Shown: positions 1 to 59,759, counted from the first letter of the whole stretch. The stretch is DNA of 59,759 nt, filler included, from Sphacelaria rigidula (GCA_964200075.2; 10 parts of 10 records of this genome joined end to end with filler, not necessarily neighbours in it); one strand, 5' to 3'. Numbers and translations are program-made. Notes: generated by a model from the letters alone, not told the origin.

Positions 1-58
1 GGGTTCTCATCCTCAATGAAAAGCACCATCCTCAACATAGATGATCGGCTGTTTATAC
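1..58. repeat. Dispersed repeat end found at several contig starts
   Basis: GGGTTCTCATCCTCAAT.AAAAGCACCATCCTCAACATAGATGAT.GGCTG recurs at ~6006-6062 and in degenerate form at ~29963-30020. Confidence 0.8.
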
Positions 59-1107
59 CTGATTCAGGAATCCGCTTTCAATTGTACCTTATACCTGGGC
101 CACCGATCGACCGAGAACGCACCTGTGCTAGGCCATCGCTCTCTACACTGTACCTGATGCGGCATATCGCGCGCAAGGGAGTCTAGGCGCCAACTCCAAC
201 CATGGCGCCCACACAAATTTTTATTTTCCCGCTCATTTGCCGTTCACGGACGCCTCAACGACCACGCCGCTTTCTCCCCGGAAATGGTTCCCGAGTCTCT
301 CCGCATCGACACAATAACTGGATTCACAACTCACAGCGCGTCAGTCTTTCGTGATGCAGGGGGTTGTGGAACACTGTACTGGTGCGATCTCGGGGCTGGT
401 GTCAGGGTCAAGCTAGGTTCTTCCGTCACCAACGGGCGGTTATCGCATCATCGATGGTTGGTCCAAGCAACGGATGCAGTCCTGGCCGTCACGCATATAG
501 AAGTAGGGACATGCCAGTGGTCGTGTTCAGCACTACAGTACAGAGTAACGTGTGCCCAACGAAAACACCCGCGGGACGCACCCATCACGTCTATCGGGGC
601 CATGCATAGCAATCACCAACGGCTAGCGAGAAGCTCGGATTGATACTGTGGTGCTGAACGCTATCACTGTTTTGTCCGTATTTCTGTATGTGTGACGGCC
701 AGTACTGTATCCGTTGCTTGGACCAGCCATCGATGTAAGATGCGACAACTCCCCATTTGCGACGGAAGAGCTTACTAAGCTTGATCCTGACACCAGCCCC
801 GAAATCGCAACAGTCAGTACGGCGTTTTACAACCCCCTGCATCACCAAAGACCGACGCGGGAAGACTCGGGAACCATTTCCGGGGAGAAAGCGGCGTGGT
901 CGTTGTGGCGTCCGTGAACGGCAAATGAGCGGGAAAATAACCAAATGTGTGGGCGCCATGGTTGGAGTTGGCGCCTAGACTCCCTTGCGCACGATATGCC
1001 GCATCAGGTATAGTGAAGAGAGCGATGGCCTAGCATAGGTACGTTCTCGGTCGATTGGTTACCCAGGTATAAGGTACAATCGAAAAAGATTTCCTGAATC
1101 AGGTATA
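54..1107. mobile_element. Foldback/MITE-like non-autonomous DNA element, ~1.05 kb, almost entirely palindromic
   Basis: Begins TATACCTGATTCAGGAA and ends TTCCTGAATCAGGTATA. Arms ~54-545 and ~640-1107 are imperfect reverse complements (e.g. GGCGCCAACTCCAACCATGGCGCCCACACA vs TGTGTGGGCGCCATGGTTGGAGTTGGCGCC). TA at both ends. No credible ORF. Confidence 0.85.
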
Positions 1108-2029
1108 CCTGGCCGAAATTTGGCCTCGAAAGGGGGAGCGATTTCCGGAGGCAAGACGTCCGTTTTCGCGTGGCCATATCTCGCGAGTAACATGCCTTTT
1201 TTCCGTTGTTTCCTCGAAGTCTGGGTGCCAAGGACCCGCCCGAGTGATATGCGTGAAACATTCGGAGCGACAATGATGAAAATGGCGTGTTTTGCTGCTT
1301 TCGCGTTTCTGGCCATTTTTCTTACCTTTCTTGGGCAAAAAACGAGAAGGTATACCTTTTCTAGGCCATTGCAATACGGAAAACGTCAAGAGGCTTTCTG
1401 GGCCTTCGATGCATGCATGGTATCAGTGGAAAATCGACAAAAAAACTCAGCACCGGAATGCCACGTTTTGAGGTATAACTCGACCCCACACATGCCGTTT
1501 TCAATTATGTGTTTTGCGTTAGATTTCCTAGCTGGTGGGAATCACTAAGGTTTGATTCAATATAAGATTGGGTACAAATAGAGTCGGTAATTCGCATTTT
1601 CATTTTCAGAATGATGTGAAGGCCCCCTGACTGGCCGAGAATATCTTCACCACCAGCGCCACGGCAGAGCACGCAAAAAAATAATCTGGCCATCTCACAC
1701 CGTTCGCTTGCTCGATGTGGTTGCTACGATATCAAATATGTTTATGTCGAGTCAGCTTTGCGTCCTGCATATATTTTTTTTCATTCATTATTTTTTATTT
1801 TATTTTTTATTTGTCGTACTTTGAACCCCCCCCCCTTCCTCGGGACGAGTCCGTGGTCTCAAGGGATCAATCCATCTCTCCCCGGTACAAGCCTTGCATT
1901 TTGGTCTCGAGGATTGGGTCATGACTATCAGCACTCCCGCACAGCATCAACTCACGTCACACAATCCCAGTCGACTACTTTGTTTACTCACGTTCTCACG
2001 CTTTCGACGGTGGAAATCACATACTACGA

Positions 2030-2118
2030 AGAAAAAGCCCAACGCATCGGGAATCGAACCCTCATTTTCTCCACCATGATGGCGACAGGCTGACCATGAC
2101 ATCACCGGGGCACGGCGA
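2030..2118 (-). mobile_element. tRNA-derived SINE head (copy of 17773-17860)
   Basis: Reverse complement contains GCCCCGGTGATGTCATGG (A-box-like) and GGTTCGATTCCC (B-box), and aligns with 17773-17860. Confidence 0.65.
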
Positions 2119-2786
2119 CAAGCATATTTAGTGAGGGCATACTTCGGGCATTCTGAACCATCCTGTACGGTTCACAACGTAATCATCACAAGTGATCGGC
2201 CGTCTTTCCTATCGGCGGAAGAAAAAAGGAATGATGAAAATTCAATGACGTTGAAAACAAACGCACGGGCAAGGGATTCCCAGCAGGATGGTAATCACGT
2301 GTAGGTGTGTAGGCATTGCTGCACAGTCGAAACGCGGACCGTATCCCGTACGAGGAGAAGCAGCAGCAGCAGCATTATTACCAGCAGCTGTACACGGTTG
2401 GGATCGAGCTGAATCATACGCAGCCGGTGCCGATACTGCTGCTGCTGCTATGCTCCTCTTTCTCGTGCGAGAGCTGGTCCGCGTTTCGACCATGCGACAA
2501 TGCCCATGCACCTTGCGCGCGATTCCCACCCTACTGGGAATCCCTGGTCCGCGGTACCCGCCGATGGGTCCATCTTTGCTCACTCGGCGAAGTGCTGCGA
2601 GATATAGGTGCACCTTCCTTTGGGAGTTGTGCACGTCGAGAGTGTGGTTCACACGTGGTTATACTACTACTGATGATGGGACAGCCAGCTGTGCGCCCCA
2701 TGAAGAGCCAAACGGCCCACTCGTGACAATCAGCCAACGTCCCTTTCGCATTTTCAACGGGTCGTTGCCCCGTTCTCATTTTTTCA

Positions 2787-4265
2787 AGGGCTAAAGACAG
2801 ACGTGGGTACATCACCTATTGAGTTCGAGAGTAAAAACAGGTAAACGCGCAAGTTGGAGCTGTCCGTGCTAGGCCTAAACCACACAAAAATTAATCCCGG
2901 CGCAAAGGCAGGGCGCCTACAGCCCATACAGAGCGTGTACACCAACTTTCTCGAAAAAGAAGCCCGCTTTAGGGCCAAACAGCACCGCGGGAAACAGGGG
3001 TCTTATAGAGTACCCTATTTTCTCCGACAACGAGGTAAGTATACCCGCCATAAACTACGAACTTGATATTGTAACCTATTTTGTCTAATGCTGTCCCCTA
3101 TAACGTCCAAAGTTTACTGTAACGCGTGGGAGGACGGCGTGCTTAAGGGACCGCATGGGAATATAAATATCCCTATGGTTGGGGTTGGGGTTAGGGTTAG
3201 TGTTTGGGTTAGAGTCAGCGGCGTGATCCCTGCAGGGACTGGCCCGATTGGTTTGAACAACGTCGATCCTGAGGTGTTTTGAACTACGATGCGGTCCCCT
3301 AAGCACGCGGTCCTCCTACGCATTACAGTACCCTTCTTATTCGACCACTATTGGCCTCCCGCAGCCGCTGTCCAACCCACCGCACGTTGAAAATCGAACA
3401 GTCGGAGTACATCATCTCCAACGCTTCACTTGACAGCTTTTTACGACCTGGAGACTCAAGACCCCGCCGTCGGTGACTTCCACCCCAGACAAACGAGAGC
3501 CCTCCGGCAAAGTGATTGACACAGCGCACGACTGTTGGGCGCGTGCGCACGCAAACGGTACAACAAGCTGCGAGATACGGATCAAGTTATTGCGACGTTT
3601 GCCTTGTGTTCCCTGTTTGGCAAGTTGCTGTGCCGTTTGCCTTGTATTCCGTGCTTCGCAAGTCGTGTTGTGCCATTTGCGTTGTGTCCCGTATCTTTCA
3701 ACTTGTTGTTCTGCCGTTTGCGCGCCCGCGCGCCCAACGGTCGTGTGACGTGTCAATCAACCCGGAGGGATCTCACATGTTTGGGGTGAAAATCACCGAC
3801 GGCGGCGTCTCGAATCTCCGTAGACAGAGATGAAAAGCACCGTTGGAGATATTCTTCGGCCCTTCGGTTTTGTGTCGCGCGGTGGTTGGACAGCGGCTGT
3901 AGAAGGTCAATAATGGTCAAATAAGGAGGGTACACTTATTGGACATTATAGGGTACATCACAGGACAAATAGGGCATAAGGGAAATTTCGTAGTTTGCGG
4001 TGGGTATACCTACCACGTTGTCGGACAAAATAGGGACCTCTGCGATGCTCTTGAATCCCTTGGTGCTGTTCGGCCCTGAATCGCGCTCTTTTCCCGCGAG
4101 AGTTGGTGTACATGCTCTGCATGGGCTGTGGGCGCCTTACCTTTTTTCGGGATTTGTTTTTTAGTGATTCGGGCGTAGCACGGATACCTCCAATTTTCGC
4201 GTGTACCTGCACTTTAGTTTTGGGCGGAAATGGATGGTGTTGTGCCCACTTCTGTCTTTTGCCCT
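2787..4265. mobile_element. Large diverged foldback element (~1.5 kb) with a MITE nested in its left arm
   Basis: AGGGCTAAAGACAGACGTGGGTACATCACC at the left end pairs with GGTGTTGTGCCCACTTCTGTCTTTTGCCCT at the right end. Inner arms ~3330-3570 and ~3700-3935 are also complementary. Confidence 0.8.
3117..3328. mobile_element. 212-bp MITE with TA target-site duplication (Tc1/mariner-type signature) and internal telomere-like repeats
   Basis: TA-[CTGTAACGCGTGGGAGGACGGCGTGCTTAAGGGACCGCAT ... ATGCGGTCCCCTAAGCACGCGGTCCTCCTACGCATTACAG]-TA. Internal GGGTTGGGGTTAGGGTTAG. The insert is absent from the opposite foldback arm. A second copy lies at 11695-11874. Confidence 0.88.
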
Positions 4266-4277
4266 CTTCCTAATTCC

Positions 4278-4487
4278 AAAATCGAGTTTCGGAAAACGCT
4301 TATTTTGTCATTCCGGGGTGCAACTATCTCAGGATCAGAGTGCATAAAATTGAAACACCTCATCGGAGGAAATTCAAAGGGATACGACGTTTGACGGAGG
4401 GGGAAATATTGTTTTCGTTACACTCTGATCCTGAGATATTTGCAGTCTGAAATGACAAAAAAAGCGTTTTCCGAAACTCTCTGATTT
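4278..4487. mobile_element. Short MITE-like inverted repeat
   Basis: GAGTTTCGGAAAACGCTT...TATCTCAGGATCAGAGTG pairs with CACTCTGATCCTGAGATA...AAGCGTTTTCCGAAACTC (~65-bp arms). Confidence 0.7.
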
Positions 4488-4489
4488 CT

Positions 4490-5250
4490 AATTTCTACTG
4501 TAAGTGGCCAGAGTCGATTATGCAATTCCGAGGCGTGCGATAATGTCCGCAAGATCTCCGAACAACGTGTCGCTCCTTGCTTGCCCAAATTCATCTTCTG
4601 CCATGGTAGAAACGGGCGTATGGCATACAATCTCCGCGGGATTTCACTACGCGACCAGCGAGATGGCGCGTCGGTGATAATGCTGTCGGCACCTGTGATG
4701 TGTTGCGCCTTGTGACACCAATCGCCCCTCAGTTCGAGCATCCCAAGCAGGCGCATTCAAGCCGCCGCTCGTGGATTCGGACACTCCTACAACGGTCGAT
4801 CCAGGCGATCGATGCTGCATTGTTCCCATTCAAATATGCCGAATCGTCTCCCGCTGTGGGCTAGTCATCCCTGACTACGATCATGGTCCAAGCTGCCATT
4901 ACTATTGCCAAATGTTCCCGTAATTTGATATCAATTGTGTTATTTCAGGTGCATTGCCGATTTGCTTGCGTGCGCGCATGCTCCTCGGGTGCTGGGTCAT
5001 ACCGCCTCCAGACGGCAAGCGCAGGACAGGACCCACATATAGCCCGCAGGGATGCGTTCGATATCCTGTGCCGTATTGGTGGTCGAGACATGTGGCCGAA
5101 TATTGGTGGGCACAAAGGCATCCCCCACTTCAGCAGATTGCGCATGATGGCCTCTGTCTACCATGTGAGGTCGTGGTGAAATAATACCGATCATTTCACC
5201 TGCTGTCCACTGCGCTGTGTTGGCACATCGTGGTCCTCGTAAGCCCTGCC
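4490..5250 (-). pseudogene. Degenerate RNase H region of a DIRS/Ngaro-like retrotransposon
   Basis: Broken-frame peptides ISNAS..AICG.C...VWRRYD, LAIVMAAWTMIV, GNNAASIAWIDRC and MRLLGMLELRGDWCHKAQHITGADSIITDAPSRW. These resemble the DIRS-type RNase H motifs (xDAS; DNxxA; H(V/I)xGxxNxxADxxSR). Contains stops and frameshifts. Confidence 0.7.
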
Positions 5251-5887
5251 GTCTAGACTAGAAATGAATAAGAGGCTCCAGGGATAACATTCCCCCGGTC
5301 TAACAGCTCTTGCAATGTGTTCGGCGAGTCGCATGAAGGGTGAGCTGCATCCTGCTAAGATTGTTCGGCCCGAAGCCTACTGATTATCTTGAATTTGGAT
5401 GAGAGCCTACAATGAGTTGCTTTAATGTGTGGTATCGTCACTTCCAGAGACAGCCACGGCTTATACACGGCCTCGTGGATGTCTCACCATTTAAACACTG
5501 CGTGGTACGATCATCTCCGTCGTACGGAGTTGAGGTTCTCTCACGCCTCACAACATGATCTAGCTCGACTAGCATCATGGTGACCGCAAAAAAAACGCAA
5601 GGGCGAAAAAAAAGCGGTAACCTGGTGGCCTAGCTTACGCAGTGAGTGGCGTGTTTTATAGTGTAATCGCCAACCAACGCCAACCCCATCGGGGATCCGC
5701 CCCTACAAAGCTGGGGCGGAGCACGCCGGGTTCTCGCCGGACCAGGCTGAAGAGCTGCGAGACGGGGGGGCGTACTCATGATCATGCAAGCCATAGTCAT
5801 CCGGCCATTGACCTTGCATCCCCACAAGGCCGGGACGGAGCACGCCGGGTTTTCGCCGGACCAGCCTTGCACTCAATCACCAAGCGC

Positions 5888-5987
5888 NNNNNNNNNNNNN
5901 NNNNNNNNNNNNNNNNNNNNNNNNNNNNNNNTTAATTAATTAANNNNNNNNNNNNNNNNNNNNNNNNNNNNNNNNNNNNNNNNNNNN
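5888..5987. other. Artificial contig-join spacer (44N-TTAATTAATTAA-44N). The same spacer occurs at 11875-11974, 17861-17960, 23847-23946, 29833-29932, 35819-35918, 41805-41904, 47790-47889 and 53775-53874
   Basis: Identical 100-bp spacer with stops in all six frames recurs every ~5986 bp. The segments between spacers shrink from 5887 to 5885 bp, as expected for length-sorted contigs. Confidence 0.98.
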
Positions 5988-8900
5988 CGAAGATTTTAAT
6001 CCTCCGGGTTCTCATCCTCAATCAAAAGCACCATCCTCAACATAGATGATTGGCTGTTATACGAAGCGATTCATACAGCCTGAAACCAAACATCAGGCGC
6101 TGTATAAATATTTTCTTCGTGGCAATTTTGGGCTGATTTTTAGGGGGGGGCTATCGCAGAAAGTGACGGAGGTCTAGTCGGGGTGCATGAGGTCGTCAAT
6201 ATGAGAGTCATCTATCATAAAATCAGGTCAGGGAAAGTACTGTTTTGGAGTTGAACATTATTTTCATGTTAAAGCCCATTCCTCAGGATTCTCTGTTCAT
6301 ACCTTTTTCAAGTGAATTTTATGCTGATTCATCAAAAGACTTACTCTCGCCATCCAAGCATAAATGCATTAAACGCGAAAGCCTCAAGAACGTGACCACG
6401 GATATACCTCTAGGGTAGTTTCAGGGTTTCGTGTGTGGCTGAAGGGAAAATAAACGAGGAGTGTGATATGATAAGCCATGACCCCGCGGCACGGAAGATA
6501 CCAATAACTTACTTTACCCATTTAGCCACGTCGCCAGTGTTTCAGGTCAACCCTTCTGGGACCGAGCTTTTGCTAACCAGGGGTAAGGACCTGGTTTGCA
6601 CGCTAGGTCCATTTGTGGATCGAGATCATTTCCTGTTCAGTTTTCAAGGGAGAATAATGGCGATTTTACAATTCGTTCTCACCCCCGATTAGTCCACTCC
6701 GGCTTCAAAAGGCCTAATTAGGAGGCGACTTAATTATTTTTTTATGGCCTTCTATATCCGGTGACTGGGGCACCCAACCTCTTTTACACCCTATAACAGC
6801 AATGTAACCCTTTGACCTCCAGAATAGCTCGTCTATTAAATCGGCATCCCCTTTACTAAAAAACACACTGCGTGACCGAAACGATCCAATGTGGCCCACC
6901 AACTATTGGGGACAGCTTAAGCAACAGACAGGGAGGTTAGTTTATCTAGATCGATGTATATCTCTCCAAAATGAAAGTGGTGCGGATGCAACAGATGACC
7001 TACTGTCGCCGACGAAGGACAGAAATCCGGGTATGTCACTCTGTTCGTCTGTGCATTGCGTTAGTACGACACCATGTGTAGGACAACTGGGAATATATTG
7101 CGGAAGGCATTTACCGATAACACAACCTGGGATCATAAGCGTGAACCAGTCAGTACCTCGGGCGGTGGAAGAGTGAGGATCAGGACGTTGCACCACGAGC
7201 CGTCGCCTAAAAAAGCAGGAAATCCCGCATCTGCGTGTCACACCATAACTTATGAAGTCTGCCAAATCAGCCATACTTGAGTATATCGGTGTGACCTGTT
7301 GACCAACGTGGTAACGCACAGGACCGCCGCTGACTGAAAAAAGAATCGAAACAAAATGTATTGCACAATGTATCACCTAGCCGGCGGAACGACAAAAAAA
7401 AGGAATGCGTCGGGATTCGAACTCGTGACCTCCACAACTGGAGTCGACTGCATCACTTGGGTGAAAGAAGCGCAGTCGTGCCATACTAAAAGTTGGATGC
7501 TGCGCCAAATTTCTGGAATGTTTGGCCGAAATTGAACCAGAATCTCCTCCACACGAAGGCGCACAACTACACTGGGGATGCCCCCGTACTTTTCTATTTC
7601 CACTGAGAGACATAATGTTTCTAGTTTTTGCAGAAGATTCAAATCGCTCTAACTTCCCGTCATTTTTATCTTCTTGGCATCTCCGAGAAGGTTGTACGTA
7701 GTGATGATAAAAATAGTGTGTTGAAATTTCAGCGCCGAACGCTTCGGATTACCCACCGCCCGGCTCGGATACATTCCCAAATCACTGTCAGCTGGCCCAG
7801 CTCGTACATGTTTCGCGAGCTCGCCGGTGCTTGCGGCTCCCCCATTGGATCCGGGGTTTTGATTATAATATGAAAGCGCCTCGAAGAATCAGAGAAGGAA
7901 ATTGTATGTCGGGATGTGTTGCAAGTCACGATTTCTGGCCCTGGTTTAGCCAGCGCCCGCCGCCAGGTGCTGCGTTCTCCCAAAATCTACAACCCATCTT
8001 CGAAGAAGACTTACACGAATGCTGCAACTTTTGTATGGGGGGCAAATGTGAGCAAGAGCATCGCCCCCCCACAATATGAACGCACACCGATATTTGCGAA
8101 CATGGTCTTCCCTGGCATATACGCGGAAAGGGACAACCTACTTTGGCATGCTACACCGCACGCCCTCGTGCGCGTCGAAAATTCCACTCCAGTTACATGA
8201 CGGAGCACGGAGGCGCACTCCAATCACGCCAGCCGTGGTTCGAAAGGGGATTTGCCGGTGAAAAACGTTTCTTATGTTTCCCCCTCGTAAGCATCCCGCA
8301 TGAGGACGATATGCTCTACAGGGAACTTACTCAGGAAGTCCACCCTATGTGCTGCCTTCACCGTCGCCAGCAAGGACCTGACTCTCCAACATATCTTCAC
8401 ATAGCCCTCACACCGTAGCCATGGAAAAAACAACTGCGAGGTGCACCTGAAGAGGCTGCGCCAGAACGGATTCCGCTCCGACGTCGATCGACAGCAGGCT
8501 ACGACAGGCGCCTGCAACCGCATAATCGCACGGCAAGGACACGTGGTAGACCCTTTGTCACCAACTCCGTCACAAAAGCCGCAAAAATCTACATCCAGTA
8601 CCCTAACCATCGCTTCAAACACAGGTGACTAATTCGCTCAATAGTTGGGAACGAACACCGAACCCAACCAGGCGCCAGTCCGAGCTTCTGTACGTCATCC
8701 GCGACACCCCTCGGCGCCCATCCCTCCGGTCACCTGACCGGATAGGCACCACTGACGGCAAGCACGGGACAATGCAGTCGAAAGATGGAACGAGCGTTGT
8801 CTCGTCTTCAAATTCTGCATCACAGGTGTTACACGTGAGCAGGGTACCGACAGGATCGGAGTCGCCCAACGATGTGCGACGTGATTTCGCCCTAGTCTGT

Positions 8901-11399
8901 TGCCGTGTGGAGGCGCACAGGGGGGGGGGAGGGGAGGGGGTGCAACATGAAGAAACGTACCGCGACTCGAAATTCGATACCGCGTGTCCAGTCGAGATTA
9001 TCTACGTATATGGTACTTGCCCTTTCAACTGTTCGCTTTGTAATTTTTTCGTAATTGGCACTTTTGATGAGGCTGTATCGCTTGCCATCGCTCATGACGA
9101 TGAGGATCTGAAGATACTTGTATCGACTGTGTGCTCCGATAGGACATATCAATCTGTACTCGATACTCGGTGATTTACGGGCTGGCCGATGACGGGGGGT
9201 CTTGCACCCTTCAGCCGAGATTGTGACCCTCCGGTATACTCGATCGATCGACCCTGTCCCGGTCGTATTTGTGAAGCTATGTGTGAAGCAATGTACGGGT
9301 TCGTGTTTTTGAATTTGTACCTACATATCACACCATAGCCGAGGGGCTGTATTTCACGGTCAGTAACACCCTTCAAAGTGACAGGGTGCCTACGTATTTC
9401 GCCCGATTACACCATACAGCACCAACGACAATGTTTTCGTGAGATGGAGAGTAGAGCGTCGATTGAGAGTGGGTTTGATCACTCGCTTTACCTCAACCAA
9501 ATTCTCAATATGTTTGTGCTGTTCTTCGCCTGTAACACTGGCGTGTGCTTACAGCTACATATCGATATCGTACTCAAAATATCAAGGGCTTCAGTGGGAA
9601 GAAACTGCAGGTAGCATATCGGGCCTTATGAAGGGATATTTCGGAACGGAGACTCTTCATTCAGTAATTTACCGCTTTTCGTTCTCAATCGTATCCTCTC
9701 CTTTCAATGACACGAAAGCGCTGTTTATTTCGGACACTTTGTTTTTGAGACGGCCTGTTCAGTTTATGAACATCTATCGACGCCAGCACTCTAGAGTTCT
9801 ATCGGAGAGTACCATGGTAGAAAACTCCCAACACAACTCTCAACACTTCAGGCGCCCACAACCGTGTAGTTGTCAACATATTACGTAAGACACACTGATG
9901 TTCGAGGGAATATCGCACCGACAAAGGTGTGCCCCCTTTTCGACACAATCTCGAGTACGGCGGCAGGCCATAAAAGGTATCTTGTGCATGATAATGGAGG
10001 GGCGCCCCTCACCGGAGTGGTAGCACCATGTACTTCATCCTCGGGTGACTACTGCCCTCTCCGGCGACCTTCCTCGCAGGGCGTGTTCATGTAGACAGAC
10101 CTGGAGGTGAGTTGCAAACGTCAGCGGGTGAGGACGGATACCATGAATCTTCCAACTGCCGGGGCCGTCTACCGATACGTTCACCACGGCAATTGCCAAC
10201 ACACAGAAGTACCCTATTACGGAACCCAGCCATATAGTACAGTACAGGACAGATATGTGATGGACAGAAAAATACAATGCAGTAAAGGATAGAAGTGCAC
10301 ATGTTGATATCGAATAGTACATGAAAGTGGACCGTGCACGCCACTTTACAGTCCGGTGCAGCGAAGTAGAAAGCAGTCCAGTGCCTTACAGAATAACACA
10401 GGGCAGCACCGTAGTGGGCGGTTCGCGATCGTTTTCAGTACATGACACCGGAGTGGATTACAGTCGATTACTGCACCCAACACCATCGGGCCGCACGCCA
10501 CAGCGTGTTCTCACATGCCCTCGCACACGACCCCTCACGTGATCGCGGACCACCCTAATCAGTACAGGACAACACATTACAACACAGTCGAGTGCAGCAG
10601 ACGACGGCACGCGGCTCCACAAGAAAGCGTCTTGTGTACAGTACTGTACTGTCGCCCGACAGTAAACCGCACCGGAACGTGCGGTTAGCTCTACCGTACA
10701 TGACGGTACACTACATGACACTCGAGTATAGACACAACGGCACAGCCCAGCACGCAACAATGACCTGTGTGTCGCTATCCTATCACATACCGTACTGGAT
10801 CGTGCTGAACGGGTTTAGAGTTCTGCGGTACAATGCTGTAACACTCGAGTACAGTACACAGCATGACAGGGCGGTGCGATGGATCATCAGCTTTTATACT
10901 GGAATTTATCTGCAGTTTGCTGCCCCCGCCTACCCCCAGACATTCTCGCGGTCACTCGCGTCTGGTTGGCCCGCTCCCACACGAATCGATATCGTTTTGT
11001 TTCAGATGAATTCGATGCGTCATAGACTACCCCATGCACACCGTGCGGCCTAAGAACTCCTGGCGTGGCCGTCATCGGTCTGCGTACCACCACGCGACAT
11101 TCCGGCCACGAGGAACCCATACAGAGCAACACCGTTCAGACCGCCCGATGCAGGAACTATTTACCTTCTCACCCGAAAACTAGCAGCGACACTCCGCCTT
11201 GAACGAAGCGTTCCACCGGTACCGCCTGTTGGATATGTGCTCCTTCGTGTAGGGCTGGTCACCCATGCGAGCTGCAGGCACTTTGCAGCTGGTGCTAGCT
11301 CATTTCGTGTACAATGGTTCTTGCACGCGGGCTGGTTCCGAAAACATATATATTTTTTTAACGGCGCAACACTGGTGAAGCGTACTGTATGGCGCAAAA

Positions 11400-11492
11400 G
11401 AATACCCTACAGTCAAAGCCCCGCGAGAAACACGGCACAGTTTCCCTGAACCCTGTAGACGTGCCCCTCAGGGTGCTATCTGTCCACGTGTG
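11400..11492. mobile_element. Terminus of the CAC-ended DNA transposon family seen at 54644-57303
   Basis: CAGGGTGCTATCTGTCCACGTGTG matches the TIR at ~57280-57303. Confidence 0.7.
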
Positions 11493-11694
11493 CAACTAAT
11501 GCGGTGTATACCTGTGTCGATGGCGACGCTACCGGAGGAAAAATGGTGGAGAGGAAGCGCCTCGCTCGTGCCTTTGGTGCCTTCGTTCGGCGATTCGTAA
11601 TGGGTGGAGAGATTGACATTATGTTATCACGGCGTAAATATATTTCCAGCCCTTTCTTCGTCACAAAAACGGCGGGCGGTTTGTTATCAGCCCC

Positions 11695-11874
11695 CCTGTA
11701 ATGCGTGAGAGGACCGCGTGCTTAGAGGACCGCGCGGTAGTTCAAAACACCCCAGCATCGACGTTTTTCAGAACCAATCGGGTCAGCCCCTGGAGGTACC
11801 ACGCCCCTGACCATAACCCTAACGCTAACCCTGACCCTAACCCTAACCATAGAGATGTTCAAATTCCGATGCGG
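11695..11874. mobile_element. Truncated inverted copy of the telomere-repeat MITE
   Basis: CTGTAATGCGTGAGAGGACCGCGTGCTTAG terminus and CCCTAACCCTAACC interior match the reverse complement of 3117-3328. Cut off by the contig end. Confidence 0.85.
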
Positions 11875-12047
11875 NNNNNNNNNNNNNNNNNNNNNNNNNN
11901 NNNNNNNNNNNNNNNNNNTTAATTAATTAANNNNNNNNNNNNNNNNNNNNNNNNNNNNNNNNNNNNNNNNNNNNGGTATGAGATGTACCAAATACCGGTA
12001 CCGGGTACCTACCTTACCTACGGTGCCTGTGGAGAATATGTACCTTC

Positions 12048-12482
12048 CAGTAGATAACAGTGGATTCTCGGAAATGGGGTTGAAAAAAAATGAGGTTCAA
12101 CTCAAAAGCCGTGCTTTCCCTGACCTAAATTCATGAATGGCTTGTATATAGACCACCCCATCCCTCCCGACCTCCCTCAAACTATTTCGAGCGATTTCTA
12201 GCCTACCATTCCCCCCCAAAGGGTATGTGCGACAGCACGATTTCGGGGACGAAAAACGTCCTTTTTCACCCCGAAATTGAGGCAAAAATGTGCTTTCGCA
12301 CAAACCCTTTAAGGGAATGGAAGGCTAGACTTCCCCCGATATGGTTTTAGGGAGGTCGGGAAGGATGGGGTGGTCCATATGAAAGTCATTTGTCATAAAT
12401 TTTGGTCAGGGAATGCGCGGCTTTTGAGTTGAACCCCATTTTTTTTTCAACCCCAATTTCGAGAATCCATTGTTCGATACTG
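12048..12482. mobile_element. Foldback MITE, ~435 bp
   Basis: CAGTAGATAACAGTGGATTCTCGGAAATGGGGTTGAAAAAAAATG pairs with CATTTTTTTTTCAACCCCAATTTCGAGAATCCATTGTTCGATACTG. Arms ~200 bp. TC on both flanks (possible 2-bp TSD). Confidence 0.82.
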
Positions 12483-13899
12483 TCAAATTCCGCAGTTTCA
12501 ATTGTCCCAGACCAAGAGTGGCGGAAAAAGCGGTGGACACTTACAGCATCAAGAGCTCGCTTCACGGGCGGTGTGCGGAGGTGGGAAAAAAACCATCACG
12601 CACGAAACCCGTCACAGCACACATCGCAAGTGATTGCTACTGAAATAAGGTCGCGTCCCGGTAGTACACGGCGAACTCGTGCAGGGTTCTCTAAATGCCG
12701 GCCCGACCCCACGCGCACGAATTTCAAATCACACTTGTATACGGTACAGTATATATGTATGATACTGCTTGCTGTCTGTGTGTACGTGGTGTACCACCCC
12801 TCGCTCTGCCACATCTAGTACAGCGGTCGGTGTTGCAGTTGAGTGTGCATTTGCCCTGGGTGGCGCACGCAAAGCGCCCTAGGTGGCGCATGCAAGAGTA
12901 GTAGGTCGCCTCTGCTGCTTTAATTCCTGCCTGTATCTTGAGGGGAGCTGTATGGTAGCACAGCCGCTATGGGGCGCAAGCCGGCCGTAACAATTCATAC
13001 CGCGCGGAGATTTCTACATCGTCTTGAAGTCATACTACGCGCAGTCCCCACTTTTGTACGAGTACTGTGCACCTCGCAGAAGGCAATAGCTTCTATACTG
13101 TGCACAGTACATGCTTTTACTTTGTATACTGACTGTAGAAAGCTTTTGTCTAGGGTGTAATACATTTCCATACATATCAGGCGGCGAGATCGTGAAATAA
13201 TCCACAGCACATGGCCGAAGTGGAAGTGAGGTGATCACCGTAATATTCGCGTGCAAAGCCTGTACGGCCGTGCTCCGAGTTCATAACGCTAGAAGAACAC
13301 CAGTGCAACGGCCATTTCGGCTGCCGGTCTGTTTGCACGGCCGTCCCGGTAGTGATGGGACTGTCTGTACCGGGGTGTCGCCCCCAGTGCCAGGTACGCC
13401 GGCAAGGGTCCGTGGCACTACCCACTGGTGGAGCGACAGGAGCTTAATCTTCGACCGTCGAGATTTTTGAAGCGGAAATGTTCAGCTCCCAACCCTCACA
13501 TATATAGCGGACCATAAACGACGCTTGTTTGCTGGGTTTCCTCGAGCGTTCGTCCATAACTGGGCGAAGATTGATAATGAGGCCGGCAGGATCCGTCGCA
13601 GCCTGCGTGCTCAACTGTCACTGTACCCACTCTATCTAGCCGTTATCAGACAGCAGGGTGCTGAAAAAATAAAATGCCACGCACCGTGGGTATCCACCGT
13701 ATCAGTGCACACCAGGCCATCAGCGACTTCCCCTACTGCAGCTGTGACTGTGACCCCTTCCTCTAATGCCAATCTACACATTCTTCAGTGTTCTTCACCA
13801 TGCTTTTGTGGATTGTTATGTCCGCATAATTGGGGCACACATTACGCAGATATGACCGTGTGAGAGGCTTCACGTCTAAGCTAAATGATGAGGGATCTC

Positions 13900-14345
13900 A
13901 GATCATTCGACTTGTGTTTGCTGCTGACTGAGTCAAGGCAATGCCCAGCTGTTTCCTACTGCTTTGCTTCCATGTTTTCGTGACATTCGCTGCATAACCG
14001 CTGTCTTCGTGTTCCCAAATCGTCGAGAACGCAAAGAAAATCGCGGTGAAAAAATACCCCGTCATGAGCGGGCTTTTGTGGTTCTTGTTTGAGGTTTTCC
14101 ACGATCTTGAGGAAGGCTTTTGTGGTTCGGGATCGACACCCCGGGAAAAAGAGCCCGCGTGGGCGACTTTCGATGGCCAGAACACACGCCACAGGTATTA
14201 GGTGACACCCAAACCTGAACGGTAATGTACCGCTGCACCTTCTTCGTGCACTGCAAAAAAAAGCGCGTGATAAGATACCTCGCCGCCTGAGGAAACTCGG
14301 CAAAAGTGGTGGAAAAAGTGAATTGATGCATGTCCATATATAATA
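13900..14345 (-). repeat. Dispersed repeat; homologous copy at ~25130-25560 (+) and partial copy at ~28550-28660
   Basis: Near-identical segments (e.g. GTTCTGGCCATCGAAAGTCGCCCAC, GGGGTGTCGATCCCGAACCACAAAAGCCTT) occur on different contigs. Confidence 0.85.
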
Positions 14346-15158
14346 CACATAAACTGATGATGCGGTACGAATCCAGCCGCGTTCGCAGGGTGGACATCAT
14401 GAAGGTAGAAATGTAAAAACACATGATGACTCATAGTTACGGTATCCTGGGCCGCGCTCGTCGTTACGTTACACGTCGCTCCCGCCCCGTATGTTCTATC
14501 GAAGTTGGAAGTTTGAAATTCGGAAATTCGAAATTCGTACTTTTGGATTCCGATATCCGCTTGTTCTATGGCTTGGTGTGGTGTGGCGGTGCATGCTGCC
14601 GTGGCGCTGAACTTGCGCTCACATCGCGTGTATATATTGATGACGTATGCAGACTGCACACTCTTCTTGAAACCATGTATCATATCATACGAGTATCACA
14701 TACATGTGCTAATCTCACTAATTGTGGTGACGTATAGAGCCTTGAAAAATTCGGCATCTTACAACAAAAAAAACAGGAAAAAAAAAAAAAACATTTTCCG
14801 TCCGCCAGCATGATGCTTGCTGACCCCGACCGCCTCCAACCCAGCCTCCGACAATACCAAGCTTGTGTTCTGTAAGGTGTACCCGGAAGTGGGGTATTTT
14901 TTGTTGGCATACTAAACCGTACCGAAATGTGTACCGAACATCCCCGACCGGTCGGACAGGATATCGCGCCTCATTCCGAACAATCAGTTATGGTTCGGAC
15001 GGGTAACGTACCGATAAAAGTCTACCATTATACTTCTGTAAATACCCGAACATCAGCCGGTACACCTTACGGAACATAACCGTGGACAACAAAAAAAAAG
15101 AATGATGAAAAATACGGCAAGAAAAAATACAGAAGACCACACACCCACACCCACACAC

Positions 15159-15311
15159 CTTCACGGCCTTGTCCATTGTGGCTGCAATGCTGGGAGACAC
15201 TCCGTAAAGCCGCATGTCTAGGGCACCCAACCTCGCCGCGAGTTTGATGGTCTGACTCGGCTTCGAGATCGGGATACGAAGGGGCGGTTGTCCGATCGGC
15301 TGCCGCTTCAC
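15159..15311 (-). CDS. Next exon of the same gene (KS domain continuation)
   Basis: gttag|GTG AAG ... GTG AAG|gtgtgt; 153 nt, phase 0/0, in frame with the upstream exon. Peptide VKRQPIGQPPLRIPISKPSQTIKLAARLGALDMRLYGVSPSIAATMDKAVK fits the KS segment (FD..FG(I/V)S...A..MD). Confidence 0.82.
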
Positions 15312-15828
15312 CTAACCCACCCGACCACCCCGAAACAACAATCCGTCCGCATAAGGCACATACATACGGCACATACAGCGAAAACACGGGTGTAGTTCGG
15401 CGTACATATACATGAGGGAATCCAGCAGATCATAGCACAAACAGCACATGCAGGACACGCAGGACATTTAGGACATAGAGCATATTCAGCACATTCAGCA
15501 CATTTGAAAAATACCACTCCCAAAGCGTAGTGACAAGCAAGAAAGGGAAGGAGAGAAATGAAACGAAACGACACAAACCCGACGAGAAAAAAAACACACA
15601 CACACATTAAGTGGAAAAAAAAAAAACGAGGGGGAAGGACACGCATTTTTCCAAAATCAAGGATGAACTAAATTTGAATAAATGTATGATTGAAGAAGTT
15701 AATGCACAAGTAGTTGCTGGTCATTCAATTCTAGTTTCTTCATAGGGTCACATGTTCGTTAACTTTCTCGATGAGCAATACATGTGGACAAGACCGTACA
15801 GTACAACACAGTGACATTTCCCGTTCAC

Positions 15829-16912
15829 CTGAACCACATTCTTCTCGACGAGGGCAGCCATACTGGACTCACTCAACCGCTCCACGCATCCTTGCCCTCC
15901 CAGTAACCTATCTAAATTATCCTCCTCGAAAACCTTGGCTTGCCCGGGCAAACCGCACGCCACGCCAGTCACCACCACCCTGGGCAGTAGGGTTCCAAGC
16001 TTCGCCGCCGCCGCCACCACCACGGTGTTCTTCGATACACCAACAGCACCATCGCTCGTCATTTTCGCGCACGCAAGCGCCTCCGCAGACCCGTTCATCG
16101 GCGACGGAGTCGCCGACAACACCTCGTCCTCTGTCCCCGCTCTCCCGCCGCAGCTACTCACGCTCACGGCGGCGGTGCTCATGCTCGCTACCGTGCCACC
16201 ACTGCCGTTACTGCGCACGGCGCCGGCGCCCCTGCCGACATAGTCTTCTCCGCCGCTACACACTGCCTCGGGCATCGCTGACAGCGACTTCTCCTTCGCG
16301 GGTGAACGCCCGGCCTGTTCCACCACTGGTGTCGTCTTCGCAGCGGACGCCGCCGCCAAGGCCTCCGTTGCTGTCGGGGGTGAAGTTGAAGAAATACGGG
16401 AGGCCGGTGAGGAGGAGGAGCAGACTTCAGGTGTCACATCGGAACATGACACAGCAGCACCCTCGGCATTGGTGGGCTTGTCGGCAGGAGCTAAAGTGCC
16501 CCCACGCGCACGAAGCGCATCCGTCGGCCGCCGGGCGTAGCTGCGAGTGTAGCCCACGCCGACACCTTCCAAGTAAAACGTTCCGGGGAAAAGTCGGTCC
16601 AACGGGTACTTGGGCACGAAACGGTAAACTTTACCAGTCCCAGCCCCGTCCCGTTGTGGCTGTCCTCGGCCAGAGGACTGGGAGCAGTGATGGTGCGCGC
16701 TGGCTCGAGCTGCGAGCGCCAAGTCGAGCTCTGCTGGGGGCAGCTTCTCCCGGTCGGCGAGCCTCGATGCCAGGTTAACAGCGTCTTTGATGCGGGCCAC
16801 GGTGAAGGCAGGCGAAGATCCGTTGGAAGTTGTGGATGCGGTGCAATTGGTGTTGGTCGGGTTGGTCGTGCTTGTGTCTCTAAACTCCAGCTCGTACATC
16901 GTAGCGATGGCC
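15829..16912 (-). CDS. Internal exon of an HMG-CoA synthase / beta-ketoacyl synthase fusion protein: HMGS C-terminus, low-complexity linker, KS N-terminus
   Basis: Acceptor ccacag|G GCC ATC and donor CAG|gtgaac; 1084 nt open. Peptide (G)AIATMYEL follows where the HMGS SYGSG motif would lie, then LASRLADREKLPPAEL...HH...PKYPLDRLFPGTFYLEGV...RSYARRP (HMGS C-terminus). After an Ala/Ser-rich linker comes RVVVTGVACGLPGQAKVFEEDNLDRLLGGQGCV (KS start). Confidence 0.88.
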
Positions 16913-17081
16913 CTGTGGCGTTGGATCATAACCAAATTCCGACAAGGGGTGAGAGGTGATGATGTGGTGATGGGGTGAGAGGGGGGGGGAGGGGGGGGGG
17001 AGACGAAGCAACTCGGATGTCTTCCGAGCTGGGCCAGCCTTGAAGCGGATTTGTAGTTTGCAGGCGAATTCACGATTTTAT

Positions 17082-17307
17082 ACTTGGAGTTGGACAGAGA
17101 AACTTTGTATGGACAATCAACAGGGCATGAAAAAAATGTGTGCGGGGTCCCAAAGTTTTTTTTTTTATTTCAGGGCAAATTACTAAAACCGTAAAACTGA
17201 TTATTACCCTTGACTCATGAAAAAAAAAAAACTTTGAGACCCCGCGCACATGTTTTTTTTATGCCCTCCTGATTGTCCATACAAAATTTCACTGTCCAAC
17301 TCTGAGT
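17082..17307. repeat. Intronic inverted repeat / MITE-like hairpin
   Basis: GAGTTGGACAGAGAAACTTTGTATGGACAATCA pairs with TGATTGTCCATACAAAATTTCACTGTCCAACTC; ~100-bp arms. Confidence 0.75.
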
Positions 17308-17772
17308 GAAAAAATTGCGAAATCGCCTTTTCAAAACCGGGCCGGTGGAAGTTCGGAACAGTATTTTGCAGGCCTTTTACCGGCCCACGTTTGGTGTTTG
17401 TGTTATGAAACTTTGTGCGGGACCTCGCTAGGTCATGATGAACCAAAAAAAATGGATCAGGTTGGTTTTGGTATTTTTTTCGCTGGTTCAGGGCGTTTTG
17501 TTAGTATGACAACGCCCATTTTTTACGAGAACGTCCGAACTTCTCCCCCCCCCCGCCAAAAATGAAGGCCGATTTTTTTTAATTCAGTATACCTCTATCG
17601 TTCTCCATACTGAGTTTCAAATCTCCATTTTAAAAAATTGAGCTGAAAAATAAGGCCCAAGAGCAATGTTCATTTCTCCTCGAACCTCCCCTAGAAACAC
17701 GAAAAAAGTGAATAAAAATAAAACGGAAAAAACCCGGAAAAGCTGTTATCTTTATTTCATTATGCACTAGAC

Positions 17773-17860
17773 GCCGCGCCCCGGTAGTGTAATGGTCCGT
17801 CTGTCGCCATTAGGGTGGAAAGAACGGGGGTTCGATCCCCGATGCGTTGGGTTTTTTCTT
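17773..17860 (+). mobile_element. tRNA-derived SINE head
   Basis: GCCCCGGTAGTGTAATGG (A box) ... GGGGGTTCGATCCCC (B box) followed by a T run. No convincing cloverleaf. A second copy lies at 2030-2118. Confidence 0.65.
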
Positions 17861-18099
17861 NNNNNNNNNNNNNNNNNNNNNNNNNNNNNNNNNNNNNNNN
17901 NNNNTTAATTAATTAANNNNNNNNNNNNNNNNNNNNNNNNNNNNNNNNNNNNNNNNNNNNGGCAGAAGAAATCGTGAATTTGGTAATTTTGAGTCGTGAT
18001 GATTTGTCCTTACCGTGATATCTTGTTCGGGATCATTCCCATTTGAAGCCTCCTACATATATGACGTGCGCAGCGTATGTGTGACGATGTTATGCCTTG

Positions 18100-19190
18100 C
18101 AAAATCCATTTGAGGCTTCTCTATCCCTTTGTGATGGTAATTGTCGCGTGTTGTAAAAAAAATAGGCTTTCTTCGGAGGACATCAATGGCTCCCCATATT
18201 GCATTCTTTTCCCCTCGGATTGTTGCCACTCTGCACAACTTTCGTTGTGAAAAGTTGGATGTCGTAAGGCCTGTAGCCTTTAATCGTTCAAGTCCACACC
18301 TGTCGTTTCCTCGGGTTCGATCTCGCTCGCGGGTCGTACTCGGCGTCGGCGTCTTCGGCTCCCCCCTCCGGGCGGTTGTTCGGACGTCTTACCGCCGTCG
18401 TCGCCATCCCTTTCTCGTTTACATCGGTGTACATATTCCACCGGACCTCTCCGGGCGCCGGTCTTCCTCTCGAGTTTGCGTCCGAAGCAGCCGAAGCCTC
18501 TCCCGATGTCCCGCCCTTGTGTCGTGGGCACCCGAGGAACACATTTTGTATCCGAGTGCATTCGACGCAGCTACCGCCTACGCACGTCGACTTGTGTACT
18601 TCGATTCACATTCCATCACGCAAGGTGTACAGATACTCCTTACTGCACATGTGCTTCTCGCTGAAGTTGGCCATGCCGTGGATGGATTCACGTGAGGTAT
18701 GTGGGAGGTAATCCACACACCCGTCGTCCTTGCAGAGGTTGCATTCGCACGTGCAAGCGGAATCGGGGGTGGGTTCTTGATGAAGCGTTGGCCACAGGTC
18801 GTACAAAGCGATGGTGATGAGCTTCACCTTGTAGCAGGTGGCGCACAGGCATGATCGATCGGACTGCTCGATAAGGTAGAAGGGGATCAAGTCGTCGAAG
18901 GCTCTTCGGCTGATTTTCTCCACCTCCACTGCACATGTTTGAAACTGAGCGAGGATGCACAAATGCAGAAGAAAAAGTGTCCGTGTTTGGTGACAAACCG
19001 GAAGCAGAATAATCTTCTCTCCTTCCAACTTCACGCTTCCTCCCTATTGTTCTCGAAGGGGATGAGCAAGCATGTATTCTTATGCCGATACTCTTACACC
19101 AATACTGCACAGGACATTAGCTGCACACCTGGGCTCGCTGGGGACCTCCTACGTGTATGACGGGCAGGAGATCGACGATTAGGACAACAT
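18100..19190 (-). pseudogene. Degenerate Cys-rich, transposase-like coding sequence
   Basis: ISRRAFDDLIPFYL...RSCLCATC...CTCECNLC...C...(stop)...CVGGSCVEC. This F..L.P....SCLC..C pattern recalls the Cys-rich N-terminal part of poorly classified eukaryotic transposases. In-frame stops are present. Confidence 0.5.
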
Positions 19191-19199
19191 TCACATATG

Positions 19200-21560
19200 A
19201 AAACATTCCACGGTTAGGACAAATCAACTCTTGAGTCAACTCAAAGTCATCATCTTAATGAATAAATCATTCGGTTCGTACATCAGTTGTAATTCACACA
19301 GTCGACCCTTCTTCATGACTCAAGGCGTGAATGGCTTGTACATGTTTATGTTTCCCACCCTAGAATCAATGCGGGACCTACATAAGTCATACAGGTTAAT
19401 TAATCTGCAGTCATGGGGCCTGAACCACACACACTTTTCTCAAACCTGTAATACGCGCAAGATGCCTGCACTGCACAATATGTTATATGTTATCCACCCT
19501 CGAGTGAATGTGGGACCAACACTCGGCAAGGAGTTGAATTCTGCCATTTCATGTTCATGGGACCTGTACCACGCGTAATTTTTTCCCATGGGTAATGCGC
19601 TGCATATGTGTTATCCACCCTCGACTCAGCGGACCAATGGTTTATAAAGCATGACTGCTTGCGCATCATGGCGAGTCAACACAACACCGCACCCGGCAGG
19701 TACAAGGAGGCGCGGCAGTTCGCCGCGGCTGTTTAGTACCGTGCACGAGCGTTACCTCTGCGTAATGGTGAAAAGATGCGTTCTTCCGATCAAGAACCAT
19801 CGACGGCGTGGTCGTATGCTGTTGTGTTGGGACCTCACAGGAAGGACATACACAATATTGTACTGGAACCACCTGTACGAATTGCTCCGCCGTGCCGGTA
19901 CACGAAGTACTATCCACTTTTCTGTGCTTCAGACTAACCGACAGCGAAGGGGATGTGGTCGGTACCATAGTACGGGGGAAAAACATGGAGGATATTGTAG
20001 ATTGCACATCGTGAACAAAGTTGCGCAGTGGTGTACGGTGGTTCACCGCGGTTGGTACTATCTGTGTAAAAGCAGATCTTGACAGAACCCACTCGGGGTT
20101 TCCTTGTCCGGGCTCAACAAAGCATAGCACAGCAACACGGATACACTACGCTGGGCTAGGCTAGGCTAGGCTACACTAGACTAGACTACAATACACACTA
20201 CAGCACATCACGGCACAGTTCCACACAAACCAGCACGGCAGCGTACTGTGTGCTCCCACAATACAACACTGTACGCTGCACTACACTACACTCACGGGCT
20301 CACTACACTTACCACAACAGAACGAGCCCAACGCAGAGCAGCGCAGTATAACACAGAACATTACTGTGATACCCTACCGTGCCGTGAACGGTACCGACTG
20401 CGCACACGACGGTTTCAGAATTGTCAATGAATAGATCATACTAGTCGTACATCATTTGTAATTCATACAGCTTCTTAGCTTGTGTGTGGCTCAGTAGAAC
20501 CCGAAGGTACTCGCTTTATACCTTCCATGATTTCCGGGGTAAATAATGGGCACATAGTCAACCCTGCACTGAAAAATTGGATGCATCGATTGTACATGTC
20601 ACGCACTTCTTATTATCATGAGTCGGGAACGTCATTCACAACTTGCCTGACCAAAATGTTGGAGGTGAGTACGGGTACATTTTCCCCATACCTTCGGGCT
20701 AATGTGGGACCAACAAGTTGTACAGGTTGACTCTTCACTTCCGATGGGCCCTGAACCACGCGTAATTTTCTCACAGCTGTAATGCGCGCAAGATGACTGT
20801 GGTGCATATGNNNNNNNNNNGTTATCCACCCTCGACTCAGCGGGACCAGCGGTTCATATAGCATGACTGCTTGCGCGTTCATACAGCTCTAGTGAATGTT
20901 TCACGGTTAGGACAAATACGTTTTGAGGTGTGACATCCTTTAGCTTTACCATAGTTCGGCCATGCGAACATGTGTTTCAGCAAGCCATACCTTGTCGGCG
21001 CCTAATCTCTTATTCGAATTTTGAATGCCCTTGCCTCGGCGGCTACTGGCGATGGCGAGCCTCATACACGAAGGAGACTCCCTTCGAGGTCTTTGTATTT
21101 TGATTTCCATTGCGTGCCTTGCAGAAGGCGAAATATGTCGGCTTATTTCTCCGTAGAGCAAGGTGATTAATCTATAGGTTCGGTTGTGCATGTGTGTACC
21201 TTAGCAACAACGCACATCCTACTCGGGGGTGGTCTCTGAGTTGATCAGAGATTGCCGAGTTTGGGTTTCCTTCGTGTATGAGGCTCTCTTGAGACCCGTC
21301 TTACAACATTAATATTATGCTTGCTTCGTCGGCGACTGGCGATGGCGAGCCCCATGTAAGAAGGAGACTCCCTTCAACGTCCGTGTATTTTTATAGGACA
21401 AGATGATTCGTTGATAGATTAGGTTATTATGTTGTTGGCATGTACCGTGGCACCACACTGCATATCTTATTCGGGGGCGGCTTCCGACTTGATCAAAGAT
21501 TGCCGAGTTTGGGTCTTCTTCGTGTATGAGGCTCTGATGGGGCCCGTCGAAGAATAATAA
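19200..21560. repeat. Diverged local duplications
   Basis: GTTATCCACCCTCGA, CCACGCGTAATTTT, GAATGTGGGACCAACA and CACGGTTAGGACAAAT recur in 19200-19670 and 20430-20930. Segment ~21040-21310 is duplicated at ~21335-21560. Confidence 0.75.
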
Positions 21561-21724
21561 TGTTATGCCACATGTTGCTGCACTGCTATACCTGGAATAC
21601 CATGGTGGGCAATTGCGTCTCATTTCATGTTGCGATTCATTCATGTGTTGCTCTTCGTTACAATTTACTGGGGTTACAATTCCATCCCTGGCATTTCGAA
21701 ACCGTGCTCTACGGAGGGTGGTTT

Positions 21725-23274
21725 CCACAGGCACCGTTGGTAAGGTAGGTACCCGGTAATGGTATTTGGGACATCTCATACCCTACCGATACCGTTCCGA
21801 TCCGGTATTCTCAAATGTCATACCTACGATACCTTCGATACCACGGTATTTCGAGATTTCAATACCTACTGTACCCGCCCAATCCGGTATTGTCGAAACT
21901 CGTACCTACGATACCACGTTATTTCGAGATTTCAATACCTACCGTACCTGCCCAATCCGGTATTTTGAAACGTCATACCTACGATACCTACGCATACCAC
22001 GGTATGGGACACCCCGGTAAATACCGGAGGTCCGCTCGGTACGGTACCTTATTAGACCCATTATTATGGTAGCACGAATCTCGATTTTTTCAAAATCGGG
22101 CAACGCATTTTATGGACACGGATTCGGACCAAGTCGGGGGGGCCGAAAAAAATAGGGGGGTCACGATCTCGAAACAGTTTCCCCCCATTTTTTAAAACAT
22201 CGGGGGAAATCGTTTCGAGATGGTGACTCCTCCCGATTTTTTTTGAGGTGACGTACGCGCATTGACGTATACTGCCAGAGTATGAAGCGTTTGATATTTT
22301 TGCAATGGTGGCAGAAGACAGTCTCGTGACAGCACAGAGCATGCCTACTGCCCGCCGCAGCTGCTGGAGCAACTCCGTACGGGGTTTGACAAGCGGATAA
22401 TAAGTGCTGACGCCGTGCCCTGCGGCGATGGTAATATTTCATGCTGCGCTGCGCTGCCGTATGTACCACTATGACGAACGCTACTGCACTCTCCCAGCTG
22501 TTGTTGCTGTACTTGAGGGGTGATGTACGGCACTGCACTACTGAACTCTGCTCGCGCACTGTTAGTTCTCTGTTCTCGCAATATCGGCTGTGTCATCATG
22601 TGCTACCACACGGCATTATCATGTGCTGTACTGATGGAGTATCCTTCAGTGTATTACCCTAGGGTATCAAAGTACGACAGTGTACTCGAAGGATTTTTCA
22701 CCGCCTACCCGCTCTTCGGCTTCATGAACGAGTACGCAGTACCACACTCATGCAAAAAATGACCGTCTGTGTACAGACCGTTTCACAAATCTGTGATACT
22801 GTACTGTTGTCTGTGCCATAAAACGGTCCCCCCGATTTTGAGTTCACGAATTCGAATCCTTCGGATTTTTTCGAAATCGGGGTCCCGAAAAATCGAGATT
22901 CGCTTGCCATAAAAGTGAGTCTTACCTGCGGTGCCTGTGAAAACTTCGACTGCCCAACTTGCACCCAGATCCAAAACGCTTCGCATTCCCAGATGATAGT
23001 TTCGAATTCGGTATAGAGGGTAAGTCAGGTACGTGGTACCGGTATTTGGGACATATCATGCCCTACCGATACCGACCTAATCCGGTATTTTCGAAACTTA
23101 TACCCACGATACCTGCGATACCACGGTATTTCGAGATTTCAATACCTACCGTACCCGCCCAATCCGGTATTTTCAAATGTCATACCTGCGATGCCTACGC
23201 ATACCACAGTATGGGATACCCCGGTAAATACCGGGAGTACGCTCGGTACGGTACCCTACCTACGGTGCCTGTGG
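21725..23274. mobile_element. Non-autonomous DNA element with CCACAGGCACCG TIRs and two blocks of GATACC/GGTAT subrepeats
   Basis: CCACAGGCACCG at 21725 and CGGTGCCTGTGG ending at 23274. Blocks ~21745-22050 and ~23020-23257 are direct homologues. The same terminus occurs at 11975-12032 and internally at ~22921-22940. Confidence 0.7.
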
Positions 23275-25820
23275 TGGTTTCCCCCCTCGGGTGGATGAGG
23301 TGAATCGGCATCATTTCCATTGTTTTGGAAAAATAACTGATGCCAGGTCACATAATGGCCCCTGTGTGCAGACATTAGGTTCGTTGGATAACGATCCCGA
23401 CAGAATTGACGCCGCATTCTCGGAACCATTACCGCACCCCTACCATGGCATCACTTAACGTGTGATCTCCTCCCTTGGTAGGGTCTACTTATCGGTTGTC
23501 ACGTCTGTATCTGCCGGGGACTATGAACAATTCTTTAATGCGATCGTCCTGGGTTATGGACATGTGCAGGAGTGTTCGGTGTCTGGCTGAGATAGCCGCG
23601 TAGGGCACGCGAAGGCTTGGCGCTCGCCAAATGGTGCATGTCACGCTACTTCCGGCTTGTATGACGCCGGTTATACCGTGACGTAAATTTGTTTCAAGTG
23701 TGTGTATGTGTACACATTTTGTTTATATATATTACGCTTACGGTATATGTCATGTTCTCTTCGACGGATGCATGTGGTGTGCTTGGTTGTGTCGCGGGAG
23801 GTGGGAGGGGTGGCGGGGGCGGGGGGCGTACTCATTTGTTGCTTGCNNNNNNNNNNNNNNNNNNNNNNNNNNNNNNNNNNNNNNNNNNNNTTAATTAATT
23901 AANNNNNNNNNNNNNNNNNNNNNNNNNNNNNNNNNNNNNNNNNNNNCGAGCACAACGAGAAGCTGGGAATTCTCACGCTTGGGTTCGTTCTAGCCAATGT
24001 CGCCAAGATGAGATGCCTCATGCAGCCTGAACCCGAACATCAGGCGATGTATGGCCATTTTTTTCGTGACACTTTTAGCTGGTTTTCGGGGGGGGGGCTA
24101 TCGTAGAAAGTGTCCTGTAGGAAATACCCTTGGAAGAACTTCAAGACCTTTTCGAGAGGCTTTCAAAATATGTGCTCTGCTTCTCCATGCCACGGACGTT
24201 TATTTTTCTGCTCGGCAACATCCGCAACCCGACACGGTCCCGTTGTACCGCTCCCGCACATATTTTTTTTACTTTTTGCGTTTCCCCTTTTGATTGAATG
24301 ATTTTCGATTGCCGCACGTTAATTGACCCCCCCCCCCAGACTATGGCAAGCATGATCATGAGTACACCCCAGGGATCCAGCCCCCTTCCATTTGTATTTT
24401 TTGGCAAACCACATTGATTGCTACATCACCGTTTTTTGCGAGCGCGCGTTGTGTACATATCTCAGTTCCAAGCTTTGTGAGTACCCCCGGCCAACGCGTC
24501 TTATTTTGTTTTTTGAAACCAATTACAGGTCGTGTTCTCAGACCTCGACGACGAACTACTGCTTGAGCGAGCGTCAGCGTTGTGGAACTCCCTGGCAGCG
24601 TTGGGGGCACCGGCGCCTCACACGGTGGCGTTCGTACCGCAACCCATGGGTCTGACTCTGGAAGCCCCTCTGAGAGCGATGGGATTTCGGTGAGCGCATG
24701 GCAGCGAAGCTGTGAATAGCAACACATGATGGCGGAATGAGGGACACGGGGATGTAACAAGCACGGATAATAGAACGGCGTCACACGCACAGTACTAGAA
24801 TTGGTGCTTGTCACCCCCAAGCCTCCGCCGCGTTTCCATGTTGTTGAAGGATACGACTGAAGCCATTCAGGCCGAAAAAAAGGGGGTGTGCGGTTTCCGG
24901 CTTGTGCATTCCGTTTGTTCTCTTTGAAAACGCGAGGACTTGATGAGCATATAAACACACACACATATATATATATATATATACATATTTACGAGAATCG
25001 ACGCGGTGCGGGGGTGTAGATCCAACGTGCGATACCAAAACGTGAGGCGTGTGTCGGAAAAGAGATCAATTGGTTATCCCCATCGAACACACCGACTTGC
25101 TCTGGGGAACGAGAGGGGTTACATTTATACATGTGCATGTATCATTTCGCATTTTTCACCCACTTTTGCCGAGTTCTCTCTGGCGGCAGGGCATCTTATC
25201 ACGCTCTTTCTTTTGCAGTGCACGAAGAAGGCGCAGCGATACATTACCTTCCAGGTTTGGGTGTCATCTGATACCTGTGGCGCGTGTTCTGGCCATCGAA
25301 AGTCGCCCACACTGGCTCTCTGTCGCGGGGTGTCGATCCCGAACCACAAAAGCCTTTTCAAGATGGTGGAAAACTTCAAACAGGAACCTAAACAACAAAA
25401 GCTTTTTCATGGCGGGGTATTCCTTTGCGTTCTCGTTGATTCGGGAGCACGAAGACAGCGGTTGTTATGCAGCGAATGTCACGAGAACATGAGAGAGCCA
25501 AGCAGTTGACAACAATTGAACATTACCTTCGCCTTAGTCAATAGCAAACACAAGACCGTGCAATGAGCCGTTGGCGAGTTGAGCAAGGCACACACGTGGG
25601 CAAACGTCCTCACTGTGGGTCTGGTGTGCTGGACAAGCGCAGGAGGGTGACGAAATCCCTGTGATCATGCAACCCGTAACAGAGAGTTCTCTCAAAGGAT
25701 GCAGCTGTGAAGTTCCGGCGCAGGATGTCCTTGTGACAGGGGTGACAGACGTTCTTGTGACAAGGATGCACCCCTGCACAAGTACTTCACAGAGGGAACC
25801 TAAAGAAATGTACAAAAAAT

Positions 25821-27184
25821 TACATGTGCACCCGGGTGCACCATCTGCATATTGGCGAAACACGTGGGGCTACACGCGTGTGCCGCATGACCGCCCCGAT
25901 CGTGGTGACTTGGATCACACTTTGTTCAGTCGGAGCCAGCACAACCAACGCGGAATACAGTCAGTAGTACAGCAGTATCATGATGTCGCACTCTCTCATA
26001 TATCTCACTACTCGTCGCGTGGTCGAATCTGCGTGACTTCCCACTGCCAGCTCGAACATAGAGAAAATGCCATGTGTTGATAATTTCAAAGCTCAACATT
26101 TTTTGCTCGCTTACTTCCTATCCATGTATGTATGATGTACTCCAACCAAGCGTAATGGGAAAAGAGCTGCCGCTCCGTGTACCTTGAGAGGCACAGAAAA
26201 GCGAAGGTAGAGAGAGTGGCGTGTACCGGAACAGACAACATCATGGCGACTATATTATGTGCTCGTGTCTATTAGTTGTGTGGACTGTATCGGTATCACC
26301 GTCTACGTGCATCGTACCGTCTCCACAGCACCCGCCGCTGTTCGAAAAAACATGGAGAACGTGTCACCCCAATGCGGGGTCCTCTATTTTGTCGGCATGG
26401 TTTTCACTTCAAAAATCCCCACCCTGGCGGTCAAGGGCTTAAAATCAATAGCTGACCGCCGAAAGGGGTCACGCTACCCGGGAGTTTCGCGGAATGTTAT
26501 CCTCCAGCGATGCTCAAAGACGAAGGGAGGAACGCAGCGGGAGGGGGTAAGAGAATACAAGACACTGCGCTGTACTCTCTGTACAGCATTGTAAATGCTC
26601 TGTGTTTTAGTCGGGCTTTCGTGTACCTACATTGACCATGTACCCTCCCGTCTGTAGGTCATAACTCATTTTTTCTGTAGAGATGTGGTGTGCATATAGA
26701 CGGTGGTACCGATATAGCCCACACAACTTCTAGACACAAGTACATAATATAGTCGCCATGATGTTGTCTGTTCCGGTACACGCCACTCTCTCTACCTTCG
26801 GTTTCCTGTGCCTCTCTGGGTACATGGAGCGGCAGCTCTCTTCCCGTTATACTTGGTCCGTATACATCATACATACATGGATGGGAGGTAAGCGAGCATA
26901 TAGTGTTGAGCTTTGACATTATCAACACAGAACAGTCTTTATGTTCGAGCTGGCAGCGGGAAGTCACGCAGACTCGACCACGCGACGAGTAGTGAGAGAT
27001 GAGAGAGAGTGCGACATCATGATACTGCTGTACTACTGACTGTATCCCGCGTTGGATGTGCTGGCTCCGATTGAACAGAGTGTGATCCAAGTCACCACGG
27101 TCGGGGTGGCCATGCGGCACAGGCCAGCCGCAAGTGTTTTGGCATTATCCGAGGGTGCAGATGGTGCACCCGGGTGCACATGTA
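25821..27184. mobile_element. Foldback element with ~480-bp inverted arms
   Basis: TACATGTGCACCCGGGTGCACCATCTGCA pairs with TGCAGATGGTGCACCCGGGTGCACATGTA. Arms ~25821-26310 and ~26690-27184 give near-identical translations (PHDRPDRGDLDHTLF vs PHGHPDRGDLDHTLF). Confidence 0.85.
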
Positions 27185-27486
27185 TTTTTTTTTTAAATGC
27201 AGGTATGTGATATAATATGTGAATTGTAGCCAGAGGTGTGCATTCGGAGTCGTGACCTGTAACACCGTGTGATTGAGAGTAATTTAGAGCGCTGATTGGG
27301 AGTGACTTTGGTCATTCGATCTAAGTTGCTCATTTTATTATTACTTGTGCTTTTCTTTGTGCCTCCATCACTGGCGTGTGCTTACAGCTACCCACCGATA
27401 TCCTACTCAGGGATGTCAAGGGCTTCAGTGGCATGCTACTATCATATAGAAAGCATACCGGGCCTCGCGGAGGGGTATTTCGGAAC

Positions 27487-27487
<1 letters not shown>

Positions 27488-27542
<55 letters not shown>
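27488..27542 (+). repeat. (GTT)n microsatellite
   Basis: About 18 perfect GTT units. Confidence 0.95.
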
Positions 27543-28013
27543 TTTTCACATTAAAAACCGTTCCAATATCTGCGCGGTACATTCGTACTGGGCATCTGAC
27601 GCGGACGCCTTCCGTGGTCACAGGCTAGCGAAAAAATAAAAAACCCAGATTAAAACTCACAAAGTGCGATGCAAGCTAAACAGGGATAAATAATCAAAAA
27701 AGGAAGAGAGGACATATGGCTAACCTCAGAAGATCCGGTGCCGCAGGTGGCCATTCGGACTTCAGGGGGTAGCACCCGGCTTTCCAACTCGACCCGCGAC
27801 GCCATGTAGAAATGAACACAGGGTACGACTGCGGGCGAGACTCAAGGCCCCAAATATCGCCAACCAAAAAAATAAGAATCGCAAGGTTCCATCTTTCGGC
27901 CTCTCGAGGGACAGCCATACGTACAAGCATACCAGGTGTATCAAGACAAGCACTGCATGGAACTGACACGATTAATTCACTAGTTGACCGCTTTTCACTC
28001 TTAATATATTCTT

Positions 28014-28371
28014 GCCGGTCGCCCCGGTGGCTCAGTTGGTAACCTCGAAATCTTCCGACGGTTGGGTCGTGCGTTCAAGTCTCGGAGCGACCTGGCATTT
28101 TTTCTCACACAATGCCCAACAGTGGAGAGCGACTACGTCGTGGATAGACAAAATCGGACTTAACGGTCGACGAGGGAATGGGATTGCTGAACCCCTCTCG
28201 CGATAAGAAATAAAGGCAAGTACCTCAAAAGGAAGGTGGGGTGTTGAAAACAAATAGAAAGGAATAAACCCCTGGGTTGACCTTCCTCCTGTGTGACCCC
28301 GGCTGGAGCGCCCACATATACCGAAAGGTGTAGACCGGCACCCAGAATAAATGGGACGACAACACACACAC
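28014..28371 (+). mobile_element. Apparently full-length tRNA-derived SINE (~360 bp) with (CA)n tail
   Basis: GCCGGTCGCCCCGGTGGCTCAGTTGG (A box) ... CGTTCAAGTC (B-box-like), then a body, then AATAAA...ACACACACAC. A second head lies at 41905-41974. Confidence 0.8.
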
Positions 28372-30026
28372 TCAATCGTATTCTCTACTGTCAATCTCAC
28401 GAAAACATCGTTCTATGTAATTGAAACTCCTTCATCAGTTGTATTTGTTTGTCCACGTCTGTTAATTTCTCGCGGAGGGCAACATATAACTGCTCGATCG
28501 TCGCGGACAAAGCGATGACTCGCGCGCTTTTTCTCCCTTCATTCAACCCATGTATATTATGTACATGTATCATTTCACATTTTCACCACCTTTGCCGAGT
28601 TCTCTCGACCAGCAAGGCATTTTTTCCCACGCTTTCTTTTGCAGCGCACTGAGAAGGCATACGAAGAATATTTTATATTATCGACTTGCGTCACCCCCGG
28701 GAGGCCCGTACCAACCTCCCGGAGGGGAACCTTGTATATATATATATATATATACGTCTCAGTCTACTATGTCATTATGTTCGACTTTTTTTGTTCCTTC
28801 TTTTTCTTCAGCGAATTTTTCAGATTTGTTGTGTCTTGGGTACGTCAACCATATGACCACGGCTGGATCATGACCCCTGGGAATCAGTTAAAGTGCGACA
28901 ATCGATCAATCAAATCAAATCAATATATATATATATATATATATATGTGTGTATTCGACCCCTCTTTCTTTGTTTCTTTTTTTTTCTGTTCCTTTTTTTT
29001 TTCTCAGAGCGTGTTTCAGTTTTCGTTTTTCTTGGGTACGTCCGTCATGAGACCACGGTTGGACCCCTGGGGGATCGGTTAAAGTGCGACAATCAATCAA
29101 GCAATCAATCAGTTAATCATTCAATTATATATATTTCCTGGCACGCTTCCGACTCCCGTTCCGCGGAACGAATCATTCTGGTGCCAGGCGAAATCAACCC
29201 CTCTCTTGCTCGGGTACAAGTCTCACGTTCTGGTATAATCCCGGAGCGGTTCAGCGCTACCCCACAGCGTCGACTCTTGACGAATAAAGTATTTTCTGGT
29301 CACGTTGCCATATTTTCGGACACGGACATCAGATACTTCTCGCGAAAAAAATCCGAGTGCGTCCGTCGGATATCGAACACGCCTCCTTCCGACGGACGTA
29401 ACGGCTTCAGTTGTACCATGAAACAAACCACCGTGGCGCGAGTGTCCAAAAAACTACATAAGGGAAAAAGCCCAATCTGACAGTTGTGGGACGCCGCCAG
29501 TTTTTTTGGAATGCTCCTTACCCAAACTGGCGGGGACCTCGACGTTGAGCGTCGCGCGCTCTTTTTGACGTGTTGCCTCTAGGTCACGAAACGCAATCAA
29601 GGCAACTCGTCGCTGATCGTCCTTGAAAAATAAAATGAATACGGGTGAAAAAACAAAACGTTTTGTGCTGTGGGGTATACCCGGAAGCGGGGCATTTTTG
29701 GTCGGCGTACTAAAACATACCGAAACGTTCAAGGATCGGACAAATATATGATTCGTCTGGAAACTACTTGGTTTTAGTGTAATTGATTCGGATGGTACGA
29801 ATCAATCCCTAGGCTTTGTTTTCAGCGTTGCANNNNNNNNNNNNNNNNNNNNNNNNNNNNNNNNNNNNNNNNNNNNTTAATTAATTAANNNNNNNNNNNN
29901 NNNNNNNNNNNNNNNNNNNNNNNNNNNNNNNNTTGGTGTGGATACGGAGGTTTAAATTCTCCGGGTTTCTCATCCCAAATAAAAGATCCATCCCCAATTT
30001 GTAAGATCCCGTGTTATAGACAACTA

Positions 30027-30776
30027 GTGCTTGCTCGGTTTGGAGTCCCGCCGCGAATGATCACGATAATCCGTATGTTTCACGACGGCATGCGAGCTCG
30101 GGTACAGCTAGATAGTGGCGAAGTATCAGCAGCATGGTTCCACGTCTGCCAAGGACTCATACAAGGTTGCGTTTCGTCTCCGTTGTTGTTCGATATCTTC
30201 GGAGCAGGCTTTGTGGAAGTGATCGTTTAGCGGATTGCAGCGGACCCAGTTATCGCCTCAGACTTGGTCTTTCTAAATGATGCGCCAAAAGGCGACGGGG
30301 GTGAACCCGTGGGAGAGACACCACTGGAAAAGGTGCGACGCGCGGTGTGGGCAATGCTTTATGCGGACGACGCCGGCATAGCCTCAAGGACCTCAGAAGG
30401 TCTTGCTCGAATAATGGCCGTGATGATGATGATCTGCCAGGAATTCGGCCTGATAGTCTCCGAGAGCAAGACAGAGTCCATGCGCCTTTGGTCAGTACCC
30501 AGCCCCACGGAGGCCGCCCTGGATATCAAAGCTGCCGGCGGTCAACGGTATATGCAGACGGGTAAGGTCATCTACCTTAATGGAGCTATCAGCGCGGATG
30601 CGAAAATGTCGCATCGAAATCAACCGCCGTATCAACGCGGCATGGGCGCGTATCCGAAAATACATATCCCAACTCTGCGACCGACCCAACGCCAAACTAT
30701 CCTTGAAAGTTTGATTGCTTAAAGCGGAGGTGACAGAAGCTCTGTTGTATGGATGTACCATACGGACGCTACGTTC
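30027..30776 (+). pseudogene. RTE-clade LINE reverse transcriptase remnant (5' part, interrupted by an LTR element)
   Basis: LARFGVP...[40 protein letters not shown] and ALLYGC are non-LTR RT motifs. Contains a stop and frameshifts. Confidence 0.92.
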
Positions 30777-31025
30777 TGTGACGAATTGACGCCGTTACGT
30801 TGAGTTGGTAATGATGATCTGGATAATGACCGTTGGTAGTGATGATCTGGAAAATGACCGGGGACACTAAGTTGATACCCTGGCGTGTCTAGGAGGCTGT
30901 GCCTACGAGGGCACTCCTGAATAATGAGAATGTTGTAAAGGCTGACAACTGAAACTGAGGCCAGTGAGACTGGGGAGTCCCTCAACAGCAGTGATCCAAA
31001 AGTGCTTCCACTGAGTGGCGTCATA
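30777..31025 (+). repeat. 5' LTR
   Basis: TGTGACG...CGTCATA; matches the 3' LTR plus a ~28-bp internal tandem duplication. Confidence 0.93.
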
Positions 31026-31306
31026 ATATCGACATTAGTGCTAGTGCTAGTGTTAGTGCTAGAAATCTGCTGGAAAGGATTTCGGCGGGGTGAGTCTGGC
31101 AGCTGGGGAAAATCTGATAAACCACGGACGCGTCGAGAGGGTACCAGCTGAGGCAGCTGCAGAAAGGCGGCTGGCCTGTGATTGATCCAGAATAGAGTTA
31201 GGAGGCTCCTACGACTGTGTGTTGCGGCGACGAAGCAAGGAAAGTGCAATTTGCGAGGGTCCGCTGGCCTGCAACGGTTCGCAGATAACCGGTTACAGCT
31301 GCAGCT

Positions 31307-32802
31307 ATGGCGACACCGGTGGTCATGCGGGAAGAGTTGCGACCTCCTCAATATGGGGATAGGTACTCAGAGAGTGCATCTCGTACTTTTATCACAAAGT
31401 ACTTTCAGTACAAGAAGCGTGCGAAGCACGCTAACGCAGGGGGTGCTGTGCGGCATCAGGTGGTTCCAATGGCTCAACAAGTGCCAGCTTATGTGCAGAG
31501 AGTGTTTGCTCGTTTGGAGCATAAAAATATCACTATCACCCCGCCGCTGGGAACACAAAGCGGTAGCTGTTTTCCCTTCATGGTGTGTTGGCGTTCACGA
31601 TAATACATCGATGAAAAGTGAGCGGACATGGAATTTTGAGCTTTGAAACAATCAACACAGAGCACCTCTTCATATTCCAAGCTGGCAAGGGGAAGTCACG
31701 GAGACGAACTGAAGTTGATCACGCGCAATTGGTTGCGGCGATCAGAAAGCATGCTGGGCATGCGGCGGGCAGTTGCCACTGCTGTGGCCATGTCGACCAT
31801 TACGCGCGCGATTGCCCAACGTCTTCCAGTGGAGAGTCTGGGCAGTCTAGTCCCGCGCGGCATCAGCATCGTCAGCACAAGGGCAAAAGACGAAGTAATC
31901 GTGGTGGCGGCGGCGGATCCTCCGGCGATGGGGGGTCGCAGGCGAGTCCTCAGCAGCAGCAGCAGAGGCAGCGGCGTCAGCATGGGCCTGGCTCTGCGTC
32001 CGGCGCCGCCGTAGGTGCTGCTGCTCCGCAACGGGCGGTGCAGGTGGGCCCGACTTCTACAGAGTCGAACACTACGCCGGCGCCGGTGGTGGCGCCGGCG
32101 GCGACACCGGCAGCAGCGCCAGGCGCGACGCCTGTTGACGCGCTGGTCGGAGAATCGCCAGACTCTTGATTTGCTGGTTGAAGGGCGTACCCGCCAGCGG
32201 TGCCGTTTGAACCTGCCGAGGCATCTTCGCCTGCGCAGCTTGCGCAGCCGTGGCGTCAAGTGGGATTAGCGGCGCATAGGTCAGCGAACGAAGTTCCCGT
32301 GGAGCTTGCCGACAGATACATTCCGGCGGAGTCATGTCTTCCGAATCAACGGCAGCGTGGAGCCATTGTGGTTCGGTCTGTGTTGGATTCTGGCGCCCAT
32401 TTCGCTAGTCTGCCGGTGTGGATGGTTGAGATTCTGGAGCGACAACTCCCGGGTGTGCCGCTGCCCATCCCGTTTTCGCTCGGGGCGCGGCAGGTAGTCA
32501 CCGCGTTAGGTCAGCATGTTTCAGTCACACAGCGTACTGTTCCGCTGCAGCTAACTTTGACGACTTCCCGGGGGCCGGCACAGTTGCCTCCGATCTCGTT
32601 TGCGATCATGTCGGGGTCGGATGGCGTTATTCTTGTGGATTCGCCGATGCTTGAGGATATTGGAGCCAACGCTCGGCGGTTGTTGGACTCCATGAAGACG
32701 CGGATGTCTCCGCCTGGTCCGCGCTTGGAGACGCCCGTCGTTTTGGGCAGTCGTCGCGTGAGTTTGTCGGTGGATGTTTTCAGGAGGCTGGAGAGTAGGT
32801 GA
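31307..32802 (+). pseudogene. gag remnant with zinc knuckle, and aspartic protease
   Basis: MATPVVMREELRPP... start, CX2CX4HX4C at ~31773-31815, RSVLDSGA at ~32375-32397. Stops and frameshifts. Confidence 0.8.
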
Positions 32803-34990
32803 CCGAGGAGCGGGATGCGGCGGTGGAACGCTTAGTAGAGCGCGGCCCGGAGATGTTAATGATTCCGGCGGAAGAGGAGTCCACTCGGAAGGTCGCGCTG
32901 GAGGACAGCGTGACGGATGCTGGGACGACAGGCCTCAGCGTCTCAAAAGTGGAGCGCCTGCGCGGTATATTGCATTGCCGCGCCAACGCGTTTCGTCGTG
33001 CGCTGCGGTGTGATCTCCCTGCGTGCGTGAAGCCCATGCGTGTCCAGCCAAAACCTGGGGCGTCCGCGGTGAAGACGAAGCCGCGACGGTACGATCCAGT
33101 GAAGTCGAGTTGGTTGGCGTTGTGCATGGCGGCTCTTTTGGCGCTCGGGTTGGTGTTACGGAATATGCAGGCGGGGTGGTTCAGTCCAAATATGACGTGT
33201 CCGATGAAGGCTGCGTCGTGGACGGAGGGCAGGCTGCAGGCGTGGGCAGCAGCAAAGGATCTGGTGGCTCATGCCGTGACGCTGTTCCATCCTCGTCCTG
33301 ATTGGCAGGTGTTTATGTTTCCGGATGTATTCGAGTGCCATTGGGGTAGTTTGGTTATGCAGGTCCCTACTGTTGAAATTCGAATGCCTGTGCGCGCTGT
33401 GGCTGTGTATGGTCCGTGTGAACCTGATGAATCGATGCCGTCCGAATCTGTTGTCCACCAAGCACAACGAAAAGACCTTGGGGCCGAAGATGCGGATGTG
33501 CAACCTTTCGAATCGGACATTGGTACTGCTATCTTGGACAATGAAGGTTTGTCTCGTGTGCATGTGCGTGGCCGGAACGTTTTGTGGATTCCGAGTTCTG
33601 ACAAGCAGTTGCAGGTACGTCTGATGATTTGCGCGCACATGCGCGACGCCGGGCATCGTGGTGTGGCTGCGACGTGTGCTTGCAAGAGTTTTGTGTCTGG
33701 CAGGGGATTGAAACTCATGTGCGCGAATTTGTCCGCCAGTGTCTTCACTGTGCTGACATAAATGCGGGCGATGTTGTTCCCCGCCCGCTCGGCGAAACGG
33801 TCCATGGGACCACGCCGAATGAAGTCGTTTATTTTGACTTCTTATACGTGGGCGAGAGTGGCCCGCTAGCTTCCCAAGGTTTGTCGGGGGGTGCTGGGTT
33901 TCAATACATTTTGGTAACCATGGATGATTTGAGCAACGTTGTGACTCTGGAACCAGTACCAGTGTGTACTGCTGAATCGATCGCTCCATCTTTGCTGAAT
34001 TGGTGCAAAACTTTGGGGGTACCGCGTGTGTGGGTGAGGGATACCGCCACGCATTTCGAGAATGCGATCTTGGCCCGATTGCGAGAGGCTTCGCACGTTG
34101 ATCACCAGTTTGCGGTAGCGTATTCTCCGTGGTCTAACGGTACGTGCGAACGCATGGTCAAGGAAGTAGTTCGTGCTCTTCGCTCTATTCCTCTCGAGCA
34201 GCGTTGAGAGGTGACCGAGTGGGTGGACGTGTTGCCCGCTGTGCAATGGGCGCTAAATACAGCATATCGCCGTCGGTACGATAATACGGCGTAGCACGTG
34301 ATGTTTGATCGTGCCCTTCGGATGTCTTCCTCGGTGCTGACGTCTTCGTCGGCGGGGGAATGGAAGTGTGATGTTCTGGACGATGTTCAAATTAAGAGTG
34401 CATTGCAAGGAGTCTCGGACTTGCAAGAATGTTTCCACGTTCAAGTGCAGGGACGTGTTGCCGCTGAACGTGCGCGTAGACGTGAGGGGTCCTCGTCGGG
34501 GCTGGAATTGCCGAATTTTGAGGTAGGCGACTATGTCTTGTATGCACGCGTGCATCGTCCGGGTATCACACCCAAGTTGATGGCGACGTGGACTGATCCA
34601 TGGAGAGTGGTTGGTCCTCACCATCCGCACGTGTTTGAGATTCAGAACATTGTTTCGGATCGCATTCAGACCGCCCATGTAATAGCACGTTTGCGTTTTT
34701 ATGCAGACTCGCAGCTTAAGGTTACGGCTGACGTTAAGGACGTGTTCCAGCACGCTTTCAATCAGGAGCAATTTCAGATGGCTGGTATTGTCCGAGTGGC
34801 AGAAGCAGACGATCGTTCGTTGATCGTGTTGATCGATTGGGTTGGTTTCGAAGTTGAGGAGCGTACGTGGGAGCCTTTCGAGGAAATTTTTGAGGCCGCT
34901 CCGGAATCTCTAACGAAGGAGATGCCTAAACTGCGCGTGGCTCGTGCCGTTGCTGCTCGCATTTCGGATGAGTTTGGTGTTCAGTTGTGA
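32799..34990 (+). pseudogene. pol remnant: RT core missing, partial RNase H, integrase and chromodomain
   Basis: KPRRYDP (pre-RT) jumps to W...AW...KDLVAHAVTLFHP...MFPD. Then HMRDAGHRG...CLHC, VYFDFLY, DTATHF, YSPWSNGTCERM (integrase) and IDWVGFEVEERTWEP (chromodomain). No YxDD motif seen. Confidence 0.9.
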
Positions 34991-35064
34991 CGTACCCATC
35001 GTTTTGGCGTTTTCTATGTGTCAAGTTTGTTGATCGATTTTCGTCCAACGCGCTTTGGGCGTGC

Positions 35065-35285
35065 TGTGACGAATTAACGCCGTTACGTTGAGTTGGTAGT
35101 GATGATCTGGATAATGACCGGGGACACTAGGTTGATACCCTGGCGTGTCTAGGAGGCTGTGCCTACGAGGGCACTCCTGAATAATGAGAATATTGTAAAG
35201 GCTGACAACTGAAACTGAGGCCAGTAAGACTGGGGAGCCCCTCAACAGCAGTGATCCAACAGTGCTTCCACTGGCTGGCGTCACA
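35065..35285 (+). repeat. 3' LTR
   Basis: TGTGACG...CGTCACA with inverted ends, followed by the GTTC TSD. Confidence 0.95.
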
Positions 35286-35667
35286 GTTCCGAGGACTTCG
35301 ACAGTCTGCGGACGGCCCATCGCAAGCTCTTGCGCGAGTGGTTGGATTCCGCAGGAAATATCGAAATGGCTACAAGGCTCTTTCATACAGAGCGGTGCTC
35401 GAGATGGCCAACTGCGGACGTATCGAGACGACTATCAGCAAACGTCAACTCTGGTTCGCGGGAGTCCTTGTCCAGCAAAAGGAAACACGCCTTCCTAAGC
35501 GCGTCATGAACGGTTGGTTAACCACACGAGGGTCCGAGGAGGCCGGTCGCCCCCTCAAGCAACGGGAGGATACCCTAAAGGCGAACCTACGTGCACTAGG
35601 GGCTGTCCCGCACAAAGGAGCCCGACGGAAATGGTTCATCTACGGTGTAGAGGTTAACGACGCATAA
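35286..35667 (+). pseudogene. RTE LINE ORF, 3' continuation
   Basis: Removing the LTR element and one TSD copy restores TLRSEDFDSLRTAHRKLL..., followed by KRQLWFAG...RLPKRVMNG...GRP (RTE C-terminal signature). Confidence 0.88.
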
Positions 35668-37277
35668 CAACGTTGTCGTGAAATTGAGAGTTGAAGATAC
35701 GATTGAGAATGAAAAGCGGTCAATTAGTTAATAAGCCGTTTCAGTTCCGAAATGCACCTCCACCAGGCCCAATATTCTCTCTTTAGTAGCTTGCCACTGA
35801 GGCCCTCGATACCCCTGANNNNNNNNNNNNNNNNNNNNNNNNNNNNNNNNNNNNNNNNNNNNTTAATTAATTAANNNNNNNNNNNNNNNNNNNNNNNNNN
35901 NNNNNNNNNNNNNNNNNNAAAACAAATTTGGACAATCTTTGAGAAACTAAGAAATTATGCATTCTGCATACTTCTGACGCTGACTACTGTATCTATCCTA
36001 TGGGGGGGGAGGTTGAGGAACTTTGATTTTTTTGCCGCCGGAACACTCAGGTGGACCATGAACACCTGAAAAAATGTGGGAAGTGGCAGCCTCCCTCACC
36101 TTGATAACGCCATACCACGCGAGTTGAGGGGGTGTTATTGGAGGAAAAGTGGATGAAAATTGAGGACCACTGAAACCAAAATCACAGGCGGATGTTTTGC
36201 TCGCTATTTGAATGGGTCGAATGGACATCCCAGCTTCGAAAGCCGCATCGAGGAAGAGGGTCATGATGCACGTCCAACTTCACATTTGCCCAGCCTTCGC
36301 TACCCAGTGCCAGTAAGCCGCGGGCTTGTGTGCGACTGCGTGATGACAGCGCCTTGCAACTTTGACGGGAGAAGGGCAACAAAAAACATTGTAGTGTGCG
36401 GTGTTCCCAAGGTTAGATCGCGACAACATGGTCTATCCGCTTCTTTCGCGGGACTGTGAGCCGAAAGTGTTGTACCGAAATGAGGCCCGGCGCTCAAAGG
36501 TGAAATATGTTCGTCGGCGTGAGAATGGTTGTCGCGTTAGCCTAGTACCACCAATCCTGCTGCCGTTGTGCAAAGCGGTGATGATGGTTGAAAGACAGAG
36601 CCTCTGTGCTGCCATATATTTGGAGTTGTTATGGTTTAACACTGGATTGGACGAACCAACAGAAGAGAGATAATCGAATGAAGGCCCAGGCGGACTTCGG
36701 GATTGCTGATCCAGTACTCGGTATCGATGAATAGGGCAAGTTCTGCCCAGGGGGGAGGGGGAGATGAGTTGAGCGTTACTGCAATTATGGATTTGTTCTG
36801 AGCAGAGGAGGGAAGAGAGAAAAGGAACGGGGAGCAAGTACGACAAGACCTGGAGATATCATGCACGAGTTGACGGTCCTAAGGACCGGTTATACAGGAG
36901 ACGAGAGGGGTGTGTCGAGATACATATTGCGTGAGGGAGCCACTGTGAGGCGCCGCTGTAATAAGCGACATGTTCCAAAGGATGGGATGTGCGTGCACCA
37001 CACGGCTCGAGACGGTAACTATGAACACAGTTGAAAAGACCACGCACATATATAATGAATATTCGTGCACTCACTGACCTGAAACGAAGCCTGCACAAAT
37101 CATGGTCCCACTACCGATCAGACAAGACATGAGTCAGTCTATTTTCACGCATTCTACCGTGTGTACTGTAGTTCGTACGCTCATGCAAGAACACCGTTTG
37201 TGCGCAAGTGTAACAACACTCGTATGGACCAGACCACAAGCCATGGATAATGACGTTTGCATTATTATTATTCATCG

Positions 37278-37764
37278 CTACCCCTTCTTGGAGATCGCGT
37301 AGTACCCCTGAACCGCGATCCAAGTGATCGCGGGAACTACGGCGATCAAGTCCACCGCCACTAGCAGTAGCACACCCTGCGTGATCTCCCCTCTCAACAA
37401 GAATACCGTCTCCAGCACATCCACCACAACAGGCGAGAAGGAGAACGTTAAGATGAGCACCCATCTCGGCACTTCCCTCCTTCGACGCCGAGGTGGCCCG
37501 GCCGACGCACTGCCTGCACCGGCCGCCGTCCCCGTGCGACTTCGGCACATGGTTGGGCCGAGCACGATGCCGAGGACTGCGAGGAGAAGGCCTATGGCGC
37601 CGACGGTCCAGTCGGCGTTATTCATGGTCGCGTAGATGTAGGCGCCGAACATGGCCATGTTGGTGAGGGCCTGCAAAACGGTGCGGTTGAAACCTTCGAT
37701 TCGAACGTCTAGGTCGTCATCCAGTACTCCTGTGGAGAGGATGACCAGCGGCTCGCCCAGAAAC
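37278..37764 (-). CDS. Terminal exon of an unknown multi-pass membrane protein
   Basis: Acceptor acacag|G TTT CTG. Open to TAG at 37278. About four hydrophobic segments. Phase matches the upstream exon (AG|G = Arg). Confidence 0.75.
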
Positions 37765-38009
37765 CTGTGTATGTGTGTGGGCAAAGCAGGATCGTATGGG
37801 TGCGTGTAAAACACTTGTTTTGCAATAGGGAAAGTAGAAAGAGAGGGATAACACTTCCGAGTCACGCCAAGACAGAGCGCGAGTAAGGAGTGGAAAAGGA
37901 TAGAGACAAGCAACTCCTGTGTTGGCCTTCGGCTTGTGTCACTCCAGTTGATGCGCCCATGTATACCGAGAGGTGCAGATTGGTGTGCAGAATAGATGGG
38001 ATGACAACA

Positions 38010-39762
38010 CAACAACGCACTGTTTATTTGTAGACGTGCAGAAGGCCTATGACAAAGGATGGAAACATATGTGGGAAACTGGGATCAGAGGAAGGACGTG
38101 GAGATTGGTGAGGATGGCAGGGTGTGCCAAGAGTGCTGTGACACTACACGGGGGAATATCGAAGTGTTTTGACATCTTACAAGGAGTTGCACAAGGATGT
38201 ATGTTATCACCCATTCAGTGCGAAGCGTTCATAAAGGAGCAGAAAATCAAGGAGTGAAGTGGGTGTACGTCATCACCTGATGACGGCAATGGGAGCAGCG
38301 CAGCAGGGAGTGGAGGTGGGCGAAGATACGGTATCGGGATCGATTAATCATTTCGTGGGTATACGAAACACCAGGAGGATTGCCGAAGTAAATGGAGAAG
38401 GCGTTAGAATACACTAGAAAATGGAGAGTGGCCGGGGATGTCAACAAACGCGCGATACTTGTACGTGACGAAGATGAGAAAAAGCCGGTGGATTTCAAAT
38501 GAAAGTGGGGAGAAGAGGAACTGCCGGTCGTAGACCAATGTACATATCTTGGCATAAAGATACAGGAAAACTGTTGGGATGCGCACATGAATGAAGTGCT
38601 GAAGGAGGGTAAGGTACAGGTGGGCAGGATGGACGTGATCGTACGAGATTCGCACCTAGAAAGTAGGATTAAGATTTGTTCTCTTATGTAAGTTACTGCA
38701 CCAAAGCTGGAATATGCAGAACTATGAGAGGGGAGCGTGAACTTCGCGAAGAAGTTGAAAAACAGCTTAGATGACAGCAGCTAAGAAAATACTCATGTGC
38801 TCAAAAACGGCGAATAATACGGCTTTGAGAGCAGAATTGGGATTGTACCCTCTTGAAATAAATACAGACTTGAGAAAACTGAAACGGTAACATGGCGTAA
38901 AGAACACGTCGAGGAAGAGATTTGCCAGCCACACTTGATGAAGCCATATGGAAGGAAGTGACGAAAGGGCAGGCTGAGATTTGGTGCGATAGCGTAGTCG
39001 AAAAAGTATGGAAGGACGTATAAGAGAACAACGACGATGTACTGTCCACAGGTGCATGTGGTGGATGTAAGACGGACGTAGGAGGTATCTTGAAAATGAG
39101 AGAAACAAAAACGTTCAGACAGAAAGTAGACTAAGAAGAATACCTGGAGATAAGGATGAAAACATATCTGCATGGGCCAATGAACTCCGCGAAAGAAATG
39201 AAACTGCGATTTCGGGTGGGAGACTAGGGACCTGCCACAAAGAAGGAAGAGGTATTCCGGTAGTCGAGAAGAGGAGGAAGTAGGTGAATAGAATTGCCCC
39301 TGTGGCGAAGCAATAAAGAGTAGAACTCATGGAGTAGCAGGATGTAAGCTAGACAAGGAGGAACGGAAAGTGTTTTGAGGAGGGAATGTGAAGGGTAAAC
39401 GGAGGTGGCATGGGATGGTTTGATACGTAAGGCAGTGGCGAGAAAACGATAATCATACAAGGAGATTGTGGCAACGAGGAAACAGGACGGGGATAAGATA
39501 TATAAAAAGGTTTTTTGTGTAATGTGTGGAAGAAACGTGATGAGTGCCGAAATGTTCGAGGTGTCTCTATTAGGGGTGGCAACGGTGCTCCGTTTCGCAA
39601 GAGATGCACGGTCAATTGTCAAGTGTCAATTGTCAAACGACCGGGGCAAGCAACAGAACAGTACCCCCTCCCCCTCTTCCTTATACATCCATGCTCCGTC
39701 TCGAAAGGGATGCGTGGTGAATGGTCAAATAACTAAGGCAAACAGCAAATGAGTACGCGCCC
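38010..39762 (+). pseudogene. Degenerate LINE (RT to 3' end) inside an intron, antisense to the host gene
   Basis: FVDVQKAYD, GVAQGCMLSP, KWRVAGDVNK and YLGIKI fragments with many stops. Ends in the recurrent GTCTCGAAAGGGATGCGTGGT.AATGGTCAAA...AAATGAGTACGC tail. Confidence 0.85.
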
Positions 39763-39779
39763 TATACACACACACATAC

Positions 39780-40597
39780 CTCCTGTCCCTGTCGACCAAG
39801 AAGGCGATGACGACATGCACCAGCGCCAGCACCTCCATCGCGCTAGACGTGAGGTACACATACTGCTCGAACGAGTCCAACTCCCAGGCTCGCTCGTTCC
39901 ACGCGTTGAGCGTGCTCAGGTACACCTCCAGCGCGCTCAGGAGCAGGGTGTGCACGATGGCGGACGTCTTGGTCCGTCCTCTGTCGCCGAAGGTGGCAGC
40001 CGCGGCGGCCGCGGAGTCCGACGATCGAAAGGGGACAAAAGGCGGCGATGATGACAATGCGGCCATCCGTGTTCCCGGGCCAAGCGATGGCAGCTGTGGT
40101 GGCGGTGGCGCTGTAAGGGCAAGCCGGCCGCGGGTGCCCTCAGTGCCGGCCCTCCTCTGTGCGTCCGCATCCAGCCGGGTGGGGGGCGAGGGGATGCTTG
40201 TGGCCCTGGTCTGTGATGCGCCGTTGGTGTTGGCCTGTGCCACTTGATAGGAGTGAGGAATGATAGACGTTGCTGGTGCTGTTGTTGGAGCTGCTGCTGC
40301 TGCTGGTTCCCTGCGGAGTTGTGCTCCTACTACTACTCCGCCAGAGCCGCGGCCGACGGTATCCTTGTCCCCTAGAGATTCCTCATCTCCGATAGCTATC
40401 TCAGCCGGGCCGCCTAAGCCGTCGTCGTGCTTGTCCGAACTGCTGTCATTCTGGTTTTCGTCGTTGTCGTCGAAGTCCTCGTCTGTGCTCGCCGTGCCCA
40501 GTGAAGGGGTTGGAGGAGGCGGTGGTAAATAGCTCGGCAGCGGTAGACTGTAACTCCCACGTTGACCTCGTTTCGTCCCTGGCTTTGCAGGTTCAAC
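39780..40597 (-). CDS. Upstream exon of the same membrane protein (5' boundary approximate)
   Basis: GC-rich open frame with an acidic/Pro/Ala low-complexity region followed by two hydrophobic helices. Donor GACAGGAG|gtatgtg at 39780/39779. Confidence 0.7.
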
Positions 40598-40739
40598 TGT
40601 TGGGTCGCGCGCGCGCGTGAGGGAGGGTAATGGATTTCCACACGTGAAAACCGCCAACGTTAGAAGCGTAGGCCTAGGTTTAAACATCACGAAAAAGAAC
40701 ACACGCCCCCGCCCCCATCCTCCCCTTACGCGGCCGAAA

Positions 40740-41560
40740 AACCTGTAATCGGTATGTGTATCGCCCACGGTAGGTACATTCTTCTTGTTCTTTCCCCCGG
40801 TCTCCTCCGCTACCCCCTCCCGCTGTCCTCAAGATATTCATGGAACCCTGTCCCATCTGCTTCGAGAAAGCCTCAAGATGGGGGATGTGTGCTGCACACG
40901 GTCGGCACACTTTCATTGCCGTCAATTGTTGTAGTAGTGTTGGTCGGGGGTTGTGGTATGTCGTACCTCTTTGTCCTTTTTCTATGTCATCGGGAATATT
41001 TTCGTCGGCATCCCGCTCTCCGGCGCTGGATCCACCACCGACACGATGTCTGCCCGAACCGCTCGTCGTTCGCTGCTGATGCCGCGGAGGTGGCTGCGTC
41101 GGCAGCCGCGGCGAATGTCGAGGTCGCCTTGTTTTTTGCGGTTGAAGTAGCGCCCGTCCGGATCGATAGATGTCCGCTTCGCGGACAGCCCCCGATAGCA
41201 ATGGCGGGGGAGCATACAGATCGTCCTCTGGATCTCCTGGTGATTGTTGTCGGTGTCGTTGTTGCTGCACTCTTCGCGATCCCGATCGTGCACTGCCATC
41301 GTTCGGGTTTCCGCCGCGGCGGTGGACACCGTTTGTTGTTGCGGCGCTGCCAACGACTTCGACAGCGGTGGCGTCCGTTCTTCGCCGAAAGCTAGGCTGC
41401 GGCCCCGGAAGCGCGATCACGGTTGTCCGCTTGCTGGGAACCTTTCCGGCGCTTGCCCACGCCCGCGATCTCGTCATGGATACCCCGTCGTCGATGGTAC
41501 CGGTGACTGACCGTAACGTCGGTCTCTCCGTGGATATCTTGGAGTCTCTCTCGTCCATTT
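40740..41560 (-). CDS. Probable first exon (low-complexity, disordered N-terminus) of the membrane protein gene; boundaries uncertain
   Basis: 323-codon GC-rich ORF (40680-41651) with a candidate ATG (MDERDSK) at ~41558. Same strand as, and directly upstream of, the exons above. Confidence 0.45.
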
Positions 41561-41904
41561 GTTGTTGGCTGGGTGGGCGAGGCTCTTTCCTTCCTCTCCT
41601 CTGGTGCCTGCTTGGCTTGGTCTTGTTTTCGATCAGTGCACTTTCTCCCACCTGGCTTACTATCTTTTTGGTGTTTGTTTCTCGTTTCTCGATCTCTTCT
41701 CCCTTTTTTTTTTTTTCCTTTTTTGTCCCTCTGCCGTTCGGAGTGTTTGTAGATTCAATCCATACATGTTGGGCACGCGGGGAGTTGTAGCGGGCGCGCG
41801 GGGGNNNNNNNNNNNNNNNNNNNNNNNNNNNNNNNNNNNNNNNNNNNNTTAATTAATTAANNNNNNNNNNNNNNNNNNNNNNNNNNNNNNNNNNNNNNNN
41901 NNNN

Positions 41905-41974
41905 GGAATCGAACCCCCCTACCCAACCATCAGAAGGTTACGAGGTTGCCAACTGAGCCACCGGGGCGACCGGC
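41905..41974 (-). mobile_element. tRNA-derived SINE head (same family as 28014)
   Basis: Reverse complement is GCCGGTCGCCCCGGTGGCTCAGTTGG...GGTTCGATTCC. Confidence 0.8.
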
Positions 41975-43649
41975 TCGTATGTGTAGGTTATTTTGCAAAC
42001 TGACGTGAAATAAACGAAATGAAGAACGGGAGAATTACTGGATCTGCAACAACAGTCAGTAGTACTGTGTGCTGCAGACCGCGATCAATGTGCACCAGCT
42101 GAGAGGATGGCCGACACCAGCGCCGCAGCAGGGGTTGACAGCTCGGCTGGTGTACGCGCTTCACGGGCAGTGGAGGAAAGCGTAGGAGCTGAGAATACCA
42201 ACACGTCCAATGCAAGGTGAGCTTCTTTGGATGTCGTTAGCAGCAGATCAAGCAAGCACTGAACAGAACATGTACTGGTGGTACATCAGAGTGGGACAAC
42301 ATGGATACATGCGCAGCCAACGCCGCACGAAGATCAGATTACAGGTAGTGCGGTGACACGAAGTGGCAATGTAACATCAACGTGTGCCAGGCGCAGCGCT
42401 TGTTGTGTGTGTGAGCCGGTCATGTAAGGTCTGCACAACACGCCCTGCCGCGGAGACATTTTTGGCCACGCCAATCTGCCAGTACCCGTTTGCGGCAATT
42501 GCGGCAATATTATACCGTAGTACAATGTTCACCTTTCCAGGAGGTCGGTTGGCTTTTAGATCCGGTGTATTTGTTAAACCATACCGTGAAAAGTTAACGT
42601 CTTACGTGCGCTGCATTGCAACCTGACTTCTCCATTCGTTCGGTGGATCGGATAATGGATCGGCTTTGATTGTCATACCGAGAACGAAATTATCGTGCTG
42701 CTTCCACACCAGAGAAGCGGGGGTCGCTTAGTTGACGTGCCGTTAACGCGTAGGAAATGCCGAGGCGAAAACCGATTAGCCTCCCGCACCATCATCCTCC
42801 GGATTTGCCAACTCGACGAGCGCCATCACCAGTAGACAGCCAATATCTGCTGGAAATAAGACGGTTGCAGCGCTCAAAGCGAGGCTTCTGCGGGAGACTG
42901 AACCGGGGAAGACGGAGCGCAAGGTTTGCAAGCAACCTGTCGACACTACGGGGAGGGGAATGGGAGGGGCTCGGCTGAAACAGCACGAGAGGTCTGCTAT
43001 AGTAAGTCTCGAGTACGTACTGTTTTTGTCAGGGTCTGACCTTTCACACGATATAGTTCCTCCACTTTTTCTCCGTGGAACAGCCAAACCGTCCATCCCT
43101 TCTAGGTTAGGCGGCGGATGGAAAAAAAGTACGCAAATGAACCCTATGCCCGAGCTATGCATTTTGCACCCTTACATGAAGTTGTAATTTTATCTCGCAG
43201 ACGGTGTGACTTTTGAGTGTTGTTTCGAACTTGTGCGGTACGTAGGAACGCGACAAAGCCTCAGGAAGCGGGAGCTGGCGATCACCACCGTGGCAACAAC
43301 GAACGCTGCCGGCGAGTGGATCTGCTCGTGCAATCATGTCTTCGGCAAAGATGTGAAAAGACTGACTGAAGCCTTCGTTAAAAGACACACAAAAACTCCG
43401 GCAAGCACAGGTGAGCTTTTCCTCAATGCGTGAGTGTGGTGCTATCCAAACCTCGAATTATTGGGATGCGAAAAAAAGCGCGCGTGGAGAAAAAGAATGG
43501 TTCCCTTCGTCATCACAGAGTTTGTTTGAGTGTGTTATCGCTACTACTCTGAATCTCGCTGAGCACCTGATCGAGTCACCGAGGGTTGCTCAAACGGTCA
43601 AAGAAACGATCGCCGCTGTTTGTTGCTGTGTCATATGGCCAGGGCGCGA

Positions 43650-44765
43650 ATGGTGGTGGAAGAAGGGGCTTCGTTCCAACCTCACGATGTTTGAGCTTCT
43701 TTGCGAATACCCCAGCTGCATCGAGCGGACCTCAGACGGAGCCAGCAAGAGCAACATCGGATCCCGCAGCTGATGACAGCGGAGACGCAGAGGCCGGTGA
43801 TGTCGAGCTGGTAGTGGGCAGCGATACTGAGACCGGAAGTTGTCGTGGTGGCGGAGATAATGATGTCATCCTGGAGAGGATTGGCCCACCACCTTCTCCT
43901 GCACAGCCCACGACCTTGGGGTTGCCAGTGGAGCGGTTTCCGTGTTCGGGCTGTGCGCTGAACATCCCCCGTCCTGCTTTTCGAAACTACACCATCGATT
44001 TACACGATGGGGCTCATGGGCACTGCCGCTTTCCCTGGCGCGCGGTCGTCACGACCGACTCCGTCGTCGTTCATGCGGAGTCGGTAGTTGGCGACAGGGG
44101 CGAAACATGCGCCGTGTTTGTCGACGAGGAAGGGATATATTGCGCGAGCTGTTCAAGATTGGAACACAACATACTACTGCGAGGTATGCGCCTTTATAAG
44201 ATCGAGCAAAATTGTCGTTTCGGACTTGCTATTTCCTCTTGTAAGTGGATAGGATGACTCCAACCTTAGTTGAATACCTCTTGTTTTTCACTCGCATGAG
44301 TACATAATGTAGTCTACCGTGTACCGCCGTAACTGGTGTCGAATTTCCTCCTTGCCGAAAAAAAGTAGCGGAGCGCGGTCACTGTTTCATCGTCAGGGGA
44401 ACACATGTTCAGGTGTCGTTGTCTTGGTTTATACCGCGGACATGAAGCTCGGAAGAGGAAAGCAGCAAAGATTCGTGTGGACGAAAGCGCGCAACCTAGC
44501 AACTTTCTGGAAGTCAGCTGCACCACAGTAATAGTTCTCGCCCAAGCAGCGGCATAATTATCGCATGCGTTGCCATTGCCAGGTATCTGTGATCGGGCCA
44601 GGCTGTCCGTACAGAACTCGGAAGCCGGACACCTCAACTATCGCTATCTGACGGCCGATCAATGTGAAGAAAGAGGGCGCACGTACTCGAAGCGGATTGA
44701 CAAGGGGCGACTGCGGCAGCTCAACCTCATGGAGCAGGCGATACGGATAGCGAACCGCTTCGACA
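43650..44765 (+). pseudogene. Degenerate Cys-containing TE-like coding sequence, possibly spliced
   Basis: FPCSGCAL...CAVFVDEEGIYCASCSRL (possible donor GAG|gtatgc at ~44183), later HLNYRYLTADQCEER...QAIRIANRFD. This part is duplicated in inverted orientation at ~46700-46860. Confidence 0.45.
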
Positions 44766-46460
44766 AGAAATGTTGCAATAGCCGATCGATAGTCTACGGC
44801 AATTACAATAGATGAAGATCACTCGTTATTGATGGACATCGTGTACCGCAGCAGATTCTGGGATGTGTGTATCAATAGCCAGTGCCGCAATCAAAAGGTT
44901 TCGTGAGCCACCCATCGATAGTCATGGCCATTATCAGTAGGTTTGACAAGACATCCATCGACAGTCATTGCCGTGATCAATAGATTAGGTGAGTCATTTA
45001 TCAATACCTACTTTACCGTCATCCATAGATTTGGCGAGCCGTCTATCGTAGCCTCTGCCGCGAACAATGCATTGTTTGGTATATATATCAATATGGGTAT
45101 TGCCGTCAGCAATCGATTGTTCTCGGGAGCACCTATCGATATCCAGTAACGTCAACGATAGGTATTGAAAAATAGATTGCTCACTGCAGTGGTCTCATGA
45201 CATCAATGGCAATACCTCTTACATATTAACACGCAACGACCTGAAACGGTAGCTAGCCATAGCTTCTTTCGAATAAGGTAGAAACAAACATCGAAATATG
45301 TGAATACATTGCGCTATTGATCGACGCCATTCGGCTACCATTGTGGTCAGCAATATATATATTAGTGACCGCGATGCAGTTTCTGGTGTGACCCTCACTA
45401 GACGTTGGTGGGCGCAGTTTAAATCCTTTTGTGACCAACAATATGTATTGGTGGCCGCGTGGCAGATCCTATTGTGATTAGCAATAGACATTGGTGGCCA
45501 CAATTAAGAGCCTATAGCAACAAATAAAGTGTATCGACAGACAAGTTGGCCCCTCCGTTGTCACGGCAATGATACCTTCCGTCCCTTGCCTCGAATATAT
45601 TGTCGCCTACAATAGCTATCGATAGACATTGATGCCAGCCGAATATAACAGACAATGAACATTGACAGTCAAATTTTCGAGGATATTGCAGCGCCAATGT
45701 TCTACTACATAGTATGGTGTACAGGGTATAAGCATATCTCACCCACAAAAGTACTGTAAGCGCTCATGTCCATCAGAGGGACAATCACAAGTACCAACAC
45801 CACACCAAAAACACAACGTGTACACTTTTGTAACACATATTGCGGATTCATACAAAATGCAAGCGTTCTAAAATTGTAGAAACGTCATGTCATGTATTCA
45901 CAAGTAGTATCATGATATACCCACTGCATGTCCATCTGCGACTTCTCTACCGTACCTTAACGGAGTATGATATGCTCTATACGTAGTATGTTGCGATGTA
46001 GGTGTGGCAATAGACGACAGATAATATCTATCGGTAGGTATTGTGTACCACAGTAGATTATGCATCCATTTTCATTGCCGGCATGCATAGATTTGTACGC
46101 AATCTATCAATAGCTATTGCCGCCATCAATAGATTTGGTATGCAATCTGTCAATAGCCATCGTCGTCATCAATAGATTTGGCACACTGTATATCGATAGC
46201 AATTGTCATCAATAGACTTGAAAAACCATCGATCGATACATTTGGTCGGCCGCAATAGATTTCGGTATAGGACCACAGCAGACTGCTGCTCAGACAAGAG
46301 TGTGGAAAAGTGGTCTATCGATATGCATTGACAACGACAATAAAAACAGAAACTTGCCGATTGATGGCCATTACGGACGACAATATCGGCATCTACTGCA
46401 GCAGATTCTATCGCTATCGCAATAGATGCCGTCTATGATCCAGGGTGTGAACCCCATGAG

Positions 46461-46723
46461 GCAGGCGATACGGATAGCGAACCGCCTCGACCCAGTGAAG
46501 CGCTTTGTGCTGTTCCTGAGAAAGAACCACGTGCCGGAACTTCGGCGTCACATGGGACAGATGCTGAAGGAGGTTTACTCACAGCCGAATGCGAAATGCT
46601 CAACAGTAAACCTCCTCCAGCATCTGTCCCATGTGACGCCGAAGTTCCGGCACGTGGTTCTTTCTCAGGAACAGCACAAAGCGCTTCACTGGGTCGAGGC
46701 GGTTCGCTATTCGTGTCACCTGC
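46461..46723. repeat. Near-perfect long hairpin (~119-bp arms, 25-nt loop)
   Basis: 46461-46579 is the reverse complement of 46605-46723 with only a few mismatches. Confidence 0.92.
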
Positions 46724-48970
46724 TCCATGAGGTTAAGCTACTGCAGTCGACCCTCGTCAATCCGCTTCAAGTACGTGCGCCCTCTTTCTTCACATTGATC
46801 GGCCGTCAGATAGCGGTAGTTGAAGTGTCGGGGTTCCGAGTTCTGTACGGACAGCGTAGCCCGATACACCGAGATTTCTCCGTTCGTCGAGGTCAACAAT
46901 AAGCAGGTGATGGCGTGGGTGGAGGAGGGGCGGGGGTGCTGTTTGCACATGACCACCGGCTATTTCTTGAATCATTTCACCGGGCAAGCACGATGCACAT
47001 CTGGTTTCGGTAATCGTATCACTGCTGTTTGCCTTCACTCTTTGCAGTGGGCACACTACTTCGTTTCGCGTTTTATCACACCGTCAAACAGAGCTCCCAA
47101 CACTGTTGGCACACGGTTGGCACGTTAAATTCGCGCAGGTCACAGATCATCACCTCTGGACGTGTTGAAAATGTATTCGCCGCAGGTGTACGAGCAAACT
47201 GCCATATTCTCTCGACCTTGGCGCTGAGGCCGAATCAGCTTGCCGGGATCGTTCCTCTACGGTCCGGGGGTTTACATCGACGTCGTCCGCTAATAGCGCC
47301 TCACGTACGGAGGTCTCTTCGAGTGACATATCAGTTTGCTGCATTTTTACATCTCCGACAACATAGGGTCGCACTCCTTAGTTCTGTTTCAGATAACTGC
47401 TGTTGTGAAGAAGGCCGGTGCAGGGGTTGTGAATTTCGCAGGGAAGGTGGGTGGCCGCCTTTTACGGATCGCTGAGGTCAAGGGACGGTCATCACCGGAC
47501 GCAGGGAGAACGCGGGAGTGGGATCGGACGCAACACAAAGATCTGCACCGTGATCACCATACAATCTTCTCCAATCTTGCGATACCCCTCGATCCCTGCA
47601 TGAGCGAAGACTTCTAAACGTTCCTGTTCACACACGGTGGGCTCCAGGGACTGACGGAGGCTCTTATTAGCGCGGTTGATGGATTAAACGGTTAGGGTGC
47701 CCTGTCGACGCAGCTGGGATACGAGCTGGACCAACCTAGAGGCGGATTTGAAGTTTGCAGGCCCATGCTCTTTTATACATTAAGAGTTGNNNNNNNNNNN
47801 NNNNNNNNNNNNNNNNNNNNNNNNNNNNNNNNNTTAATTAATTAANNNNNNNNNNNNNNNNNNNNNNNNNNNNNNNNNNNNNNNNNNNNGGCACATGCTG
47901 GTAAGATCAACGATGCCAGTCTCTCGAGAGTTTGGTAATCACCGAGCGGGGACACACAAAGGGCACGGGCGAGGAGCTTCCTCTCTGTCGTTGCTTCTCT
48001 CTCTGGTGATACCGTCATCGACACGCATGTGCACCGCATTTCGTTGGTTGCACCTAGCCAGAGTTGCTTAACCCTTGGACCGCGGTGCCCGTAGTCCATC
48101 TGGACCACGTGTGTACATTTTCCAAGTACATATTGATGCCGACTCAGCAGGTGACCTACTCTCGCGGTCTGACGGTCAAGTCCTCCTGCGGAGTTTGGGG
48201 GGGGAAGATGCTTTCGCTCTGTGTTACTCTTTCGTATCTTCCCTGCGATAGAGAAATACGACTTCAGCCCCATTTTAGTGTTGAACCCCAAAATATAAAG
48301 TTGGCTGTTGATTGTTGATAGCACTGCGACTAGTTCAGGCGCCGTGCTCGCCTTTTGAGGATTATTTGTGCTTCACGGAAAGGCGGGAAAGGCACGGCAC
48401 GGGTGTAATTCGTGCGCGAAAGACATGGCACGGGCACGTTGGACCTCAACTCCCACCAGCGGGGTATTGTCATCCTCTGTTTCTAGAGCTCACGTCACAT
48501 ACAGTTGCGGCCCGGAGATAAGAAACGCTAATTTGGGGTTGAGACCTAAAGTCTTATTTCGGGCGCAAACACCAGCATAAGTTGTGGTTTTTCTTATATT
48601 GAGTTTTCTCATATTTTTGGGCGACCGGATCCTGTTGATTTTCTTAAACTATTGTCGTTTTCTTATATTCTCGATGTCCTGCTTCCGCCAACTCCTCGCT
48701 GCACGCAAATTACCCAACAAAAAGCCCCCCCGTAGGTCTACAGTGTTTAGCATGAAACATCCGTAAATCAAGAACGTATGCCGCTTCCACAAAAAGTACA
48801 GTTTAGCGGGGGGGGGGGGGGGGGGGGCTGGAAATAGGGGGGACGGTTGGTTTGTGGGGGGGGGTTTTCTTGTCACCTCTTTTTTTTTTTTTTTTTTTCT
48901 TTTTTNNNNNNNNNNGTGTAGAGGTTTAGAGTAAAGCACAAACAAAGAAAGGAGGGCGGGGGGCACATGA

Positions 48971-49009
<39 letters not shown>

Positions 49010-52000
49010 CTAGATATAGAGGGTACGTTTGGTAGTTGGGATGGGGCTTCCTAGTCACCTAGTTATTTATTTGTTTATACCTATTTTTGGTATGTATCCG
49101 CGCTGTTTCTTATTTTCATGTTTCTTATCTTGTCGCCCAGTTTGAGGTGTGCTTCTCAGTCCATTTTTTTCATTTTCCGTGAAAGGTCCAGCCTCATTTT
49201 CTTAATTATTTCTTTCTTAATTGCGGGCCGCAACTGTAAGCTCAATTCCTTGAAAACATGAGTTCTTTCTCTCCTACCCGTGATCACGGGGTTGCAAGGA
49301 GCCTACCGCCCATGACCGTAAAACTAAGAGTTGACGGATGATGCCTTTACAGAAAAACGGTACACGAAAAGAACGAGCCCGCAAGAACCGATCGAACTAC
49401 AAGGGACACACTAAACACTATATTCGTGAGATTCAGAGTGTAACATCGGATTCAGAGTGAGACCCGAAACAATCGATTTTCCCGTCGATTTTGACATCGC
49501 CACAGTTCGAGGAGTTGTGCGCCCAGCTGGTGAAGCGGTGGCTTCAATGAAAGCTGTCACCTACGCGATCAATTTGACACATCACTTGATCGCAACAACG
49601 TAGTCAGTTCATTGCAACAAAACATCCCCTCTTCCAGGAAAAACCGATTAGTGCATGACATAGATTCAGTCCCGAAATGCCCTCCCAGGCGTACAAATGC
49701 TTTGTGCGGTATCTCACCAACAAGACCGCCGAATTCCTCGAATGGGGTACTGTAGGGTAGCTGCATGCACAGGACGTGTGCTCGAGCAAAAAGAACAAAA
49801 GTTGCCTGCAACGGGCGCTAGAGCATCCGCTTCGAATCCGATATTACGCTCTAGATAAATCTCACCAATATGGTGTTACTGCAAGCTGACAAATTACCGG
49901 CGTGCGATCTAGACGACGAAATTACCACCTAGTGCTGCATATGCGTGTACCAACAGCAAACGCAGGAATCGACATGTCGCAGGCAGCGAGAACCATGCCG
50001 TAGTAGACCCAGTAATATTGGAAAAAATCCCAGGTTCATGGAACTGAGGAAATAGCTTCAACACCGAAGCATCAACTGACTTGACTCAACATCACCATCA
50101 AGTGAGTTGATCACCTGTTATTACTTCGTTGTAACTTCCCAAAGGTAATCCAAGTTTGAGAAACTCATATCTTTCTGCCCTAGAAGCAGGAACTTTGCAG
50201 TGTATGGGAAATAGTTCAAAACAAAGACCATATGGAACTTAGGACACTCGTGATCCCCCCCAATCTTGGCCTCCAAAACGCACCTAGGGAAGAAGTTGAT
50301 TTTACCATGTTACTGTACAGAAGATGACACAACGCCGAAAGAATCGAAGCCCCAAACGAGAAGAAACGATGCCGCTAAAAAGTCACAGGCGCTGGCGGAA
50401 GCTGACACGGACGATCCGTCACGTTCTGAGTGCAGGCATTTGGTTTCGGAACGTATTACGGTAGAAAGAAGGTGGGCAAGGGGCGAAGTAAAGGAACGTG
50501 GATAAGTGAACAAGCATGCAGGCTGGAGATCGCACTGAGGCATGTTGAAAGCGAAAAAAAGGCTGCCACCGATGAAAACGGGTCTATACATGGTGGAGAG
50601 GAAGTTGAACGAGGAAAATGAGTGTGTTGTTGTGGTACTTACTGTCAACGGGGCTCAGTTTCCGGCTCCGCTCCTGGTAGCCGTGGTTCGGGTGTAGGAT
50701 TAGGTTTCTTCGTTTCGGGTGGCGGGTCGGTTTTGCTTGGTGGCGTCACGGGGTCGCCTCCCAGGGGGGAGGGGGAATAAGTATTGACTCGCGGTACTTT
50801 CCGAGGTGTGGAGTTGTCGTTTCTCGAAGCAAAGGCCTCACTCTCCGGCAACAAGTGCCGTTGGAAATCCGACAGGAGCTCGGCACGGGTGTCGTGGAAG
50901 CAGTCATGTCAGCTTATGAATTCTGGGTCATGATCCCCCGCCGACAGGTCAGACGGGCGTTTTCTGGCAAGGGTGGCTCTGCATTCGTAGCAAGGGTGAG
51001 AAGTGTTCTCTCGTCCGCTTTGACGAGGGTCTTCGCGCAGATGCGGCCGTCGGCGTGGGCGTATACCCTGTCTTTACCGCCATTGGGGTCGGCCATGCGG
51101 TGGTATGGAGTGCTGACCCCGATGTCCACGCCACACGCAAGGCAGAGGAAAGGGGACCTGTTTTCTAGCGCCCTTCGGGACAGGCTTTGTCTCTTGGGAT
51201 ACACACACAAGGATAGTGCCCACGGAGCAATTGTCGATGTTGAACGAATCGGGAGAAGGACGAAGAGACGGTTGCGGAACGTTTAGCAAGGAAAGCACGG
51301 AAGGAAACATAGTTGTACTGTGAGCGAATGCCAAGTACGTTGCTTTCGGTAATCAGATTACTCCTCGATGAACTTACAGTGGGAAAACCACCGGCCAGCA
51401 CTGTCGGGTAAGGGTATAGGGGGGTCACAACAGTCACGGAAGTATCGTGGACCGGTAGGAGAGTCTTTCACAAATCACAGAACTATCGAGTGGGATTAGG
51501 AAAGAGTTACTGAAGTCACAGATCTGTCGAGTAGCGGTATGCAAGTGTTACTGAAGTCATAGATATCGAGTTAGGCAATGAAAGTCTTACATAATTCACG
51601 ACAAATATCGGGTGGTCCAATGAAAGTCTAATAGAAGCTACAGAACTTTCGGGTACCGGTATGAGAGTCTTACAGAAGTGCCCGAACTGTCGGGTAGGGA
51701 TGATTTCCGTAAAGATACCCCGTGTGTGCAATAAACCGCCCCCTATACAAGATAGGGTTGGACAGCATAATTCGATGATCTGTACCCTGCTAGTTGATAC
51801 CGATGGTGGCGCAGATGAAGGAACCCCACTCGATCCATTACTCGTATCTAGGAATGGTCCGCCCCGACGGTCGGCGTTGATTTCCACGTTTCGCTTTCCC
51901 TCTCAACTGTACCCCGTTACCCGTGTGTGCACCAAACTTAAAAACATATTTTGGAAGGTGTATGGATTTGAATACCAGGGGGGTTTCATTGATGGAGATT

Positions 52001-54643
52001 GGGGAACAAGTGCGAGCTATCAGAACAAAAGTAGAGATTAAATCAAAATGTTTACCTCTCCGGATATATTCCCGTGCTCTGCCTGCGTCGGATACACGCA
52101 CAAGAGTATACGTTGAACCCGGGTTGTGGTTGTGGGAGGCTTACAGATCTTGCAGAGTTGTCGACCAGGAGCATGATGGACCTTACGGATCTTACAAAAC
52201 TCGCGGGTACCGGTAAGAAACGTGTCACAAAACTGTTGGGTACCGGTTTGGAAGTGTCACACGGTTGACAGGATTGAGCAAAACACAGCAGTAGCCATTC
52301 GCCCCGGTGAAGACGCGAGATTTTCTCCCCACATCATGCCTAACAGGTGTAGATTGGCTTCAACCATAAATCGGATGACAACACACACAGCCTGTTGACA
52401 GCACTAATGAACATGGAACGTGTTGTCATCAGTTCTGTACAGGATCAAAATCACAGTGTTCGAAATGAACGAAAATTCGAAAAATGAAGAACGCAACACG
52501 TCTGAGAAGAGGCGAGAGTAGACTGAAAAGAGGCGACGTAAGAAAGACAGGAGAAAGGCTAACACAGACAACAATGACACCAGTAGATGCGAACTCCTTG
52601 CGGATTTGACTGCAGCCAGACTCCCCTTCTTGTCGCACCTGCTTAGGCCGAGTTTCTGGTGGGTCCATCCTTTTTATCTTACCTATCCGCATTCCGGGCA
52701 GAACTTCAAAACTTCAGGTGACAGCCTGACTTGAGTTCGATGGTAGTAGGGTTGGTAGCGAAGTGTGAACGTCTCTACCGCCCGCGTACTCTTCGAAGGG
52801 GGGAACCCGTACGCTCGCCGTTTGTCCACACGGAACCGATATTTGTTCAGATCAAGCGCGTGTCCGATGGCCGATAGCTCGTTGTTGAGATGTCCCCAGA
52901 ATGATCTGGTCGGTGTAAGGACGTAAACGTCGATCACGTATTTTGACACCTCCTCCACCTCAGTCACGGACGGCGTCGGCATGCACAAGCGAAGACAACG
53001 AGAAAGCAGCAATGAAGCTGAACCTTCTTGAGGGTGTTCGAAGTCAGTCGGAGAGCCGGTTGCTGCGTGTGATGCCTCCAACCTCCAAAAGTGCCTCGAT
53101 CGAAGTTGCGACAGTCAAGCCTAAGAAGTTCAATCAAGACTCGCTCTGGTCAAAAGGGGTCGGATTGGGAGTGTTCTCGAGTGCACCCAGAGACGGGAGC
53201 GAAACACAACGCCAAGAGCACCAATGAAGCTGAAACTTGTTAAGGGCGTCGCGATTGATGTCTAGAGAACGATGGGATGACTTTTCGCGCAGCGCGGCTT
53301 CGAATTATTCCGGGAAGAAACGTGCGTGGTTCGGAGCTTCGTAATAAGGCCCGGACGGATAGGACAGGACACTTGTTGAATTTCGGTTCAGCAGAAGCCT
53401 TTTTAGCCCTAACGGCCTCGAAGGAAAAATATATTCGTATGAGGCGCGCATAGCACGCGCGCACAAACGATCAGCAACACGTATTAGATGAGCGAGGGTT
53501 AGCGGCTGAAAAGGTTCATGTATCCGCAAGAGCAGGGCGAGTCAGTGCAGGGTTCTCTAGACACGGGTCCCACTCTGTGCGCATCGGTCTTGAAACACAT
53601 ATCCTCGTCTGTCGTACAAGAAATATGCTGTTCGCTGCTATGTGTTCGACACTGCGTACCAACCGCGACGTTCCGCCTTCGGTGGTCCTACCTGGTCACT
53701 GCACAGCGGCAGGGTGCAGGGTGACGAAGCACATCACAGAACGCCACATCCTCAGCCTACCCCTGTGCTGCATTNNNNNNNNNNNNNNNNNNNNNNNNNN
53801 NNNNNNNNNNNNNNNNNNTTAATTAATTAANNNNNNNNNNNNNNNNNNNNNNNNNNNNNNNNNNNNNNNNNNNNTTGCCTTAGTCATTTGACCATTGACC
53901 ACGCATCCCTTTCGAGACGGAGCAAGGGGGGGGGGGGACTACGCAGCAACAGGGAGATAAAATTGGGGATATAGCCGAAGTTCATGGTTGGTGTGCCCGA
54001 AGTGCGGATTCAAAATCCTGCGGGGGTGGGCACTAGCCCATCCAAGATGACACTCAGGGTAAAAAGCCAAAGGTCATTGGTCAGAACTTTTCGTTCAGCG
54101 CGGTAGACTTGGGAGGGTGAGATCCTCCTCGAATATTTATGACATGATTGTCGTGTACGGAATATAAATCCAGATCTTCAGTGGGCCTATGCTCCAAGCG
54201 TGCTTCTAGCGTGCGCATAACGTGATTGTGCCGGCACCTATGCCTGTGGCGCCGAGTTGAGGTCTTGCGACGTACACATTGTGTGGCATGTTTCACCCCC
54301 TTCCCCGGGGTATCTCCGGATGTCTTTGTTTGGGGTTCGGGTTGTGGTTGGTGTCACGGTTAAAGTTTGGTTGGAAATTTGAATATCCGAGAAGTTTCTC
54401 TCTCTCCCAAACGCTGAACTAACCCAGTCTTCCGCCAAAAATAAAAAAATAACAACATCGGAACAAAATCCGACATCTTTTCGCCCCAATACGCACGCAC
54501 ACACCGCGCAACCCCAGATTCAGCAAGATGGGGTTGTTGTCTGTAGTCTACGTGACATGTGGTCGGATTTTCAGCACGTAAAAGCACCAACAGCGCTTGC
54601 ACGGCCGTGTCTCCTGAAGTGAGCACCTCTGCAGGCGATACCA

Positions 54644-57303
54644 CACACGTGGACAGATAGCACCCTGTGGAGGGGGTCTACAGGGTTTACCTACCCTGCG
54701 CAGTGTTTCTGGCGGGAAATTTACTGTACAGTGTTTTTCAGCGTAGCACAGGACGCTCTACAGGGTTTCCCTACAGTGGTTATGAATAGTGTGCATCACA
54801 GGGTTCATCTCCACAGGGTTTCTCTACAGTGGTCATGAATAGTGTGCATCATAGGGTTCCATCTCCCCGTGAAGACTTCATCGCTGCTGCGGCAATGCTG
54901 TGCAGTGTGTTTACGCACAAACACTACCCTCCACATGCAGCCGCGGGCGCAAGGTACTGGCTGGCGAAAAAAGAACTGATTAGGTTGGGCGGAGGATCGA
55001 ACCCTCGACTTCGTCGTCGAATAGTCAACCGGTTGCACACGGAGCTACGCGTGGTAGTCGTTGGAATTTTTTTTGTACTTTTGAATTTAGGGGCCCTCGA
55101 AGGTCCGCGTCAATAACACTGAAATCCCCCGAATTGGTTTTAGAGGCACAAGTGTAATGGAAATGTGGAAGCTGGACAGCCGCTGCTGTTCGAAATAAAT
55201 TCTAATTCCAAAGTTGGAATTTAGGGGGAAAATGATTTATTTTGAAGAGCTTATTCAGCTGTACAGATAATCCCATATACACTGTATATAACAGATGGAA
55301 TGTGTACACCACCAAGAATACCTGAAATTGGGTGGAGAAAGAACTTGCTCGCGAGCAGCTTCAGCTGTTCAAGTCCCACATAGTGCACGCAAGCTTGTCT
55401 TGCAGCTGGCGTCATGGTATTGGACCGCATTTGACCTCGGTCATAGAGGCATACACCTGATGAAAACCCCGTAGTCCCGCGTCGACGAAAGTAAAACAAT
55501 ATATAGGGGATGATGAAATATCTCATCGCGCGGTTGTTACTGCGTACTCGGGATATATATTCACACCAATAAACTGTACTGGACTGTACAATACCCTTGC
55601 ATGCGGGATAGTGCGCTATACCGCCGTGCATATACGTGCGGCGCCATGTACTGCAGATGGCTGGCTATAAATACAATGTAGATGCCTGCAGCTTATTTTG
55701 ACATATGGGGCGGGTGTTATATACCGTCACGAACTCCAGTTTCTCACGCGCGCGTTCCACATCATATTTGCGCGCAGAGCTGCTGCAGCACAGTAAGTAG
55801 GGCGTGAAAGGGAAGGGGGGAAGTACAGTACAGACAGCGCAGGACAATGTATGTGTATGTTCTCTACCTACAGTGCGACGTGAAAAGGACTTGAACAACG
55901 TGCAGCATATCGTACGCGGCCTGGATGCTGCACTATGTTATATCGCGGTGCGTCCGCAGCATGCATATGATGGTGAGTGTGGATATGCATAACATAGGCG
56001 GCCGGTTGATTATTGTTCCTCGCACCCGTGCCTATATATACGCACCCCGCGTATGTCGTCGCCGCGCGATGTCGCGACCATGAAAGAAGGTGCTCAAGTT
56101 TCCACCAACGGTAAATACATCATATCTACCCGCACGGCAGTGTGTATGTGTCTTTATCCCTGTGCCCAATCCGTGTTCTTTGCTGCGGGGTTTTGGTGGT
56201 ATAGCCGGGCGGAGTAATACTGTTGTGCAGGCGGGTGCGTTCATTGATGTCCGATTTGAGTGTGGTGATATATATCTTGGGGTGATGATGGTCTACATAC
56301 ACTGTACTATTAATACACGATTGATTAAGTGATAATTTCTAAACATGGTTCGTGTTGGTAGACAATGCAATACGGGGTTCTGGGGGAAATGTGGATACAT
56401 AGACGAGGTATACCCGACCGTCCAGCATCGCTCCACGCCTTCCCCGGGGTTTCAGACGAAGCACAGGTATGAACATACACACGTACCCAACGTGTGGGAT
56501 TTCTATTCAGCGAAAGCTGTTGAGAGCTATTCATCCTTCAGCCCATGGACGTAAGGACTGGGGGGCAAAAGGATGATTACCTTTCAGCAACTTTTTCTAC
56601 GTTTCAGATCCCATGCGTTGGTGACGATGCAGTATGCGGGATTTGCCCAGCAGCTGACGCTGCTCGCCATAAATCTATTTTCCCACAATCTCTGGATAAA
56701 TTGGAGAGAGAAGTAAATATTTATTTCGAGCTTCTTCTGCTGTTCAAATTCCGAATCTGCCAGTGTGCATGGGATTTGCGCAGCAGAAGAAGCTGTTCGA
56801 AATAGATCCTTTTTTCGCTCATTTAAAAAATGGGCGAAAAAACGATCGATCTTGAACAGCTTCTTCTGCTGTTTAAAAAAAAATCATTTTTTTTTGCCGA
56901 AATAAATAGGGCGAAAAAAGGATCTGTTTTAAATAGCTTGTCCTGCTGTCCAAAATAAATTATTTTCGCTCGATTCAAATCGGGTGAAGAGGAATTTACC
57001 TCGGACAGGAGGACAAGCTATTTATTGAAAATAAATAAATTTACAGATTTTGTACCAAAATATTTGGAGTTGAAAAAACAAAACGTCAGGGTTTTTCCCA
57101 AAAACACTACCACAGGACTGTGCAGGGCTTTGCCGACGTGCCTACACAGGGCTACAAATCCAACCCTGGGGAAAACCCTATCAAAACGCTACGAGGGGTA
57201 CAGATTTGGCTTTTCACTGTCAGGGTTTTTTCACAAAGACTGTGGAGGACCCTTTACGGACCCTGCACAGTGCGTCCCACAGGGTGCTATCTGTCCACGG
57301 GTG
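54644..57303. mobile_element. Non-autonomous DNA transposon (~2.66 kb) with CAC...GTG ends, possibly CMC/EnSpm-like
   Basis: TIR CACACGTGGACAGATAGCACCCTGTGG pairs with CCACAGGGTGCTATCTGTCCACGGGTG. CA on both flanks. Subterminal ACAGGG/CCCTG repeats. Confidence 0.72.
54965..55060 (-). mobile_element. tRNA-like SINE head
   Basis: Reverse complement has GTAGCTCCGTGTG ... GAGGGTTCGATCCTC followed by a T run. Confidence 0.5.
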
Positions 57304-58494
57304 CAAGTTGGGTACCGCGTATAATGACATCATCCAGAGGTGCGCAATACGGATCGATGTGTTCGTTTGCCGGGGCAGGAGCCACCCAGCAGGAAGTGAG
57401 CGTATCTGCGTGTCAACATATGTGTTCCGGATTTATCGGTTATGGTCCAGTCGAGTAGATTCCATGTGTCATACTCTTGCGTTGTCTAGCCCGACAGGTT
57501 ATGGGCCATTCTGAGTCTGATTGATTTCGACAGTGCCCCCTACTCGGGCACAGTCTGTTGGGAACTTATCTCAACGCGCGATTAGCAGCTACCAGCTGGT
57601 TGCCAATACAAGAAGCATCAACACTATCACAGACTGCTATCTCAGAGGAGTCTTTGGTCTTCACAAATGTAAGCCCTCATTGCACGCAACACATGGTTCT
57701 TGTCTCCGGCGTGAACCCTGGGCATGGTGCCTGGTCATTGGTGTGTGGGTTGACTCCCCACATGGTAAATCGAGCTCAATTGCTTCGATACTAATGATTG
57801 TGTTTGGACCCGCTAGCCTGGTGCCCACTGAACTAGCACCACTCCCACCTTGGTATAGAGTATCGAGCCATGACATGGTGTCCATCCGTGCTTGTGTAGA
57901 GTCAACTCCGGCATGACCCCCAAAGACGTAGCATGCGCCTCCGGAAAATGTTTTTGTGGGAACGCTTGAGATTTCATTTTTTGTCGCGTCACTAGACGTT
58001 AATATGGTAAATAGTGTGCCGTGCACAAGTGGGAGAAAGTCCACACCGCAACGGACGCCCTTCTTTTCACGAGTACGAAACAACACAACCGCGCTGCTTC
58101 ACAGTTACGTGCCCTCATCATTTCCAATAGCAAAAACAACTGCACCAGGATATGCTACTACAATTACGCGGAACAGTAAAGAGTAAGCATGTACTAGGTA
58201 GGCTTCGTCGTCCTGTCTGTTCGTGGTATTGCGTTGTTGCCCACCGCATTGCACTGCGTTACATACAACCCAAGCAGAGCGCCACCAACAGCTTTATGCA
58301 CGAGTTCATCAAGGGTGGTTCATCAGCACGCCACTGCAGACGTTCAAAGCAAAAGTGAAATGATCTAGCCAAAACAATTGATGAGAGATATAAAGGTCGA
58401 ACGAGATTGCACGAGTCAACGAACCAGAGGGCCTCAACTACGTCGGGGTGTTTTGGGACATCAAGTTCCAGACAGCTCCGGAAGCTGTACAGCC

Positions 58495-58765
58495 GCGTTG
58501 TTGTTATCCGTTGTTGTGGCTGTTCGTTGTTTATTTGCTGCGGTTCTTGTTGTTGTCTTTTGTCTTCGTTACTTTGCTGCTGCTACCGTCTGCCGCTCTT
58601 GTTATCGGCTGTTGTTGTTGTTGGTGGTGGTGGTGGCGTTGCTTCTACCTGTTATCGTCTGCTGTTGTACGGCCGCTGCGGTCGCTGCTGCTTTGCTGTG
58701 TTGCTGTCGCTTGTGTTGCTACTAGAAACTTTCATGTTGTAGTTGCTGCGGCTGTTTCCGCTGCG
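58495..58765 (+). repeat. Degenerate (GTT/GCT)n low-complexity tract
   Basis: Imperfect TGTTGTTG/TGCTGCTG runs. Confidence 0.85.
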
Positions 58766-59689
58766 CTGTCAGTGACCCTGCTGTGTGGTTACTGTCCCGC
58801 CTGAGGCGTTGCGATTTTTGCCTTTACCGCCCATGGGTAGTTGTACCCTGCTGGCTATCGCACTGCCTGTTTAGCCCTCATGAGGGCGTAATGCCTTTTA
58901 CACCTGCATGTAAAGTCACGCGTAGTTTCCCACTCGCGTAGTTTCCCACTCTGCTGCTGGTACTGTGCCCCACTTTGACCGCATGAGCTTCTGCCGATAA
59001 ACGATTGTCATTACAATATGTGCCTCAATTGTTACACCGAGGTCCCCACGCATCTGTTCCCCTGAAATGCACCTTGTTCGCCGTTGTGGCCTACCCGCAA
59101 ACTCAAGTGGCTTCCCCTGCACCGCGTCACCATCATCCCTTTTGGTCGGGATCACACATGTTACTAATTGTGTGTACGGGTTGGTCGGTAATTTAGAAAC
59201 TCGTTTTGAACTCGCTGCTGCCCGTACTGTTCATTACTACGGTTGCTTTGATTGACGACAATCCTTAGATGACCAACCTTTGAGGACCGATCCTTCTCGA
59301 CCGATCATTTTCAAAATGTAAAAGCATCATGAAATAGTGAGTCCTGGCAAAAGATGATCAGTCCTTCAACGCTGACCACGCTGACTGTCATTGAAAACAT
59401 ATACTAATCCACGCGATGCCTCCGTTCTTCCCCCTTCTGTCCTGTCGGCGTCCTTTTCCCTCTCTCGACCGTTGTTATCGGTTTCCGTTTCCTTGCCTCA
59501 TACTGATATGGGGCAAACAAAAACTGTGTCGCTGCGCATCGCTGTTTTCTTGGATCACATCTCATTGTGACCATGGAATTTGACGAAACACACGCGCCCC
59601 GCCGATATTTCATGCTGTACTGCCTCATGCTGTACTAGCTGATAAGTAAAGCAAAACAAAATGCCTGGCAGAGGCGCTGATCGTGGTCA

Positions 59690-59759
59690 GGGACGGGGGC
59701 GTACTCATTTTTTGCTTGCCTTAGTCGTTTGACCATTGACCACGCATCCCTTTCGAGAC
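59690..59759 (-). repeat. LINE-3'-tail-like repeat; also at 53875-53925, ~23820-23846 and ~39695-39762
   Basis: GGCGTACTCATTT.TTGCTTGCCTTAGTC.TTTGACCATTGACCACGCATCCCTTTCGAGAC, in whole or part, at several contig ends. Confidence 0.85.

Follow-up and report, generated by a model that had tools for sequence, protein, structure and literature searches.

An HMG-CoA synthase–ketosynthase fusion in the brown alga Sphacelaria rigidula and its possible role at the entry to the mevalonate pathway

The window analyzed here, a stretch of 59,759 nucleotides from Sphacelaria rigidula (GCA_964200075.2), contains part of a gene that encodes HMG-CoA synthase (HMGS) and a ketosynthase (KS) in a single polypeptide. 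We propose that the product could be a two-domain cytosolic enzyme placed at the entry to the mevalonate pathway. Its N-terminal domain would be an ordinary eukaryotic HMGS and its C-terminal domain an active Cys-His-His KS with a short acyl pocket. The KS would load acetyl onto its cysteine and condense it with malonyl-CoA in a decarboxylation-driven reaction, and the tethered HMGS would convert the resulting acetoacetyl-CoA into HMG-CoA. Such a route would supplement or replace the reversible thiolase step. That the KS makes acetoacetyl-CoA from acetyl-CoA and malonyl-CoA for the attached HMGS is a tentative reading, held with slightly less than even confidence; we infer the KS activity, its substrates, its use of CoA rather than ACP, the cytosolic location and the hand-over between the domains. 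The fusion architecture was known; the short-chain gate and the Asgard-linked ancestry suggested here for the KS, both read from sequence comparison, were not found in the literature searched.

The fusion gene and its transcripts

This part of the gene lies on the only contiguous piece of DNA around it (11,975..17,860), which is bounded by 100-nt N spacers at 11,875 and 17,861. Both exons recovered are on the minus strand. Exon A (15,829..16,912, 1084 nt) has splice sites and an open frame, and encodes the HMGS C-terminus, a linker and the first 51 residues of the KS. The HMGS part (16,531..16,912, ~127 aa) covers positions 203-280 of PF08540 (E 1.6e-4) and aligns by tblastn to residues 409-542 of the orthologue P0003. 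It is followed by an Ala/Ser/Thr-rich, low-complexity linker of ~183 aa (15,982..16,530, counted on the exon A translation) and by the start of the KS (15,829..15,981), which is 74-82% identical to brown-algal orthologues. The translation thus runs from LASRLADRE, LFPGTFYL and RSYARRP through the linker into RVVVTGVACGLPG. A phase 0 GT-AG intron of 517 nt (15,312..15,828, minus strand) separates exon A from exon B (15,159..15,311, 153 nt), whose 51 residues continue the KS with 83-89% identity to P0003-P0006. Exon A is flanked by a CAG| acceptor and a |GTGAAC donor, and exon B by a TAG| acceptor and a |GTGTGT donor. The frame joined across the two exons contains no stops, while the remaining frames contain 10 and 14. 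The original prediction of one exon spanning both domains, followed by a correctly phased second exon, is therefore confirmed.

That prediction also anticipated profile hits to both domains. HMG_CoA_synt_C matched the window's open reading frame weakly (E 1.6e-4; 21.9 bits, below the 25.1 cut-off) because the frame is a fragment, and the Pfam scan of the window fragments returned no KS match, ketoacyl-synt included. A KS profile made from relatives matched the two exons with an E-value of 9e-32. The catalytic residues of both domains fall outside the contiguous 11,975-17,860, and tblastn with 11 full-length orthologues found exons A and B alone within the window, the remaining exons lying beyond it.

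Spliced contigs that span both exons and drop exactly the 517-nt intron (junction "skips 517, CT..AC") were present in three of four public runs (X5, X7 and X9, from two studies). We read these three runs as RNA from the skipped intron, the kind of run being guessed or unrecorded. The fourth run (X1) lacks the junction and carries unspliced DNA covering 14,915-17,020. The spliced contigs are 5235, 5253 or 3563 nt long, with 1330-1409 nt ahead of exon A and up to 2683 nt beyond exon B; by comparison with P0003, these flanks would accommodate what the two exons lack of HMGS (~408 aa) and of KS (~443 aa), together with untranslated regions. As the domains share exon A and the intron is skipped in transcript-like contigs, we rejected a gene-prediction artefact. 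The exons of both domains sit on one spliced contig, and this, together with the two-domain orthologues described below, bears out the original claim that the fusion is a true single polypeptide rather than a prediction join.

Orthologues in brown algae, diatoms and oomycetes

Among 14 longer proteins that matched, from Scytosiphon, Ectocarpus, Ascophyllum, Phaeothamnion, Cyclotella and Thalassiosira, 12 carry HMGS_N, HMGS_C and ketoacyl-synt domains (PF01154, PF08540 and PF00109). A search with the KS region gave 603 matches at 1e-30, and the 120 listed include Saprolegnia, Phytophthora, Peronospora, Pythium, Globisporangium and many diatoms. The stramenopile homologues that had been suspected thus exist in brown algae, diatoms and oomycetes, where the fusion orthologues are two-domain proteins of 950-1200 aa. 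Brown-algal proteins are the nearest relatives of the window exons, which are 48-49% identical over 412 aa to the full-length fusions of Ectocarpus and Scytosiphon; for the KS pieces alone, identity to the Ectocarpus protein is 82-89%.

To quantify conservation, we used 60 full-length proteins of at least 930 aa. In the HMGS domain, the catalytic Glu is kept in 58 (at a position that we take to be the catalytic one from its spacing), and Cys, His and Asn in 59 each. In the KS domain the Cys is kept in all 60, which answers the question raised earlier of Cys versus Ser or Gln, and the first His, the Lys, the second His and the gate Phe in 59 each; the single exception is a truncated gene model. 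Between a brown alga and oomycetes, HMGS (51-53% identity) and KS (52-56%) are conserved to the same degree. The linker varies from 21 to 131 aa, compared with ~183 aa in the Sphacelaria rigidula gene.

All 60 chains end within 16 aa of the KS. No ACP, AT, KR or ECH was found in the precomputed domains of the 120 relatives listed, and Pfam scans of eight orthologues returned no ACP, AT or ECH. Of the further domains that the original prediction had proposed to look for, AT, ACP, KR and ECH are missing in cis from the orthologues examined, and we read from these proteins that the whole Sphacelaria gene probably lacks AT, ACP and reductive domains as well. A multimodular type I PKS or FAS was rejected on the same grounds, the orthologues being without AT, ACP and reductive domains and ending at most 16 aa past the KS.

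Two orthologues depart from the common plan. P0020 is a fusion with a hydrophobic N-terminus in which Glu, Cys, His and Asn are gone from the HMGS and the KS triad is intact. P0166, a Pythium protein of 1550 aa, carries HMGS-KS together with a polycystin channel, which another strain encodes in a gene of its own; it is likely a gene-model join and was left out of the 60.

The HMG-CoA synthase domain

By sequence, the HMGS domain is of the eukaryotic mevalonate type and not of the type used in polyketide beta-branching. The orthologue P0003 scores 523.6 bits against the eukaryotic HMGS family TIGR01833 (cut-off 286.2), and the HMGS of P0289, used as query, aligns to plant and human HMGS with 444-459 bits, compared with 42-47 bits for CurD and PksG. 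These scores argue against the original suggestion of a beta-branching HMGS. The orthologues match eukaryotic mevalonate HMGS (TIGR01833; PDB 2P8U, 2WYA, 2F82 and 7CQT) over the whole domain and in the catalytic residues, and differ in bearing an extra C-terminal KS of ~530 aa. The HMGS chain of PDB 6ESQ was also among the structures matched.

Fold, active site and acyl pocket of the ketosynthase

The predicted structure of the KS from a diatom orthologue (pLDDT 89.8) superposes on FabF with a Z-score of 47.8 (rmsd 2.3, 404 residues aligned). A full-length model of the fusion, built from a 13-row alignment, had a pLDDT of 45.5 and was set aside. FabF/KAS II structures, the I108F mutant among them (PDB 4LS5, 4LS6 and 1KAS), were tied as best comparisons (Z 46-48, rmsd 2.1-2.4, ~404 aligned). 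The fusion KS shares with FabF the Cys-His-His triad, the Lys and a Thr pair, and its gate Phe corresponds to that of I108F. It differs from FabF in sequence (~24% identity), in ~100 aa of insertions, in having Phe at the Ile108 position and in having His-Glu-Thr (HET) for His-Gly-Thr. P0003 scores 91.4 bits against the FabF family TIGR03150, well below the cut-off of 493.75, and none of its 18 NCBIfam matches is a fabH family; the triad is Cys-His-His rather than the Cys-His-Asn of KAS III.

In the profile alignment, the Ser-Ser-Phe-Pro of the fusion KS falls on Ser-Gly-Ile/Val-Gly of FabF. The position that we take to be Ile108 in E. coli numbering is Phe or Tyr in all 60 orthologues, and the preceding Ser (Gly in FabF) and a partner Phe are likewise present in 60 of 60. 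Since HMMER alignments with the solved structures of FabF left the Ile108 region uncovered, the gate was mapped by aligning profiles with three FabF-like proteins of genomes G004 and G005. According to PMC9006962, FabF I108F chiefly elongates C6 to C8, and elongating KSs normally use ACP. Given the Phe at this gate and the chain-length limit of I108F, the acyl pocket of the fusion KS is probably short, and a pocket of this kind would not single out acetyl.

The Glu after the first catalytic His, where FabF has Gly, is kept in 59 of the 60 orthologues. His-Glu-Thr occurs in the whole KS family (residues 1078-1082 of P0003), and other elongating KSs have His-Gly-Thr.

Relatives in prokaryotic giant synthases and stand-alone copies

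In a search of 1.84 billion representative sequences, the nearest non-eukaryotic relatives of the fusion KS were the second ketosynthases (KS2) of giant synthases with the order (ER)-KS1-AT-KS2-ACPn-KR-DH-(PPTase). Those closest to the fusion KS come from Heimdallarchaeota, other Asgard archaea and Thermoplasmatota, and such synthases span Asgard archaea, Thermoplasmatota, Myxococcota, Acidobacteriota and Solirubrobacterales. PMC7472256 mentions a PKS-like cluster in Heimdallarchaeota. KS2 and the fusion KS are 33-41% identical over ~500 aa and share the NAAC, HET, TKGxTGH and SxFP motifs; the eukaryotic KS differs in lacking ACP, AT, KR and DH in cis. On sequence, then, the fusion KS is a member of the KS2 family, which agrees with the original claim of a relationship to type I synthase domains. 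KS1 of the giants has Met at the gate position, and their AT carries an AFH motif.

We surveyed 80 genome loci of this family, retained from 146. Only one, L001 from Heimdallarchaeota, is a complete stand-alone gene, and the others are giants or pieces cut by contig ends. Acyl-CoA dehydrogenase genes are neighbours at 35 of the 80 loci and acyl-CoA carboxylase subunits at 13, as expected for fatty-acid synthesis. At those 35 loci (for example L057:5246-6937) the dehydrogenase gene immediately precedes the giant, with ETF genes nearby at ~10, and its product may serve as enoyl reductase where the ER domain is unfused. The ER-KS1-AT-KS2-ACP-KR-DH-PPTase giants of Asgard archaea (L011:3588-17990, L032 and L008) adjoin genes for a carboxyltransferase, biotin carboxylase, biotin ligase and a hydrolase; their appearance is that of an archaeal type I fatty-acid synthase. 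No FabH passed the cut-off in eight of ten giant-synthase genomes, and one did in each of the other two; the eight genomes are consistent with a priming role for KS2.

The KS2 family is present in 47 of 83 genomes of the Asgard class to which G001 belongs and in 60 of 400 genomes of its phylum. Outside this phylum, it was found in 18 of 301 genomes sampled from the Acidobacteriota phylum, 79 of 301 from the Myxococcota phylum and 131 of 401 from the Thermoplasmatota phylum, where the few short KS frames are near contig starts or on small contigs. Six of the 47 positive genomes in the G001 class have a stand-alone copy of 499-561 aa. Inspection of ORF starts around these six copies revealed no common gene context and no neighbouring ACP or HMGS. 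PF01154 matched nothing above its cut-off in five of five genomes with a stand-alone copy; judging from ORF sizes, apparently ordinary archaeal HMGS-thiolase pairs would lie elsewhere in those genomes. Two giants whose records are titled Klebsiella pneumoniae and Enterobacteriaceae (L046 and L066) group with myxococcal and deltaproteobacterial ones, and the labels are probably wrong.

Eukaryotic KS proteins free of HMGS appear in records from Prymnesium, Aureoumbra, Cyanophora, Gloeochaete, Ceratiomyxa and Pterocystis, some of which, being predator transcriptomes, may hold prey sequences. In one eukaryote-type sub-branch (P0049, P0053, P0057, P0058, P0072, P0142, P0160 and P0165) the KS stands behind a degenerate methyltransferase-like domain, and PF08241 came near its cut-off in three of these proteins. 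The stand-alone KS of Ceratiomyxa (P0093) has an N-terminus that resembles a mitochondrial presequence by eye.

Origin of the ketosynthase

We built three trees of the KS family, with FastTree (244 rows), IQ-TREE under LG+G4 (95 rows) and LG+C20 with bootstraps on 52 chosen rows, and all three agree. A single branch (97/97) sets the eukaryote-type rows, fused and free alike, apart from the rest. Next to them are L001 and the unplaced P0098 (100/99), L001 having been retrieved with P0098 as the query, followed by the other stand-alone Asgard copies; the prokaryotic rows nearest to the eukaryotic KS are thus stand-alone copies from genomes of the Heimdallarchaeia class. Eukaryote-type and stand-alone Asgard rows together are separated from all giants (94/97). 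The AU test rejects a grouping of eukaryotes with bacteria (p 0.0005) and an all-Asgard group that excludes eukaryotes (p 0.0002), both groups having been defined after the quick trees were seen. Rooting with FabF and KS1 (48 rows, 12 dropped) puts the root among bacterial giants and nests eukaryotes within the stand-alone Asgard group (97, 98), but the outgroup branch is very long. Several Asgard rows are compositionally biased, and many rows count as eukaryotic through their grouping.

From these trees, we lean modestly towards an Asgard origin of the eukaryotic KS. A bacterial donor was rejected on the AU test (p 0.0005) and on the placement beside the Heimdallarchaeia copies. The KS tree would then point to an archaeal-host origin for a eukaryotic acyl-condensing enzyme, and the widespread FAS-like giants in Asgard (47/83) and Thermoplasmatota (131/401) genomes bear on how the first eukaryotes came by fatty-acid synthesis. 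A broader scenario, rather doubtful when taken as a whole, would make the KS an unrecognised eukaryotic family inherited from the Asgard host. It would have been the priming KS of a giant FAS-like protein, freed in Heimdallarchaeia, kept in glaucophytes, haptophytes, amoebozoans and others, and fused to HMGS before oomycetes and ochrophytes diverged; in these lineages it would provide a thiolase-independent, malonyl-CoA-driven and ACP-free entry to the mevalonate pathway.

The fusion in earlier literature

Although the original prediction allowed for a novel architecture, HMGS-KS is already tabulated in PMC2705460, and PMC4052811 records PF00109 in the HMGS proteins of N. oceanica and E. siliculosus. 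The Sphacelaria gene is a brown-algal orthologue of this stramenopile fusion, with the same two domains and a longer linker as the only difference from the form described in the accessible parts of those papers, which neither test nor explain a function for the KS. The available portion of PMC4052811 gives the diatom identifiers as HMGS only, and so truncated gene models probably concealed the KS there. The accessible text of PMC9004409, PMC13763962 and PMC11334171 contains nothing on the fusion. The literature searched, with most subscription journals outside it, yielded neither work on the function of this KS nor a paper that links it to Asgard proteins.

Possible functions of the fused enzyme

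Diatoms, brown algae and oomycetes are assumed to begin sterol and isoprenoid synthesis with a thiolase reaction. If the KS instead supplied acetoacetyl-CoA, malonyl-CoA would enter irreversibly, sterol synthesis would be tied to acetyl-CoA carboxylase, and the fusion would be a one-gene module for isoprenoid engineering. The proposed job would resemble, by functional analogy only, that of NphT7, which drives acetoacetyl-CoA formation for HMGS; NphT7 is a KAS III-type acetoacetyl-CoA synthase with a Cys-His-Asn triad, whereas the fusion KS is Cys-His-His and covalently attached to HMGS. A second functional analogy is the archaeal thiolase/HMGS/DUF35 complex, which channels acetoacetyl-CoA to HMGS; similar channelling is proposed for the fusion, with a KS in place of the thiolase. 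The original prediction had offered the channelling of acetoacetyl units to HMGS as one of its possibilities, and it is the one that we tentatively prefer. Supply of acetoacetyl-CoA by the KS is consistent with the conservation of both active sites in the orthologues, the narrowed gate and the lack of a carrier domain in cis, and a priming role for KS2 fits the Met gate of KS1, the AFH motif of the AT and the absence of FabH above cut-off from eight of ten genomes. In addition, the diatom proteins Tp260768 and Pt16649, fused according to PMC2705460, carry the identifiers of the diatom mevalonate HMGS in the supplement to PMC4052811. Several observations argue against this reading. The Phe gate would cap chains at about C6-C8 without selecting acetyl, the nearest prokaryotic relatives mostly carry ACPs in cis, FabH exceeds the cut-off in two of the ten giant-synthase genomes, and the HMGS of Spumella has 464 aa. 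Weighing against it as well are the HMGS-free KSs of other eukaryotes, the degenerate HMGS of P0020, the persistence of the fusion in Nannochloropsis and the second HMGS of Ectocarpus, all taken up below. The available text of PMC4052811 lists AACT (thiolase) genes for diatoms, Ectocarpus and Nannochloropsis, and that of PMC5289490 gives oomycete HMGS and AACT with the KS unmentioned; such genes would be an alternative source of acetoacetyl-CoA.

These AACT genes also fit two independent enzymes on one chain, a possible though doubtful alternative in which HMGS would use thiolase-made acetoacetyl-CoA while the KS, perhaps together with an ACP in trans, made C4-C8 primers for a separate lipid or fatty-acid pathway; the fusion would then couple only their expression and location. 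Stand-alone KSs of the same branch, many of which have a hydrophobic N-terminus or a methyltransferase-like domain, occur in several eukaryotic groups (haptophytes, pelagophytes, glaucophytes, amoebozoans and centrohelids); P0020 keeps its KS triad beside a degenerate HMGS, and the linker varies in length from 21 to ~183 aa. Yet oomycetes, diatoms and brown algae have all retained the fusion, both sites are intact in at least 57 of 60 proteins, the gene brings no ACP in cis, and with acetyl as primer one reaction would follow chemically on the other. The domains might instead work in series towards a product outside the mevalonate pathway, turning a C4-C6 3-oxoacyl-CoA into HMG-CoA or a homologue that would feed branched-chain acyl primers or leucine-related metabolism. 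The pocket reaching C6-C8 would allow this, and in the accessible part of PMC4052811 Nannochloropsis retains the fusion without HMGR, MVK, PMK and PMD, for which a non-mevalonate function is suggested, while Ectocarpus, with a complete pathway, has a spare, KS-free HMGS. We think it unlikely: the fused diatom gene is the HMGS listed for the pathway, the HMGS domain lies near plant and human HMGS like typical members, and the same portion of PMC4052811 reports that the Nannochloropsis fusion transcript is regulated on sterol depletion.

Two further readings depart from a condensing KS that serves a CoA-type HMGS, and both are much less probable than those above. The KS might act chiefly as a malonyl-CoA decarboxylase or as an acyl-transfer sensor coupling cytosolic malonyl-CoA to HMGS. 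The invariant Glu of HET (59/60), where FabF has Gly, could be taken this way, and acylated or Cys-to-Gln KSs decarboxylate malonyl groups, according to the accessible part of PMC9006962. Conservation of the nucleophilic Cys and the gate Phe is complete, however, and HET is also found in the KS inside the prokaryotic synthases, which makes this very unlikely. The original prediction raised, as one possibility, a multidomain enzyme for branched polyketide or lipid synthesis. In a beta-branching unit of this kind the KS would decarboxylate malonyl-ACP to acetyl-ACP and the HMGS would add this to a polyketide-bound beta-keto group. Beta-branching cassettes (CurD, PksG, KS0, donor ACP and ECH) do contain an HMGS and a KS together, and the fusion has this pairing of folds in common with them. 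In such cassettes, however, Ser replaces the catalytic Cys of the KS, whereas Cys is present in 60 of 60 orthologues; the HMGS belongs to another clade, being CoA-type by its bit scores (444-459 versus 42-47); the chains end at most 16 aa past the KS; and ACP, AT and ECH are absent from the eight Pfam-scanned orthologues and from the 120 relatives listed. A BLAST match to eukaryotic HMGS was found at none of the 80 prokaryotic loci of the KS family. We regard beta-branching as largely refuted and its probability as minimal.

Other features of the window

The window links unrelated, length-sorted contigs of ~5.9 kb through 100-nt spacers (44 N, a six-frame stop linker and 44 N) at 5888, 11,875, 17,861, 23,847, 29,833, 35,819, 41,805, 47,790 and 53,775, so that adjacency across spacers is meaningless. 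Within the contig of the fusion gene, the intronic DNA at 11,975-14,340 and 17,000-17,860 is rich in high-copy repeats; in the DNA run its depth exceeds that of the exons by factors of hundreds to thousands. Elsewhere, the plus strand at 33,602-34,987 has weak integrase and chromodomain matches, all below cut-off and in broken frames, and is probably a decayed LTR retrotransposon.
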